Below are positions 1-64,000 of a stretch of DNA of 64,000 nt, in pieces; within the stretch, counting starts at the first letter, position 1; the number at the start of each line of letters is the position of its first letter. The stretch spans positions 188,021-252,020 of the forward strand of contig CAXXKA010000005.1 in assembly GCA_963668625.2 (NCBI GenBank), written 5' to 3'. The notes beneath the pieces are model-generated. The model was not told where the DNA came from, made no database searches, and worked only from the letters and a program-made list of their open reading frames with translations. This DNA comes from an uncultured candidate division Zixibacteria bacterium. Lineage in GTDB: Bacteria > Zixibacteria > MSB-5A5 > UBA10806 > 4484-95. The translations under genes were made by a program, and so were the position numbers.

Positions 1-645
1 GATTTGGGGTATAGAAGATTTCCTGAAATGGCAGATTTTAATAATGATGGTCTTACAGATATCATCTACAGAAATGACTCTTTGCGATGGTTAGCTTACC
101 AGAATATTGGCACATCTACAGAATTTAACTTTGTACAAAACGCAGTCTGGCTTGATGATATAGATTTTCCTATTAAGAAATTCCGTGCGGCATACCTTAA
201 TTTCGATAACAAGATAGACCTTATTGGAACCAACGAAGATAATCATCTTTGTGGATTTATAAATACCGGAAACGGTGAGGATGTTTCGTTTATATATATT
301 CCTGGTATTTTTGATAGTGTGCAAAATCTAAGCATCTATTATTTTGATTGCGTTGATATTGATGGTGACTTTGATGATGATGTGATGTTTGAGGAAAACG
401 ATTATATCACTGTGCTCGAAAACAAAACCACCACCGGCATTGATGACGACACCCAGCCATTGCCAGAGCAGTTCAAGCTCACGCAGAACTACCCCAATCC
501 GTTCAACAACTCCACCACCATATCATTCGCTCTAGATAAGCAATGCGAGGTGGAGCTGACTCTTTACGATATCTGAGGTTTCCCCCAAAAACTGGACAAT
601 TGTTTAAGGTGGTATTAAATTAGTAGAAATGTCCAGAAAGGGTAA

Positions 646-933
646 TTGATGAAGCGAAGTCGATACAGCGGGGAGCTTAAAGCAAAAGTAGCCATAGAGG
701 CCATTCGCGGTCAGAAGACCGTTAATCAGATAGCCTCGGAATACGAAGTACACCCTAATCAGGTTGGTATGTGGAAGAAGCAGGCTTTACAGTCTCTCCC
801 GGAAGCCTTTTCTAACGGCAAGGCCAAGTTGCGGGAGGATGAGCAAGCCAGGATGGATGCTCTCTATCAGGAGATTGGTAAGCTTCAGGTGGAGTTGGCA
901 TTTCTAAAAAAAAGGAGCGGGCGTCTCGCCTGA
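646..933 (+). CDS. IS3 transposase OrfA (HTH)
   Basis: KAKVAIEA...ASEYEVHPNQV HTH; LYQEIGKLQVELAFLKK zipper; A8 run at 906-913. Confidence 0.92.
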   Translation: MMKRSRYSGELKAKVAIEAIRGQKTVNQIASEYEVHPNQVGMWKKQALQSLPEAFSNGKAKLREDEQARMDALYQEIGKLQVELAFLKKRSGRLA

Positions 934-937
934 GGAT

Positions 938-1816
938 TTGAGGAATCTGGTGGAACGATCAAACCCGGACATTTCAATTAGCCGTCAGTGCCAGCTTTTG
1001 GGGCTTCCCCGTTCAAGCTACTACTACCGGCCTACTGGGGAAAGCGATTTGAACCTGACACTTATGCGTCTGCTTGACGATCAATATACCAGGACCCCGT
1101 TTTACGGCAGTCCTAAGATGACACTCTGTCTAAAGTCTCAGGGATATGATATAAATCACAAGCGGGTTGAACGTCTGATGAGGATTATGGGTCTTCAAGC
1201 TGTTTACCCTAAACCAAATACGAGCAAGCCTTGTCCGTCTAACAAGATATATCCGTATCTTTTACGCGATGTCCTGATTGATCATGTTGACCAGGTCTGG
1301 AGCGCCGATATCACGTATATTCGTCTTAGCCGGGGCTTTCTCTATCTGGCGGCAGTGATTGATTGGTTCTCGCGTTACGTTCTTGCCTGGCGTTTGTCCA
1401 ATACTCTTGAGAGCTCTTTCTGCGTGGAGGCATTGGAGGAATCGTTGGATGGCAAACAGCCGGAGATATTCAACAGCGATCAGGGAACACAGTTTACCGA
1501 CAAGGATTTCACCGGTGTACTGCAAGACAAGCGGATCGCTATCAGCATGGACGGTCGCGGTCGGTATCTTGACAATATTTTTGTCGAGCGTCTGTGGAGA
1601 TCGGTCAAGTACGAGGAGGTTTATCTTCACGATTACCAGACGCCGGCGGAGGCTTACCTCGGTTTGAAGAGGTATTTCGAATTCTACAACACCGAACGTT
1701 TCCATCAGGCCTTAAACGGCAAGACGCCTTATGAGGTTTATAATTTAAATTCAAAAAAGGAATCGATTAAACAGAAAAATAATGGACTAATACTTAGAAA
1801 TTCCACCTTATTTTAG
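938..1816 (+). CDS. IS3 transposase OrfB (DDE/rve)
   Basis: WSADITY, NSDQGTQF and DNIFVERLWRSVKYE integrase-core motifs. Confidence 0.95.
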   Translation: MRNLVERSNPDISISRQCQLLGLPRSSYYYRPTGESDLNLTLMRLLDDQYTRTPFYGSPKMTLCLKSQGYDINHKRVERLMRIMGLQAVYPKPNTSKPCPSNKIYPYLLRDVLIDHVDQVWSADITYIRLSRGFLYLAAVIDWFSRYVLAWRLSNTLESSFCVEALEESLDGKQPEIFNSDQGTQFTDKDFTGVLQDKRIAISMDGRGRYLDNIFVERLWRSVKYEEVYLHDYQTPAEAYLGLKRYFEFYNTERFHQALNGKTPYEVYNLNSKKESIKQKNNGLILRNSTLF

Positions 1817-2049
1817 CTAAATTACTGTCCAAACAATGGGGGGAAGCTAAATCTTAGGCCGCAAGCTGCAGACACTGATTGAATCATCACTACCTGCAGG
1901 CAACCACACAGTTAACTGGACTGTTGATAACGATCAAGCCTCCGGTATATATTTCTATCGATTGAGTACGGGGGAGGAGAGTTACACTAAGCAGATGGTT
2001 TATATGAAATAAGCCATTATATTCAACATTACATGTCATTCCTGCGAAA

Positions 2050-2177
2050 GGGATTGTTGAAATAGTCTTTTCAAGCGTCGCTGATAATCCTTTTCGGCGA
2101 CAACCCGCATGGAATCAGGTGTCAGGAAAGGATTCCTAACACCTCAGGCATAAAAGAAGGACTTTTTCAACAATCCC
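2050..2177. mobile_element. MITE family A copy 1, inserted in a GTCAT-type REP hairpin loop
   Basis: IRs GGGATTGTTGAAA...TTTCAACAATCCC; 4-bp duplication GAAA (2046-2049, 2178-2181); internal similarity to 62748-62895. Confidence 0.8.
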
Positions 2178-2313
2178 GAAAGCGAGAATATATCCCTTTT
2201 CCTCAATGCCAACAATAGTTTGCATAAGTAACCCGACTGCTCTATCTACAATTCCCCGCAAGTCAAAATAAATCCTTGCATTTTGATAGTTATCAACATA
2301 TATTCTCACGTTC

Positions 2314-2346
2314 GGGAGTGGGTTGACAAAGCCCACTCTTTCTTTT
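2314..2346 (+). promoter_or_regulatory. rimP leader hairpin
   Basis: GGGAGTGGG-TTGACAAAG-CCCACTCTT stem with a T-rich tail just upstream of rimP, matching the conserved rimP leader architecture. Confidence 0.7.
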
Positions 2347-2370
2347 AGTGGCAAGGGGGCTGGAATAAGT

Positions 2371-2817
2371 ATGGATAAAATTGACAAGATTAAGGAGCGA
2401 TTCGAGACAATAACCACTGAACAAGGCTGCGAATTAGCGGAACTTAACGGCACACGGCTTGGCGGACATATGGTTATCAGAGCCTTTATCCATAAGCCCG
2501 GCGGCATTACACTGGATGATTGCACCAGGGTTGCCCGTGCTTGTTCAGATTTTCTTGATATTGAGAACCCGATTCAGGGACAGTATCAACTGGAGGTCTC
2601 ATCGCTGGGGTTGGATCGCCCCTTAGTTAAACCTGCAGATTTCAACCGTCGCGTTGGAGAGGAAATAAAGCTGGAATTCGATCCTAAAAAAAGCCCTAAA
2701 AGAAGGGTTAGAGGAAAACTGGTTAAAACCGATGACAATGGTGTAACCTTAGAGATAGATGATGAAGAACAATATTTCGCTTATGACCAGATAGTCAGGG
2801 GGAAAATCCTTTATTAG
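2371..2817 (+). CDS. rimP: Ribosome maturation factor RimP
   Basis: GITLDDC and YQLEVSSLGLDRPL motifs; lies upstream of nusA. ATG at 2371 preferred over TTG at 2323. Confidence 0.95.
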   Translation: MDKIDKIKERFETITTEQGCELAELNGTRLGGHMVIRAFIHKPGGITLDDCTRVARACSDFLDIENPIQGQYQLEVSSLGLDRPLVKPADFNRRVGEEIKLEFDPKKSPKRRVRGKLVKTDDNGVTLEIDDEEQYFAYDQIVRGKILY

Positions 2818-2836
2818 AAAATAACGGAGAGTAGCA

Positions 2837-4186
2837 ATGGATTATGATATTCTTGAATCATTAACTCTGATCGCCCAGGAGAAGAATCTCGAACTCGAAT
2901 ACGTGCTCGAGACAGTCGAGGCGGCGCTGGTACAGGCGGCCCGGAAGAAATTCGGTGATAACGACACGATCAAAGCTGAAATCGACCGCAACACGGGCGA
3001 GGTCAGGGTATCCTGGACCAAGATCGTAGTCGATGAGATAATCGACAGGGCCAACGAGGCGCTGGTCGAGGAGGCCGAGGAGTTTTACTCCGATGTCGAG
3101 GTTGGTCAGGAACTTGATTTCCCTCTGGATTTCGCCGAGTTCGGTCGTAACGCGATAGCCTCCGCCAAGCAGATACTCATACAGAAAGTCCGTGAGGCGG
3201 AACGCGAACAGATATACGAGGAATATATACAGAAAGTCGGCGAGATGATAACCGGAACCGTACAGCAGATTGACAAAGGCAATATCATAGTCAATCTCGG
3301 TCGGGCTGAGGGTATCATTTTAAATAAAGAACAGATCAAGAAAGAGAAATTCAGGCAAGGCGACAGGATCAAGGCCTTTATATACGATATACAAAAATCC
3401 AATCGGGGCCCGCAGATCAATTTGACTCGCTCATCACCGGATTTCCTCAAAAAGCTGTTCGAAAACGAGGTACCGGAAATCTCCGAGAGGATCATCGAGG
3501 TAAAAGCTATCGCCCGCGAACCCGGGGAGCGTTCGAAAGTGGCGGTGTATTCAAATGATGATCGTATCGATGCTGTCGGCGCCTGTGTAGGCGTAAAAGG
3601 CAGTCGCGTGCAGAACATAGTACGCGAGCTCAACAACGAGCGAATCGACATCGTACCCTGGTCATCAGAGCCGATGATATTCGTTACCAAGAGTCTGGCC
3701 CCGGCCAAGATCGTTCATGTCGATATCTCGCCCGAGGATCAGAAAATGCTGGTAGTTGTTGCCGATGACAAGTTGTCACTGGCTATCGGTAAAACCGGAC
3801 AGAACGCCAGGCTGGCGGCTAAGCTGACCGGCTGGAAAATCAATATCATGTCCGAGACCGAATATAATGCTCTTCGCCAAACCGAGGAGATGGAGAAGGT
3901 CGATATCGAGGATATGGAGGAGCTTAAAGAGGTCATGGTTCAGAAGCTTCTCTCGATTGGTATAGAGACTGCCCAGGATATAGTCGAGAAGGGTATCGAG
4001 AGGCTCATTGACCTTGAGGGTGTCGGCGAGAAAACAGCCGAGAAATTGGTCGAGCAGGCCAAAGACGCTATCACCCGCAAACTCGAGGAGATCGAGCGCG
4101 CCGCCTCCGAGGGCGAGGTTGCCAAGCCGGTCGAATTCGAATTTTCGCCCGAGGATACCAGCGCTCCGCGTATCGAGGATTATTAA
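2837..4186 (+). CDS. nusA: Transcription factor NusA
   Basis: FGRNAIASAKQ, AREPGERSKVAV, GACVGVKGSRV, AIGKTGQNARLA; C-terminal HhH extension. Confidence 0.98.
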   Translation: MDYDILESLTLIAQEKNLELEYVLETVEAALVQAARKKFGDNDTIKAEIDRNTGEVRVSWTKIVVDEIIDRANEALVEEAEEFYSDVEVGQELDFPLDFAEFGRNAIASAKQILIQKVREAEREQIYEEYIQKVGEMITGTVQQIDKGNIIVNLGRAEGIILNKEQIKKEKFRQGDRIKAFIYDIQKSNRGPQINLTRSSPDFLKKLFENEVPEISERIIEVKAIAREPGERSKVAVYSNDDRIDAVGACVGVKGSRVQNIVRELNNERIDIVPWSSEPMIFVTKSLAPAKIVHVDISPEDQKMLVVVADDKLSLAIGKTGQNARLAAKLTGWKINIMSETEYNALRQTEEMEKVDIEDMEELKEVMVQKLLSIGIETAQDIVEKGIERLIDLEGVGEKTAEKLVEQAKDAITRKLEEIERAASEGEVAKPVEFEFSPEDTSAPRIEDY

Positions 4187-4239
4187 GATTAGAATTTTAG
4201 TTGGAGTTGGGATTAATTTAAGTCGCCAAAGAGGGAGAT

Positions 4240-6495
4240 ATGGCATCAGAAAAAAGACGAATATACGATATAGCGAAAGAATTTAATGTCTCTTCAAAGG
4301 CGATGGTAGATATGATCAGGAATCTGGGCTTTGAAGTAAAGTCGCATTCCTCTACTGTTGGGCCGGAAGTAGTAACGGCAGTACAGAAAAGGCTGTCATC
4401 AGAAAAAGAAGAAGTTAAAAAGGGCATGGAGCGCAAAAAGAAAAAAGCGCTCGAGCGGAAAAATCTGGAAGCTGCTGCGGCCGGCAAGAAAAAAGAGACC
4501 GAACGTCGCGTATCAGCGGAGCTGAACAAGACCAAGAAAAAAAGTGGCAAGAAACTGGATCAGCTCAAGGAAGATGCCCGCAAAAAGAAAGACCGGAGAA
4601 AGCGTAAAAAAGAAAGAGTTGTGGATAAAAAAGCGGTTAAAGCTTCGTTCAAAAAAACCATGTCCAAGCTCGAAACCAGCCAGAAGCGCAAAAAATATCA
4701 TCACAGGCAGGATAAACCCGGCGGCGAAATAGGCGGCGAGGATACGAAGACAATCAAGGTAAACGAGTTTATTACGGTTTCCGAACTGGCAACGCTCATG
4801 GAAGTCAAGCCTGCCAACGTAGTAGCCAAATGCATGGAATTGGGCATGATGGCAACGATCAACCAGCGTCTGGATTTGGATACTATCGAGACTATCGCTT
4901 TAGAATTCGGTTTCAATGTCGAGGAGGACAGGTTAACCGGTGAGGATGATCTCGAGGTTGAAGAGTCCGAGGATAATCTGGAACGCCGCCCGCCGGTAGT
5001 AACCATTATGGGCCATGTCGATCACGGCAAAACCTCGCTTCTGGATTATATCCGGCATTCGCATATTATAGATGGCGAATCCGGTGGCATTACCCAGCAT
5101 ATCGGCGCTTACCTGGTAAACCGTCCCGACGGCCAAATCGCTTTTTTGGATACTCCCGGTCACGAGGCTTTCTCGGCCATGCGTGCCAGAGGCGCCCAGG
5201 TAACCGATATCGTCATCCTGGTAGTTGCCGCGGATGATTCGGTTATGCCGCAGACCATCGAGGCTATCGATCACTCGCGCGCGGCCGGTGTGCCGATTAT
5301 CGTGGCGATTAATAAAATAGATTTACCCGGAATTAATATAGATAATATCAAAACTCAGCTTTCGAAACATAACCTCGTACCGGAGGAATGGGGCGGCAAG
5401 ACTATCATGGTCGAGATATCCGCTAAGTTCGGTACTAATATCGACAAGCTTTTGGAGATGGTGCTTTTGCAAGCCGAGCTAATGGATTTGAAAGCCGACT
5501 ACGACCGTCTGGCGCAGGGTACCGTTATAGAGGCCCGGCTAGATAGAGGTAAAGGCGTTATCACCACCGTGCTGATACAGAAGGGTACCCTTCAAATAAG
5601 TGATCCCTTCGTCTCCGGAATTTACTCCGGTAAGGTAAGGGCTATTTTCGATGAACGCGGAGTCCGTGTTCCGAGTGTCGGCCCCTCAACGCCGGCTATG
5701 GTGCTTGGTTGTGATGGTGTTCCGCAGGCCGGCGACTCGTTCCGGGTTATGGCTCGGGAGAGCGAGGCCAAGGATATCAGTCAAAAACGCTTACGCCTGA
5801 AACGTGAGCGCGATTTCAGGATTATCAACCGGATCAAGCTAACCGATATATACGATCGAATCAAAGAGGGCCAGATACGCGAACTCAACCTTATTATCAA
5901 AGGCGATGTTGACGGCTCGGTCGAGGCTTTATCGGATACTCTCTCCAAGATATCTCATCAAGAGGTAGGTGTAAGAGTAATTCACCGCGGCGTCGGCGCT
6001 ATTACCGAATCGGATGTTTACATGGCCGCCGCCTCACAAGCGATCATTATAGGTTTCCACACCCGTCCGGAATACAAGGCGTCCGAACTGGCCGCCCGCG
6101 AGGGAGTCGAAATCAAGCTGTATAAAATTATCTACGAGGTCGAATCCGATATTAAAAAGGGCCTCGAGGGCTTATTGGCGCCAGACCTGGTGGAGAAACG
6201 TATAGGCCTAGCCGAAATTCGCCAGTTGATCAAAGTCCCTAAAATCGGATTTATCGCCGGCAGTTATGTCAAGGACGGCATTATCAAGAGAAGCGCCAAG
6301 GCGCGAATCATCCGCAACGACATTACGGTTATAGATACCGTGATCACCTCGTTGAAAAGGTTTAAAGATGATGTCAGGGAAGTCCAGGCCGGTTATGAAT
6401 GCGGAATCGGGCTTTCAGAGATCGGTGAGGCTGAAGTCGGCGATTTCGTGGAATTTTATGAAGTCGAGGAGGTTTCCAGAAAACTGGAGCCGTAG
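4240..6495 (+). CDS. infB: Translation initiation factor IF-2
   Basis: GHVDHGKTSLLD, DTPGHEAF, LKRFKDDVREV. Confidence 0.99.
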   Translation: MASEKRRIYDIAKEFNVSSKAMVDMIRNLGFEVKSHSSTVGPEVVTAVQKRLSSEKEEVKKGMERKKKKALERKNLEAAAAGKKKETERRVSAELNKTKKKSGKKLDQLKEDARKKKDRRKRKKERVVDKKAVKASFKKTMSKLETSQKRKKYHHRQDKPGGEIGGEDTKTIKVNEFITVSELATLMEVKPANVVAKCMELGMMATINQRLDLDTIETIALEFGFNVEEDRLTGEDDLEVEESEDNLERRPPVVTIMGHVDHGKTSLLDYIRHSHIIDGESGGITQHIGAYLVNRPDGQIAFLDTPGHEAFSAMRARGAQVTDIVILVVAADDSVMPQTIEAIDHSRAAGVPIIVAINKIDLPGINIDNIKTQLSKHNLVPEEWGGKTIMVEISAKFGTNIDKLLEMVLLQAELMDLKADYDRLAQGTVIEARLDRGKGVITTVLIQKGTLQISDPFVSGIYSGKVRAIFDERGVRVPSVGPSTPAMVLGCDGVPQAGDSFRVMARESEAKDISQKRLRLKRERDFRIINRIKLTDIYDRIKEGQIRELNLIIKGDVDGSVEALSDTLSKISHQEVGVRVIHRGVGAITESDVYMAAASQAIIIGFHTRPEYKASELAAREGVEIKLYKIIYEVESDIKKGLEGLLAPDLVEKRIGLAEIRQLIKVPKIGFIAGSYVKDGIIKRSAKARIIRNDITVIDTVITSLKRFKDDVREVQAGYECGIGLSEIGEAEVGDFVEFYEVEEVSRKLEP

Positions 6496-6505
6496 AATCG
6501 TATAT

Positions 6506-6787
6506 ATGATAGTAGGCGTTGTTCGTGTCAGTATTCATTTTCCGGGGGCCGGCTCTTTGAAAGCAAAACGGAAAATCCTGTTGTCTTTGAAAGATAAGAT
6601 AAAAAATAAGTTCAATGTCTCGGTGGCCGAACTGGAGGATAACGACAAATGGCAGATAGGAGTAATCGGCGTGGCTGTAATCTCCAACGAAAAGGCACAT
6701 GCCAATTCTGTCTTATCCAAAGTAATGGATATGATTAACGGCCGACCTGAGATCGTAGTAACGGATATGCAATTGGAGTGGATGTGA
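6506..6787 (+). CDS. DUF503 (YlxP) family protein
   Basis: SLKAKRKIL...KFNVSVAE...DKWQ; sits between infB and rbfA. Start reassigned to ATG 6506. Confidence 0.9.
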   Translation: MIVGVVRVSIHFPGAGSLKAKRKILLSLKDKIKNKFNVSVAELEDNDKWQIGVIGVAVISNEKAHANSVLSKVMDMINGRPEIVVTDMQLEWM

Positions 6788-7146
6788 AAGATTTCTCGCG
6801 TTCCGATAGATTATCATCACAACTTAGCCGGGAGCTCTCAGAAATTCTCAGAGCCCACCCGAGGTTGCCGCATGGCTTGATTATTTCCGTGATGGGGGTC
6901 GAACTAACTAAAGATCTTCGTAGCGGCAAGGTGTATTATTCAGCCTTCGGTCCGGATGAGGCCAAGGAAAAAGCCGAGGAATTCATTAATGATAACAAAA
7001 AGCGAATTCGCAAAGAGCTTGCCGCGAAAGTCAGGGTGCGATACGTACCGGAACTGACATATTTATACGACTCCTCGATGGAGCGCGGCCAGAGGATTAA
7101 CGAATTGCTTGAACGAATAAAAAGTGATGATGAAGAGCAACAGTGA
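6778..7146 (+). CDS. rbfA: Ribosome-binding factor A
   Basis: VELTKDL, RYVPELTYLYDSSMERG; synteny. Start may be GTG 6784. Confidence 0.93.
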   Translation: MDVKDFSRSDRLSSQLSRELSEILRAHPRLPHGLIISVMGVELTKDLRSGKVYYSAFGPDEAKEKAEEFINDNKKRIRKELAAKVRVRYVPELTYLYDSSMERGQRINELLERIKSDDEEQQ

Positions 7147-8107
7147 TTTCCAGCAAATAATCGAGCTTTTTGAAAACAAAAACCGCTTCCTTATAACTTC
7201 GCATCAAGACCCGGATGGCGATTCTATAGGTACGCTGATAGGCTTGTATAAATTCTTGACCGGCCTCGGCAAAGATGTGATAGTTTATAATCAGGGTAAC
7301 CTTCCCAAGAAATACAAATTCCTCGATCCTGATAATATCATCAATTTCGATGATAAGCCTCTCGATTTCGATCCGGAAAACGTGATCGTACTCGAATGTC
7401 CGGAAATCGAGCGTATCGGTTTCGTTCAGAAATATATCAGCAAAGATATGACATTGCTAAATATCGATCATCACCCGAATAACCGTAATTATGGCCATAT
7501 CAACTATGTCGATGAATCGGCCAGTGCGGTTGCCGAGATCATTTTCGATATCATTAAATCCAATGGCCATCGAATTACACCCGATATCGCCGAGGCATTC
7601 TATGTAGGTATAGCCTCCGATACCGGGAGATTCAAATTCGCTAACACCAGTTCCGATTGTTTCGAGGCTGTCTCGGAATTAGTCAGCGCCGGGGCTAATC
7701 CGAAAACAGTAGCCGATAAGATATTCTCATCCTATCCGGCGGGCGCGATCAAGTTACTGGGGCACTTATTACAGTCATTAAAACTGTTCGATAACGGCAG
7801 GATATGTGTACTGATATTAAAGCAAGCCGATTTGGAAAAATACGATGTGCAAATGGAGGATACCGAGGGTATCATAGACTATTCGCTGGTAATCGAGGGT
7901 GTGAAAGTAGGCGCCTTATTCAAGGAGCGGGGGAAGTCTGTCGTCAAAGTCGGGCTGCGCTCGCAGAATGGTATTAACATAGGCGAATTCGCGAAAAGCA
8001 AAGGCGGCGGCGGTCACGATAACGCGGCCGGTTTTACCGTCGAATTACCCATAGATGAGGCTGTGGATACGATTGTTAAAGAAATAGCGGAGTACCTTAA
8101 TGATTAA
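7124..8107 (+). CDS. nrnA: DHH-family oligoribonuclease/pAp phosphatase
   Basis: HQDPDGDSIG, IDHH, DTGRF, GGGGHDNAAG. Confidence 0.92.
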   Translation: MMMKSNSDFQQIIELFENKNRFLITSHQDPDGDSIGTLIGLYKFLTGLGKDVIVYNQGNLPKKYKFLDPDNIINFDDKPLDFDPENVIVLECPEIERIGFVQKYISKDMTLLNIDHHPNNRNYGHINYVDESASAVAEIIFDIIKSNGHRITPDIAEAFYVGIASDTGRFKFANTSSDCFEAVSELVSAGANPKTVADKIFSSYPAGAIKLLGHLLQSLKLFDNGRICVLILKQADLEKYDVQMEDTEGIIDYSLVIEGVKVGALFKERGKSVVKVGLRSQNGINIGEFAKSKGGGGHDNAAGFTVELPIDEAVDTIVKEIAEYLND

Positions 8108-9050
8108 CGGCTTAGTACTCCTGGATAAACCTGGTGGAATCACCTCGCATGATGTGGTGGATGAGGTACGGAAAATTATCAGGCAAAAAAGGGTTGGCCA
8201 TACGGGGATACTCGATCCGGCGGCGACCGGTTTGATGGTTATGCTTCTGGGAAAAGGGACTTTGTTCTCCTCGCATTTAACCGGCTCGGATAAACGTTAC
8301 ACCGCCTTGATCGAGTTCGGCAGAGCTACCGATACTTACGACATCGAGGGTGAGACCACTAAACAGGCCGACCCGGGCTCGATGACCGAGGAGCAATTCA
8401 AGGATGCTTGTAGCGGTTTTATCGGCAAGATTAGGCAGATCATCCCGGCTTATTCGGCTGTGAAAGTCAATGGCAAAAGGATGTATAAGTCGGCGCGCGA
8501 GGGCGAGGAGGTGCCGGTTAAGCATAAGGATGTCGAAATTTACGATATCGATATAATCTCGTTCGACTGGCCGGAGGTGACCATACTTATCAAGTGCGGC
8601 TCGGGTACCTATGTCAGAAGTTTAGCGCATGAACTGGGCGAGAAACTCGGTATCGGGGCATATTTGAAAAAATTGGTAAGAACGAGCGTAGGCAATTTCA
8701 GTTTAAAACAAGCGCTTCATTTAGAGGATTTAAAGCAAAGTTTCGATGAGGGGCTTATAATGAATGTTGTCAAACCTCTGGTTGAGGCATTGCCCGAAAA
8801 GCCGACAATCTCGATTCGGCCGGAATATTATAATGCCATTCTGGAGGGTAAACCGTTTATAAAGAAATACTTAGAACAAACCGATTATAAAGGGCCGGGC
8901 GGCTGCCTGTCACTTTTATTGGGGCCGGAAAATAAAGTTTTAGCTCTGGCCAAACTTAATTATAATTGGGGGAGTTTTAATCGTTTGGAAAGTCGCGATA
9001 CTCTGGGAAAGTATGTAAGGATCATCGATGAAGGTCATCTACGGAATTAG
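8100..9050 (+). CDS. truB: tRNA pseudouridine(55) synthase
   Basis: DKPGGITSHD, GHTGILDPAATG, CGSGTYVRSLA. Confidence 0.97.
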   Translation: MINGLVLLDKPGGITSHDVVDEVRKIIRQKRVGHTGILDPAATGLMVMLLGKGTLFSSHLTGSDKRYTALIEFGRATDTYDIEGETTKQADPGSMTEEQFKDACSGFIGKIRQIIPAYSAVKVNGKRMYKSAREGEEVPVKHKDVEIYDIDIISFDWPEVTILIKCGSGTYVRSLAHELGEKLGIGAYLKKLVRTSVGNFSLKQALHLEDLKQSFDEGLIMNVVKPLVEALPEKPTISIRPEYYNAILEGKPFIKKYLEQTDYKGPGGCLSLLLGPENKVLALAKLNYNWGSFNRLESRDTLGKYVRIIDEGHLRN

Positions 9051-9957
9051 CGCCTTAGAGGATGCCGGTATCAAGTCATCCACGGTAACCGTGGGCACGT
9101 TTGACGGCGTTCACAAGGGACACCTGGTACTATTAAATCGCCTGATACAGGCGGCCTCCGAGCAGGGTACGCCCTCAGCGGTGGTGACATTCGATCCACA
9201 TCCCCAGATGGTACTGGGGAATCGCGGACGGATGGAGATATTGAACACAACCGAGGAGAAACTCGAAATACTCGATAAAGTCAACCCAGATTACGTAATA
9301 ATCCTCGAATTCAATCAACAGCTTGCCTCTTTGGAGGCTGAGGATTATATTCAACGTATTCTTGTTGAGGATCTGGGCCTGCGACATTTCGTGGTGGGTT
9401 ACGATCATAGTTTCGGAAAAGGCCGACGGGGTAATTTCGATCTGGTAAAAAGCCTCTCGGATAGTTATAATTACACCTGTGAGATGGTCGGTCCCGTCCA
9501 CAACGGCGGTGGGCCGATTAAGTCAAGCAGGATTAGAATAGAATTGACCGAGGGTGAATACACCAATGCTGTTAAAATGCTGGGCTATCCGTACTTTATT
9601 ACCGGCGAGGTAGTCCGGGGCAGAGGCGTCGGCAAAACACTGGGTTACCCCACGATCAATATTAACATGCCCCCCGGTAAACTTCTGCCTAAAGCCGGCG
9701 TGTATGCCGCCAGGGTTAAGGTCGATGATATTGTCGTACCGGGCATGTCATATATCGGCGGACGCTTGACTTTTGACGATGAAACGATTACTGTAGAGGT
9801 TAACTTATTCGATTTCGACGGGGATTTATCAGGCAAAAAGGTAAGGATGACACTGGAACGATATACCAGGCCGCCGGTGAAATACGAATCCGTCGAGGAG
9901 CTTACCCAAGCCCTGGCGGAGGATGAAAAAGAAGTTAGAAAAATATTACATATTTGA
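9028..9957 (+). CDS. ribF: Riboflavin kinase/FAD synthetase
   Basis: GTFDGVHKGH, VGYDHSFG, LGYPTIN. Confidence 0.96.
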   Translation: MKVIYGISALEDAGIKSSTVTVGTFDGVHKGHLVLLNRLIQAASEQGTPSAVVTFDPHPQMVLGNRGRMEILNTTEEKLEILDKVNPDYVIILEFNQQLASLEAEDYIQRILVEDLGLRHFVVGYDHSFGKGRRGNFDLVKSLSDSYNYTCEMVGPVHNGGGPIKSSRIRIELTEGEYTNAVKMLGYPYFITGEVVRGRGVGKTLGYPTININMPPGKLLPKAGVYAARVKVDDIVVPGMSYIGGRLTFDDETITVEVNLFDFDGDLSGKKVRMTLERYTRPPVKYESVEELTQALAEDEKEVRKILHI

Positions 9958-9966
9958 GGAGGAATT

Positions 9967-10236
9967 GTGCCTTTAAGCAAAGAAGTACAAGAACAAATAG
10001 TTAGCGAGTATCAACTGCACGAGAAAGATACCGGATCGGTTGAGGTCCAGGTTGCTACTCTTACCCGTAGGATAAATGATCTTACCGGTCATTTAAAAAC
10101 CCATAAAAAAGACCATCACTCCCGACTGGGATTATTGAAGATGGTCGGACGCAGGCGCAGAATGCTTTCGTACCTGAAAAGAACTAACCTTGAAGCATAC
10201 CAGGCGCTAATTGAAAACCTGAAGTTACGTAAGTAG
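9967..10236 (+). CDS. rpsO: 30S ribosomal protein S15
   Basis: [29 protein letters not shown]. Confidence 0.99.
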
Positions 10237-10261
10237 TAGCGAAGAGACGATTGAGGAAAGA

Positions 10262-12454
10262 ATGTTAGATGAGATACATCAGGTAGAAATTTCTATCGAC
10301 GATAGAACTCTATCGATCCAAACCGGTCATGTAGCCAAACAGGCGTCCGGTGCGGTACTCGTACGCTTAGGCGATACGATTGTTTTAGCCACGGCCTGTA
10401 TGTCGGATGCAAGACCCGACCAGGACTGGTTCCCGTTAACCGTAGATTACAGAGAAAAAGCTTACGCCGCCGGTAAAATTCCCGGTGGTTTTTTCAAAAG
10501 AGAGGGCCGTCCAACGGAGAAGGAAATTCTTAGTTCGCGTTTGGTCGATAGGCCGATTCGCCCGCTTTTCCCCAATGGCTTTTTCAACGAGGTTCAGGTG
10601 CTCTTGAGTGTCCTGTCCTCCGACCAGGAAAACGATTCGGATATCCTGGGCATTATCGGCGCCTCCGCAGCGCTTAGCATCTCCGACATACCGTTCGAAA
10701 AAGCGATTGCCGGTGTCAGGGTTGCCCGCGTGGCCGGCCAGTTGAAAATTTTACCGACTGTCTCCGAACTCGAAGAGAACGATATCAATATCGTGGTTTC
10801 CGGTTCGACCGACGCCATTAACATGGTTGAGGGTGGAGCCCACGAGGTATCAGAAACCGATATGCTCGAAGCCCTCGATTTCGCTCATGATTGGATCAAG
10901 AAAATCGTTACGGCTATCGAGGAGTTAAAAAGCAAATGCGGCAAGCCCAAAGCCGAATTCGCGCCGCCCGAGGTGAATGAGGATATGGCCAAAGAAGTCA
11001 CCGATATGGCGACCGAACGTATCAAAGATGCCAACCGTACTATCGATAAACACGAGCGGCAGGATAAAATCAACAAGCTTACCGACGAGATACAGGAAAA
11101 GCTTGCCGAGAAATATCCCGAGCAGGAAAAGGCGATCAACGCTCTCATACACGATATCGAAAAAACCGATATGCGTGATATGACTTTAAACGAACAGAAA
11201 CGTATTGACGGCAGAGGCTACACCGATATCCGCGATATCACCTGCGAGGTTGGCGTATTGCCTCGTCCACACGGCAGCGCAATATTCACCCGGGGACAGA
11301 CTCAGGCATTAGTAGCCACCACCCTCGGCACTAAGATGGATGAGCAAAAAATAGATGATATTCTTGGCGAATCGTTCAAGAGTTTCATGCTTCACTATAA
11401 TTTCCCGCCGTTCTCTACCGGCGAAACCAAATTCCTTCGCGGCCCGGGCAGGCGTGAAATCGGTCACGGTGCTTTGGCCGAACGTGCGCTTGAGCAGGTT
11501 ATCCCGCTGGAGTCGGGTTTCCCGTACACAATCCGCATCGTTTCGGATGTTATGGAGTCCAACGGCTCATCCTCGATGGCTACCGTTTGCGGCAGCTCTT
11601 TGAGCTTAATGGATGCCGGCGTGCCGATTAAGGCGCCCGTTGCCGGTATCGCTATGGGACTTATCAAAGAGGGTGAAAAATACGCTGTGCTTACTGATAT
11701 CCTCGGCGCTGAGGATCATCTCGGCGACATGGATTTCAAAGTTGCCGGTACCAGTGAGGGTATTACGGCTTTCCAGATGGATGTCAAGATTACCGGTATC
11801 GATCGCGAGATCATGGCTAAGGCTCTCGATCAAGCGCATGACGCCAGGATGTTTCTCCTCGGCAAGATGCTTGAGGTAATCGATAAACCCAGAGAGGAAC
11901 TCTCACAATACGCCCCGAGAATTATCTTCATGAAGATTAAAGTCGAGAAGATCGGCGAGGTGATCGGGCCCGGAGGCAAGATGATACGCAGTATTATCGA
12001 GGAGACCGGCGCCAAGATCGATATTGAGGATGATGGTACCGTACTAATCGCCTCGGTTGACCAGGCCGCCGGTGAGGCCGCTAAAAAGCGTGTCGAACAA
12101 CTCACCGAGGAAGCCGTAATCGGTAAAATCTATGAGGGTAAAGTCAGGCGGGTAACCAATTTCGGCGCATTTATCGAGATTATTCCCGGTACCGATGGCA
12201 TGGTTCATATTTCCGAATTGGAAAATTTCCGTGTCGAAAGGGTTGAGGATATCATCAATGTTGGCGATATGGTTAGTGTCAAAGTGATCGATATAGACCG
12301 TGAAGGTAAAATCAGGCTTTCTCGTAAAGCCGCTATCTACGGTGATGACGCAACGCCAAGCAGCCCCAGGCCTGACAGAGATAGAGATAGAGGTGGCGAT
12401 AGAGGCGGCCGCAGGCCCCGCAATGATGGTGACCGTAGAGGTAACAGAAGATAG
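10262..12454 (+). CDS. pnp: Polyribonucleotide nucleotidyltransferase
   Basis: GKIPGGFFKREG, RREIGHG, ESNGSSSMA, GDMDFKVAG; KH and S1 domains. Confidence 0.99.
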   Translation: MLDEIHQVEISIDDRTLSIQTGHVAKQASGAVLVRLGDTIVLATACMSDARPDQDWFPLTVDYREKAYAAGKIPGGFFKREGRPTEKEILSSRLVDRPIRPLFPNGFFNEVQVLLSVLSSDQENDSDILGIIGASAALSISDIPFEKAIAGVRVARVAGQLKILPTVSELEENDINIVVSGSTDAINMVEGGAHEVSETDMLEALDFAHDWIKKIVTAIEELKSKCGKPKAEFAPPEVNEDMAKEVTDMATERIKDANRTIDKHERQDKINKLTDEIQEKLAEKYPEQEKAINALIHDIEKTDMRDMTLNEQKRIDGRGYTDIRDITCEVGVLPRPHGSAIFTRGQTQALVATTLGTKMDEQKIDDILGESFKSFMLHYNFPPFSTGETKFLRGPGRREIGHGALAERALEQVIPLESGFPYTIRIVSDVMESNGSSSMATVCGSSLSLMDAGVPIKAPVAGIAMGLIKEGEKYAVLTDILGAEDHLGDMDFKVAGTSEGITAFQMDVKITGIDREIMAKALDQAHDARMFLLGKMLEVIDKPREELSQYAPRIIFMKIKVEKIGEVIGPGGKMIRSIIEETGAKIDIEDDGTVLIASVDQAAGEAAKKRVEQLTEEAVIGKIYEGKVRRVTNFGAFIEIIPGTDGMVHISELENFRVERVEDIINVGDMVSVKVIDIDREGKIRLSRKAAIYGDDATPSSPRPDRDRDRGGDRGGRRPRNDGDRRGNRR

Positions 12455-12462
12455 ATAAATTA

Positions 12463-13728
12463 GTGCAACCACAATATAGAAAAACAGTACTACCTGACGG
12501 ATTGAGAATTATCTCCGAGACGATTCCTTCCGTCAGGTCTATCTCAATCGGCCTATGGATTGATACTGGCTCCCGCGATGAACCTAAAGGTTTCGAGGGA
12601 GTTTCCCATTTTATAGAGCATATGGTGTTTAAAGGTACCGATACCCGTTCACCTCTGGATATCGTCTCGTATATCGAATCAGTCGGTGGTATTTTAAACG
12701 CCTTTACCAGCCGCGAAAACACCTGTTTCCTGGCAAAAGTCATCGATTTACAGTTACCCCGAGCGGTTGAAATTCTGGCCGATCTGGCTTTCAACGCCCG
12801 TTTCGATGAGGCCGATATCGACAAGGAAAAGAAAATCGTTATTGATGAAATACACGAGGTGGATGATACACCCTCCGATCTTGTGCACGATATCTTTGCC
12901 GAATCGATATATGGCGAGCACGCCCTGGGCAGGCCCATACTCGGCACCCAGGATTCAGTTTCGGGTCTTACTCGTGAAGGCATACTCGGATATCGCGACC
13001 GAAAATATATCCGAAAGAAAATGATGGTTGTCGTATCTGGTAATATGAAACACGAGGAATTGGTTGAACTGGTCAAACGTTATTTCCCAAAAACTCCCGC
13101 TAACGATATCGCGATAGAACCTCGAGTCGCCCCGAAATTCATCTCCGGCCTAACCGTTAAAACCCAGAAAACCAATCAAACTCATATCTGTATCGGCGCG
13201 CCGGCTGTAGGTTTCGGCAGTGGGCAACGACCCGCCCTGTTGCTGCTGAATTCGATTATCGGCGGCGGCATGTCCTCCCGGCTGTTTCAGCGAATACGCG
13301 AAGAACTTGGCATGGCCTATACCGTTTTCTCCTATATCGACTTCTTCAGGGACTCGAGTGTGATCGGCGCCTATCTCAATACCGACAAAAAATATACCGC
13401 CCAGGTAATACTCAACACTTTCGATGAGTTGGAGAAACTTAGTAATAGCGACCTTACCCTGCAGGAGATTGATTCGGCCAAGGAACAGCTTAAAGGCTCG
13501 CTCGTTTTGGGATTGGAGAACACCTCTCACAGGATGAACCGTCTGGCCAAACACGAACTCTTGATCGATCGCTATATAGGGGTTGATGAGACTATCGAGG
13601 AGATCGATAAAGTAACGATAGAACAGGTACGGCTTCTTGCCCGGGAACTTTTCAAACCGGATAATTATCAGGTTACCGTACTGGGGCCAATGACAAAGTC
13701 AGGAATCGAAAAACAAATAACTCGCTAG
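12463..13728 (+). CDS. M16-family zinc peptidase
   Basis: Inverted zinc motif HFIEHMVFKGT; NAFTSRE; GGGMSSRLFQ. Confidence 0.95.
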   Translation: MQPQYRKTVLPDGLRIISETIPSVRSISIGLWIDTGSRDEPKGFEGVSHFIEHMVFKGTDTRSPLDIVSYIESVGGILNAFTSRENTCFLAKVIDLQLPRAVEILADLAFNARFDEADIDKEKKIVIDEIHEVDDTPSDLVHDIFAESIYGEHALGRPILGTQDSVSGLTREGILGYRDRKYIRKKMMVVVSGNMKHEELVELVKRYFPKTPANDIAIEPRVAPKFISGLTVKTQKTNQTHICIGAPAVGFGSGQRPALLLLNSIIGGGMSSRLFQRIREELGMAYTVFSYIDFFRDSSVIGAYLNTDKKYTAQVILNTFDELEKLSNSDLTLQEIDSAKEQLKGSLVLGLENTSHRMNRLAKHELLIDRYIGVDETIEEIDKVTIEQVRLLARELFKPDNYQVTVLGPMTKSGIEKQITR

Positions 13729-13733
13729 CTAAT

Positions 13734-14576
13734 ATGATTGAATATATCGGTGGCGCCGGGGTATATATCTTTGGATGGTATGTTTATTGGCGCGCTAATC
13801 TCAAATGTGAAAGGCCGCCGATACTGGCGTTTCATGGTGTGAGCGATAGTTTCGAGCTATCGATAACCCGAAACAGCATAAAGGGATTTGCTAGGATAAT
13901 GGATTATCTTTCACTATCAGGCAAAACAGGCTGCGACCTTTCGGGGATTAACGAACCTGATCATGTAGCACTTACTTTCGATGACGGCTTTCAGGATTTT
14001 TACGATAACGCATATCCGATATTAGATGATTATGAATTCGAGGCTACCGTATTTTTAGTCTCCGACTATATCGGCAAACGAAGCGATTGGGACTACCAGA
14101 GTAAAAAACATATGAGTCGCGAGATGATAAAAGAGCTGTCCGATGCTGGTATCGAATTCGGTAGTCATGGTAAAACGCATGTAGATTTGCGAGCGCTGGA
14201 TGACGATCACCTGCATGAGGAGCTCGAGGGATCGAAAAAAGCGATAGAGGATTTGCTGGGAAAACCCGTGAAATATTTCTCTTATCCCTTCGGGCGTTTC
14301 GATAATCGCGTTATCGAGATGGTAAAGCAGGCGGGTTACGAGAAGGCGGTCTCGCTCTGCACGGGCGCTGATCAGTTCAGCTTACCCCGTCACGCGGTTT
14401 ATTTATACGACACACCATACTCGATTGATCGTAAACTCGTGAAACAATCATGGCCCGATATCTGTAAAGACTATATGAATAACAAGCTCGCCGGCGGCAC
14501 AATCGCCTTGAAAAAAATAATCCCGGCAAAGGAAGGGGAGGATGATGAGAAATCTATTAATAAAGCTTCTGTTTAG
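13734..14576 (+). CDS. Polysaccharide deacetylase family protein
   Basis: ALTFDDG, GSHGKTH, FSYPFG (NodB-type motifs). Confidence 0.9.
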   Translation: MIEYIGGAGVYIFGWYVYWRANLKCERPPILAFHGVSDSFELSITRNSIKGFARIMDYLSLSGKTGCDLSGINEPDHVALTFDDGFQDFYDNAYPILDDYEFEATVFLVSDYIGKRSDWDYQSKKHMSREMIKELSDAGIEFGSHGKTHVDLRALDDDHLHEELEGSKKAIEDLLGKPVKYFSYPFGRFDNRVIEMVKQAGYEKAVSLCTGADQFSLPRHAVYLYDTPYSIDRKLVKQSWPDICKDYMNNKLAGGTIALKKIIPAKEGEDDEKSINKASV

Positions 14577-14889
14577 CAGCATAGCGATAATTTTAGTAGC
14601 CAAGCTTCTACCCGGAATCGAGGTAACCTCGGCGCTGGGGCTGATAGCGGCGGTGGTAATACTCGGCCTATTAAACGTATTCTTAAAACCCCTGATGGTG
14701 ATACTCACGTTACCTTTCACGCTGGTGACATTCGGCCTGTTCCTGTTCGTGATAAACGGCCTGTTGTTGTATCTGACCGCCGCCATCGTGGATGGTTTCG
14801 CGATAGCCAATATCTGGGTCGCGATATTGGCCTCGATCCTGATCTCGATAGTAACCACGATAGTAAACTGGCTGGCTAAGGGGCATTAG
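14542..14889 (+). CDS. 4-TM phage-holin-family (YvlD-like) membrane protein
   Basis: LNVFLKPLMVILTLPFTLVTFGLFLFVING signature. Confidence 0.88.
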   Translation: MMRNLLIKLLFSSIAIILVAKLLPGIEVTSALGLIAAVVILGLLNVFLKPLMVILTLPFTLVTFGLFLFVINGLLLYLTAAIVDGFAIANIWVAILASILISIVTTIVNWLAKGH

Positions 14890-14914
14890 AACAACCCTGT
14901 CATTCCCTGTTTTC

Positions 14915-15047
14915 GGAGTTGTTGAAAAAACTCCCTGAGGTGTAAAGAATCCTTTCCCGGCACCTGGATTCATGCAGTATTTCGTCAGAAAAGGATTTTT
15001 AACGACTCGTGTGACTGCCCAACTGCTAACTGATCTATTCAACAGCC
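14915..15047. mobile_element. MITE family A copy 2 (inverted, degenerate)
   Basis: GTTGTTGAAAAAA...TTCAACAGCC ends; internal CTGAGGTGTAAAGAATCCTTTCCCGGCACCTG resembles the reverse complement of the copy-1 core; flanked by TGTCAT REP pieces. Confidence 0.7.
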
Positions 15048-15060
15048 ATATAAAGCAGCA

Positions 15061-15090
15061 TGTCATCCCTGACCCCGATCAGGGATCCAG
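15061..15090 (+). repeat. GTCAT-type REP palindrome
   Basis: TGTCATCCCTGACCCCGATCAGGGATCCAG hairpin. Confidence 0.7.
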
Positions 15091-15300
15091 TATTGGGGCG
15101 GGGAGAGGTCAGGACAAAGGACTCGAACCGCGAAAACGAAGAGCGCGTGCGGTGAGGGGATGCCCCATTCCATGGCAAAGCCTGGGGTGGGATCGCCTGA
15201 TAAGGCACTCAGCCCCAAAATCCAACAGTCAAACGACTTTAGTCTTGATTTCCATGTCAAAAAAGAATATAGTTGGGATGCCGAGAAGTTTTGGTTAACC

Positions 15301-15422
15301 GCGAGTAGGTCAAAACCCTGCGTTTTTGACGATCGTTAAAAACGAAATCCGCTCAGGCGGATGGTTTTAACAAGCGCGGCAAGAAAATAATATCCTGCCC
15401 CCGTAGCTCAGTAGGATAGAGC
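15301..15422 (+). repeat. Direct repeat copy 1 (GTAG-REP-like leader plus tRNA 5' end)
   Basis: Homologous to 15966-16088. Confidence 0.85.
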
Positions 15423-15470
15423 GTCGGTTTCCTAAACCGCAGGCCACAGGTTCGAATCCTGTCGGGGGTA
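15397..15470 (+). tRNA. tRNA-Arg (anticodon CCT)
   Basis: GCCCCCGTAGCTCAGTAGGATAGAGC...TT-CCT-AA...GGTTCGAATCC...CGGGGGTA cloverleaf, 74 nt; CCA not encoded. Confidence 0.97.
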
Positions 15471-15520
15471 TTTATCCAAACCATATTCATAATTGAAAAG
15501 AAAATGAGAAGTAAGATGTA

Positions 15521-15943
15521 ATGAAAACGATACTATCTATAATGATTATCCTTTTGACCCTAAATTGCGGAGTAGAATTATCTGATACAAAAGTAAAGGT
15601 AATCCCCAGAGAGGAATTAGTCCCTGTAGTACCTATGCCTGATGATAGCATACCGGCTGATGATGCTTTTGTTAAATATGATACCGCTCCCAGAAAAATC
15701 TCTCAACCTGAATATATTTGCCCTTATGGTGCTGAGAACAACAAAATAGAAAGTAGAATATTTGTAAAAGTGCTTATAGATACTCAAGGTAATGTCAGGG
15801 ATGTCAAAATCGTGAAAAGCGATGGCGTTGCCGAATGCGAGGAAGCGGCTGAGTTAATCGCTTATCAAACGAAATGGGAACCAGCCTCACTTGATGGCAA
15901 ACCAGTTGTTGTTTGGGTGATATTTAAAATGGTATTCAATTAA
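15521..15943 (+). CDS. TonB C-terminal-domain protein, probable lipoprotein
   Basis: Signal peptide with LTLNC; VKVLIDTQGNV...WEPASLDGKPV TonB_C pattern. Confidence 0.8.
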   Translation: MKTILSIMIILLTLNCGVELSDTKVKVIPREELVPVVPMPDDSIPADDAFVKYDTAPRKISQPEYICPYGAENNKIESRIFVKVLIDTQGNVRDVKIVKSDGVAECEEAAELIAYQTKWEPASLDGKPVVVWVIFKMVFN

Positions 15944-15965
15944 TTAAAACTGGTTAGTAATGAAA

Positions 15966-16088
15966 GCGAGTAGATCAAAACCCCTGCGGTTTTGACGATC
16001 GTTTTAAACAAAATCCGTCTGGCCGGATGTTTTTGACGAGCGCGGCGAGAAAATAATATTCTGCCCCCGTAGCTCAGTAGGATAGAGC
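15966..16088 (+). repeat. Direct repeat copy 2 ending in a 26-nt tRNA-Arg 5' fragment
   Basis: 16063-16088 is identical to tRNA nt 1-26; the upstream ~97 nt are similar to 15301-15396. Confidence 0.85.
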
Positions 16089-16317
16089 CTAAAACAAGCA
16101 ATAGAGGCAATAGAATTACATTATTTTTTAAAAGCACAGAATTGAAAATCTTAAGTCTTTCCAAGCAACAACATGGTTAACATTTATCTCCCATTCCCCA
16201 AAACGTTCACCCAATATCCACATTCCATCATAAATCCTTAATTATCCACGGATTTCAGCCGAAAATAATACTATGGTGATATGGTAATCTCTAACTGATG
16301 AAATACGGGGTAGCAAC

Positions 16318-17310
16318 GTGAAATCTAAATTATTAATAATATTGATAATAGCAACGATAATATCATCGTTGGCGATACTTAACTGCAGCAAGGATCCGCT
16401 GCAAACAACCGAAAACCATCTATACCTTGTCAACACCTATGATACGCCCGGCAGCGCCAACGCCGTGCATGTCACCGATTTCTACATGTATATCGCCGAT
16501 GGTTACGATGGCGGCTTGCAGGTGGTGGATATCACCAATATAGACAGCCTTCTGTTAGCCGGAGATCTGGATACCCCCGGCAATGCTCTCGATATAACCA
16601 TAACCGGCGAGAATGCCTTTATCGCCGATAACGAGGCCGGTTTGCAGATGGTCAATATCTCCAACCCGACCGTACCGGCTCTGGCAGGCGAGTTTGCCAC
16701 CTCCGATCGGGCAATTGGCTTATTCGCTTATGGTAATTATGCTTATATCGCCAACAATGATGATGGCTTGCAGGTTATCGATATCACCAGCCCGGCCAGC
16801 CTCGAGACAGCCGGCAGCTTTATCACCAGCAACAAGGCTTTCGATGTTTACGTAGCGGGAAACTTTGTCACCGGGCAATATGCCTATGTCGCCGCCGACT
16901 ACTCCGGGCTCCAAATTATCGATCTGGATGATCTGGATAACCTGGTGTTGGCCGGGTTCTATAACACTCCCGGGCGTGCCCTGGATGTTGTCATCTCCGG
17001 CAATTACGCTTACGTGGCCGACTACACCTCGGGCCTGATTATCCTCGATATCTCTCTGCCAAATAATGTCGAGTTGGTCGGCACCTGCGACACAGAGGAC
17101 CAGGCATTCGGCGTATTCGTGAAAGGCGATCTGGCCCTGGTAGCCGACTACACGGCCGGCGTGCATATCATCGATATCAGCGATAAAACAAATCCGCAGA
17201 TTATCGACACCTACGACACCCCCGGTTACGCCACGGATGTTTTCGTGAAAGATAATTACGTATTCGTAGCTGATGGTGTAGAGGGTGTAGTGATCTTAGA
17301 GATTCACTAG
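16318..17310 (+). CDS. LVIVD-repeat beta-propeller lipoprotein
   Basis: Lipobox-like AILNC; repeated YAYVAD..GLxIxDIS units. Confidence 0.88.
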   Translation: MKSKLLIILIIATIISSLAILNCSKDPLQTTENHLYLVNTYDTPGSANAVHVTDFYMYIADGYDGGLQVVDITNIDSLLLAGDLDTPGNALDITITGENAFIADNEAGLQMVNISNPTVPALAGEFATSDRAIGLFAYGNYAYIANNDDGLQVIDITSPASLETAGSFITSNKAFDVYVAGNFVTGQYAYVAADYSGLQIIDLDDLDNLVLAGFYNTPGRALDVVISGNYAYVADYTSGLIILDISLPNNVELVGTCDTEDQAFGVFVKGDLALVADYTAGVHIIDISDKTNPQIIDTYDTPGYATDVFVKDNYVFVADGVEGVVILEIH

Positions 17311-17373
17311 ATGATATCCGAATTAATTTTCATTCGCTTTACAAATCATATCGTTTAGAACTATAATCGGACT

Positions 17374-18639
17374 ATGAGCTTTTTTAATATAATAGCGATA
17401 TTCATAACGATCGCCGCTCTCGCCTCATTTATCAATTATCGCTATATCAAGCTGCCATCGACAATCGGCTTGATGGTGATCGGGCTTTTATGCTCGCTGG
17501 TGTTGATAGCCCTTAACGAGCTGGGATTGGATATCGAATCCGGCGCAGTCGGATTGCTTCGGTCTATCGATTTCTCCGAGGCGCTGATGAACGGAATGTT
17601 AAGTTTCCTGCTGTTCGCCGGCGCTCTTAAAATCAATTTGAACGATCTGGCTAACCGTAAATATATTGTCAGCACCCTGGCGACATTCGGGGTAGTTGCT
17701 ACTACCTTCATCGTGGGGATTGGCCTGTACTACATACTGCCTCTTCTGGGGCTATCGATGTCATTTGCCTGGTGCCTGGTTTTCGGAGCGCTTATCGCGC
17801 CAACCGACCCGGTAGCGGTGTTATCCATACTAAAATCTATCAAAGCACCTCGCTCGCTGGAGATCAAGATAGCGGGGGAATCGCTTTTCAACGATGGCGT
17901 CGGCGTGGTGGTATTTATAGTCATGCTGGGAATAGCATCCGGCGGGCATGCAACCGGAGTAGGGGATATACTGATACTTTTCGCGCAGGAGGCGATTGGC
18001 GGCGCGCTATTCGGTATCGTGATAGGTTGGCTCGGATACCTTCTCCTTAAGCGCGTGGATGAGTTCACTGTCGAAATCATGCTAACCCTGGCGATGGTTT
18101 GCGGCGGTTATGCCATGGCCTCATGGCTTCACCTCTCCGGTCCGATAGCTATCGTGGTAGCGGGATTACTGGTAGGCAACTATGGCAGGAATTTCGCCAT
18201 GAGCGAAACCACCCGAGGACATCTGGACCATTTTTGGGAGCTTATCGATGAAATTTTAAATGCCGTTTTGTTTATCTGGATGGGACTGGAAGTGCTTATT
18301 GTAGAGTTTAGCTCGACGTTCTTGATTATCGGCCTTATCGCTATTCCTCTGGTGCTAATCGCCAGATTCCTGAGTGTCTCCTCGGCAATATCCGTGCTTA
18401 AATTCAAGCGATCGTTCACCAAACACGCTATAACGATACTAACCTGGGGCGGCCTACGCGGCGGAATATCAATCGCGCTGGCCCTATCCCTACCGCCCGG
18501 AAAATCCAGAGATTTAATCGTATCGATAACATATGTGGTGGTCGTGTTCTCTATTCTGGTACAAGGATTATCGATAAAAAGCATGATTAACAGGCTAATC
18601 TCCCAGCCCGAGCTACCCCTTGATGAGCAGGACGATTAA
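17374..18639 (+). CDS. CPA1 Na+/H+ antiporter (NhaP-type)
   Basis: [21 protein letters not shown]; multiple TM helices. Confidence 0.95.
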
Positions 18640-19099
18640 TATTGCGTTCCTAATCAGTGAATACGATTCAATTAAAAGTAATATATATTTAATATTCCAT
18701 CATGTCTAAAGTAAATATATAAGGATAAAAGCTATTATAAAACCGTAATGTTTTTTACGAAATAGTCTTAAGCTCCATATAATATTACAATCATGAATCG
18801 AGAGCCTAAAATAGAAATAATTCTAAGAGGTTTATTGCGGATAATAAACCAATATTGCAGAGCTCGAGGTACCTCTCTACTTATATCGATAACGGAATAA
18901 AACGCAGCTATAATTGTATTGGATATGGAAATGTAACAGCCCATCTGATGAGGTTTTAGCTGATAATAAAATTATGCTAAAAATGCTTGCACACATTGGG
19001 CAGTTTGATTAAATTAAGCAAGTTTTGTCAGTTGGGGCAGTGTTGGTAGTTAGAAATTGTGTTTGCCTGGTTAGGCAGTTTAGAATTTGGGAGGATTAG

Positions 19100-20521
19100 A
19101 TGAAAAAGGCTTTATGTGTTGTTGCTGCTCTTATGATGGCGGCGAGTTTCGCGCATGCTCAGACTGTTGATTTCGGTTGGTATGGTCTGGATAATATCTA
19201 TGGTATGAATGGTTTCTATAACTTTAATACATCAGGCCAGAGCGCCAGGTCTATGGGTATGGGCGGTTTGTATTACACCATGGATAACGAGGGTTACTCA
19301 TCCTATTTGAACCCAGCCGGTATGGTCTATACACAAAAAGCTTTAATGTCGATTGGATTTTTATCCAGCATGGATGTTCACGAAGGAGCTCCTTTACATA
19401 TTAATACTCCAGATTTTTATGATCCGGAAACGGATTATGACTTCGTCAGAAATATTAATGATTTCGACAGGGAAAGAAACCAGATAGATAACGGCGGAGC
19501 GGTCGCGCCATTTTATTATTTTGATAGAGAATGGTGGGTTGGCCTGGGATTTCACAAATCATATGATCTTTTTTCGGAATATAAAATGCCGAAGTATTTA
19601 GATGGTGACCGGGCGGTATATACTCAACATGGTAGTATAGATATCGTAAACGCGGGCATTGCAACACGACTTATTCCGCAGTTGAGTTTTGGCGTTAATA
19701 TGAATGTTTATGTTAGAGGTTACACGGCTGACTTATACAATGCCACACCTTATCGAGACGATTATGGCGACACATTATTTACCAGTGGTCACTATAGAGA
19801 TAAATCCAAGTTCAGTGGAACTAATTTCGATTTTGGCGCTATTCTGGATATGGATATGTTCCGAGTCGCGTTAAATATATCCACCTCACTTACACTGACA
19901 CAGGAAGCAACGATAACCAATGAAGTCATTCAACAAAATGGTTTACCCAACGGTGTAATCGATCGTATCACTGCTACCAATAAATTCCCGATGTGCTACG
20001 GCGGCGGTATCGCTTTCACTCCCAACGAACAACTTACGGTTGGATTTGACCTAACAATGAAACCTTTCTCAAAGTATAAAATCGATATCGATCCTCAGCA
20101 AAACGCATACACTGATTTGACTGATTACGATCCGGAATGGGAGGATTTAACTCAATTCCGATTCGGCGCCGAATATATTCTCGATTTTACCTCATTCGAT
20201 ATACCCCTTCGCGCCGGATTCCAGAATATACCAGGAGTGATGAAAGCCGAAACTTTTTACGCCCATCTTGACACTTCGAATGGTAGTGTCGTCCATGATT
20301 CAACCGTTATAGGAGATCAGTTTAATACCAATATTTTCACTATCGGAACTGGATTGAAATTAGAGAAGATATGGTTCGATATTGCCTACCAATTCGGCTC
20401 CTCCGATACTGAGCAAGGTTTCGAAATAGATAAACCACTACCGGCAACAGACGATGTATTCGATTACAGTAATAAATACGCTTACTCGAGAATATACATC
20501 TCAGCCAGTATGTTGTTCTAG
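19100..20521 (+). CDS. FadL/OmpP1/PorV-like outer-membrane beta-barrel
   Basis: Signal peptide, SARSMGMGG and NPAG hatch motifs, C-terminal Phe. Confidence 0.8.
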   Translation: MKKALCVVAALMMAASFAHAQTVDFGWYGLDNIYGMNGFYNFNTSGQSARSMGMGGLYYTMDNEGYSSYLNPAGMVYTQKALMSIGFLSSMDVHEGAPLHINTPDFYDPETDYDFVRNINDFDRERNQIDNGGAVAPFYYFDREWWVGLGFHKSYDLFSEYKMPKYLDGDRAVYTQHGSIDIVNAGIATRLIPQLSFGVNMNVYVRGYTADLYNATPYRDDYGDTLFTSGHYRDKSKFSGTNFDFGAILDMDMFRVALNISTSLTLTQEATITNEVIQQNGLPNGVIDRITATNKFPMCYGGGIAFTPNEQLTVGFDLTMKPFSKYKIDIDPQQNAYTDLTDYDPEWEDLTQFRFGAEYILDFTSFDIPLRAGFQNIPGVMKAETFYAHLDTSNGSVVHDSTVIGDQFNTNIFTIGTGLKLEKIWFDIAYQFGSSDTEQGFEIDKPLPATDDVFDYSNKYAYSRIYISASMLF

Positions 20522-20541
20522 TAATTATCGATAGAAATTAT

Positions 20542-20577
20542 AAAGGCGTCGGTGATTCGTTCACCGACGCTTTTTTT
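20542..20577 (+). terminator. Intrinsic terminator
   Basis: GCGTCGGTGA-TTCGT-TCACCGACGC followed by T7. Confidence 0.9.
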
Positions 20578-20637
20578 ATATTTAGAGCCACAGGTTCACC
20601 CGATGTTTCCGTTTGAGGCGAAGCGATATTATCTTTT

Positions 20638-20770
20638 CTTGTTTCCAAACTCCGATTTGGGAACAGATGTACTCGAGAAACTTAGTTTCATTTTGATTCG
20701 ACTATAGATAGAATGTCAATACGAGATTGCTAAAACACGGTGGGTTACAAAATCGGAGATTTGTAACCAG
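20638..20770. repeat. Inverted pair of CTCGTT-type REP palindromes
   Basis: CTTGTTTCCAAACTCCGATTTGGGAACAG ... GGGTTACAAAATCGGAGATTTGTAACCAG; same layout as 43250-43347. Confidence 0.65.
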
Positions 20771-20796
20771 TTGTAGCCGGCTTAAGTCGGCAAGAT

Positions 20797-20824
20797 AAAA
20801 ACCACCGGCCTTGCGACCGGTGGT
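20797..20824 (-). terminator. Intrinsic terminator of the 20858-23062 gene
   Basis: ACCACCGG-CCTTGCGA-CCGGTGGT stem with an A-run on the + strand. Confidence 0.75.
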
Positions 20825-20857
20825 AATTTACTTCTACAAATCAAGCGGGAAGAGGAC

Positions 20858-23062
20858 TTATTTCAGCAACAGCATCTTCTTTGCTTGCGAGTAGTTGGGG
20901 GTAGTCAGCTTGTAGAAATAATAACCGCTGCTGACAGTATTACCGGCAGTGTTCTTGCCGTTCCATACAACCTGATGTTCACCCGCGGGCAGCATATCGC
21001 TAACCAGCGAGTTCACCTTACGACCGAGTATATCGTAAATATCGAGCTGCACCATCTCCTGCTCGACTATGCTGAATTGGATCGTAGTAGTGGCGTTGAA
21101 TGGGTTGGGGAAGTTGTGGGAGAGGTTGTAGGCGAGGGGACGAACGTCTGCCAAAGCTTCTTTAGCGCTATATCCAACAATTACACCTTGAATGCCTGTC
21201 ATTGGTCTTGTTGCATATCCTCCGGAAGTCTTAGCAAAATGGCCTCGAGTATCAACCACGCCACCATCTGGATATTTACTTTTGAATATAACATTAAAAA
21301 GTTCACCCGTATAGTCAACTGAACCTGGAGACGAGATAACACCTACTGCGTTGATTATATCCCATTCATCAACAGTATATGACCAACTTATCAAGCTGTC
21401 GTAATCACAACTGAAATTAATACTGTCATCAAAAGTCCATGCTGGAGTTTGTGAAGATACGAGTACTCTAACAGTGTCAAAAACGTTATTTGTATTTATC
21501 CAAGAGAGGTTAATTGGTACTGTAGCATAGAACAATCTATCTTTAGTTACGTAAACAGAATCTAATCCGAGATGTGGTGCCGGCGATTTTACTGAAACAC
21601 TTGCTAAATCGAAATATGAAGTATCCTCACAATCCCTCTGGATTTTATCTGAATTTGGAGAGAAGAAATCCCTTACGTAAGCATTAGTTGAGTAGGCGCT
21701 ATAAAAAGTAACATTTGAGGTGGCAAAAGCATCATTCATAAAATCAATATCAACATCGAAGCTGACTTTACATATTGTGTTACTTCCTGGTAAAATGTAC
21801 TTTCCATTAAGGTCAGTGGTATCAATACTGGTTCCAACTGACCAGTAGTCTCCACTTATAGGACTAGCATAAGCATCGGGATGATAAGCTTCCATTTTAG
21901 TAGCAGAAATATTAGAGAAATAATCATTTTCAGCAAAGAGAGTAAAGAAATAGCTTTGAGCCCAAAAGGAGTAGTACGTGCTGATATAGATATCTACATT
22001 GCCTGATGTGTCGGCGGTAGCAGGTAATAAGAAAGTCGCACAGGAATAAACCGGGTAGTTAATCGCTCCATTTGCTTTATTGATCGAGCTATATCCTAAT
22101 TCAGCAGTTGCATCTTCGCATTTTACTCTAGGCGAATAGAGATCAACGAATAGAATACTATCAGTTGCCGAAAAACTTGCTGATGCGTTGTATGAACTAT
22201 TGTAGTCATGTCCTTCAAGTTCAATTGTACCTAATAATATCCAATCTTCACTTGCGCTGTAATTCGTGGTTGCGTCTATGATAACCAGATATCTGCCTCC
22301 AATTGGGGGATTGCTATAAATAACATTATCTTCCGGATAGAAATTTTCATAGTCACCTTGTATGTTGATTAAATCACAAGTTATTTTCACATAGTCGGAA
22401 GGAAAATTGGCTTTAAAGTAAACTGGTATATAAATCAAAGTATCCTTAGCGTCATCAGAACCGTCCTTCCCCTGGTATGAGTAGCCGGTTGCGGTTCCCA
22501 GCATGAAAGACGCTTCGCCGTCGATAGTTTTAACCGAGCCACTATCTGGAAATACTTTGCAACTGGAACCGACATTGATCTTGTATACATTGGCCGAATC
22601 ACTCGGTTGAATCAATTTGGTCGTATTAAATGCAACCGTATCATCAACATCAAAAACAAGCGTAGCAAGATATCTATTATCACCGATTGCCACATACCCG
22701 CTGTCTGTGAATTGTATCTCAATATGATTTGCAGATGGGTACCAAGCGATAGAGCTATTCTGCCATTCAGTACCGCTTGTATCGAGTGTATTGAAAGATA
22801 GACCAGTATCGTAATCTAATTCTAACGTTAGATGTTTAATAGTATCTTCAACGCTTATCTCTATCGGAACTTCTACTTGAGTACCAGGTATCTCATCTTC
22901 AATATCAGCTATTGTTATGTCGCAACCAAATGTACAAAGCACGCATATCACATCCTGCTCGCCAACCTGATCAACAGTTTGAAACTGATCTGCAACTGCG
23001 AACGAATCTAATAATAGCATCGCTAACAGGGCTATCATAAATCTCATCGAATTAGCCTTCAT
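20858..23062 (-). CDS. Large secreted protein, cohesin-like beta domains plus T9SS-A/FlgD-like CTD
   Basis: Signal peptide; PGTQVEVPIEI...LELDYD cohesin-like pattern; HNFPNPFN...SGYYFYKL...KKMLLLK. Confidence 0.82.
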   Translation of the reverse strand: MKANSMRFMIALLAMLLLDSFAVADQFQTVDQVGEQDVICVLCTFGCDITIADIEDEIPGTQVEVPIEISVEDTIKHLTLELDYDTGLSFNTLDTSGTEWQNSSIAWYPSANHIEIQFTDSGYVAIGDNRYLATLVFDVDDTVAFNTTKLIQPSDSANVYKINVGSSCKVFPDSGSVKTIDGEASFMLGTATGYSYQGKDGSDDAKDTLIYIPVYFKANFPSDYVKITCDLINIQGDYENFYPEDNVIYSNPPIGGRYLVIIDATTNYSASEDWILLGTIELEGHDYNSSYNASASFSATDSILFVDLYSPRVKCEDATAELGYSSINKANGAINYPVYSCATFLLPATADTSGNVDIYISTYYSFWAQSYFFTLFAENDYFSNISATKMEAYHPDAYASPISGDYWSVGTSIDTTDLNGKYILPGSNTICKVSFDVDIDFMNDAFATSNVTFYSAYSTNAYVRDFFSPNSDKIQRDCEDTSYFDLASVSVKSPAPHLGLDSVYVTKDRLFYATVPINLSWINTNNVFDTVRVLVSSQTPAWTFDDSINFSCDYDSLISWSYTVDEWDIINAVGVISSPGSVDYTGELFNVIFKSKYPDGGVVDTRGHFAKTSGGYATRPMTGIQGVIVGYSAKEALADVRPLAYNLSHNFPNPFNATTTIQFSIVEQEMVQLDIYDILGRKVNSLVSDMLPAGEHQVVWNGKNTAGNTVSSGYYFYKLTTPNYSQAKKMLLLK

Positions 23063-23455
23063 GGCTTCCTCCTAAAATGTTTTAATTATTAATATAGTAC
23101 AGAATACATTTTAAATTAGATCGCAATAAGGCGGAGACTTATTTCGACAAATATTGAAAATCATTGATTTCCCCAGACATGTGGGCAAAATGCCAAAACG
23201 TGTTAACATAATTTATATTACCACTTATATTAATTGTCAATAAATAAGTACATTTTATTAAATTTGCTTGTAATCAGATAGCTGCCTGGCATAAAGAGTT
23301 AAAAATTGATTAAGTATATTGACTTAGGCCGAGATTAAAGATATTTTACTCACTTGACTTGAATCGATAGTCATAATTATCGGGTAAATGGCGATATCCG
23401 ATGTATATGAAGTGAAACGAAAAATATCACCAATGTTAGAAAAAGCAGGTTCGAG

Positions 23456-25927
23456 ATGAAAACTCAGTACTACCCATTCGATGAGATAGAGGCTAAATGG
23501 CAGCAAATATGGCAGGATACGAAACTCTATACTACTGATCTTAGCGATACTGAAAAAAAGCTTTATGTATTGGTGATGTTTCCCTACCCATCCGGAGCAA
23601 AAATGCATGTAGGGCAGTGGTACAATTACGGCCCCACCGATACCTGGGCGCGCCTGAAAAGGATGCAGGGATTTAATGTATTCTATCCAATCGGTTATGA
23701 TGCTTTCGGATTGCCGGCTGAAAATTTCGCCATAAAAAATAACGTTCACCCGGCTATCTGCACCAAGGAAAATATCGAGTTTTTCCGCAAGCAGTTTCAG
23801 CAAATCGGCTCGACTATCGATTGGAATTCCGAGTTCGCCACCTCCGATCCATCATACTATAAATGGACTCAGTGGATATTCCTTAAGCTCTACGAGAAAG
23901 GCCTGGCCTATCGCAAGAAAGCGCCGGTCAACTGGTGCCCGGAATGCCATACCGTTCTGGCAAATGAGCAGGTAATCGAGGGCAAATGCGAGCGCTGCGA
24001 CAGCGATGTCACCAAGAAAGACCTCGAGCAGTGGTTTTTTAAAATCACACGATACGCCGACAGGCTGTTGGAAAATCACAAGAAAGTCGATTGGCAATCT
24101 AAAACAATTTCGATGCAGAAAAACTGGATCGGCCGCTCCGAGGGGTCCGAGATAATATTCAAAGAGGAAAAAACAGGGGAGAGTATCCCGATTTTCACCA
24201 CCCGCGCCGATACCCTGTTCGGTGTCACCTATATGGTGCTCGCGCCGGAGCATCCGCTGGTTGATAAAATAGCAACGCCGGAGAATCTGTATAGTGTCCA
24301 TAATTATCAGGAGCAAGCGAAGAAAGCCTCCGAGATCGACCGCATGTCGACCGTGCGTGAGAAATCCGGGGTATTCACCGGCGCATACTGTATCAACCCG
24401 ATAAACGGTGACCGTGTACCTATCTGGATTGCCGACTATGTACTGGTATCATATGGTACAGGCGCTGTCATGGCCGTTCCCGGACATGATCAGCGCGACT
24501 ACGAGTTCGCCACCAAATTCAATATTCCGATCAAATCGGTAATCGCTCCCAAAGGAAAAACCGAGGTCGATATCTCCGAGCAATCGTACGAGGAGTATGG
24601 GGTGATGATAAACTCCGATGAATTCGATGGCGTATCCTCCAGTGATGGCAAAGTGCAAGTTACCGAGAAACTCGCTAAACAGGGCCTGGGCAAGCTTACA
24701 ATCAACTACCGTCTACGCGACTGGTTAATCTCCCGTCAGAGATACTGGGGCGCACCCATTCCGATCATATTCTGCCCCAAATGCGGCGAGGTGCCGGTAC
24801 CTGATTCTGATTTGCCCGTGCTGTTGCCTGAGATAGATAATTTCCGGCCTACCGAGGAGGGCGAATCGCCGTTGGCGCGTTCTAAAGAGTTCCTCAATGT
24901 CAAATGCCCCAAATGTGGACAAGAGGCGAAACGCTCAACCGAAACTATGGACACATTCGTGGATTCATCCTGGTATTTCCTGCGCTATTTTAATCCCGGC
25001 GATACCGAGAAACCATTCGATAAGGCCATGCTCGACAAATGGGCGCCTATTGATTTCTACGTAGGCGGGGCAGAGCACGCGGTAACACATCTGATATACG
25101 CACGTTTTATCACCATGTGTCTTTATGACATGGGGTATCTCTCATTCGAGGAACCGTTTTCGAAAGTCCGTCACCAGGGTATAATTACCAGTCAAGGCGC
25201 TAAAATATCGAAATCGAAAGGCAATGTTATTAATCCTGATGATTTCATTGTCGATTATGGCTCTGATACTTTCCGCATTTATCTCATGTTCATGGGGTCG
25301 TACCTGGATGGGGGAGACTGGGATGATTCCGGGATTACCGGTGTGGCCCGATTCCTGGGGCGTGTCTATCGATTGTTGGAAAAGCATTTAAAAGGAATAA
25401 AAAACGCTTCAAAACTGAATTATTCGAATATCAAGAGCGAGGATTCCGAACTTCGATATTATCTGAATCATTCGATCAAAAAAGTTGGCGAGGATATCGA
25501 GAATCTCGATTATAACACGGCTGTTGCGGCTATGATGGAGTTTTTAAACGTGTTGAGCAAACGTTCGGAAAGCGACGATAACTCTGACCTTTTCAATTAC
25601 TCGTTGTACCGTTACATTCAGATTCTTGCGCCATTAGCGCCACATTTCTCCGAGGAGTTTTGGCACAGAATCGGTAATAAAAGCTCGATTTTCAAAAGCG
25701 ACTGGCCGGGTTACGATCCTGAGGCGCTTGTAACCAGCACGATCACAATGGTAGCCCAGGTTAATGGCAAGTTGCGCGGCTCATTCGAGGTTGCCAAGGA
25801 TATCACTAAGGATGATTTCTTAGCGTTGATAAAAGGTGATGATAAAGTCAGCCATTATATTCAGGGCAAGAAAATCGTAAAAGAGATATTTATCCCAGGT
25901 AAGCTTGCTAATATTGTGGTGAAATAA
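23456..25927 (+). CDS. leuS: Leucine--tRNA ligase
   Basis: MFPYPSG, GYDAFGLPAEN, FTTRADT and GTGAVMAVPGHDQRD editing motifs, DWLISRQRYWG, QVNGKLR. Confidence 0.98.
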   Translation: MKTQYYPFDEIEAKWQQIWQDTKLYTTDLSDTEKKLYVLVMFPYPSGAKMHVGQWYNYGPTDTWARLKRMQGFNVFYPIGYDAFGLPAENFAIKNNVHPAICTKENIEFFRKQFQQIGSTIDWNSEFATSDPSYYKWTQWIFLKLYEKGLAYRKKAPVNWCPECHTVLANEQVIEGKCERCDSDVTKKDLEQWFFKITRYADRLLENHKKVDWQSKTISMQKNWIGRSEGSEIIFKEEKTGESIPIFTTRADTLFGVTYMVLAPEHPLVDKIATPENLYSVHNYQEQAKKASEIDRMSTVREKSGVFTGAYCINPINGDRVPIWIADYVLVSYGTGAVMAVPGHDQRDYEFATKFNIPIKSVIAPKGKTEVDISEQSYEEYGVMINSDEFDGVSSSDGKVQVTEKLAKQGLGKLTINYRLRDWLISRQRYWGAPIPIIFCPKCGEVPVPDSDLPVLLPEIDNFRPTEEGESPLARSKEFLNVKCPKCGQEAKRSTETMDTFVDSSWYFLRYFNPGDTEKPFDKAMLDKWAPIDFYVGGAEHAVTHLIYARFITMCLYDMGYLSFEEPFSKVRHQGIITSQGAKISKSKGNVINPDDFIVDYGSDTFRIYLMFMGSYLDGGDWDDSGITGVARFLGRVYRLLEKHLKGIKNASKLNYSNIKSEDSELRYYLNHSIKKVGEDIENLDYNTAVAAMMEFLNVLSKRSESDDNSDLFNYSLYRYIQILAPLAPHFSEEFWHRIGNKSSIFKSDWPGYDPEALVTSTITMVAQVNGKLRGSFEVAKDITKDDFLALIKGDDKVSHYIQGKKIVKEIFIPGKLANIVVK

Positions 25928-25951
25928 GCATTAACGAGATAGTTCGTGAAT

Positions 25952-25985
25952 AAAAAACGCTAGATCTAGTTATCCAGCGTTTTTT
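25952..25985. terminator. Bidirectional terminator after leuS
   Basis: A6-CGCTAGAT...ATCCAGCG-T6. Confidence 0.75.
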
Positions 25986-26215
25986 CCCCTGCATGAATAA
26001 AGCAGGAAGTAAAAAATTCCTTCTTGCTTAGTGAGTTTTTCTATAGGGGGGTGGATCATTGAAAGGAGTTTTTAAGCGCAGGCTTAAAAACGACCGTATT
26101 GAGGCGATAATCTCCAGAAAACCAATGAGATGTATTGGATTCATTATGTATTCTTACCAAATATTTTTAGTAGGATACATAATATATCTTATAGGTCGTT
26201 AATGATTGCGTTTTT

Positions 26216-28321
26216 TTACGCTGTCCAAAACAGCGAAAACGCCAGATCCGGCCTTATCGGAATCGTGTCAACGGTCGGCCAACGCTCGATCTCTTTCTCA
26301 TCCTCGAATACGCTGATTACCACCGAGGATAATTCACCCTCCATGCCTTTCGAATAAATGCCAACCTCCAGGATACGATCAGCTCCCCATTCGAGGAATT
26401 CAATTTCGCTATTGGCTTTCATCAAACCATCTTTGAATACTATCTCGAATGTATCGGGCCGGGTGAATGTGAACTTGATCGTAAGCCGTGATAATTCAGT
26501 ACCAATCTCCGGGTCTAGACGGAAATACACTTTATCACGTTTACCATAGCCATAATAAATCGCACTGATACGCCTGTCGGCTTTGTGCATCGTAGAACCG
26601 GCTTTCTTGCAGTCGAAAAAGCCGGCGCTGGCCCATTCGTAATAGTGTGTAATTTTGCCATCAAGAGTTGGTTTGATAAAATCAACCGGCTCCAGAAGAT
26701 GCGATCTGATATAGTCGATCCTGATTGGTTTGTACAACTCAGGCGGAATATCCACACCTAAAAGCTTGTAAACATTTATCAGATGTGAACGGTACAATTG
26801 ATCGAATTTATCATTATCCGGGCTGCTATGCTCATCGCCGAACCACCAGCACCAATCCGAACCCTCGGCTATATAGATTTCTTTCTGAGCCAGTCTGAGG
26901 TTTTCCTCCGAGATTTTATCAGTGCCAATGAATTGTTCGTATACCTGACGGGCATTATGCAGAAGATCCCAGGCTTTGTTATCCTCCTGATGTCCAATCC
27001 AGACACCGAAATCGTGATTTATCCAGCTACCCGGGTGAAGATGCTTTAACGGCGCTATATAGCTCTCCCCTGTTAACATCTCCGAAAATGTCGCTGTTTT
27101 AATATTGGGATGCTCTGATAATTTCGCGTACAGGGCGTTTAAAAACTCATGGCCATCCCCGGGAAAATACTCCCAGGCGTTTTCGCCATCCAAAGCGATA
27201 CATACCATGCATTCGGAATCGTTATTATTACTGTAATGCGAATCGATCGCCTCGAGTTTGCCAATAAAATCGCTGGCTGCCAGCTTTGGGTCCTGGCGGG
27301 AGTATACGAAACCTATCAGGTCGGACATAGCGTGATCGCGGAAAAACATATTTATAGAGGATCCATTCACCTGAAGGTTGTACGGTCGGTAAAGCTCACC
27401 CGAGGAAATTATCGAATCATCTCCCCCGCCGCGCACGCCGCGACCAAGGCTAATCGAAAGTATCTCCTCATCGGTGGCAATCCATTTTATACCGGCCTCG
27501 GCCAGAATCGGGATTATCTGCTCGGCAACCGAGCCCTCGGAAGGCCACATTCCGGAGGGTTTGTAACCGAATTTACTCTCGAAATAATCAAGCGCCATTT
27601 TTATTTGCGCCTCAGCGTCCTCTGGATGGTTGAATCGGTATTCGGGCAGTGATATATGCGGCACCGATTCGCGGGCTATTTCAGTATCGTACACCAGCGG
27701 TAATATAGGATGAAAATACGGTGTAACCGAAAGCTCAATCTGTCCCCGCTCTGCCACCTCTCTGTATTTAGGAATTATCCGCCCCATGACATCCTGCTGG
27801 AATTTTAACAGGGCGCGTTTGTCATCCTCGGTGAAACCTTTCTCTTTCGCTAACAATCCCTCAATCGGGGATTCATCGTGAAATATAGGATCGATCCAGA
27901 CTAAGTTCGACCATACCTGAAGGTCGAGCCAATCCTGCTTTTTAAACAGATTCAAGGCGCTGTCTTTGCTCATGAACAACTCGTAATAACGTGGGAATGG
28001 TTTGACCATAGTCTCGATATTGGCTTTGAAAAAATTCGCCAGTATGCCCGATTTATCATCATCGGTTAAACTGCCGGCCTCTTTGCGCGAAAGCTCCAGA
28101 TGAGTATCCAGGGCCTCTCCCCCGGCATATTCCTCTATCTGTTCGAGAAGCGAGGGAACAAGATTGAATGTCTGTTTGATTTCGGGAAATTTATCGAGAA
28201 TGGCCACCATATCGTAATAATCTTTTGTGCCGTGGAGCCTTACCCAGGGCATCTCATAGCGGCCGGTGACCAGGTCTTTGTAGAACGGTTGATGCATATG
28301 CCAGAGGATGCAAAGTTTCAT
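26216..28321 (-). CDS. Glycoside hydrolase family 57 (amylopullulanase-like)
   Basis: WHMHQP, HPILPL, GMWPSEG, DGENAWE, AEGSDWCWW. Confidence 0.95.
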   Translation of the reverse strand: MKLCILWHMHQPFYKDLVTGRYEMPWVRLHGTKDYYDMVAILDKFPEIKQTFNLVPSLLEQIEEYAGGEALDTHLELSRKEAGSLTDDDKSGILANFFKANIETMVKPFPRYYELFMSKDSALNLFKKQDWLDLQVWSNLVWIDPIFHDESPIEGLLAKEKGFTEDDKRALLKFQQDVMGRIIPKYREVAERGQIELSVTPYFHPILPLVYDTEIARESVPHISLPEYRFNHPEDAEAQIKMALDYFESKFGYKPSGMWPSEGSVAEQIIPILAEAGIKWIATDEEILSISLGRGVRGGGDDSIISSGELYRPYNLQVNGSSINMFFRDHAMSDLIGFVYSRQDPKLAASDFIGKLEAIDSHYSNNNDSECMVCIALDGENAWEYFPGDGHEFLNALYAKLSEHPNIKTATFSEMLTGESYIAPLKHLHPGSWINHDFGVWIGHQEDNKAWDLLHNARQVYEQFIGTDKISEENLRLAQKEIYIAEGSDWCWWFGDEHSSPDNDKFDQLYRSHLINVYKLLGVDIPPELYKPIRIDYIRSHLLEPVDFIKPTLDGKITHYYEWASAGFFDCKKAGSTMHKADRRISAIYYGYGKRDKVYFRLDPEIGTELSRLTIKFTFTRPDTFEIVFKDGLMKANSEIEFLEWGADRILEVGIYSKGMEGELSSVVISVFEDEKEIERWPTVDTIPIRPDLAFSLFWTA

Positions 28322-28450
28322 TAACTTCTCCGGTTAAACAGGTTGACGATATCGACTTATAATTACTATCGTCAGTTTAGGCTAATTTCAATACTTATCA
28401 TGCATTTTATCTTTTTTCAAGTGATTTATAAGAAACAAAATTGACTTTGA

Positions 28451-28609
28451 GGCGCATTTCTTTCGGTTAATGTTTTCAACGTATCAGGCCAGAAAGTAAC
28501 GGCGCTCGTTGATGAGAACCAGGATGCTGGTTATTATCAGAAGAAGTCTTTCCCGCTCATTGAATATCAAGCCGGTGGAATGGCATCTGACGGTTTTATA
28601 ATTATCTGA
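28451..28609 (+). pseudogene. Orphan degenerate CTD fragment
   Basis: Reads SVNVFNVSGQKVTALVDENQDAGYYQ...MASDG; no upstream start codon or gene body. Confidence 0.6.
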
Positions 28610-28697
28610 TACCGGAAACGCAAACTACCACCAGCCACAAAAAAGCCCCGCATCAGCAGGGCTTCCAAAATTTTATCGAATGAAATATCGCTACAAT

Positions 28698-29378
28698 CTA
28701 ATTACCGGCGGCGTACTCTACCTCGGCCTGTAGTTTCTTGGCCAGCGAGGTGTGTTGTGAACGCGGGTAGTTATCGATGACAGCCTGATAGGCGGCATTA
28801 GCCTCGGTCATCATCCCGGCCTCCCGGTATACCCGTCCCGCCGACATGTAATAGCCCGGTGAGGCGAATTCGCTGTCTGCGGCCTGGCCGGCTTTCATGA
28901 AATAATCGGCGGTTTTCGGTAAATCACCTGAAGCCTCGTAACATTCCGCCGCGCCAGCATAAGCCGCGCCAAGTAACAGAGGCTCATTACCGTACTCGTT
29001 GATATATTTTTCGTAATAAACTAAGGCGCTGTCTTGCTCCTGACGATCGTAATATGTCCTGGCCAGGTAGTAACAGCCTCTATCGGCGATCGGAGCCGAT
29101 CCGTATTGCTCAAGCAGGCTACGGTAGTCGTTTATAGCCAGTGATTGTTGCCCCATTGCCGAGGCTAACTGTGCCTTGCCGAATAGATTTTCAGCCTCGA
29201 GTACTTTTTTATCGGCGGAATAGTTGAAAAACGAGATAATCAAAATGATGGCGATCAGTCCGGCGAAGCCGCCTAAGAATAATGTTCTATTTTTCTGGAT
29301 GTATTCGGATGCTTTAAAAGCGCTGGTGATAAAGTTATCTTGCTTTATCTGTTTTTTAGATAGTCTCTCTGGGCTCAC
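28698..29378 (-). CDS. Membrane-anchored TPR protein (YfgM/YbgF-like)
   Basis: N-terminal TM helix; TPR helices; VIDNYPRS. Confidence 0.8.
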   Translation of the reverse strand: MSPERLSKKQIKQDNFITSAFKASEYIQKNRTLFLGGFAGLIAIILIISFFNYSADKKVLEAENLFGKAQLASAMGQQSLAINDYRSLLEQYGSAPIADRGCYYLARTYYDRQEQDSALVYYEKYINEYGNEPLLLGAAYAGAAECYEASGDLPKTADYFMKAGQAADSEFASPGYYMSAGRVYREAGMMTEANAAYQAVIDNYPRSQHTSLAKKLQAEVEYAAGN

Positions 29379-29513
29379 AGTTCCTCCTTATCAAGGCCTT
29401 CAATCTATATATATATAGAAGGTTTGGCAAGGTGTTTTTAATCATATTTTCGGCAAAAAAAAGCGAAGCGTTATAATTCGCTCCGCTTTTTAAGTCTTTA
29501 ATTGACAATAATC

Positions 29514-30935
29514 TTACGGCTGGAATTGGAAAGCGTGTATACCTAAATGTTTGTCGCCGAGATATATCATCAGAACATTGTCATCGGTTTCATCAAGATC
29601 GATATCGATGGTTCGGAATCCAGCCGCTATACCGGCCGCACCGCCGCGGGTTTCCCTACTGGTAACCACCTCGGTAGCCTGTGGATCCGTAACATTGACG
29701 ATTTGGAGTCCACCATTCCAGTAATCGGCAACGAACGCATGAGTTGTTTGAGTATCTGAATCATATAGCGCACAGACATCAAGAGCGAATCCCGGCAATG
29801 CAGTCGTGCTAATAAATGTAGGACTGGTAGGTGATGACAGATTAAGAAGAGTCAACCCCGCCTCGCCATCGGCTACATAAATAATATCTTCGTAAATAAA
29901 GATACCATTCGGTGAACCGGTTGTGGTAATCGTATTAGCAAGTGTGGGATTGAGGGGATCGGTTAAATCGATGATTTTGATTCCTAAAAGCGAGTCGGCC
30001 AGATAGGCATAATCACCCTCTATATACATATCTCTAACAGAACCGCCCTCGTACATGAATGTAGAGGCTGCTGCGATATATAAAGAATCACTGGTATCTA
30101 CGACATAAATACCGGATGAATCGATGGTTGAACCGGCGTCGGAAATACCGGCTAAAATCACATATTCTCCGTATATACCAACTGCTCTGCTTTCGATATC
30201 AGCTTCAAACCTCGATACAGTATCTCCTGTAGCGGAGTCTGAATACATGAAAGGTTCCGCTGGATTGGAAACATCATACATACGCATCGCCTCACCGTTG
30301 GCCGTATAAGCTCTACCGTTAGCCACGGTGACATCATAGTTATACGAACCATCGCCAAGTATAGCGCCAACCGAATCGATTCTCACACCCACTCTGGCCG
30401 TATCCGTAACATCGAAAATTCGTAATCCCTGATTATCATCGGCCAGATATATCAGGTTATCATCTGTAAGAAACATTTTTAAAGCAATATGTGTGTCATA
30501 ATCATCGATATAATAAAGATTGCCGGTAGTGAAAGTCCAGGTCGGGCTTGTTACCGTGTGCCCTGCGCTGTCATCAGCAACAACATACCAGTAGTAAGTA
30601 GTTTTGAAATCCAGGCGTGGGGGATTATACAGGTACGTATTTACGGTATCCACGACAGGCGGATCAGTTGATGTACCCAGATGGACCTCATATGTAAGCG
30701 CATCATCGTCAGGATCGACACATAGCCATTCGAGGCGAACGCCTACATCCTGGTTAATCGCACCGCTATCGGGAACGGCAACTGTCGGTACTGGCGGAGC
30801 CTCGTTCGGCGAGGTAATATCATCATCATCATCGCAGCCAACAAGAATTAACATTGCCATTAAACTTAGAAACAGTAATTTTGCCCCCGTTGAAAAGAAG
30901 CTATCAGAGATTAAGCTCATTCTCAAGCGTATCAA
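29514..30935 (-). CDS. Lipoprotein with Fn3-like domain and LVIVD repeats
   Basis: LVGC-DDDDD lipobox; DPDDDALTYEV...TYYWYVVA; AYLAD..GIKIID repeats. Confidence 0.85.
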   Translation of the reverse strand: MIRLRMSLISDSFFSTGAKLLFLSLMAMLILVGCDDDDDITSPNEAPPVPTVAVPDSGAINQDVGVRLEWLCVDPDDDALTYEVHLGTSTDPPVVDTVNTYLYNPPRLDFKTTYYWYVVADDSAGHTVTSPTWTFTTGNLYYIDDYDTHIALKMFLTDDNLIYLADDNQGLRIFDVTDTARVGVRIDSVGAILGDGSYNYDVTVANGRAYTANGEAMRMYDVSNPAEPFMYSDSATGDTVSRFEADIESRAVGIYGEYVILAGISDAGSTIDSSGIYVVDTSDSLYIAAASTFMYEGGSVRDMYIEGDYAYLADSLLGIKIIDLTDPLNPTLANTITTTGSPNGIFIYEDIIYVADGEAGLTLLNLSSPTSPTFISTTALPGFALDVCALYDSDTQTTHAFVADYWNGGLQIVNVTDPQATEVVTSRETRGGAAGIAAGFRTIDIDLDETDDNVLMIYLGDKHLGIHAFQFQP

Positions 30936-31407
30936 TTCGACCTCCTGCTTTATTAGAAATTATCAAATACCCAGCTAAAATACTATTATGCCTCTAACTG
31001 ATATAGCTAAAAGCAAATGCAACGAATTATAACGTTCAGCTTTCTAGCAGTCAAGAGAATTCTGATGGAGTATCATCAGCCGCGAAAAGTATTATTATAC
31101 TTAACAAGCAAGGGTATAATAACCGCTCGAACATCCCGCCCTATAAATAAACTCGTAAAGAAAATCGAGAGGATATGACGCCTTATCTGGATCGCGCTTT
31201 GATCATCTCCGGTATACCGGTATTATCTCGTGATAGCCGGTTGGACGAATAATAACTATATAAAAAAGCCGAAGAATACCTCCGGCTAAATAAGCAAGAA
31301 TACTTTATTAAAAGGAATATAATTATTCCTGATAAGCCTCTATATTGTTTTATTAATCATCATCCTGTCAACCCTCCATCCGTACGGCGACAGGCCGTCA
31401 AAAGCTA

Positions 31408-31503
31408 CTACTTATTTTTCTTTTTATGACGGTTTTTACGCAGTCGTTTTTTACGCTTGTGAGTTTTGATTTTGTGACGCTTTTTCTTCTTACCACTCGG
31501 CAT
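31408..31503 (-). CDS. bS22/AURKAIP1-COX24-type small ribosomal protein (31 aa, absent from ORF track)
   Basis: MPSGKKKKRHKIKTHKRKKRLRKNRHKKKNK*, 7 nt downstream of the HU gene. Confidence 0.85.
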   Translation of the reverse strand: MPSGKKKKRHKIKTHKRKKRLRKNRHKKKNK

Positions 31504-31510
31504 ACAACAA

Positions 31511-31804
31511 CTAAATCCTATTCGCTTCTGAATTCATCACTAAGTTTTTGAATTCGTTAGATGGTTTAAAAACCGGTATTTTCCTATCCGGAACCGGGAC
31601 TTCTTCGCCCGTTCTTGGATTACGAGCTTTTCTTGCTTTTCTTGGTTTGATCTTAAAAGTGCCAAAACCTCTAATTTCAATATTCTTACCCGATTCTAGA
31701 CTTTTCTTGATAGCATCAAGCATGCTATCAACTGCTGCCGCAACATCAGTTCTGGTAAGGCCGGTTTTTTCAGCAACCTGTTCGACCAGGTCCGCCTTTG
31801 TCAT
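31511..31804 (-). CDS. hup: HU/IHF DNA-binding protein
   Basis: MTKADLV, IEIRGFGTF, ARNPRTGE, FKPS. Confidence 0.93.
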   Translation of the reverse strand: MTKADLVEQVAEKTGLTRTDVAAAVDSMLDAIKKSLESGKNIEIRGFGTFKIKPRKARKARNPRTGEEVPVPDRKIPVFKPSNEFKNLVMNSEANRI

Positions 31805-31832
31805 AACCCTCTCCTCCTATTTTAAACAGTTA

Positions 31833-32066
31833 TCATTTACCTACTGTCAGGGATGCGCAGCCGGCGCAATTGGTCTTGGTGCAACCGCTACATGAAGATG
31901 GTCCGGCCGATGAAACAAAGCCTTTAGAAGAAGTAAAGCCACACACGGACATCTTCCTCTCTATATCCCTACTACTACATGTCGGACAGCTAATGCTTTG
32001 CTCACCCCTCACCAATTCCTCAAATGTGTTATTGCAACTCTGGCATCTAAATTCGTATATCGGCAT
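31833..32066 (-). CDS. FmdB-family zinc-ribbon protein
   Basis: MPIYEFRCQSC...CPTC, plus a C-terminal Cys cluster. Confidence 0.9.
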   Translation of the reverse strand: MPIYEFRCQSCNNTFEELVRGEQSISCPTCSSRDIERKMSVCGFTSSKGFVSSAGPSSCSGCTKTNCAGCASLTVGK

Positions 32067-32083
32067 AAGATACAATTACTCAA

Positions 32084-32980
32084 TCATTTATAAATATATT
32101 CCAGTCTCGGTTCAACACTTTTCTTAACATTACCGTACAAATCTGCAAACAAAGTCTGGGCAATATAGTCCATAACAGTAGGTTTTCGAGGAATTTCCCT
32201 GACTATATCAGGATCCTCACCCAAACCGGCCATTTCTCCGGCTACCGAAATGGCATCCTCTAAACCGCCAAGACGATCCACTAAACCGAGGGAGAGCGCT
32301 TGGTTACCCGTAAATATCGAACCATCAGCAAGTTCCTCAACCTGCACCACATCCATATTACGGCCGTTGGCGACCGCTAATATGAATTGGTCATGGGCAT
32401 CATTAAGGGTTGCCTGAAGCATCTCTCGTTCCTTTTGTGTTAGTTCGCGGCTGTAATTCCCCACATCTTTCAATTCGCCGGCCTTAATGACCTCAAGTTG
32501 AACGCCTATTTTATCCATAAGGCCCTCAAAAGTCAAGTAAGAAAGAATAACGCCTATCGAGCCAACCAGTGTACCTTTGTTTGATATAATCGTATCACAG
32601 GCGCTGGCAATATAATACCCTCCCGAGGCGGCAACAGAGGCAAGTGAGGCAACAACATAAGTCCCCTCATCTCTAACCTTATTTATATAGTTATATATCT
32701 CCTCGGCAGGGGCGGCCGCGCCGCCTGGTGAATCGATACGCACGACGATTGCCGGAACTCTTTCATCCTCACCATATTTGCGGAGCTGTCTAATGATATC
32801 CTCGGACCCGTAAATTACACCCTCAACTTTAACGATAGCTACTCTTTCACCATGAGGAATGAATGCAAAATCCTTATTGGATGACGTCAACCCCCAGATA
32901 GAAAATGCTATCAAAAACAGGAATATAAGTACGATTCCGCTGATTACCAGCCCTACTAAAATGTTACGAGTTCTAGCCAT
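32084..32980 (-). CDS. sppA: Signal peptide peptidase SppA (36K type)
   Basis: IDSPGG, AASGGYY, GSIGV. Confidence 0.95.
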   Translation of the reverse strand: MARTRNILVGLVISGIVLIFLFLIAFSIWGLTSSNKDFAFIPHGERVAIVKVEGVIYGSEDIIRQLRKYGEDERVPAIVVRIDSPGGAAAPAEEIYNYINKVRDEGTYVVASLASVAASGGYYIASACDTIISNKGTLVGSIGVILSYLTFEGLMDKIGVQLEVIKAGELKDVGNYSRELTQKEREMLQATLNDAHDQFILAVANGRNMDVVQVEELADGSIFTGNQALSLGLVDRLGGLEDAISVAGEMAGLGEDPDIVREIPRKPTVMDYIAQTLFADLYGNVKKSVEPRLEYIYK

Positions 32981-33033
32981 ATTCGCGGGTAAATGTATGA
33001 GAATGAATTGCTAATGTCAATTCTTTTCTAAAC

Positions 33034-35058
33034 TTAACGGGAATAAATTTTCAGGATATCGCCCCGTTTCAGGTATCTGGGGTTTGTTATATTATTCCAA
33101 TCCATAAGTTCGCGAATACTGACATTAAAATGTTGGGAAATCTTCCAGAGCGAATCACCTCGCTTAACCTTATAGCTTACAGGATCTTTCGAGGTACTAC
33201 TTGATGCTATACTTGAGCCGGATTGCGGAATTTTAAGTTTCATATTAGGATAGATTCTATTCGAGGACAAGCGATTATGTGATTTTAAAACCTCGATTGA
33301 AATACCGAACTTGCTTGCAATTTTGAATAATGAATCGCCGCGCCTGACAATATACACCCCCGTTTTCGAGGAGGCATTAGAATTAGCCCTGGCTGTACTG
33401 CTATTGCCGGGAATAATCAACTTGCGCCCGGGGTATATCCGGTTGGAGGATAAGCTATTGGCTCTTTTCAAGCTGGATAAACTTACACCATGAGCTTTGG
33501 CTATCTCCCATAACGTATCGCCTCGTCTGACTTTATACGAGCCACTGCTGGAGGGTATCACACTCGAGGAGTAATTAGCCCAGGAGCCACCGGTTGTAGG
33601 CACCATTAATTTTTGCCCGACAAATATGCGATACGGCCTGGTTAAGTTATTAGCGGAAATAATCGAGGACATCGAGACGCCGTATTTCTTGGCAATTGTC
33701 GAGACGGTCTGTCCTTTTCGCACTTTGTGTTGAACCCAGTTGGTGCTCTTTTCAGAGGGGATTTTGTCGTAAGAGGCCAGGAATTTTTCCTGATGGCCTT
33801 TAGTAATTCTGAGCTTATAGTTTTTAACATCCGGCGGAGTCACACCACGGATCAGCTCCGGGTTAAGTTCCTCCAGCGCGGGCACGCTAACCCCCGTATG
33901 CTTGGCGATATTGGCAAATGTCATGCATTTGGATATCTCGACAACATCCCATTCCAATGTCTTTTGATATTTAGGCGCGAAACCATATTTCTCCGGTTGC
34001 TTGGCTATCATGGTTGCGGCCATATAAAGCGGTACATAATTGCGTGTTTGTTTCAGTAATTTCAGTTTCCAAAAATCCCGGGTTTTCTGACGTTTGATCA
34101 AACGCCTTACTCTGCCCTCGCCACCGTTATAAGAGGCTAACGCCAGTTCCCACGAATCAAATTCCTCGTAGAGATCACGCAAATACCTGGCGGCCGCCCT
34201 GGTCGATTTCTCGAAATCACGACGCTCATCATACCACCAATTCCTTTTCATACCATACCGTCTACCGGTAGCATAGATAAACTGCCACGGGCCAACAGCC
34301 CTGGCGTATGAATAGGCGTGAACGTTAAAGCCCGACTCTATAAGCGGCAGGTAAACCAGGTCGCTGGGTACGCCTTCCTCCTCGAGTATTTTTTCCATGA
34401 CCGGAATATACTTGGTGGAGCGACTCAGGAACCGTTCGAATGATTCATGGGCAACTGTCTGGTAATATGCCAGACAATTTTCAACTTTAGTGTTTAAATA
34501 TATCGGGACATTGTAGGTAACCGAATCTTTGGATGGCAGATGAAATTGCCCGGATTCTTTTAACTGTTTGAAATTTTTGATATCGGAAAACAGCTCCCGA
34601 AACGCCACCGCCGATCCCTCCGAATACAACACTCCCGAGGTCATCAGTGTTAGACGGTAGTCGGATTCTATCTCCTTCAACAGGGTTTCCAGCCATCGGG
34701 TCTCCGAGGGAAATACATCGGTATCGAAATCAACCTCCGAAAGCATCATTAATGCCTCCTCGAATGCGATCTGCGAGGAGTCCAGGACATTCATCTGATA
34801 ATACATGACACCATCGGTGTAATGGTTTTCTGCAGCGGTTAGTGCCTGACGAATTTCGGTAAGCTGACTCGAGTCGGCAATTATATAATCATCACTATAA
34901 TTAGCAGTATTAGTCTCGGTATCACCGGTTGCGATAGAAACACCGCGGTTCGTGTGCGAACATCCGGCTATAATCAAAATTAATGCAATGAGCCCTATGA
35001 AATTCTTCAAAACATCTCTCCTTTTATTGTAACTCGTTGCATATAATACGATTGACAC
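33034..35058 (-). CDS. mltD: Lytic murein transglycosylase with four LysM domains
   Basis: LIESGF, AVGPWQF, ASYNGG, TRNYVP; repeated YxVRRGDxL. Confidence 0.9.
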   Translation of the reverse strand: MSIVLYATSYNKRRDVLKNFIGLIALILIIAGCSHTNRGVSIATGDTETNTANYSDDYIIADSSQLTEIRQALTAAENHYTDGVMYYQMNVLDSSQIAFEEALMMLSEVDFDTDVFPSETRWLETLLKEIESDYRLTLMTSGVLYSEGSAVAFRELFSDIKNFKQLKESGQFHLPSKDSVTYNVPIYLNTKVENCLAYYQTVAHESFERFLSRSTKYIPVMEKILEEEGVPSDLVYLPLIESGFNVHAYSYARAVGPWQFIYATGRRYGMKRNWWYDERRDFEKSTRAAARYLRDLYEEFDSWELALASYNGGEGRVRRLIKRQKTRDFWKLKLLKQTRNYVPLYMAATMIAKQPEKYGFAPKYQKTLEWDVVEISKCMTFANIAKHTGVSVPALEELNPELIRGVTPPDVKNYKLRITKGHQEKFLASYDKIPSEKSTNWVQHKVRKGQTVSTIAKKYGVSMSSIISANNLTRPYRIFVGQKLMVPTTGGSWANYSSSVIPSSSGSYKVRRGDTLWEIAKAHGVSLSSLKRANSLSSNRIYPGRKLIIPGNSSTARANSNASSKTGVYIVRRGDSLFKIASKFGISIEVLKSHNRLSSNRIYPNMKLKIPQSGSSIASSSTSKDPVSYKVKRGDSLWKISQHFNVSIRELMDWNNITNPRYLKRGDILKIYSR

Positions 35059-35064
35059 TTTAAG

Positions 35065-35985
35065 TCAAGTACTTTTAAGGTAATTGTCAGATAATTCATA
35101 AATTTCTTTTTCAAAATCCTTAATAGTTGGATCGAACCAGTTGATTCGATCATTCTTACGGAACCAGGTTAACTGCCTTTTGGCGTAGTTTCTATGATGT
35201 TGTTTTACTTTTGATATCGCCTCATCGCGGGGTATATCGTTGTCAAACATACAAGCGATCATATCGGTATAACCAATCATCTTTCTTTTTCGTACGAAAC
35301 CAAGATAAGGTTCCAATTTCTTTACCTCTGCCTCAAATCCCATATCTATCATAGTATCGACACGTTTATTAATTCGTTCATACAGTTCTTTTCGATTAAA
35401 AGTAATTCCGAGCCACAACGGGTTCCCCAATGAGGGCAAATACTCGCCGTCTCTCTGAAGTTCCGTAATCGTGGAGCCTGTTTGATGGTGAATCTCTAAT
35501 GCCCTGTATAATCTGGCGGTATCCCTCGGTTTTAGCCTGCCGGCTGTTTCCTCATCGACAAGCGCCAGCATATCATGGAGTTTCTCGATACCGAATTTCT
35601 CGACTATATCATCCAGGCGTTTTCGGTATTCCGGGTCGGGCTGCGGAGATTTGAATATGCCTTCGGTCAAAGCTTTCAGATATAAACCGGTGCCGCCAAC
35701 CACTATCGGCAATATGTCTTTAGCGCTCAATTCGGTCATCAACTCCCGCGCCATCCGGGCATACTGGTAGGCGGAAAACATCTCGTTTAGCTCCAGAATA
35801 TCAAACAGGTGATGTTTAACCTTTGCCATCTCTTCCGGGGTCGGTTTGGCCGTGCCTATAGTCGTATGCTTATATATCTGACGGGAATCGGCGTTGACTA
35901 TCTCGCCGCCATAGCGACGGGCGAGTTTTATCCCGAGGCCGGTTTTGCCGGTGCAGGTAGGGCCGCATACTATAATGAAATTCAT
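35065..35985 (-). CDS. miaA: tRNA dimethylallyltransferase
   Basis: GPTCTGKT, DSRQIY, GGTGLY, YAKRQLTWFR. Confidence 0.97.
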   Translation of the reverse strand: MNFIIVCGPTCTGKTGLGIKLARRYGGEIVNADSRQIYKHTTIGTAKPTPEEMAKVKHHLFDILELNEMFSAYQYARMARELMTELSAKDILPIVVGGTGLYLKALTEGIFKSPQPDPEYRKRLDDIVEKFGIEKLHDMLALVDEETAGRLKPRDTARLYRALEIHHQTGSTITELQRDGEYLPSLGNPLWLGITFNRKELYERINKRVDTMIDMGFEAEVKKLEPYLGFVRKRKMIGYTDMIACMFDNDIPRDEAISKVKQHHRNYAKRQLTWFRKNDRINWFDPTIKDFEKEIYELSDNYLKST

Positions 35986-37775
35986 CTGCGCTTGAATATC
36001 TTCTCTAAATCTTCACGGGATATTGTCACCACGGTAGGCCGCCCGTGTGGGCAGCGATAAGGCTCCTGGCATCTGAACAGCTTGATAAAAAGCCCCTGCA
36101 TCTGCTCCTGCGACAGGTTCTCCCCCGCCTTGATAGCGGCATGGCAGGCAACCGAGGAGGCCAACGCCATAATCGGGTCCTCGCCGGTGGAGAGATTGTC
36201 GGAGAACTCCGACAGCAGATCACGGAACATCTTCTCGATCGAGGGTTTCTCGAAATAAGCAGGCACGCCCCGAATGATAACCGCCGTGTTGCCGAATGGC
36301 TCTATCTCGAAACCGATACGGTTAAACAACGCCTGATGATCGTTGAAGGCGTTCATCTCGGGCGGTGACAGCTCTATATTGATATCGAATAACAACCGCT
36401 GTGAGGTTCCCTGCCTCTCATAGAGATTGTTCATCGCTTCCTCGTACAATACTCGTTCGTGGGCGGCGTGCTGGTCGATCATCCAGATTTTGCCCTCGCG
36501 CATACCCATCACATAGCTGTTGTACAGTTGCCAGAAATGTTCGCCGCCTATCGCCAACTGTTGCTCGGTCTCGTGGCGAACCTCATCGAATTTATCGGCG
36601 TTGCGCGTATACTCCGGTCGACTGTAACCATTGACGCCGTTGCGGATTTTCATGTGATCGCCGTTCACCTGCGGGGTATCATCACCGGGCTGAGGTATAT
36701 GCGGAGTCACCTGGGATGTATCTTTATCGAATATCGATTTGGAGTAGTTGCCGTTACGCTGCGAGGAGGCCACCGAAAACAGCGCCGGCAACTGCACGGC
36801 TGTCTCGACCAGCTTACGTATCTGTCCATACAGGAACCGTTCGTTGGCAAACCGCACCTCGGTTTTGGCTGGATGCACGTTGACATCCACGGCCTGCCCG
36901 TCCATCTCGATGAACAGCGCCGCCAATGGGAAATAGCCTGAATCGAGCGTGTTGCCATAGCCGGAGCGCAGGGCATGCAAAAGCGACATATCATAAATCG
37001 GGCGGCCGTTCACAATCAGATGCATCTGGTTGCGATTGCCCCGGTTTACGCTGGGATGCGTGATGTAGCCGAATATCTTGATATTCTCGGCCGGGTTATC
37101 CTCGATCTCGATTAGTCGCGAGCCGACCGAGTTGCCCCATATTCGCTGAAGGCGATCTATCAGGTTGTTATCTTTCGGGAAATTGACGGTCTCTTTGCCA
37201 TCCGATTTCAGTTTCATGCCGATATGCGGGCAACACACCGCATATTTGGTATATAACGCTGTTACTTTACGGTTTTCCGAGGTCTCGGATTTCATGAATT
37301 TGCGACGCGCGGGGGTATTATAAAATAGCTGCTTTACGGCTATGGATGTCCCCGGTCTGGGTGGTGACGGCTCGAATACGGTCTCGGCGCCGCCTTCCAT
37401 CACGATACGCCTGCCCTCGGCCGCCTCTTTCTCGGCGGTAATCATCTCGACAATGCTGACCGAGGCGATCGCCGGCAGGGCCTCTCCCCTGAATCCGTAG
37501 CTGAATATTGCCTGGAGGTCGTCCTCGACATGTATTTTGGAGGTGGCGTGACGGTCGAACGCCGTGCGCACCTGCTCAATGGGGATACCATCGCCGTTAT
37601 CGATCAGGCTGATAAGCCGGGAGCCGCCGCGTTCGATAGTCAGATCGAGGCTATCGGCGTGGGCATCCAGGGCGTTTTCCATAAGCTCTTTGACCACCGA
37701 GGCGGGATTTTCGACAACCTCCCCGGCGGCTATTTTATCGATAAGGTGATCGGGTAATTTCTGTATCGCGGTCAC
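35982..37775 (-). CDS. mutL: DNA mismatch repair protein MutL
   Basis: IAAGEVVENPASVVKEL, GFRGEAL, DQHAAHER, CPHGRP. Confidence 0.99.
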   Translation of the reverse strand: MTAIQKLPDHLIDKIAAGEVVENPASVVKELMENALDAHADSLDLTIERGGSRLISLIDNGDGIPIEQVRTAFDRHATSKIHVEDDLQAIFSYGFRGEALPAIASVSIVEMITAEKEAAEGRRIVMEGGAETVFEPSPPRPGTSIAVKQLFYNTPARRKFMKSETSENRKVTALYTKYAVCCPHIGMKLKSDGKETVNFPKDNNLIDRLQRIWGNSVGSRLIEIEDNPAENIKIFGYITHPSVNRGNRNQMHLIVNGRPIYDMSLLHALRSGYGNTLDSGYFPLAALFIEMDGQAVDVNVHPAKTEVRFANERFLYGQIRKLVETAVQLPALFSVASSQRNGNYSKSIFDKDTSQVTPHIPQPGDDTPQVNGDHMKIRNGVNGYSRPEYTRNADKFDEVRHETEQQLAIGGEHFWQLYNSYVMGMREGKIWMIDQHAAHERVLYEEAMNNLYERQGTSQRLLFDINIELSPPEMNAFNDHQALFNRIGFEIEPFGNTAVIIRGVPAYFEKPSIEKMFRDLLSEFSDNLSTGEDPIMALASSVACHAAIKAGENLSQEQMQGLFIKLFRCQEPYRCPHGRPTVVTISREDLEKIFKRR

Positions 37776-38013
37776 TTCAATTGTTTCCTATTTCATGCAG
37801 AGGTACAAACATCACGGCCTTTTTATCTCATATCGGGTATAATTGCAAATGGTTTTTGGGGGGATGTCAAATAAAGGGGGTATGCTGCTAAAAGAGGCTG
37901 ATGATCCCCGGTTTCCAAAACCGGATGCCAGTGATTTATGTGTCTATTTTGCTTGATAATATGGCTTAGAGTATTTATATTCTGTTATAACTGAAATAAC
38001 AGGGGATTTTATT

Positions 38014-39927
38014 ATGTCATATCTGATAGAAAAGTGGTATTTGCCGGATGATTTAAAAAATACTTACAAGCCTTCAAATGAAGATTGTATAGAAGATTTA
38101 TCTAAAGTTAATATTTTTATTGGACCTAATAATTCAGGGAAGAGCAGGTTTTTAAGAGCATTGTACTTTCTTCATGAGGAAATGATAAAACCAAGTGGCT
38201 TCCCATCAAGTGAAATTAATGACATATTCGAAAAACATATTGATAATTTTAATACTCTGAAGAATGAAGCTATGTTAGATATATTTTGGGAGTATCTTCA
38301 TATGCTAAGTACAACTAAATTAAAAGATAGTATTAAAACAAAAACTAAAATCATAGAAAATTATTTAAGCTATATTGTACAAGTGACGCGTATTCCTGAT
38401 TTGCCTATCGCCCGAACAATAGGAGATAAAGAAAAAGCCGAGAATTTTTCTCAATTATTACAATCGTCAAATATGAATTTTCGAAACGATATAATGAAGT
38501 TGCTAAAAAGCCGTCTACCAAAGGAATACAAGTTCTATAAAATCTACATTCCAGTATTAAGAGGCTTGAGGCCATTAATCCCCGAACAAGAAGTGACAGA
38601 AGACTTTTACCTGAATCGAACAAAATATGATTATTTTCAGAACAAAGATATGCATATACTAAATTTTAATACATTTACTGGTTTGAATTTATATGAAAGA
38701 ATGAAAGAACATTTACTTGGCGATTTAGATAAGCGTGAATTTATAAAAAAGTTTGAAGTATTTCTTAGCACAAATTTCTTCGAGAATCAAACAATAGCAA
38801 TAATTCCGAAATATGAAGGAAAAAATGATGTTGTCCATGTCAAAATTGGCAATGAAGAATACCCTATTCACAAATTAGGCGATGGAATTCAACATCTAAT
38901 TATAATGCTATTCCCTATTTTCCTAAACAAAGGAAAAGACTTGTTGCTTTTTATCGAAGAACCTGAGCTTTATCTTCACCCTGGCCTACAAAGGAAGCTA
39001 TTACAAATTCTCACGGATTTCGGTGATAATAATGATAAGGAAAACGGAAGCTTGCAAGTATTTCTAACCACTCACTCTAACCACTTCCTTGATATGACTC
39101 TTGATTTTGATAATATATCTGTATACAAATTTACGAAGAAATTTAGTGATGGTTCTAAAACAAATGCCGTTTTCGAAATTGAAAATACCAGCAATGATGA
39201 CCGTAACGTGCTTAAATGTCTTGGCGTAAATAACTCCTCGGTATTGCTATCAAACTGTACTATCTGGGTTGAGGGTATAACTGATAGAATGTATCTGAGG
39301 CATTACTTAAAACTATACCAAGAAGCAAATCCAGATAAAATCGAAAACTTCAAGGTATTCGAGGAGGATAAGCATTATTCATTTGTAGAATATTCAGGGA
39401 ATAATATCACCCATTGGTCGTTTCTTGATGATGAAAGCGGTATGAATGTTGAAAAGCTTTGTGGAACTTTATTATTAATAACTGACAAAGACATAGGCAA
39501 AGATGAACGACATGAGAAGTTGAAAGAGAGTCTCGGTGAAAATTATTATCTACTTACGGTAAAAGAAATTGAAAATCTCTTAACTCTTCAAGTAATAAAA
39601 AAGATTATGTTAGATTATGGAGAATCAGCAGAAAATATTAAGATTCCCAAAAATAATACTGCTTATAAGAATAGGTATCTTGGCAAATATATTGAAGATA
39701 AATTGTTGATTGAAAAACAAAAAACTCATCGAAGAAATAAAGAAAGACCTTATAGCGATAAATCAGGCACAATTAAAGATAAAACAGCATTCGCTAACAA
39801 AGCTATAAATGCAATAGAATCATATGATGATCTTTCAGAAGAAGCTCAATCGTTATGCGAAAAGATATATGAGTTCATCAAACGCAATAACCCCGATTCA
39901 GAGCTGCAAAGCAATATCCCATCATAG
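38014..39927 (+). CDS. OLD-like ABC ATPase plus TOPRIM nuclease
   Basis: GPNNSGKS, LGDG, IEEPELYLHP, TTHS; TOPRIM VEGITD, TDKD, EIEN; very AT-rich. Confidence 0.8.
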   Translation: MSYLIEKWYLPDDLKNTYKPSNEDCIEDLSKVNIFIGPNNSGKSRFLRALYFLHEEMIKPSGFPSSEINDIFEKHIDNFNTLKNEAMLDIFWEYLHMLSTTKLKDSIKTKTKIIENYLSYIVQVTRIPDLPIARTIGDKEKAENFSQLLQSSNMNFRNDIMKLLKSRLPKEYKFYKIYIPVLRGLRPLIPEQEVTEDFYLNRTKYDYFQNKDMHILNFNTFTGLNLYERMKEHLLGDLDKREFIKKFEVFLSTNFFENQTIAIIPKYEGKNDVVHVKIGNEEYPIHKLGDGIQHLIIMLFPIFLNKGKDLLLFIEEPELYLHPGLQRKLLQILTDFGDNNDKENGSLQVFLTTHSNHFLDMTLDFDNISVYKFTKKFSDGSKTNAVFEIENTSNDDRNVLKCLGVNNSSVLLSNCTIWVEGITDRMYLRHYLKLYQEANPDKIENFKVFEEDKHYSFVEYSGNNITHWSFLDDESGMNVEKLCGTLLLITDKDIGKDERHEKLKESLGENYYLLTVKEIENLLTLQVIKKIMLDYGESAENIKIPKNNTAYKNRYLGKYIEDKLLIEKQKTHRRNKERPYSDKSGTIKDKTAFANKAINAIESYDDLSEEAQSLCEKIYEFIKRNNPDSELQSNIPS

Positions 39928-39929
39928 CC

Positions 39930-40039
39930 GAGTAGCTCAGGAGCTGTAGCTCCTGAGGAGCCGCAAGGCGATATGTAATACGTGCGAATCGTCAGACTTC
40001 TCTACCCCGTGTCGGGAGCCACGGCTCGCCGACTTACTC
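39930..40039. repeat. GTAG-type REP doublet (REPIN-like)
   Basis: GTAG-CTCAGGAGCTGTAGCTCCTGAG plus inverted partner GTCGGGAGCCACGGCTCGCCGAC-TTAC. Confidence 0.6.
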
Positions 40040-40157
40040 CCCTACACTCAAACAGCAGATATGAATATATACCGGCCAAGAAGTAATAATCTGATAAAGA
40101 AAAAAGCCGGATCAAATAACCCGGCTTCGAATATGCTAAATCTTTTCTCTGTGATTA

Positions 40158-41342
40158 CTACTTAGCCACCGCGCGCTTCTCGATCATCTCGCGGACATCC
40201 TTGATACCGGCGATTGCCTTATCGATATGCTCCTCGGTGTTGAATGCGCCTATGCCGAAACGCACAGTGCCGTGCATCTCCTCGGTGCCTATCTGGCGAT
40301 GTACCAGCGGGGCGCACTGAAGGCCCGTGCGGGTAGCGATGTTGTGCTCGACATCAAGGATAGTGCCGACATTACCGGCATCCATACCCTCGATATTGAT
40401 CGAGATGGTGGCCAGATGGTTATCCAGGCTGTCGCATTTGTATATTATCACACCCTCGATCTCTCGTAAGCCATCAACCAGCCTCTGCGCCAGCTTCATC
40501 TCGTGCTTGTAGATATTCTCTACGCCGCGTTCGTCCATCCACTCCTGCCCGGCCCAGAGCGAGGCCACGCCGACCATATTGGGCGTGCCGAACTCCATGC
40601 GGTAGGGGTAACGTTCCAGGTGGTACGGGTAAGCCGAATCGACACCGGTGCCGCCGGCGCGAGTTTGCCGGATTTCGACATCCTTGCGCACGACCATGCC
40701 GCCGATACCGGTCGAGCCCATCATGGCTTTATGCCCGGTGAACGCCAGTATATCGATATTCATCTCTTTCATATTGATCGGTACCACACCGGCGGTCTGC
40801 GAGGAGTCGATGGCGAATGTCACGCCGGCCTCTCTGCATATCTTGCCGATCTCGGCCACCGGTTGTATCGTGCCTATGACATTGGAGCCATGATTGACTA
40901 TCACCAGAGTGGTATTGCTCTTGATAGCTTTCTTGATCTCGGCGGGATCGACGAAACCGTTATTATCGAACGGTACGAACGTGGCCTCGGCGCCATTGTC
41001 ACGCACCATCAGGTTGACCGGCCTGATCACCGAGTTGTGTTCGACATTAGTGGTCACGACATGGTCGCCCTTGCCGACTAAGCCCTGTACGATCAGGTTG
41101 AGAGAATCGGTGGCATTATAGCTGAAACACATACGCTCCGGGGCATCCTCATCCCCGCCGAAAAACTTCGTCAGGCGTTTGCGTAAATCCTCGATTATGT
41201 TGCCTGCCTCGATAGCCATATCGAAACCGGAGCGGCCGGGATTAACGCCGGTGCTGCGGTAGAACTCATCCATGAACCGGTAGACATTATCGGGTTTTGG
41301 CCAGGCGGTGGCGGCATTATCCAGGTAAATTAATTTATCCAT
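40158..41342 (-). CDS. Class V PLP aminotransferase, cysteine desulfurase family
   Basis: YLDNAAT, EHNSV, DSSQTAG, FTGHK, RTGLQCAP. Confidence 0.93.
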   Translation of the reverse strand: MDKLIYLDNAATAWPKPDNVYRFMDEFYRSTGVNPGRSGFDMAIEAGNIIEDLRKRLTKFFGGDEDAPERMCFSYNATDSLNLIVQGLVGKGDHVVTTNVEHNSVIRPVNLMVRDNGAEATFVPFDNNGFVDPAEIKKAIKSNTTLVIVNHGSNVIGTIQPVAEIGKICREAGVTFAIDSSQTAGVVPINMKEMNIDILAFTGHKAMMGSTGIGGMVVRKDVEIRQTRAGGTGVDSAYPYHLERYPYRMEFGTPNMVGVASLWAGQEWMDERGVENIYKHEMKLAQRLVDGLREIEGVIIYKCDSLDNHLATISINIEGMDAGNVGTILDVEHNIATRTGLQCAPLVHRQIGTEEMHGTVRFGIGAFNTEEHIDKAIAGIKDVREMIEKRAVAK

Positions 41343-41630
41343 TTATATTACTCCATTACTTGACGGGGAAAATTTATTTGAGGGAAAGCCCCCGAAATCT
41401 AACTTCCTATTTCTACAATCACTCTCCATAATGGGCTATGATAATACCTATGAGCTAATTTGGCAAGCATTAGGTTGGGAATTATTGATTGTTTTGTCAC
41501 TATTACAAATTCGGTTAATCTGGTTATTTTGATGGAATAATTTATCTTTTGGGGCATATAATAAGATGGAGGGAATATGTTTAGAGAGAGTTGTTGTACC
41601 GGCTCATATTCTCAATATTTATAATCAAAA

Positions 41631-43202
41631 ATGTTTCAGGAGATAGTAATGAGATTGAATATGCTTATAATCGCTAAATGTATATTCGTTTTACTAATAC
41701 TCCTCCCAACCACCACCAGAGCCCAGCCTCGATACCCAACGCTATTTAACAATATCGAGAAAGCCGATTTTATAATACTGGGTGAGTGTATCGCTGTCAG
41801 CAAGGATTCGTTCGATATTCGATGCGCCAACCATCCCACCGGTCGGTTGCAGGGCCCGATGCTGGCAACGTACAATATCATTCAAACCTGGAAAAACTAT
41901 GACGGCAAGGATTTCTATATCGCTAACTTCGAATCGATCAATAAAGCCCTGAGTATCAAAAAAAGCAAGGATACGCCGCCTCCAAAAACCAGGACGCCTT
42001 ATGTGCCGGAGGTTGGTCAGTATGCCTATTTGTTTATCAAAGATGGCAAATTCTTGAATAATGATTACAACGGTTTCGTGCCGGTGGATAAGGATAGCAC
42101 AAGGCTATACATGTATAACAATACGATCAGCAGGCTCGAGGAAATCAGCAGATTGGACCCGGTCGCGAGAGTTGAGGCGCTATATGATGAATTTAAAAAA
42201 CGGGATAGATTCATATGGCATTGCGCAAACATAGCTTTAATGAAAATGCCTATCGATTTTACAATTAACAATTTCGTTGAATTAATGAGTATGGAGAATC
42301 AAGATATCAGGCATTTCAATCTTTATAATATTAAAGAAAGCATGAATGATAGTCTGGCAAATATCATCATGCCTTATACCCGACATAATACTTTAACTGT
42401 AAGGAATGCCGCTTTTTCTCTTGTGAAATCATTTAAATTCGATGCGTTATTATTAAACTATGATAGTTATGATGCTTCTATCAGAACTGGTATATTGAAG
42501 GCTTTAAAGGCGGACAGCTCCGTTTCCTTCCTCGATATGTTTTATAGCGCGGCGGATGATAACGACAACTCAGTGCGAGCTGTCGCGATAGAACTATTGA
42601 GGCGTTGCCCTGGTGAAAAAGCCGCCGATCTAATATATACCGCATTTGAAAGTGATGATCCGAGTATCATTTTTGCAGCCTTTAAAAGCGCTGAAAAGCA
42701 TCTAAGGCCCGAACTGCTGCCCCATTGTTACAAGCATTTACATTCTGAAAACCCTTTTTTAAGCTTTCAGATAATGGAATTGATGCCTCAACTATATGAT
42801 AAATACGTTGGTACCGGTGAAGTAGCCGATATCGGCGGCATGATAGATACCCTTGTAAATATCGCGTATAACCAGGAGATGGAATATAAAAGAGGCGCAG
42901 CGATTCAGGCAGTATGCTCTATGGACAGTACGCTTTTAAACGATAGGTTAGTGCGATTATTATTCGACGATGATGTATCTATTAGAGAGATGATTGCCCG
43001 ACGTCTGGAATGGCAGCCACTACGTCAAAATATACGTCTTTTGCAGGAAGCGTTGGCGGTTGAGACTGATGACGCGGTTAGAAAGATATTACAAGCCGGG
43101 CTTGACAGGCTATACCGGCATTGGCCTGAGGCCAATCCAGCCAATATAAAGAAAATGCGGGATGAGTATGATATTGAAACGCAGCATGAACCTCGGGATT
43201 AA
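41631..43202 (+). CDS. Secreted HEAT-repeat protein
   Basis: Signal peptide; DxDxxVRxxA-type helical repeats. Confidence 0.7.
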   Translation: MFQEIVMRLNMLIIAKCIFVLLILLPTTTRAQPRYPTLFNNIEKADFIILGECIAVSKDSFDIRCANHPTGRLQGPMLATYNIIQTWKNYDGKDFYIANFESINKALSIKKSKDTPPPKTRTPYVPEVGQYAYLFIKDGKFLNNDYNGFVPVDKDSTRLYMYNNTISRLEEISRLDPVARVEALYDEFKKRDRFIWHCANIALMKMPIDFTINNFVELMSMENQDIRHFNLYNIKESMNDSLANIIMPYTRHNTLTVRNAAFSLVKSFKFDALLLNYDSYDASIRTGILKALKADSSVSFLDMFYSAADDNDNSVRAVAIELLRRCPGEKAADLIYTAFESDDPSIIFAAFKSAEKHLRPELLPHCYKHLHSENPFLSFQIMELMPQLYDKYVGTGEVADIGGMIDTLVNIAYNQEMEYKRGAAIQAVCSMDSTLLNDRLVRLLFDDDVSIREMIARRLEWQPLRQNIRLLQEALAVETDDAVRKILQAGLDRLYRHWPEANPANIKKMRDEYDIETQHEPRD

Positions 43203-43227
43203 TTTAGAATTTAATTAGATTAAGTTT

Positions 43228-43482
43228 CACTAGTGTCCGGTCTTTTCATCTCGTTGCGAAGCGCTGCTTCGCAACGTGGCTTGTTTGCCGGCAGAATGCG
43301 CATTCTACATGATTCAAGAAGGTTTCCAAGCAGCGCTTGGAAACCAGAAAACCAAGCCTAACATCGGCAGGATATGTCAGGATGAATGATACGCTGAATA
43401 AAATAATTATATCGGAAAATATTTTTCATTAACAATCCCAAGGAGAAATTTAAAATTTAACGAAAAACACCGGACACTAGTG
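43228..43482. mobile_element. MITE family B, 255 bp, 9-bp target duplication
   Basis: Perfect IR CACTAGTGTCCGGT/ACCGGACACTAGTG; ATTAAGTTT at 43219-43227 and 43483-43491. Confidence 0.88.
43250..43347. repeat. CTCGTT-type REP pair nested in MITE B
   Basis: CTCGTTGCGAAGCGCTGCTTCGCAACG ... GGTTTCCAAGCAGCGCTTGGAAACCAG. Confidence 0.7.
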
Positions 43483-43559
43483 ATTAAGTTTATTTCTTAT
43501 AATCCTTTCATTTTCCCAAAATTACTTGCCATTTACGCCAATCTTATTAATATACCCTC

Positions 43560-44066
43560 ATGGATGACAACACACGCAAATATGTCAAATCGGCGCCTTT
43601 TGCCAATTGCTCCTTTCCCCCACCTGATTTCGTTAAGATAACCGGCGAGGAGAAACTGGCCGAGATACTCAACGAACGCTGGGCCGAGATCAACCGCTGC
43701 CTGGAAACCGACGCCCATCTGGCGGCGATTATCCTCATGGGCGGCATTATCGAGGCGGTGATTATGGCGATTGTCAAACGCTACCCTCATAAAGCGCGCG
43801 AGTGCGAATCAGCGCCTTTAGACCGTGACGGCAAAATCAAGAAAATCCGCGACTGGACATTAAACGAGCTTATAATTATCGCGCATGAATGCGGTTGGAT
43901 AAAAAGCGATGCCGCCGAGTTCAGTCATCTCCTGCGCAAATACCGCAATCTTGTCCATCCCTGGGAGCAGCTTGAACGCGATGACGATACTCCTGACAAA
44001 GATAGTTGCTCGATATGCTGGCAGGTCGTCCGGGCGGCGCTTTATGACCTTGAAAAGGTTAAATAG
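43560..44066 (+). CDS. Hypothetical protein with HEPN-like motif
   Basis: Helical; GGIIEA and RKYRNLVHP. Confidence 0.65.
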   Translation: MDDNTRKYVKSAPFANCSFPPPDFVKITGEEKLAEILNERWAEINRCLETDAHLAAIILMGGIIEAVIMAIVKRYPHKARECESAPLDRDGKIKKIRDWTLNELIIIAHECGWIKSDAAEFSHLLRKYRNLVHPWEQLERDDDTPDKDSCSICWQVVRAALYDLEKVK

Positions 44067-44153
44067 CATAAATAAACATTATTCTAGTATTCATAATGAC
44101 CGCACGTACACATTTCAGAAACTCCTTGCGAGGATTTTAAAGAAGGCAATATC

Positions 44154-44999
44154 ATGAAAACTTATCTCGATTGTATCCCCTGCTTTTTCGAACAAGCTCT
44201 TCGCGCCGGACGAGCGGCCACCAATGATGATAAACTTATCAAGCAGCTTATGGATGAACTGGGGATTATGTTGAAAGATATCTCATTCGAAAGCACTCCC
44301 CCCGCAACCGGCCGATTGATCTATCGGGCCGTGCGAAATATTACAGGCAATATTGATCCATTCCAAAAGCAAAAACGCGAAAGCACATGTCAAGCCCTTG
44401 AATTGTATCCCGCCATGAAAGAGATGATCGCAAAATCCAACGATCATCTGTTGACTGCGATTCGTATCGCAATCGCCGGCAACGTCATCGATCTGGGGGC
44501 GAGCGCTGAGTATGATCTAAAAAGCGCGTTAAAAGAGGCACTTCAAGCGGATTTCGCGATTAATGATTACACCGCTTTCAAAAGTAACCTGGAGAAAGCC
44601 GGCCGGGTGCTTTACATAGGCGATAACGCCGGTGAGACCGTGTTCGATCGGTTATTGATCGAGCAGTTGGGCAAGCCCGTCACATATGTAGTCCGCGAAA
44701 CGCCGGTTATAAATGATGCTGTTTATAATGATGCCGTTGAAGCTGGGATCGATAAAGTAGCTGACATTATCTCCTCGGGCACGGATGCTCCCGGTACGAT
44801 TCTCGAAACATGCAGCTCGGGATTCAGGCGAAGAGTGGATGAGGCTGAATTTATCATATCGAAAGGTCAGGGTAATTACGAGGGGCTATCGAACGAGAAA
44901 TACAGGGTATTCTTCCTTCTTAAAGCTAAATGTAAGATTATAGCGAATAATATTGGTGTAAACAAAGGTGATATCATTTTGAAAGGGATAAACCTATAG
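44154..44999 (+). CDS. DUF89/ARMT1-like damage-control phosphatase
   Basis: CIPC, AGNVID, DNAGE, SKGQGNYE. Confidence 0.92.
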   Translation: MKTYLDCIPCFFEQALRAGRAATNDDKLIKQLMDELGIMLKDISFESTPPATGRLIYRAVRNITGNIDPFQKQKRESTCQALELYPAMKEMIAKSNDHLLTAIRIAIAGNVIDLGASAEYDLKSALKEALQADFAINDYTAFKSNLEKAGRVLYIGDNAGETVFDRLLIEQLGKPVTYVVRETPVINDAVYNDAVEAGIDKVADIISSGTDAPGTILETCSSGFRRRVDEAEFIISKGQGNYEGLSNEKYRVFFLLKAKCKIIANNIGVNKGDIILKGINL

Positions 45000-45073
45000 C
45001 GTATCGAGTATATATCAGGCGAAAAATGTTTATTTTTTGTTTATCGAAAACTGAAATCCTCGTTACGAAACAT

Positions 45074-45156
45074 TGGGTTGTTGAATAAGTTGTTTACACG
45101 CGTCTCTGGGCGGACGAGGTCCTTTGTTCATCCTTTCCCGGCAACATACTGCATGA
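45074..45156 (+). mobile_element. MITE family A copy 3 (truncated)
   Basis: GGGTTGTTGAA end and GGGCGGACGA.GTCCTTTGTTCATCCTTTCCCGGC shared with the 62748 copy. Confidence 0.7.
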
Positions 45157-45267
45157 TGACCAATGGTTGGAAAAGGACAGGCTGTGCCATAAGTTGATAG
45201 ATTGCCGCGCTCCCACATGCCGCCAGCGTAGTGTTAATATATATATTTTCTTTTCCGGTAAATCCTG

Positions 45268-46383
45268 CTAATTGGATATGGTATCATCCTCGAGATTGAT
45301 ACTTAACAAGTCCGGTAACTCTTCAGGAATTTCAATCGAAAGTATTTTACCGCTTAAGCGGTTAGTTATATCACCCTCAGTATCAGTATCATCATCACTA
45401 TCCGAACCATTGCCGTTGTTCTCTCCATTTTTGATCAAAGTCAGTTTCGGTAAATCCGAATGATCCTCGATCTCTGATAGCGGAGGAAGCTGGTCCAGTG
45501 ATGATAACCCGAAAAACTCCAGAAAATGAGCAGAGGTTCGGTAAAGTATCGGTTTGCCCGGAGCATCCGAGCGACCATCAATAACGATAAGGTCTTTGGT
45601 CATCAAATTTTTAAGTACACCGCCGCAATCCACACCACGAATGCGTTCTATCTCAGCCCGGGTTATCGGCTGCTTGTAGGCGATAACCGCCAGTGATTCC
45701 AAAGCCGCCTGTGACAGTTTTTGAGTACGTTCGATTACTCCGGCCTGATTGATGTACGAGTGAAATTCCGGCATGGTATACATCCTGTAACCGCCGGCAA
45801 TATGCTCTATACGGAAACTGCGCCCGGTATCCTGATAATCGTGATTAAGTTCTTTGATAATATCCTCGACCGAGGCTTTAGTAAGATTCGAGGTTCTGGC
45901 GAGTTGGTTTAACGTAATCGGATCGTTGGCTGCGAATATAAGCGCCTCGATTATGCCTTTTTGATTCTCAAGCTGAAAATCCTCGACATTTACCTGCTCC
46001 TGAGGCTCGGCTTGATCTTGCAACTCATCATCCGATTCCAGTTCGTTATCTGAAATCTCAGGTTGATCTTCCTGTTCTTCCGGCTCAGTGATATCATTCA
46101 CATCATCATCGGCTGAAGATTCAGTCTCCGCGATCTCAGGCTCACTTTCGTGTTCATCCATATCCGCATTATCATCATCAACAGATTCAGTCTCGCTTAA
46201 AGATATCTCGGGTATATCATCTGATTCGGTTTCGTTAACCATCTCATCATCGGATATAAAGCTACTATCTGTTTCCGGATTGTTATCGGTTTCAGATGGG
46301 ATTTCGGATTCCTGGCTGTCCTGCAGGTCATCTTCCGGCTCCTGCCGGTTCTCGTTTTCCGGGAAATTATCTATTTTAATCAC
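45268..46383 (-). CDS. scpB: SMC-Scp complex subunit ScpB with acidic N-terminal extension
   Basis: LSQAALESLAVIAYKQPITRAEIERIRGV, FLEFFGL. Confidence 0.95.
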   Translation of the reverse strand: MIKIDNFPENENRQEPEDDLQDSQESEIPSETDNNPETDSSFISDDEMVNETESDDIPEISLSETESVDDDNADMDEHESEPEIAETESSADDDVNDITEPEEQEDQPEISDNELESDDELQDQAEPQEQVNVEDFQLENQKGIIEALIFAANDPITLNQLARTSNLTKASVEDIIKELNHDYQDTGRSFRIEHIAGGYRMYTMPEFHSYINQAGVIERTQKLSQAALESLAVIAYKQPITRAEIERIRGVDCGGVLKNLMTKDLIVIDGRSDAPGKPILYRTSAHFLEFFGLSSLDQLPPLSEIEDHSDLPKLTLIKNGENNGNGSDSDDDTDTEGDITNRLSGKILSIEIPEELPDLLSINLEDDTISN

Positions 46384-46386
46384 CTC

Positions 46387-48009
46387 TTATTTCAACAGTA
46401 ACATTCTGCCGACCTTGGAACGCTCTCCCGCCGTCAGATTGTAATAGTAAACCCCACTGCTGAGGTCATCACTTGCTCTCCAATTAACTTTATTTTCACC
46501 GGTTAATGCGGTTCCGGTTACGGTTTCCACCTGTCGACCGGTGATATCATAGATCGCAATTGTATAATAAGAGGGATTGAAATTCCAGTAAAAAGTGATT
46601 TTCGTTGATAAATTAAACGGGTTAGGGTAATTGCCATTTAGGCTAAAGCTTTCCGGTATAACAGGTTCAACCCCATCAACGATATCTACCGAGAGTGATT
46701 CGACAAAGGCACTATAACTATAATCAGCCAGATCATGTATCACTGAATCCTGATAGCTCCAGTTTATCGCCATTATCGCGCCGGTGTATTCATTGAAATT
46801 TTGAACTCTCACTTGTATTGTCTCACCAGCCATAGCTTTATGTATACCAAGTGATATAGGACGAGAACCATCATAAATACCGGCTAAACATATCATTTCG
46901 TGATACTGCTCATCGGCTTTAACCGTAACTACCAGGTCGCCCTTGCTAATACCGGGGTTGTCGAAATAGATATAATTAACGCCTAGATTCTCGATAGCAT
47001 CCCCGTTTTCCTGCCAACCGGTTGGATAGCTGCTATAAGAGTTGACTACCGGTACTGTCGCCGGGAATGACATCCCTTCCTCGAAAAATTGATTGTGATA
47101 ATTAGGACCGGTGAAAAAATTCCATCCCGTAAGAATGGTAAATTCCCGGTTGATATCCAACCCCTTGCTATTGAGAGCGCTCGCCAGCGAGCCAATTGAG
47201 GAGGGGTTAGTTATATGTTTCTCGAAAACATGCTTGATTATATCATTACCATAATTCTGAGATAAATATTCTGCCAACACCCAGGCGCCGTACATATGAA
47301 AGCCACCGTGAAGGTAAATCGATTTATCGATATCAGAATAATAATCATCGAGATTATAATAAAGCTCGTTTAAATCATCGAAAACTCTTTCCTCTGCCCA
47401 CATAGCGGTAAGCTCGTAAAACCAGGGTTTCTGATCGACGAGATGCCCCCGATAAGCCATCTGGACAGCATGAAAATACTCATGTGCGCAAACACCTTTC
47501 AGGTGAGGATAAGGATCGGTTGGATTGTGATCGGTGAACATGTTGTTGCCCACCTGAATATATGACACGTAAGCCTCCCTGCCGAAATAATAATCCGATA
47601 AATACTCCGGCGTCGTCAGTCCGCTAGTCGTTGTCACGTAAACATCATATTTGCTTTCGATATCTGTCAGGCCATCAGGCGGTGGCATGTCATATTCCAA
47701 TTCGAAAATATAGACGTTATGAGCAGCCTCGAAATATTCGCCTATTCTATTGACATAATCGGGCACGGAATCATAAGGATTGATATCCTCGCCAGGATGG
47801 TATACGGCGCTATCACCGGTGGTATTATAGTGAATACAGAAATGTACTGTCTCGTGTACATGCTGCATCACCGGGCGAGCCAGAATCAGGGGCGGCCAAT
47901 CGCCAACCGGTTTATCGGCAACGAGCAGGTCACCGGTGTCAAGCGCGAAAGCTCCGCTCGATAACACTGCCAATAGAATCGTGAATATTATTCTACGCCA
48001 TACCGACAT
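46387..48009 (-). CDS. Secreted HEXXH metalloprotease (MXAN_6640-like) with CTD
   Basis: AHEYFHAVQ, WFYE..A.WAE; NYPNPFN...MLLLK. Confidence 0.82.
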   Translation of the reverse strand: MSVWRRIIFTILLAVLSSGAFALDTGDLLVADKPVGDWPPLILARPVMQHVHETVHFCIHYNTTGDSAVYHPGEDINPYDSVPDYVNRIGEYFEAAHNVYIFELEYDMPPPDGLTDIESKYDVYVTTTSGLTTPEYLSDYYFGREAYVSYIQVGNNMFTDHNPTDPYPHLKGVCAHEYFHAVQMAYRGHLVDQKPWFYELTAMWAEERVFDDLNELYYNLDDYYSDIDKSIYLHGGFHMYGAWVLAEYLSQNYGNDIIKHVFEKHITNPSSIGSLASALNSKGLDINREFTILTGWNFFTGPNYHNQFFEEGMSFPATVPVVNSYSSYPTGWQENGDAIENLGVNYIYFDNPGISKGDLVVTVKADEQYHEMICLAGIYDGSRPISLGIHKAMAGETIQVRVQNFNEYTGAIMAINWSYQDSVIHDLADYSYSAFVESLSVDIVDGVEPVIPESFSLNGNYPNPFNLSTKITFYWNFNPSYYTIAIYDITGRQVETVTGTALTGENKVNWRASDDLSSGVYYYNLTAGERSKVGRMLLLK

Positions 48010-48781
48010 ATAATCTTATCGCATCCTCAATATTGAGTTCCGTGGGATAAACCCAGATTTTCGTAAACACCGTTGATTGCTGGATCTTGATATATCCCAT
48101 TTTCGCCATCTCTAATATAGCCATAAAAGTAACAACTACGGTCATTCTGCGAAGGTTATCCATAAACAGCTCTTTAAATTCGACGCCGTCGGGATTGGAT
48201 TTCAAGACATTTGCTACGTGTTTAATCCTGTCCTCGATATGCAGTTCCTCGGTGCGAACATTATGCACATGTTCGATCCTCGAGCGTTCCAGTACCTCCC
48301 CGAATGCAATCATCAGTTTTGTAATATCTATTTTCTTGAGCACATAGCTAACTTCGGGCTCCGTAACCTCAGGAAATGATCCCCGGGAAGTGCGAATTGA
48401 CCATTCTTTGCTACGATCACCTAAATCCTCGGCGGCCTGTTTGAATTTTTTGTACTCCAGTAAAGCGGCTACCAGTTCGCTTCTGGGATCGTCGAACTCC
48501 TCTTCGTCCTCAGTTTGACGAGGTATCAGCATCTGTGATTTTATCCGTATGAGCATCGAGGCCATAAGGATGAATTCGCCGGCAACCTCCAGATCGAGCT
48601 CTTTCATTGCCTCAAGATAAGCCAGGTACTGGTTGGTTATCTGGGCGATCGGGATATCGTAAATATCTATCTCATCCTGCCGGATAAGATAGAGCATCAA
48701 ATCGAGAGGTCCCTCGAAAGGCTGCATACCGTAGCCACGGAGGTCCTCGGTAATCCTGATTATACTGCCGTTACCAGTCAA
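47993..48781 (-). CDS. scpA: Segregation/condensation protein ScpA
   Basis: FEGPLDLMLYLI, IYDIPI, TFMAILE. Confidence 0.96.
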   Translation of the reverse strand: MTGNGSIIRITEDLRGYGMQPFEGPLDLMLYLIRQDEIDIYDIPIAQITNQYLAYLEAMKELDLEVAGEFILMASMLIRIKSQMLIPRQTEDEEEFDDPRSELVAALLEYKKFKQAAEDLGDRSKEWSIRTSRGSFPEVTEPEVSYVLKKIDITKLMIAFGEVLERSRIEHVHNVRTEELHIEDRIKHVANVLKSNPDGVEFKELFMDNLRRMTVVVTFMAILEMAKMGYIKIQQSTVFTKIWVYPTELNIEDAIRLYVGMA

Positions 48782-49754
48782 GATTCATCGCCTTTCTAAC
48801 ATCAACCATACACTTCGAGGCGCGCTCCCGGGCGCGTTCAGCCCCGCTTTTCAAAGCAGTCCAGACTACATCGGGATTTTTCTCCAGCTCCGCTCTTTTT
48901 TCTCGAACGGATTTCAAAGCCGCGTTCAGCCGCTCGGTCAGGTTCTTTTTACAGTCCACGCAGCCAAGGGCGCCCGATTTGCATGGCTCGACAACTTGCT
49001 CGTGCTCGGGATTGTAAATCTGGTGAAGAGAGTACACCGGGCAAACCTCGGGTCTTCCTGGGTCGCCGCGACGGATTTTCTGGGGATCGGTCATCATCTT
49101 TTTAAGCTTCTTGGCCGTCTCATCTTCAGTATCGGACATCTTGATATCGTTACCGTATGATTTGGACATCTTGCGGCCATCCGTGCCTGGCACGACCGGA
49201 AACGGAGTCAGTAAATCCGCCGGTTCGGGCAATACGTTGCCATAGAGATGATTGAACCTTCGGGCCACCTCTCGGGTCAGCTCGATATGCGGTAGTTGAT
49301 CTTTGCCTACCGGCACCGCATTGGCTTTGTACACTAAAATATCGGCTGCCTGCAGAAGCGGGTAGCCCAGGAAGCCATAGCTATCCAGACCGAGTTCCTC
49401 GGCTTTCTCTTTGTAGGTCGGTACGCGCTCGAGCCACGGGGTTGGGATTATCATCGAAAATAACAGGTGAAGTTCAGCGTGTTCCTTTACCTGTGATTGA
49501 ACGAATATCGCGCTTTTTTCCGGATCGAGTCCGGCCGACATGTAATCTATCATCAGTTCTTTCACGCGATCTCTCATACCCTCGGTTTTCTCATAGCCGG
49601 AGGTCAGGTAATGCCAGTCGACGATGCAGCAGTACATTTCGTACTCGCCCTCGTTTTGAAGCTTTACCCAATTTTTTAATGCGCCTTCGTAATTTCCCAG
49701 ATGAAGCCGGCCATTGCCGGTTGGTTGCATTCCCGAAAGAAGTATTTTCCTCAT
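48771..49754 (-). CDS. trpS: Tryptophan--tRNA ligase
   Basis: HLGN, YPLLQAADIL, PVGKDQ, KMSKS. Confidence 0.98.
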   Translation of the reverse strand: MRKILLSGMQPTGNGRLHLGNYEGALKNWVKLQNEGEYEMYCCIVDWHYLTSGYEKTEGMRDRVKELMIDYMSAGLDPEKSAIFVQSQVKEHAELHLLFSMIIPTPWLERVPTYKEKAEELGLDSYGFLGYPLLQAADILVYKANAVPVGKDQLPHIELTREVARRFNHLYGNVLPEPADLLTPFPVVPGTDGRKMSKSYGNDIKMSDTEDETAKKLKKMMTDPQKIRRGDPGRPEVCPVYSLHQIYNPEHEQVVEPCKSGALGCVDCKKNLTERLNAALKSVREKRAELEKNPDVVWTALKSGAERARERASKCMVDVRKAMNLDW

Positions 49755-49863
49755 GATTTTATCAAAACTCCTAAGGTTAGCCTGATATCCCCATACTAAT
49801 TAACTAAATTTCGTAAAGTGAAGTTTGTATTGTTGTGGGAGATGCTCCTCTCTCCTCAGCTAC

Positions 49864-50382
49864 CTATTCCATAAACAAGTAACGTTTCCAGTTCGTATCT
49901 TTCACCCCTATGAATTGCTTGATAAACGTGATATGATTAGGCCGTCTGGGTTTGCGCAGAAGTTTCATATTCGCCTGTTCCGGCGTGCGCTGCCCTTTGT
50001 GATTGTTGCACTTGGCGCAGGCAGCGACCAGATTTTCCCAGGTATCCTTACCACCCAGGTTCTTCGGCAGTACATGATCAACCGTCATGGGGGTGATCCT
50101 CCTGCCGCAGTACTGGCAAACTCCGCCATCCCGCTTTATTATGTTTTTACGGGAGAGCATAATCCGCTTGTGAGGCACCCGGATATAGCTTCCCAGCCTA
50201 ACCACTGATGGCACCGCTATACTTCTAGTCACGGAACGAATCCTGTGACCGTCGGAGGTCTCGATTATCTCGGCCCGATCGAGGAATACCATGACAATCG
50301 CCCTCTTGACCGTACAAACCGAAAGCGGTTCGTAGTTTTGGTTTAAAACTAGTACATTATGCGAGAGCATACCGGTAACCAT
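49864..50382 (-). CDS. HNH endonuclease
   Basis: VLVLNQNYEP, CQYCG, TVDHVLP, WENLVAACAKCN. Confidence 0.92.
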   Translation of the reverse strand: MVTGMLSHNVLVLNQNYEPLSVCTVKRAIVMVFLDRAEIIETSDGHRIRSVTRSIAVPSVVRLGSYIRVPHKRIMLSRKNIIKRDGGVCQYCGRRITPMTVDHVLPKNLGGKDTWENLVAACAKCNNHKGQRTPEQANMKLLRKPRRPNHITFIKQFIGVKDTNWKRYLFME

Positions 50383-50467
50383 TCTTATGATAATTCAACT
50401 TAAGATACCATAATTGCGGCAAAAGTCAAATAAAAATTGCCTTGAATATGACTTTTAATGTCTGTAA

Positions 50468-52747
50468 TTATTTGAGATATAACAGCTTGCGGTGAGATGT
50501 TATTTCTTGATTTGACAACCTCAGATAATACTGCCCGGTGGCTATCCCCTCGGGAGACCAGACTACGCTGTGATGACCTGGAAACAGGTAATCATCAATG
50601 ACTGTGGCTACGTGACGGCCTAATATATCGTAGATATCGGCGGTAATCTCCCCTGCCTCGGGCAACGTGAATTCGATACGGGTGGCTGCGTTGAACGGGT
50701 TGGGATAGGCTGCGATATCGATGGTTGAGGATAATATCGATGGTGAGGATTCCACGGCGGTGCCGGTTCGGGTTATACTCCAGACTGATTGCTGATCGGT
50801 GGCTAAATATATTCGGTTGGTATCAGAGGGATCGATGACAGTAATGGCATTACTGTATAAAGTGTTCAAATCGTTATTAAATGGTTCCCATGATTGCCCA
50901 CCATCATGAGATTGAAATAACCCGTGGTGGTGTGAGTTAACATAAATATTATCAGGGTTAAAAGGATTTACTGCTATACCTGATAGCCAGAAATATCCGC
51001 TTTCATAGGTAATATTATTAGTAATATTATCCCAGCTATCGCCGCCATCACTTGATTTAAATATCCCTTTCCCATAAGTGGCTATATAAATGATATCACT
51101 ATTATTCGGATCAAATTCGATATCGGTGCCACCATAGGGGTCTTCGGGCAAGTTAAACTCTTCCCAGGAATCGCCTTTATCCTCAGATTTAAAAAACCTG
51201 CCTTGATTGTCGCTAACTACAATTATAAATGGCTCTGAACTACTTGCATTTATGCATCGTATAGTGACATAATCGAAAGGTGAAAAAATACATTTATTCC
51301 AGCTCACGCCTAAATTGTCAGAGCAATAAATCCCGCTACTGCCGCACACGAATAGCCGTCTGTTGCCGTTATCATTTAAGATTGCTACCTTATAGAATAC
51401 AGAAGTGTCAGGAAGACCATCCGTGAATAATCCCCATGTATTGCCCCCATCAGTTGATTTGTAAATCCCACAATAATTCGCCCGATCCCAATGAACCAAT
51501 CCCCCATAAATGCAATTGCTGTCTACAGGATCAGTTAGTACATTAGTCGTGAAGTACGTTGCTTGTGAGCACCAGATACTATCATGAATCAAATCCCATT
51601 GCTCGCCGCAGTTATCAGTCTTATAAAGATGTGATGCCGAATTCAGATATAGTTTGTTTGAATTGAAATGATTAATTGTCAATCCCCAGCAATTCGCATG
51701 CGAAATGTTTTGACTTATCTTCTCCCAGCTAGCGCAGTCATCGGTAGATTTATATAGGCCGTTGTATAAAACAGATAAATACCATGTTCCCGAGAGACTG
51801 TCATATACTATATTATCAGTGAAATAACTATCCAGGCCGCCATTTGAATCCTCCCAGGTTTGGCCGCCATCAATGCTTTTTAACAGGCCATTATCAGAGG
51901 TGCAGATAACAACAGTATTATGATCGAGTGGTGATACGAATACTCCGCGAACGCTGCTGTATTTAAGCGAATCAGGTGTAATATCAACCCAGCTTTCCCC
52001 GGCGTTGTATGATTTTGCCAGACACTGGCATTCCTCCCCATAAAGTGTTTCTCCGCATATATACAGTATGTTATTATCGATTGGATCAATGGCCATATCA
52101 TGAGCCGTATAAGTCGTATCGAGATTATTATGAATGCATTCCCAGCTATTACCGAGATTCTCGCTTTTGTAGATTGCTTTATGATATAGTCCAGAATGCG
52201 TGATCAGATATACGCGGTTTGTGTTAATAGGATCAACGCAATATTTTTGTACATAAAGTCTTTCAAGATTCATAGTCTCCCATGTTGCTCCACCATCAAG
52301 AGATCTAAAATTGTAAAATAAGCCACAACAGTAAAGTATATTTGGATATTGAGGATGTATCTCAAAACCAAATAAATCACCTACATAATGATCAGGTAAG
52401 ATAACATAATTCCAATTCTGGCCGCCATCGATTGTTCTGAGTAATCCTTTGTCTGTTGCTATATAGATAGAGTCCTGATTCGTCGGGTGAAATTTAATAC
52501 GTAATACGGTGTTTGGAATTGTTTCATTGTCGAGATGAGACCAATTTTCGCCGGCATCATCGCTTTGATAAATACCGTACTCTCCTGTCCCGAGAAATAT
52601 TTTTCTATTGTCAAAGGGGCTTATTGATATAGCAGCAATCTTGGCTTCATAAGGCCCGTTTGTAGTCCAGGTGTTTTCCTGACCGATAACAATATTGAAA
52701 AGGCACAAGATCGAAAATATTATAAAAATATGTCTTTTACTTATCAT
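50468..52747 (-). CDS. Secreted BNR/VPS10-type beta-propeller protein with CTD (cassette A)
   Basis: Many SxDGGxTW Asp-box repeats; AYPNPFN...KLLYLK. Confidence 0.9.
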   Translation of the reverse strand: MISKRHIFIIFSILCLFNIVIGQENTWTTNGPYEAKIAAISISPFDNRKIFLGTGEYGIYQSDDAGENWSHLDNETIPNTVLRIKFHPTNQDSIYIATDKGLLRTIDGGQNWNYVILPDHYVGDLFGFEIHPQYPNILYCCGLFYNFRSLDGGATWETMNLERLYVQKYCVDPINTNRVYLITHSGLYHKAIYKSENLGNSWECIHNNLDTTYTAHDMAIDPIDNNILYICGETLYGEECQCLAKSYNAGESWVDITPDSLKYSSVRGVFVSPLDHNTVVICTSDNGLLKSIDGGQTWEDSNGGLDSYFTDNIVYDSLSGTWYLSVLYNGLYKSTDDCASWEKISQNISHANCWGLTINHFNSNKLYLNSASHLYKTDNCGEQWDLIHDSIWCSQATYFTTNVLTDPVDSNCIYGGLVHWDRANYCGIYKSTDGGNTWGLFTDGLPDTSVFYKVAILNDNGNRRLFVCGSSGIYCSDNLGVSWNKCIFSPFDYVTIRCINASSSEPFIIVVSDNQGRFFKSEDKGDSWEEFNLPEDPYGGTDIEFDPNNSDIIYIATYGKGIFKSSDGGDSWDNITNNITYESGYFWLSGIAVNPFNPDNIYVNSHHHGLFQSHDGGQSWEPFNNDLNTLYSNAITVIDPSDTNRIYLATDQQSVWSITRTGTAVESSPSILSSTIDIAAYPNPFNAATRIEFTLPEAGEITADIYDILGRHVATVIDDYLFPGHHSVVWSPEGIATGQYYLRLSNQEITSHRKLLYLK

Positions 52748-52766
52748 AGACTACGCTCCTTTATAA

Positions 52767-52792
52767 CAGTCCCCCCACTGAAGGGGGGACTG
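52767..52792. other. Perfect intergenic hairpin
   Basis: CAGTCCCCCC-ACTGAA-GGGGGGACTG between the two cassette A genes; no U tract. Confidence 0.7.
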
Positions 52793-52801
52793 GTTTAAAG
52801 A

Positions 52802-53236
52802 TTAATTTGGGGTATAATTATAATAAACTCTAAATGTTGCAGGCGACTCGAAACCTGCTCCCCCTATATATTGTCCTATTGCTAACCTATATTGAGTTTG
52901 TATAGAAACAGTATCTATACCTGTGATTTCTTTTTCTCCGGAACCTGAGAATAAATTAGCGTCTCTACGCCAATCACCACCCTCCAGTTTAAACCACATT
53001 CTTGCCGGATGTGGAGGCGGATCAGAAGTAACAATATATGTTGCCCGCAAATCGGCTCTGTTACCACAGGGATAATGCCATTCACCCGTTTCCCGAAGAT
53101 AATCACCAGTTGCCGTTATCGAATCTCTTTGAACACATTTGTCACCAGCTATCGCTTTGTTCCCGGCACCATCCCCTAAAATGAAAGCAATGCATAATAC
53201 TACCGCTATTATTGCTAATATGCAAAAACGCTTCAT
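52802..53236 (-). CDS. Small secreted protein (cassette A)
   Basis: Signal peptide; C...TG...PCGN pattern shared with 55859-56296. Confidence 0.8.
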   Translation of the reverse strand: MKRFCILAIIAVVLCIAFILGDGAGNKAIAGDKCVQRDSITATGDYLRETGEWHYPCGNRADLRATYIVTSDPPPHPARMWFKLEGGDWRRDANLFSGSGEKEITGIDTVSIQTQYRLAIGQYIGGAGFESPATFRVYYNYTPN

Positions 53237-53300
53237 AGCTTATTCCTTTCAAAAAGAATTATAAATTTAAAACCAAAAACTATTTTGAAAACTCTAATTG

Positions 53301-53396
53301 TCAGCTTGACGAAAGGTGGACTACGCCCCCCCCGTTCGTAAGGTGATATGAAGTAGCAAGGCTTATAAACGCTTTTATTATACGATGTTTCATCAT
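53301..53396 (-). CDS. Leader ORF A with G8 tract (31 aa; 54 aa ending at 53233 after a -1 shift)
   Basis: MMKHRIIKAFISLATSYHLTNGGGVVHLSSS*; GGGGA SD-like site; homologous to leader B with synonymous changes. Confidence 0.65.
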   Translation of the reverse strand: MMKHRIIKAFISLATSYHLTNGGGVVHLSSS

Positions 53397-53447
53397 GATG
53401 ATTTTCCCCAATATCAGAATGTCAAACAATCTCAGATATTCAACTAT

Positions 53448-53475
53448 AAAATAGCTTAAAATATAATCATGTCAA
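53448..53475 (-). promoter_or_regulatory. Putative sigma70 promoter of cassette A
   Basis: TTGACA-N16-TATTTT, conserved at 56511-56538. Confidence 0.55.
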
Positions 53476-53506
53476 GATAATTCTTTTATTGGATATATTA
53501 CTCGGG

Positions 53507-55813
53507 TTACTTTAGATATAACAGCTTGCGCCCTGATGTTATTTCTTGATTTGACAACCTCAGATAATACTGCCCGGTGGCTATCCCCTCGGGAGACCAG
53601 ACTACGCTGTGATGACCCGGAAACAGGTAGTCATCAATGACTGTGGCTACGTGACGGCCTAATATATCGTAGATATCGGCGGTAATCTCCCCTGCCTCGG
53701 GCAGTGTGAATTCGATACGGGTGGCTGCGTTGAACGGGTTGGGATAGGCTGATACGGATAGTTTAGACGGAAGAAGATTATCTTTATTCGTAATTCCAGT
53801 AGGTGTGCGGTTTATTGTCCAGACTGAGCGAGACTCTGAGGCAAAATACAACTTGGTTGTATCGTTTGAGGCAAACATCATTTCACCAACACCATGAGTG
53901 GTATCCATACCAGCATTGAATGACTCCCAAGTTTGTCCGCCATTATGAGTTTGATATATGCCGTAATGATTTGAAGCAACGAAAATATTTAAAGGATTGT
54001 GAGGGTTGATTGTTATACCTGATACCACCGCAGGGGATTCCTCCAGTGGTAAATCGTTGTTTATTTCATTCCAGTTTTCACCACCATCGATCGATTCAAA
54101 TAAACCCAGGTAGCAACTGCCGGCAAATATATGGTTCTTATCGGTAGGATCGAATTCAATATCTATAACATACTCATGGCGTGGATGCTCCGGCAAATCG
54201 GCCGCCTGATGCCAGGAATCACCCCTATCAAGTGATATATAGACATCGTTTTCATCATCGCCTATTGCTACAACATCAGGATTACTGCTTGCTACCTCAA
54301 CTACCAGAATATATCTATTTGTTGGGATACCATTTGAACAGATGCTCCAGTTTTCACCTAAGTCATCGGAAAAATATAAACCATTATCGGAGGCTAAAAA
54401 AATCCTTCTATCATCGCTTGAATAATATGAAATATTCATATCGGTAAAATTGGCATCTTCAGCAAATCCCTCGTTAAAAAAGTCCCAATCATCACCTCCA
54501 TTGATGGAACGATAAAATCCTCTTGAGGGTTGGATGTACCAATTTTCATAAGCGGACGCACAATAAATATAGTCTTGATTGTATCGATCCAACGATACAG
54601 TAAAGATAATATTCTCAGGCGGACATCCAATATCGATACTTTCCCATGACTCTCCCATATTATCTGAAAAGAAAAGCCCGTTATTTGCTGCTGCTATAGA
54701 TATGTTTTGATCAAAATCGCTAACTGCCAAGTCAAATATAGCAGCACAATTCAAATTGTAACTAATTCTCTGCCATGATTCTCCCTCATCAATACTTTTA
54801 TATATCCCATCATGATAGGTACCAAGATAAAGTATAGAATTTGTAGTGTCGATTTCAATTGTGGCTAGTTTTGATTGACTTAATCCATTATTGATTTGAT
54901 ACCATGTATCCCCGGCATCAATGCTTTTTAAAACCCCATCATAACTGGTACAAATAAAAAGGACGTTGCTGTTAGAAGGTAAAACTTTTATGTGCGATAT
55001 CTCAGGGGCTGTAAGTATATCGGGCGTTATATTAATCCAATCATCCCCACCATTAATTGACTTTGATAAACATTCTGTGTTTGGAGGTTGTTCGTAAACT
55101 TTTCTTGACAGGTATATTATATCGGAATTATTGGGATCGATTTCAATATCGGAACCATACCCAACTGTATCAATATTATTTTGGATATTAGTCCAGGTTT
55201 GAGCTCGATCTTCGCTTTTCCATATTCCGAGGCCGTAAGCAAATCCGCTTGCTACGATGTAAATAGTATCTGGATGATGGGTATCAATTGCTATAGATGA
55301 TATCCCGATATTACTAGGGATACCTGGTCTCTGCCATGATTGGCCATTGTCAAAAGTAATCCATTCGTTCATAGGACCACCGGTAATTATTATATTGGGA
55401 TCAGTTGGATGAATAGCTAAGGATCTCAATTCACAATTCCATGACGAAGGTGGTGAAATTTGATACCAATCATCACCGTTATTGTTGGATTTGAATAATC
55501 CCCCAGCAGTAGCAGCATAAACTGTATCAGGTGTAATAGGGTGAAAGTGAATTTCGCGTAAAGTGTTATGAAGCACTGAAGATTCAAGATGATCCCAATT
55601 CGTGCCGTTGTCTAAGGATTTGTAGATACCATTTACAATTGTGCCTATCAAAACAGTGTTTGATTCTTCTGGATGAACAATGATTGTTTTTACTGTGCCA
55701 CCTTGAGGTCCGTTGCATTGCCATTCATTGTCATTTGCTATTGCTACTTGACTTAAAGCTACTATTGATAAAAACATAGTAATTCTAATTATTGAGAGGT
55801 ATTCTCTTGTCAT
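53507..55813 (-). CDS. Secreted BNR/VPS10-type beta-propeller protein with CTD (cassette B)
   Basis: Paralog of 50468-52747; Asp-box repeats; near-identical CTD. Confidence 0.9.
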   Translation of the reverse strand: MTREYLSIIRITMFLSIVALSQVAIANDNEWQCNGPQGGTVKTIIVHPEESNTVLIGTIVNGIYKSLDNGTNWDHLESSVLHNTLREIHFHPITPDTVYAATAGGLFKSNNNGDDWYQISPPSSWNCELRSLAIHPTDPNIIITGGPMNEWITFDNGQSWQRPGIPSNIGISSIAIDTHHPDTIYIVASGFAYGLGIWKSEDRAQTWTNIQNNIDTVGYGSDIEIDPNNSDIIYLSRKVYEQPPNTECLSKSINGGDDWINITPDILTAPEISHIKVLPSNSNVLFICTSYDGVLKSIDAGDTWYQINNGLSQSKLATIEIDTTNSILYLGTYHDGIYKSIDEGESWQRISYNLNCAAIFDLAVSDFDQNISIAAANNGLFFSDNMGESWESIDIGCPPENIIFTVSLDRYNQDYIYCASAYENWYIQPSRGFYRSINGGDDWDFFNEGFAEDANFTDMNISYYSSDDRRIFLASDNGLYFSDDLGENWSICSNGIPTNRYILVVEVASSNPDVVAIGDDENDVYISLDRGDSWHQAADLPEHPRHEYVIDIEFDPTDKNHIFAGSCYLGLFESIDGGENWNEINNDLPLEESPAVVSGITINPHNPLNIFVASNHYGIYQTHNGGQTWESFNAGMDTTHGVGEMMFASNDTTKLYFASESRSVWTINRTPTGITNKDNLLPSKLSVSAYPNPFNAATRIEFTLPEAGEITADIYDILGRHVATVIDDYLFPGHHSVVWSPEGIATGQYYLRLSNQEITSGRKLLYLK

Positions 55814-55858
55814 TTTATCTCCAATAAAGCCCCCCTTGGGAAATTCAATTTAAGTAAT

Positions 55859-56296
55859 TTAGCTACCGCTACTTGCTCTATATGTCGCTGTAATTTCTAA
55901 ATCTTCAAATGAGCCAGCAGCGCCACTAACACGTGTTAGCCTAAGTTCATGACTTGTGCTAGGCCCAACAGGTATCCACTCGCCTGAATCTAAAGAATAG
56001 TCAGTATATGGAGAAAATTCATCTTGTTCAAAGGTCAGGTCAATAGATGTGCCAATAAGGTTAAGTCGTAAAATCGGATTGCCGGAGGTTTCAGATGTCC
56101 TGCTAAAACTGAATGTCCACCATACATTATTATCACACGGATCGTATGCCCCTGTTGTACAAACAGGATTGTTGCTGTCATCAGCAGCTGAACAACTAAC
56201 ATTGCTCTGGCATTGCCCCCAGGCTGTTGTGCTTATTCCCATACCCAGTACCAGTAAAAGACAAAATATCATTGTAAATGTGTTAATTCTATTCAT
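55859..56296 (-). CDS. Small secreted protein (cassette B)
   Basis: Signal peptide; C...TG...PCDN; 145 aa versus 144 aa for its positional partner. Confidence 0.8.
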   Translation of the reverse strand: MNRINTFTMIFCLLLVLGMGISTTAWGQCQSNVSCSAADDSNNPVCTTGAYDPCDNNVWWTFSFSRTSETSGNPILRLNLIGTSIDLTFEQDEFSPYTDYSLDSGEWIPVGPSTSHELRLTRVSGAAGSFEDLEITATYRASSGS

Positions 56297-56356
56297 TGTT
56301 TAATTCCTCTCAAATCAAACTTATAAATTTAAAATCTAAAACTCTCTGAATTTTAA

Positions 56357-56455
56357 TTATAAGCCAGATGAAAGGTGGACTACGCCCCCCCCATTAGTCA
56401 GGAAGCGAATACTTTCTAACCGTATAAACGATTCATATACGCGATGTCTTATCAT
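56357..56455 (-). CDS. Leader ORF B with G8 tract (32 aa; 48 aa ending at 56310 after a -1 shift)
   Basis: MIRHRVYESFIRLESIRFLTNGGGVVHLSSGL*; GGGGGA SD-like site. Confidence 0.65.
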   Translation of the reverse strand: MIRHRVYESFIRLESIRFLTNGGGVVHLSSGL

Positions 56456-56510
56456 GATGCCATTCCCCCGATATTATAATGTCAAAAAATAATTTCAAAT
56501 ATCCATTAAC

Positions 56511-56538
56511 AAAATATGAAAATAAACTATCATGTCAA
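56511..56538 (-). promoter_or_regulatory. Putative sigma70 promoter of cassette B
   Basis: TTGACA-N16-TATTTT, as in cassette A. Confidence 0.55.
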
Positions 56539-56667
56539 GTAAAAACTATAATTGGATATATTAATCTGGTTATTAAAATCAGGAACAAATTACTATGCTA
56601 TAAAGTAATAAAATTCTATATAAACATTAATACTTGACAAAATGCTAAAGTAGGCTAATTTAATCAC

Positions 56668-57219
56668 ATGAAAAAGATCGTAATTGACGCCGTAATACTT
56701 AGTCTCCTTGCACTGGCTTTAGCCGTTATAGTTAACGCAGTCTCCCCCAAAGGGATAGATATAATCGGTGAGTGGTACGACAACCGCGAGAAAAACGAGT
56801 TGGAGATACCCCCATCTTATGATGCCGAATTCGACTCGCTTATCTCGATGCAGGAGGCATACCTTCTGTGGAAGGACAGCGCCGCTATTTTCCTGGATAC
56901 GCGCGAACCGTATGAATACGACGAGGGACATATCCCCGGCTCTATTAATTTCCCATTCGACTACTGGGATGATTGCTGGCAGCGTGTCGAGCCGCTTTTA
57001 TCTAAAGATGCCGTTATAGTTTGCTATTGCGGCGGATTCGATTGTGAACTATCGCTGTTTACCGCCCGCGAGCTGAAGATGATCGGCTATGATAACGCCT
57101 TGATTTTCTTTGGTGGAATAAATAAATGGAGCGAGGCCGAACTACCGTTAGATTATGGCTCGCCGGATACCGAGTATCATAATGGCGATGAGACCGATGA
57201 GGATGTTACTGATGAATAG
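56668..57219 (+). CDS. Rhodanese-like domain protein
   Basis: FLDTRE, GHIPGSINFP, CYCGGFDC. Confidence 0.9.
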   Translation: MKKIVIDAVILSLLALALAVIVNAVSPKGIDIIGEWYDNREKNELEIPPSYDAEFDSLISMQEAYLLWKDSAAIFLDTREPYEYDEGHIPGSINFPFDYWDDCWQRVEPLLSKDAVIVCYCGGFDCELSLFTARELKMIGYDNALIFFGGINKWSEAELPLDYGSPDTEYHNGDETDEDVTDE

Positions 57220-57688
57220 TTTCGTGATGCCGAAATCCGGAAGTGATTGGTTTATATTCGTTATCAGGGTGATAATTGGCGCGGTATTCGTTTACGCCTC
57301 AATCGATAAGATTATCAATCCCGGCGATTTCGCCAAAGCAATACACAATTATCGTATGTTGCCGCCGGCGTTCATCAATATAGCGGCTCTACTGATGCCC
57401 TGGTTGGAGCTTATCACCGGCCTGGCGCTCATTACCGGCTGCAGATACCGGGGAGCCAATATTCTCATCCTGGGGATGCTGGTGGTATTCATTATTGCTC
57501 TGGCCGAAGCTTACAGTCGAGGGTTAAATATCAATTGCGGATGTTTCTCCACCTCGGATACGGCCAAATCCAACCTCGTTGCCCGGATTATCGAGGATGC
57601 GCTGATGGTGATCGGCTGTTTAATTATCATGTTCAAGGACAGGATATTCAAAAGGCGAGCCAGCATGACGGTTGAGACAGCGGTGTAG
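57212..57688 (+). CDS. MauE/DoxX membrane protein
   Basis: FVYASIDKI, PWLEL, GLNINCGCF. Start reassigned to ATG 57212. Confidence 0.88.
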   Translation: MNSFVMPKSGSDWFIFVIRVIIGAVFVYASIDKIINPGDFAKAIHNYRMLPPAFINIAALLMPWLELITGLALITGCRYRGANILILGMLVVFIIALAEAYSRGLNINCGCFSTSDTAKSNLVARIIEDALMVIGCLIIMFKDRIFKRRASMTVETAV

Positions 57689-57863
57689 TTAGCAGTTCAG
57701 CAGACGAGGAAATCTATAAACCACAAATTAATAAACATATTAACCAATATAGTGTATAAAATAGCTGTCTAATATAATTAATTAGGTTGACTTTACTATT
57801 ACATATTGGTAAATTAAGTCTACAGATAGAGTATTCATCGTTGATATATCAGCTATAAGATAG

Positions 57864-58058
57864 GTTTTAACTTTTAATCATAGAATTGAGATATACAATA
57901 TAAATAGTCAACTCGTTAATACCATACTTAATGAATCAAGATCGGCTGGTTATCATGAAATAATCTGGAATGCTTCATCAGTAGGATCAGGTATTTATTT
58001 CTGTAAAGTCTCCGTAGGAGAATTCGTTGATACAAAAAGAATGGTTTTATTGAAGTAA
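57864..58058 (+). pseudogene. Orphan CTD module with no gene body
   Basis: RIEIYNINSQLVNTILNESRSAGYHEIIWNASSVGSGIYFCKVSVGEFVDTKRMVLLK*; in-frame TAG at 57861 and no upstream start codon. Confidence 0.8.
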
Positions 58059-58069
58059 TAATTCAGTTC

Positions 58070-58099
58070 AAGAAGCTGTCCGTAACAGGGCAGCTTCTT
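58070..58099 (+). terminator. Terminator-like hairpin after the orphan CTD
   Basis: AAGAAGCTGTCC-GTAACA-GGGCAGCTTCTT. Confidence 0.7.
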
Positions 58100-58141
58100 A
58101 TAATCTTTTATTGACGAGTAAAACATATTCAGGAGGTTTAG

Positions 58142-59095
58142 ATGAAAATAATTATGTCATACAAAATAATAACCTATACTTTTTTATGCCTGATCTTTAC
58201 GCTTTCTTTCTGCAAAAAAAACACGGAACCTGATGATCCCATTATAATAATTGATCCTCCTCCAAATAGAAGTGTCCATGATACCAATCCTACATGGTCC
58301 TCGGTTCATAATCTGATCGCCTATATTCATTATCTTGACGAGGATAGCCTGGTTGATAACAGAGCACGCGGGATTCACCTGATAAACCCCGATGGTACTA
58401 ATGATCAATTTTTCCATGATGGCGGCGGAGCGTTGGCCTGGTTTAGCCTTGACTGGGCTCCTGATGGCAGTTGTTTGCTGGTACGAAATGAAATCGGCTT
58501 ATTTAAAATATCTTATCCTGATAAAGTTATTGATACATTAAGGTATAACATCGATCCAATGTCTTTTTCTTATTTAATGGCGACCTTCTCACCGATTGGC
58601 GATAAAATACTCACAGTTACTAACGGCGGTGATTATGGTGGTATTCATTTAATGAATTCTGATGGATCGGACAATCATAGGATTATTCAACATGCAATGA
58701 GTCCTTTCTGGATTGCTAACGATTCAATTGCTTATATGAACTTTGAACCTGAATTCCCTTATTATTCTTTGTGCATTACAGATACTACAGGGCTTTCTAG
58801 ACGGCAATTACTGGTTAATGATAGCTTATTATATGTGGCAAATATTTCAGCAGATACACATTTTCCAACAAGACGTATCGCCATCTATGGGCCATCTTTT
58901 GATGGCATATACCCCGATGATCTGGGGAAAATGGAACCTGATTGGCAGGAAATAACCCTTCTAACTAATGACAGTGAATATCCCTGTTTCTCTCCCGATG
59001 GTAATCAAGTTGTTTTCACCTATGAGAAAAAGGGCTATGGCGGTTTGTATATAATCAATTGGGATGGTACGAATATGCGTCAGTTGACTGAGTAA
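58142..59095 (+). CDS. TolB-like (PD40) beta-propeller lipoprotein, copy 1
   Basis: LSFC-KKNTEPDD; WAPDG, FSPDGNQVVF and INWDGTNMRQLT repeats. Confidence 0.85.
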   Translation: MKIIMSYKIITYTFLCLIFTLSFCKKNTEPDDPIIIIDPPPNRSVHDTNPTWSSVHNLIAYIHYLDEDSLVDNRARGIHLINPDGTNDQFFHDGGGALAWFSLDWAPDGSCLLVRNEIGLFKISYPDKVIDTLRYNIDPMSFSYLMATFSPIGDKILTVTNGGDYGGIHLMNSDGSDNHRIIQHAMSPFWIANDSIAYMNFEPEFPYYSLCITDTTGLSRRQLLVNDSLLYVANISADTHFPTRRIAIYGPSFDGIYPDDLGKMEPDWQEITLLTNDSEYPCFSPDGNQVVFTYEKKGYGGLYIINWDGTNMRQLTE

Positions 59096-59166
59096 AACAT
59101 ACAAAAGTAAATAATTATAAAAAATTAATTTGTAATAATATTTTACTACTATTTCAGAAGGTTTAG

Positions 59167-60120
59167 ATGAAAATAATTATGTCATACAAAATAATAACCT
59201 ATACTTTCTTATGCCTGATCTTTACGCTTTCTTTCTGCAAAAAAAACACGGAACCTGATGATCCCATTATAATAATTGATCCTCCTCCAAATAGAAGTGT
59301 CCATGATACCAATCCTACATGGTCCTCGGTTCATAATCTGATCGCTTATATTCATTATCTTGACGAGGATAGCTTAGATGATAATAGAGCACGAGGGATT
59401 CACCTGATAAACCCCGATGGTACTAATGATCAATTTTTCCATGATGGCGGCGGAGCGTTGGCCTGGTTTAGCCTTGACTGGGCTCCTGATGGCAGTTGTT
59501 TGCTGGTACGAAATGAAATCGGCTTATTTAAAATATCTTATCCTGATAAAGTTATTGATACATTAAGGTATAACATCGATCCAATGTCTTTTTCTTATTT
59601 AATGGCGACCTTCTCACCGATTGGCGATAAAATACTCACAGTTACTAACGGCGGTGATTATGGTGGTATTCATTTAATGAATTCTGATGGATCGGACAAT
59701 CATAGGATTATTCAACATGCAATGAGTCCTTTCTGGATTGCTAACGATTCAATTGCTTATATGAACTTTGAACCTGAATTCCCTTATTATTCTTTGTGCA
59801 TTACAGATACTACAGGGCTTTCTAGACGGCAATTACTGGTTAATGATAGCTTATTATATGTGGCAAATATTTCAGCAGATACACATTTTCCAACAAGACG
59901 TATCGCCATCTATGGGCCATCTTTTGATGGCATATACCCCGATGATCTGGGGAAAATGGAACCTGATTGGCAGGAAATAACCCTTCTAACTAATGACAGT
60001 GAATATCCCTGTTTCTCTCCCGATGGTAATCAAGTTGTTTTCACCTATGAGAAAAAGGGCTATGGCGGTTTGTATATAATCAATTGGGATGGTACGAATA
60101 TGCGTCAGTTGACTGAGTAA
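59167..60120 (+). CDS. TolB-like lipoprotein, copy 2
   Basis: Differs from copy 1 by one residue (V to D). Confidence 0.85.
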   Translation: MKIIMSYKIITYTFLCLIFTLSFCKKNTEPDDPIIIIDPPPNRSVHDTNPTWSSVHNLIAYIHYLDEDSLDDNRARGIHLINPDGTNDQFFHDGGGALAWFSLDWAPDGSCLLVRNEIGLFKISYPDKVIDTLRYNIDPMSFSYLMATFSPIGDKILTVTNGGDYGGIHLMNSDGSDNHRIIQHAMSPFWIANDSIAYMNFEPEFPYYSLCITDTTGLSRRQLLVNDSLLYVANISADTHFPTRRIAIYGPSFDGIYPDDLGKMEPDWQEITLLTNDSEYPCFSPDGNQVVFTYEKKGYGGLYIINWDGTNMRQLTE

Positions 60121-60191
60121 AACATACAAAAGTAAATAATTATAAAAAATTAATTTGTAATAATATTTTACTACTATTTCAGAAGGTTTAG

Positions 60192-61145
60192 ATGAAAATA
60201 ATTATGTCATACAAAATAATAACCTATACTTTCTTATGCCTGATCTTTACGCTTTCTTTCTGCAAAAAAAACACGGAACCTGATGATCCCATTATAATAA
60301 TTGATCCTCCTCCAAATAGAAGTGTCCATGATACCAATCCTACATGGTCCTCGGTTCATAATCTGATCGCTTATATTCATTATCTTGACGAGGATAGCTT
60401 AGATGATAATAGAGCACGAGGGATTCACCTGATAAACCCCGATGGTACTAATGATCAATTTTTCCATGATGGCGGCGGAGCGTTGGCCTGGTTTAGCCTT
60501 GACTGGGCTCCTGATGGCAGTTGTTTGCTGGTACGAAATGAAATCGGCTTATTTAAAATATCTTATCCTGATAAAGTTATTGATACATTAAGGTATAACA
60601 TCGATCCAATGACCTTTGCATATTTATATGTTTCTTTCTCGCCTGATGGAAATACTATATTATATACTATAGGTGGTGGTAATGAAAGGGGCGCTTATCT
60701 AATGAATTCGGATGGGACAAACGAGCGTTTGGTAGTATTATATGGTGATAAAGCTGCCTGGGTATCAAACGATTCAATCATTTTTATTAATTATGATCCC
60801 TTAATGCCTAGCGGTTCTATATGTATATCTGATACTGCAGGCTTATTTAGAAGAGTTGTTCGCGAAAATGATAGTCTTTATAGACCTCCAGATTTTACGG
60901 CAACCATACATTTTCCAACCGGACGAATCGCTATCTACGGACCTTATTTTGATACCAGTTACCCGGCTGATTTAGGAAAAATGGAACCCGGCTGGCAAGA
61001 AATTACACTACTAGTCAAAGACAGTGAATATCCCTGTTTCTCTCCCGATGGTAATCAAGTTGTTTTCACCTATGAGAAAAAGGGCTATGGCGGTTTGTAT
61101 ATAATCAATTGGGATGGTACGAATATGCGTCAGTTGACTGAGTAA
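60192..61145 (+). CDS. TolB-like lipoprotein, copy 3 (divergent middle)
   Basis: Ends identical to copy 2; divergent block at 60612-61019. Confidence 0.85.
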   Translation: MKIIMSYKIITYTFLCLIFTLSFCKKNTEPDDPIIIIDPPPNRSVHDTNPTWSSVHNLIAYIHYLDEDSLDDNRARGIHLINPDGTNDQFFHDGGGALAWFSLDWAPDGSCLLVRNEIGLFKISYPDKVIDTLRYNIDPMTFAYLYVSFSPDGNTILYTIGGGNERGAYLMNSDGTNERLVVLYGDKAAWVSNDSIIFINYDPLMPSGSICISDTAGLFRRVVRENDSLYRPPDFTATIHFPTGRIAIYGPYFDTSYPADLGKMEPGWQEITLLVKDSEYPCFSPDGNQVVFTYEKKGYGGLYIINWDGTNMRQLTE

Positions 61146-61255
61146 AACATACAAAAGTAAATAATTATAAAAAATTAATTTGTAATAATATTTTACTACT
61201 ATTTTACTTTTAATGAAACTATATAGTTTTAGAATTCCTCTTCAATGAAGCTATA

Positions 61256-62482
61256 CTAATTCTGTCCGGCCTCGGGTTCGCCTATTATCTGTACCGTTAC
61301 TTTGGTGCCGGCGTTCAAGTATCCCGAATGTGCCGGGATAACTATCAAGCCGTTGGCTGTTGAAAACGCTTTGATCGAGTTGGGCTTTCTCAAATCCGGG
61401 GTGACCGTGAAACCGGCGTCGGTCAAGCAAACCACTCCTCGCATAAAACAGGTAACGCCGTTTTCCGACTTGAGATCTTTGGTCAGTATCGCCTGCACCT
61501 CGGTGCGCCTGACTATTTTCGAGCCCATCATTTTCATGAGCGCGGGACGGATAAACTGCTCCATCACGATATAAAACGCGTACGGATGACCCATCAAACC
61601 GAATATGGGGATATCCCCCACGGTGCCGAAAATGAACGGCTTGGCCGGCTTGATTGCGACCCGCCAGAACTTTATATCCATGCCCAGTTGCTCGAGCATC
61701 TTCTTGACATTGGTGAAATCATCCATGGACTGGCCGACCGTGGAGACGAACATATCGTGATCGAGTCCTTCGATGATCTTGGTGGAAACCTCCTCGCGCG
61801 ACATCCCGGCCAACCCCAGATCGACCGGCTCGGCGCCATATTCGGCCAACTGCGAGTATAGCGTGTAGCGGCTGGATGGCCCGCCCATATCGTTGGAGAG
61901 CGGCCCTCCGTTATCTACAATCCCCTGCCCGCTGGTGAGAAACGATACGCGGGGTTGACGGAAACATTGCACCTCGCTGTAACCGATCTCGGATAATGTA
62001 CCGATATCGGCGGCTTTGAGTTTTTTACCCTTGGGAAGCACTAATGCGCCTTCGCCGATATCCTCCCCTCTTTTTCTGATGAACTCGCCGCCGCTGCTGC
62101 TTTTGTAAACCAGCAGCTTTTTACTCGACTGCCTGACCGCATGTTCCTCGGGTAGTACGCAGTCGGCGTTCTTCGGTATAATCGCTCCGCTGATAATGCG
62201 TACCGCCTGTTTTGCCTTCAGCGGTTTTTCAAGCGGTTGTCCCGGAGCTACATCCCCGATGAGGTTTAGCTCAACCGGTTGATTCGATCCGGCCCCGGTT
62301 ATATCCTCGGCTTTTAATGCGTACCCGTTCAAGGTTGCAATATTATTAGCCGGTACATTCTCGGATGATATAATATCCTCGGCTAGAATCCTGCTGCGAG
62401 CGCCAAGTATGGGAATCGTTACCGGATCGAGGACACGAATGGAATCTAATACAATTTGAAATGCTTTCTCAACGGAAATCAT
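61256..62482 (-). CDS. moeA: Molybdopterin molybdotransferase MoeA-like protein
   Basis: RILAEDI, NGYAL, GEDI..G, VAIKPAKP, ANGLI; several motifs are degenerate. Confidence 0.88.
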   Translation of the reverse strand: MISVEKAFQIVLDSIRVLDPVTIPILGARSRILAEDIISSENVPANNIATLNGYALKAEDITGAGSNQPVELNLIGDVAPGQPLEKPLKAKQAVRIISGAIIPKNADCVLPEEHAVRQSSKKLLVYKSSSGGEFIRKRGEDIGEGALVLPKGKKLKAADIGTLSEIGYSEVQCFRQPRVSFLTSGQGIVDNGGPLSNDMGGPSSRYTLYSQLAEYGAEPVDLGLAGMSREEVSTKIIEGLDHDMFVSTVGQSMDDFTNVKKMLEQLGMDIKFWRVAIKPAKPFIFGTVGDIPIFGLMGHPYAFYIVMEQFIRPALMKMMGSKIVRRTEVQAILTKDLKSENGVTCFMRGVVCLTDAGFTVTPDLRKPNSIKAFSTANGLIVIPAHSGYLNAGTKVTVQIIGEPEAGQN

Positions 62483-62747
62483 TATCCCCTCACTATTCTG
62501 ATTCTTAACTGCAGAAATCCGAAATCATTTCAGATACTAATTGAACACAGCTAAGGATTTCTCTATTCTAACCGGAAAATAGAAAAACTTCCCCTCCTGT
62601 CACCGATGATTATGGCATAAATCGTTTATATCGTCAAGCAAAAAAAGAATAGTTTTATCATATTGTCATAATTAAATTCAGGAGAACAGTACAATATCTC
62701 TTTATGAAGAGCTAAGGGTGATACATCCGTACTGGATCTCTGCCTCC

Positions 62748-62895
62748 GGGGTTGTTGAAAAAACCATTTACATGAGTCGCCGGGCGGACGAAGTCCTTTG
62801 TTCATCCTTTCCCGGCGACATGCCGCATGAAATCAGGTGTCAGGAATGGATTCCTGACACCACCGTCATCCAACAAGGACTTTTTCAACAACCCT
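62748..62895. mobile_element. MITE family A copy 4, inserted in a GTCAT-type REP loop
   Basis: IRs GGGGTTGTTGAAAAA...TTTTTCAACAACCCT; duplication CTCC (62744-62747, 62896-62899). Confidence 0.85.
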
Positions 62896-63028
62896 CTCCG
62901 CAGAGATGACAGATGTGCGATAGCACAGACATCTAGAGCTTCAGTCGTTACTGCAAATAAATATACTTTTCACGAACGCTTCGCTTTAAACGTACACACC
63001 GGATAAATCGGTGTTTTTTAGGATCAAT

Positions 63029-63061
63029 AAAAAAACGCCGAACCTGTTCGATTCGGCGTTT
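63029..63061 (-). terminator. Intrinsic terminator of the S41 peptidase gene
   Basis: A7-CGCCGAA...TTCGGCG-TTT. Confidence 0.8.
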
Positions 63062-63082
63062 GGAAATCATCAGTATTTATCA

Positions 63083-64000
63083 TCAACCCTGTGGGCTTAA
63101 TATCGAGCTGTACTCTTTTTGTGAGGTCAGCACATCCACAGCTTTATCGATATAAGGATCGTTGTGAAGTATGTTCTGACGGTAAACCGCTTTCTCGCCA
63201 TAGAGCTTGGTCAGGATATCGCGTTTGATCGAACGCTTGATATATTCTATGCTGGAGGTGAACTGCTTCTCTTTATCGAGTTCGATCTGCTTTTCAAGTT
63301 CGGTCATCAAATCGGAATACTCATCCCCGCGGCCTAATTCCTCTATAGTTTCCTTCATCTTGTTTAAATCGGCCTCTAGTTCGGAGGTGTAATCGAATTC
63401 TTTTTCTTTGAGAAATTGTTTGAACTCGGCGATAATATCATCGGTAACAGCGAAATCCTCGGGGATATTCGTTTTATCCATGGTGTATTTTACGGAGAAA
63501 TCGAAGAACACCGAGAGGCGTTCCAGGTTTATCTCAAGGGCGTTCAAGGTATGATCCTCAATCTCTATATCGGGGATAACACCGCCGCCGCCGGAAACCA
63601 CTCGACCGCCTTTGGTATAATAAATTTCATTTTTATTCTCAACATCGGTAGCGCTGGTTGAGGCTGTCTCCTCCTCTATCTCGATTTCTTCCGGGTGACG
63701 AGTAGAACGGCTGTCTTTCTGTATACATCTGCCGGAGGGTATGTACCATTTGGCTGTGGTTAATTTTAAAGCGGTATTCGCGGAAAGCGGGTAAACCTGC
63801 TGAACCAGTCCTTTTCCGAACGTGGGATTGCCTATAATTATTCCGCGATCCCAATCCTGAATAGAGCCGGTCACGATCTCCGAGGCCGAGGCAGACATCT
63901 CGTTAACCAGAATCACCACCGGGATATTAGGATCGATAAGCGGATCTTTCGAGGCATACAGGGTACGTTCCTGGTCGGGTGTGCGACCTCTAGTTGAGGT
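63083..64000 (-). CDS. S41 C-terminal processing peptidase (5' partial)
   Basis: SASASEIV, TFGKGLVQ, LKLTTAKWYIPSGRCIQ; frame is open to the window edge. Confidence 0.93.
   Translation of the reverse strand, partial: TSTRGRTPDQERTLYASKDPLIDPNIPVVILVNEMSASASEIVTGSIQDWDRGIIIGNPTFGKGLVQQVYPLSANTALKLTTAKWYIPSGRCIQKDSRSTRHPEEIEIEEETASTSATDVENKNEIYYTKGGRVVSGGGGVIPDIEIEDHTLNALEINLERLSVFFDFSVKYTMDKTNIPEDFAVTDDIIAEFKQFLKEKEFDYTSELEADLNKMKETIEELGRGDEYSDLMTELEKQIELDKEKQFTSSIEYIKRSIKRDILTKLYGEKAVYRQNILHNDPYIDKAVDVLTSQKEYSSILSPQG

Follow-up and report, generated by a model that had tools for sequence, protein, structure and literature searches.

A homopolymer run followed by RSPP in leaders of secreted-protein cassettes, a candidate phase-variable switch for ribosome arrest

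Cassettes for secreted proteins in the genome of a candidate division Zixibacteria bacterium are headed by small leader ORFs in which a run of G residues is followed directly by codons for RSPP. The best reading of these leaders, held with somewhat better than even confidence, is that they are RAPP-like arrest leaders gated by a phase-variable run, and both ribosome stalling and expression of the secreted-protein genes behind probably hinge on single-base changes in the run. An initial annotation of two such leaders had proposed control by a frameshift-gated or phase-variable leader; its observation is real and understated, and its interpretation is partly supported.

Leaders A and B

The two leaders first described lie in the window (the whole 64-kb stretch of DNA that was analysed) as minus-strand ORFs at 53396-53301 (leader A) and 56455-56357 (leader B), with the peptides as originally given and 18 of 31 residues in common. 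The zero-frame ORF of leader A (MMKHR...TNGGGVVHLSSS*, 53301..53396) has an SD-like GGGGA (53405..53409) 8 nt 5' of its ATG, and 21 codons precede an exact G8 run (53333-53326), the proposed switch. The RSPP codons CGT AGT CCA CCT (53314..53325) follow at an offset of +2 (-1) relative to the start-codon frame and would come in frame at G9 or G6. Leader B has the same parts on the same strand, namely an SD-like GGGGGA (56464..56469), a zero-frame ORF (MIRHR...TNGGGVVHLSSGL*, 56357..56455), an exact G8 run (56392-56385) and RSPP codons (56373..56384) at an offset of +2 (-1), and a TAA immediately 5' of the run shuts its RSPP frame, as had been claimed. The 23-mer noted in both leaders occurs exactly twice in the window when none is expected (100 shuffles). 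Minus-strand promoter-like sequences (TTGACA-N16-TATTTT) accompany leader A (53448..53475, 10 of 12 matches) and, in a consensus scan, leader B (56511..56538), and an equivalent box is aligned in all copies of the leader. Since the 18 promoter-like sites in the region are no excess over the 15.7 in shuffles, it is conservation alone that supports this box.

The remaining RSPP frame of leader A (FVKLTIRV...NKL*, 53233..53313, minus strand) contains CCUUUC, complementary to the SD GAAAGGA of the small gene behind it (53244..53250, minus strand), and terminates in an ATGA that overlaps the next start (53235-53233). That of leader B (56310..56372, minus strand) contains CCUUUCA, the predicted pairing partner of the SD AGAGGA, and terminates at TGA 56312-56310, directly before GAGG. 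Both endings are as originally described, but termination on the start of the next gene is found in only one of seven intact copies, leader A, and thus translational coupling is unsupported as a general feature. The conservation claimed for the tail does not generalize either, as the long tail is specific to leader A and not conserved in other copies; in the five intact copies besides A and B the RSPP frame stops after 11-15 codons. About 13 tail codons differ between A and B, only 2 of them synonymously (judged by eye from the alignment), so the tail past RSPPF shows no peptide-level selection. The intergenic block of about 290 nt is 76% identical between A and B throughout, the roughly 130 nt 5' of the ATG included, and conservation extends beyond the leader ORF.

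A leader family and its cassettes

A genome search placed leaders A and B in a nine-copy family in which the order of parts is identical: promoter-like box, SD, start, open frame, G run and then RSPP. GGGGGA or GGGGA stands at the matching position in eight of the nine copies (GGCGGA in the degenerate C6_407), and the start codon, which may be ATG, GTG or TTG, occupies one aligned position 3' of this SD. The start-to-run distance is 21 codons, and eight of nine copies have an open frame as far as the run, whereas the two alternative frames are packed with stops. RSPP is present in seven copies; of the remaining two, a degenerate one reads ASPP and the other no longer has its 3' part. In all seven intact copies, 88-89 nt separate RSPP from the small-gene ATG. 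The SD, start position and open frame uphold the earlier view of a conserved, translated-looking leader ORF, and comparison of the genome's own copies bears out the claim that the homopolymer run sets the phase of the downstream RSPP motif. Among close paralogs, the changes in the first 21 codons fall mostly at codon positions 1 and 2 (by eye), and this N-terminal part shows no peptide selection. At C6:626-634 kb, an independent cassette family is headed by a leader of SD, ATG, five codons, C8 and then RGPP, which by its sequence follows the same logic in front of unrelated cassettes. The genome's leaders of this design number nine plus two.

Every leader of the nine heads a cassette for a signal-peptide protein of about 145 aa and a BNR/Sortilin repeat protein of about 760 aa with a secretion tail. 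In cassette A, these are a 144-aa protein that has a signal peptide and is without a Pfam match (52802..53236, minus strand) and a 759-aa protein with Sortilin-Vps10/BNR repeats (50468..52747, minus strand) whose Por_Secre_tail-like end scores 25.6 bits, under the Pfam cut-off of 27. Cassette B encodes a 145-aa protein (55859..56296, minus strand) and a 768-aa Sortilin-Vps10/BNR protein (53507..55813, minus strand) with a secretion-tail-like end of 24.1 bits. The proposed link to secretion-related genes is only loose: what the downstream genes encode is secreted cargo and no part of the secretion machinery, and a localisation signal is absent from the leader.

Homologues of the small protein are found in 15 of the 23 other genomes of the order. 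Among the 28 upstream regions of relatives with 400 nt available, 18 contain sense-strand R-x-P-P, in most cases 62-129 nt 5' of the ATG, and 10 do not; the reverse-strand control gave 3 matches in 2 of the 28. A G or C run of 7-12 is present in 11 of these regions, and 7 have R-x-P-P without any run of at least 7. A search of 60 relatives, two same-genus genomes among them, did not turn up the exact motif.

It is very unlikely that the block is untranslated and acts as a structured 5' UTR or a protein-binding DNA site (the G run pairing with CCACC) whose open frames are accidental. Such an element would account for nucleotide conservation that spans the whole intergenic block and not the ORF alone, for the pairing of the G run with UCCACC in RNAalifold and for N-terminal codons that are not conserved as peptide. 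However, a start codon is retained in position 3' of an SD, a single frame of three is open in eight of nine copies, and R-x-P-P is retained through synonymous codons across genera but seldom seen on the reverse strand. The leader block also has no Rfam match, and its fold is almost without covariation.

R-x-P-P as a peptide motif

Over 25 leaders, the Arg codons are CGT (5), AGA (7), CGA (1), AGG (4), CGG (5) and CGC (3); within the nine-copy family, A and B use CGT and the other copies AGA. Position x is Ser in 12 leaders (AGT 8, TCT 2, TCG 2), Ala in 5, Gly in 4 and other residues in the rest, and all four Pro codons occur at either Pro position. Because the motif is spelled with all six Arg codons, all four Pro codons and either family of Ser codons, the conserved entity is the peptide, and the RSPP-type motif is kept as such across genera, in agreement with what had been proposed from two leaders. 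The genome's own proteins avoid it. Among 3131 ORFs of at least 150 aa, RSPP occurs 0 times (6.2 expected), RAPP 0 (6.3), RDPP 0 (5.9) and RGPP once (6.6), each being rarest or joint rarest among 12 permutations of the same composition.

RSPP had been likened to RAPP-type motifs, and it does fall in the RAPP-like class of proven arrest motifs as described in the available excerpts of two reports (PMC12992588, PMC10987492). In those of the former, RAPP and RGPP cause robust arrest, which EF-P fails to relieve; RSPP, weaker than either, counts as 'partially permissive' in ApdA/ApdP and is underrepresented in proteomes (PMC12992588). The same excerpts indicate that an arrest motif alone is insufficient and requires a suitable N-terminal neighbour, and that the genes behind RAPP-like uORFs are of diverse function (PMC12992588). 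The query motifs for the RQH family included RSPP (PMC10987492, in part). The class of the motif suggests that ribosomes would stall at RSPP in the present leaders.

Run length and reading phase

Run length ranges from G7 to G12 across the nine copies, and of the seven intact copies two have RSPP in frame, two at +1 and three at +2. Leaders contain 7 of the 23 G/C runs of at least 8 in a genome that is otherwise depleted of such runs. Six leader pairs share 85% identity or more, ungapped, over the 100 nt upstream, and in five of them run length differs. Differences reach 4 bases (G7 versus G11, G8 versus G12); C1_10 and C1_13 have flanks that are 98% and 97% identical, yet carry G11 and G7. 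Such variation between near-identical paralogs fits phase variation, as first suggested. At C6_567, one bridging contig (run X3, depth about 6, same sample as the other holders) has one G fewer than the assembly, which is weak evidence of run instability; this single low-depth contig suggests that the run may vary within the living population. Assembled homopolymer lengths may be off by one base.

These run differences and phases might instead be homopolymer errors of assembly, in which case all copies would be in one phase and the leader would be a constitutive arrest leader with an incidental Gly/Pro run. The single contig one G off the assembly is consistent with this, as are metagenome-style genomes in up to hundreds of contigs (the nearest named genomes are MAGs) and the seven relatives whose R-x-P-P leaders have no run. 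However, 34 of the 77 G/C runs of at least 7 outside leaders lie within long uninterrupted ORFs, and thus the assembly is not riddled with run errors. Differences of up to 4 bases also exceed typical miscalls, and runs of 7-12 recur at the equivalent position in independently assembled genomes; the explanation is highly improbable.

RNA-level recoding is possible, though unlikely. The R-x-P-P frame would then be reached by a ribosome that slips +1 (or -1) on the G/C run or by an RNA polymerase that stutters, and the leader would report the slippage rate, possibly set by EF-P, tRNA m1G37 modification or Gly/Pro-tRNA supply, with run length merely tuning that rate. The R-x-P-P offset measured from the SD-linked start is +1 in seven of the eight callable run-bearing leaders of relatives, as well as in the genome's own second cassette family, where chance would give one third, although some start calls are without a clear SD and the relatives are not independent samples. 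This bias is not predicted by free phase variation. Additionally, the runs are always G or C, never A or T. Two own copies, C6_401 and C10_226, have GGG TAG in the zero frame right after an SD-like G run and +1 as their productive frame, and in this they presumably resemble the +1 shift site of prfB (RF2); unlike prfB, the leaders show no release-factor autoregulatory logic, and 0 or +2 is needed in the remaining copies. A +1 slip is documented at CCC-C, where m1G37 and EF-P restrain it (excerpts of PMC7577736 and PMC12340085), and suppression of frameshifts can leak the 'OFF' frames of a repeat-bearing gene (bioRxiv 10.64898/2026.04.01.715767, in part). Against recoding, the genome's own copies need 0, +1 or +2 and so no single programmed shift direction fits; the -1 shift on an X XXY YYZ pattern that the initial annotation had raised is not general, relatives needing mostly +1. 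A quadruplet would suffice for ribosomal slippage, whereas runs of 8-12 are a signature of DNA-level instability, and near-identical paralogs do differ in run length. Recoding is compatible with, and not exclusive of, a run-gated arrest leader.

Pairing with the downstream Shine-Dalgarno sequence

The 16S tail of the organism is CCUCC (full ending ...UCACCUCCUUUC); its anti-SD is canonical, and it makes use of SD sequences. In five of seven own copies, at least 94% of the predicted pairing of the downstream SD is to the RSPP block, and masking this block with a ribosome footprint raises the predicted probability that the SD is unpaired, for example from 0.07 to 0.55. For leader B, 96% of SD pairing is to the RSPP-frame block and masking lifts the probability from 0.22 to 0.67. 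RNAalifold recovers a matching helix between the SD and the RSPP block; the consensus fold, at -8.1 kcal/mol with a covariation term of -0.32, is weak. By the same kind of prediction, SD sequestration is not seen in copies A and C6_401, is seen in only about 5 of 17 relatives and is not general. In a consensus scan of A and B, nothing resembling a terminator was detected between the leader and its gene.

A phase-variation switch without true peptide arrest is distinctly unlikely. The end point of leader translation alone would matter, acting on ribosome traffic over the anti-SD-like block, on Rho access or on re-initiation, and R-x-P-P would be kept since CCNCC is an anti-SD RNA element, with Pro-Pro merely slow. 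The pyrimidine block UCCACCUUUC, which has the predicted SD pairing in the five copies above, resembles the 16S tail, the G011:C15 block CCUCCUUUUU perfectly complements the SD AAAAAGGAGG, and the ends of the three frames differ in their distances to the anti-SD-like block. However, the Arg two codons upstream is kept through CGN and AGR codons alike (all six), CCNCC frequently has a middle G or A that mismatches GGAGG, and block-SD pairing is missing in most relatives. RSPP, RAPP, RGPP and RDPP are also purged from the genome's proteins, as expected if they impede its ribosomes. Conservation of CCNCC could be partly at the RNA level.

Comparison with known systems

The closest relatives of these leaders are RAPP-like arrest uORFs (ApdA, ApdP, the 'RQH family' and Streptomyces RAPP/RGPP peptides), which the available excerpts describe as small same-strand ORFs upstream of a gene (PMC12992588, PMC10987492, PMC10951233, PMC7897499). 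There too, R-[A/G/S]-P-P is conserved, the N-terminal part is variable, all other proteins are purged of the motif and the downstream genes need not be Sec/YidC components; SecM ends in RAGP. The present leaders differ in having a hypermutable G/C run inside the uORF, 0-12 codons 5' of the motif, with the result that only some copies have the motif in frame. Most known members have a localisation signal, whereas the pre-motif peptide here is only about 25 residues long and has no signal or membrane segment; the leader therefore has no means of sensing secretion through pulling force. In most own copies the motif is not C-terminal but stands 7-26 codons before the stop, and the leaders are multi-copy (nine plus two in the one genome) and head hypervariable secreted-cargo cassettes. 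CruR is a RAPP uORF that likewise controls a non-Sec envelope gene, for a TonB-dependent transporter, but it is single copy, metal-responsive and without a homopolymer switch (excerpts of PMC10987492 and PMC9426467); arrest has likewise not been demonstrated for CruR (PMC10987492, in part). The available text of PMC10987492 has 0 occurrences each of 'frameshift' and 'phase varia'.

The leaders also resemble poly-G/C phase variation in Campylobacter, Neisseria, Haemophilus and Helicobacter, in which 7-12 G or C set the reading frame, many independent loci per genome govern surface or secreted products and near-identical copies differ in length (for G-tract ON/OFF examples in Campylobacter, see excerpts of bioRxiv 10.1101/2022.11.09.515450). 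The known tracts either truncate the protein from within its structural gene or sit in a promoter spacer, whereas here the run lies in a separate leader ORF and would switch access to an arrest motif. A literature search found no paper that combines homopolymer phase variation with an arrest-motif leader. In Moraxella uspA1, poly-G in the 5' region modulates expression of a surface protein. A G run 5' of the tpr surface-protein family genes of Treponema pallidum likewise modulates expression (TprL; PMC7864442, in part). These runs are reported to act transcriptionally or in an unexplained way and are not described in a translated arrest-motif leader.

Proposed mechanism

In the run-gated arrest leader, each two-protein secreted cassette would be preceded by a translated leader ORF with a hypermutable G homopolymer (G or C in relatives) about 21 codons past the start and R-x-P-P immediately after. 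Run length (7-12) would fix the phase in which the ribosome reads past the run. In one phase, the ribosome would read RSPP and stall with the Pro-Pro codons in the decoding centre; in the other two it would meet an early stop and leave, either at a TAG right after the run or after a short V(V/E)VHL... peptide. The output considered likeliest, predicted with less certainty than the arrest leader itself, is that the stalled ribosome would cover UCCACCUUUC, which otherwise pairs with the downstream SD, and free that SD, so that stalling would turn cassette translation on. Since run length would set the phase, slipped-strand changes would toggle the cassettes, giving phase variation by way of an arrest peptide in which each cassette may be switched heritably and independently between stalling and non-stalling.

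Leaders and their cassettes

The initial annotation described two unannotated ORFs on the minus strand, leader A (53396-53301) and leader B (56455-56357), and this observation is confirmed and extended. The positions reported for both ORFs and their peptides, for the pair of G8 runs and for an invariant 23-mer are all correct, and the 23-mer occurs twice compared with none expected in 100 shuffles. In leader A the RSPP frame ends in an ATGA on the next start, while in leader B it is closed by a TAA immediately before the run and ends at a TGA just ahead of GAGG. Searching the 4.3-Mb genome at the DNA level and with an nhmmer profile brought the number of leader copies to nine. The interpretation attached to the original observation is partly supported.

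The intergenic blocks of A and B are 76% identical over their whole length (~290 nt) and share a promoter-like TTGACA-N16-TATTTT. A promoter scan of the region gave 18 sites versus 15.7 in shuffles, which is no excess, so it is the conservation of this site that suggests a promoter. GGGGGA is found 7-9 nt ahead of the leader start codon in the nine copies, counting its variants (GGGGA in A and GGCGGA in the degenerate copy C6_407). The start codon occupies one aligned position (ATG in two copies, GTG in five, TTG in two), and in eight of the nine copies no stop interrupts its frame over the 21 codons that lead to the run, the remaining two frames being stop-rich. Like RAPP-like uORFs, the leader is a small same-strand ORF that has its own Shine-Dalgarno (SD) sequence and start and lies directly upstream of a gene. 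Beyond the run, one frame encodes RSPP(F/C) and 7-26 more codons, a second meets TAG immediately, and the third reads V(V/E)VHL... before it stops. RSPP is present in seven of the nine leaders, and its first nucleotide lies 88-89 nt ahead of the small-gene ATG in all seven intact copies. No start codon follows the last stop in the RSPP frame ahead of the motif, so that this frame can be reached solely via the run. The ~25 residues that precede the motif contain no signal sequence when read by eye. A search of the window against Rfam at gathering thresholds returned one tRNA elsewhere and no match at the leaders.

Every copy heads the same cassette. Its first gene encodes a signal-peptide protein of 140-157 aa that matches no Pfam family, and its second a Sortilin-Vps10/BNR repeat protein of 748-779 aa whose end resembles Por_Secre_tail (24-26 bits, below the Pfam cut-off of 27). 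Two cassettes are decayed and one carries an inserted transposase-like ORF. Across the seven intact cassettes, the small proteins have only 24-28% identity to that of A whereas the leaders are ~70% identical as DNA; thus the regulatory block has been kept far better than the genes behind it. The last ~80 residues of the two large genes in the window, which form the secretion-tail region, are almost identical (50468-50720 versus 53507-53760, minus strand) while the rest of the A and B large proteins share ~40% identity, a pattern that points to gene conversion or recombination between the cassettes in the recent past. Two tandem ORFs of 317 aa on the plus strand (58142-59095 and 59167-60120), each with a lipoprotein-like N-terminus, differ by one residue and appear to have arisen by tandem duplication very recently.

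A second, unrelated cassette family is located outside the window on contig C6 of the same genome (626249-634159), where three tandem units each encode a 125-132-aa signal-peptide protein and a protein of 569-579 aa whose end resembles a secretion tail. This family has two identical leaders, which consist of an SD, ATG, five codons and C8, with RGPP ten codons further on at +1. In front of the third unit lies a 360-aa transposase-like ORF (C6:631299-632381), and the same ORF is found at C10:~224756-225838, where it separates the small from the large gene of a leader-type cassette.

Conservation of the R-x-P-P peptide

The small protein is present in 15 of 23 other genomes of the order (30 matches) and in none of 37 genomes searched from other families of the class. 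For 28 of the relatives' regions, 400 nt of upstream sequence were available. R-x-P-P is encoded on the sense strand in 18 of these 28, mostly 62-129 nt ahead of the ATG, compared with three matches in two regions on the reverse strand, and a G or C run of 7-12 occurs in 11 of the 28. Own and related leaders taken together, conservation of an R-[A/G/S]-P-P peptide is seen in the presence of the motif in 25 of 35. For its Arg, A and B use CGT and the other own copies AGA, and all six Arg codons are used across the 25 leaders; Ser (AGT, TCT, TCG), Ala or Gly occupies the second position in 21, and both prolines use all four Pro codons. Such synonymous spread points to selection on the peptide and not on an RNA or DNA word. 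The relatives provide the decisive evidence on whether RSPP is read as protein. The longer tail of the RSPP frame, which had been described as conserved, is specific to A and B beyond RSPPF, and its differences are mostly non-synonymous. In two relatives the uORF terminates directly after RAPPF or RGPPK, as compared with the 7-26 codons that follow the motif in the own copies.

The motif is also avoided in the proteome, which is indirect evidence for the putative ribosome arrest. Among 3131 long ORFs of the own genome (1.2 million residues), RSPP, RAPP and RDPP are absent and RGPP occurs once, where ~6 of each are expected, and each of the four is the rarest or tied-rarest among permutations of the same composition. 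Accessible parts of a published study place RSPP and RDPP among the most depleted tetrapeptides and describe them as "partially permissive" in ApdA/ApdP, whereas RAPP and RGPP cause robust arrest that EF-P does not relieve (PMC12992588).

Several related leaders depart from the common plan. Two cassettes of one relative (L070 and L085, G004:C1) encode RLPP by the C7 run itself (AGA CTA CCC CCC C) in frame with an SD-linked ATG, and KSPP lies further on in a different frame. Three loci of one genus (L083, L084 and L086; G015:C78, G012:C21 and G016:C40) have leaders with a repeated AAAAGGGGGGC(A/G)AAAT(A/T)... unit and G5-G6 runs upstream of RSPP or RPPP, the R-x-P-P frame having no canonical start codon.

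The exact core motif had no match outside the own genome among 60 relatives, and a pattern scan of metagenomes for the core typical of the C6, C1 and C10 copies gave none in a set from which records near the window's genome were possibly left out. In 80 metagenome loci with secretion-tail cargo (405 kb), which came from a large-protein profile seeded on the generic secretion-tail motif, three runs of at least 8 were present and none was followed by R[SAGDE]PP on either strand, so the device is no general feature of secretion-tail cargo genes. The only true relatives in that set, L110 and L111, lie at contig ends and have no upstream DNA. A loose pattern (G8, 0-30 nt, MGNNNNCCNCC) scanned across 285 genomes of the phylum gave counts that are inflated by overlapping matches and that, outside the order, were similar in size to the reversed control. 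Within the scans made, the sequence matches place the device in this order only.

The homopolymeric run and its phase

As at phase-variable loci, a frame-setting homopolymer of hypermutable length (about 7 or more G/C) is found in all nine leaders, with lengths of G7 (two copies), G8 (four), G9, G11 and G12. Relative to the start, C1_10 (G11) and C1_13 (G7) have RSPP in phase, C6_401 and C10_226 have it offset by +1, and A, B and C6_567 by +2 (equivalent to -1). The genome is otherwise poor in such runs (63 G7 versus ~156 expected and 16 G8 versus ~35), and the leaders contain seven of its 23 G/C runs of at least 8 and two of its four of at least 11. Six leader pairs align without gaps and with at least 85% identity over the 100 nt upstream, and in five of them the two runs are unequal in length. 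The flanks of the tandem duplicates C1_10 (C1:10123) and C1_13 (C1:13240) match at 98% and 97%, and their runs are G11 and G7. These two leaders show a net difference of 3 nt across the run (C+G11 versus T+G7+T), so that both keep RSPP in phase, perhaps by chance (one in three) or through selection for the in-frame state.

Outside the leaders, 34 of 77 G/C runs of at least 7 sit in long intact ORFs, which argues against widespread homopolymer errors in the assembly. The sequencing runs listed, none of them RNA, are represented by contigs at depth 2-6. One X3 contig (depth ~6, from a sample shared with the other runs) covers the C6_567 tract with G11 where the assembly has G12; it is the only population-level datum on run variation, and a weak one. 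X2 covers only parts of the stretch, X5 contributes nothing to it, and among the X1 contigs listed none bridges the run. Relatives show comparable arrangements: the leader of G005 reads ATG, 21 codons, G7 and TAG, that of G019:C22a reads GGGGA-N4-GTG, ~21 codons and G11, that of G006 reads GTG, ~25 codons and C10, and that of G011:C15 is in frame and ends at RAPPF.

The remaining two very long G runs of the own genome are on contig C8 (G12 with G7 24 nt further at 593083-593113, and G11 at 719647-719657); neither has R-x-P-P within 60 nt, and they could be separate phase-variable sites. Extreme G runs of ~26 (G054:C26:~123501) and ~38 (G129:C117:~8743) in two genomes of the same class may be assembly artefacts or extreme repeats.

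The main rival to phase variation is slippage. R-x-P-P lies at +1 in seven of the eight callable run-bearing leaders of relatives and in the second cassette family, a bias that free phase variation does not predict and that may reflect either a favoured OFF state or true +1 ribosomal slippage on GGG-G/CCC-C, a context documented as error-prone in the available parts of PMC7577736 and PMC12340085. However, the phases in the own genome are mixed (two in frame, two at +1, three at +2), so that shifts of 0, +1 or +2 are needed and no single direction is fixed. The G GGG GGC heptamer, initially put forward as a -1 frameshift site, is confined to A and B, and the shift required varies among copies. 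The own copies thus have neither the fixed direction nor the conserved slippery or stimulatory context of a programmed frameshift site; because relatives are mostly at +1, frameshifting is kept as a rival mechanism and not as class membership. With phase variation as the preferred reading, the whole is somewhat better explained than not by a composite mechanism in which a RAPP-like arrest leader is gated by a mutable homopolymer.

Predicted output on the downstream gene

The 16S tail is canonical (...GGAUCACCUCCUUU), and AGGAG precedes 335 of 2072 long ORFs versus six for a CCTCC control, showing SD usage. The block directly after the run, UCCACCUUUC(UUUCA), is 16S-tail-like and complementary to the SD of the small gene (UGAAAGGA). 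RNAalifold places the helix between block and SD but weakly (-8.1 kcal/mol, with a covariation term of -0.32). In partition-function folds, at least 94% of SD pairing is to the RSPP block in five of seven own copies, and masking a 27-nt footprint at the block raises SD accessibility from 0.06-0.32 to 0.31-0.67. In neither A nor B did a consensus scan detect a terminator-like site on the way from leader to gene. SD usage, these folds and the lack of a terminator-like site favour unmasking of the SD by the stalled ribosome, with the cassette ON, as the likeliest output, although the sign of this predicted effect is no better than evenly balanced.

SD sequestration as a universal mechanism is ruled out, as the folds predict it for five of seven own copies (A and C6_401 do not show the pairing) and for only ~5 of 17 relatives. 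The proposed coupling of the RSPP frame to the next start through ATGA is limited to A, one of seven intact copies.

Relationship to known arrest peptides and phase-variable loci

Arrest peptides act as sensors while simple-sequence repeats act as stochastic switches. The monitors SecM, MifM, VemP and ApdA have an N-terminal signal or membrane segment, through which export relieves the arrest, and a Sec or YidC gene downstream, and the leaders described here have neither. Their downstream genes encode cargo and not secretion machinery, and the leader lacks an export signal, so it does not qualify as a secretion monitor. As far as the consulted text of PMC12992588 goes, uORFs with RAPP-like motifs precede genes of many kinds and the arrest motif requires a compatible N-terminal neighbour. 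RSPP is among the query motifs defining the RQH family in PMC10987492, a paper that contains neither "frameshift" nor "phase varia". The RAPP structural work and the original screen are PMC10951233 and PMC7897499. No paper joining arrest peptides with phase-variable or homopolymeric tracts was found in the literature searched (survey supplementary tables aside). Among the nearest reports found, judging from the portions available, the Campylobacter tracts lie inside the ORF (bioRxiv 10.1101/2022.11.09.515450) and the Mycoplasma repeat has leaky OFF frames (bioRxiv 10.64898/2026.04.01.715767).

A more tentative proposal, which we consider rather doubtful, is that run length acts as a heritable bit that sets R-x-P-P arrest, with the stall and not a protein product turning on one of many hypervariable secreted-protein cassettes to give a stochastic repertoire, and with +1 slippage on GGG-G/CCC-C runs, as the prevalence of +1 in relatives would imply, providing a graded leak from the OFF state tuned by translational state (EF-P, tRNA modification). 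If this two-layer reading is true, the leader would combine genetic memory and a physiological sensor in one previously undescribed element, and an uncultured bacterium of the FCB group would possess a "one of many" surface or secretome repertoire.

If the gated arrest leader is confirmed, bacteria can set a mutable repeat ahead of an arrest motif, and a translational brake can in this way switch whole operons ON and OFF heritably and reversibly, leaving promoter and structural genes untouched. RAPP-like arrest would then include a very short peptide without a localisation signal, in a little-studied lineage that is tentatively placed by a single gene, its TrpRS, of which the closest named match (70% identity) is from a Candidatus Zixiibacteriota MAG. 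The signature of SD, start, ~20 codons, G/C run and R-x-P-P would find regulatory uORFs that gene callers miss. The fast-diverging secreted BNR-repeat cassettes would then be probable targets of diversifying selection.
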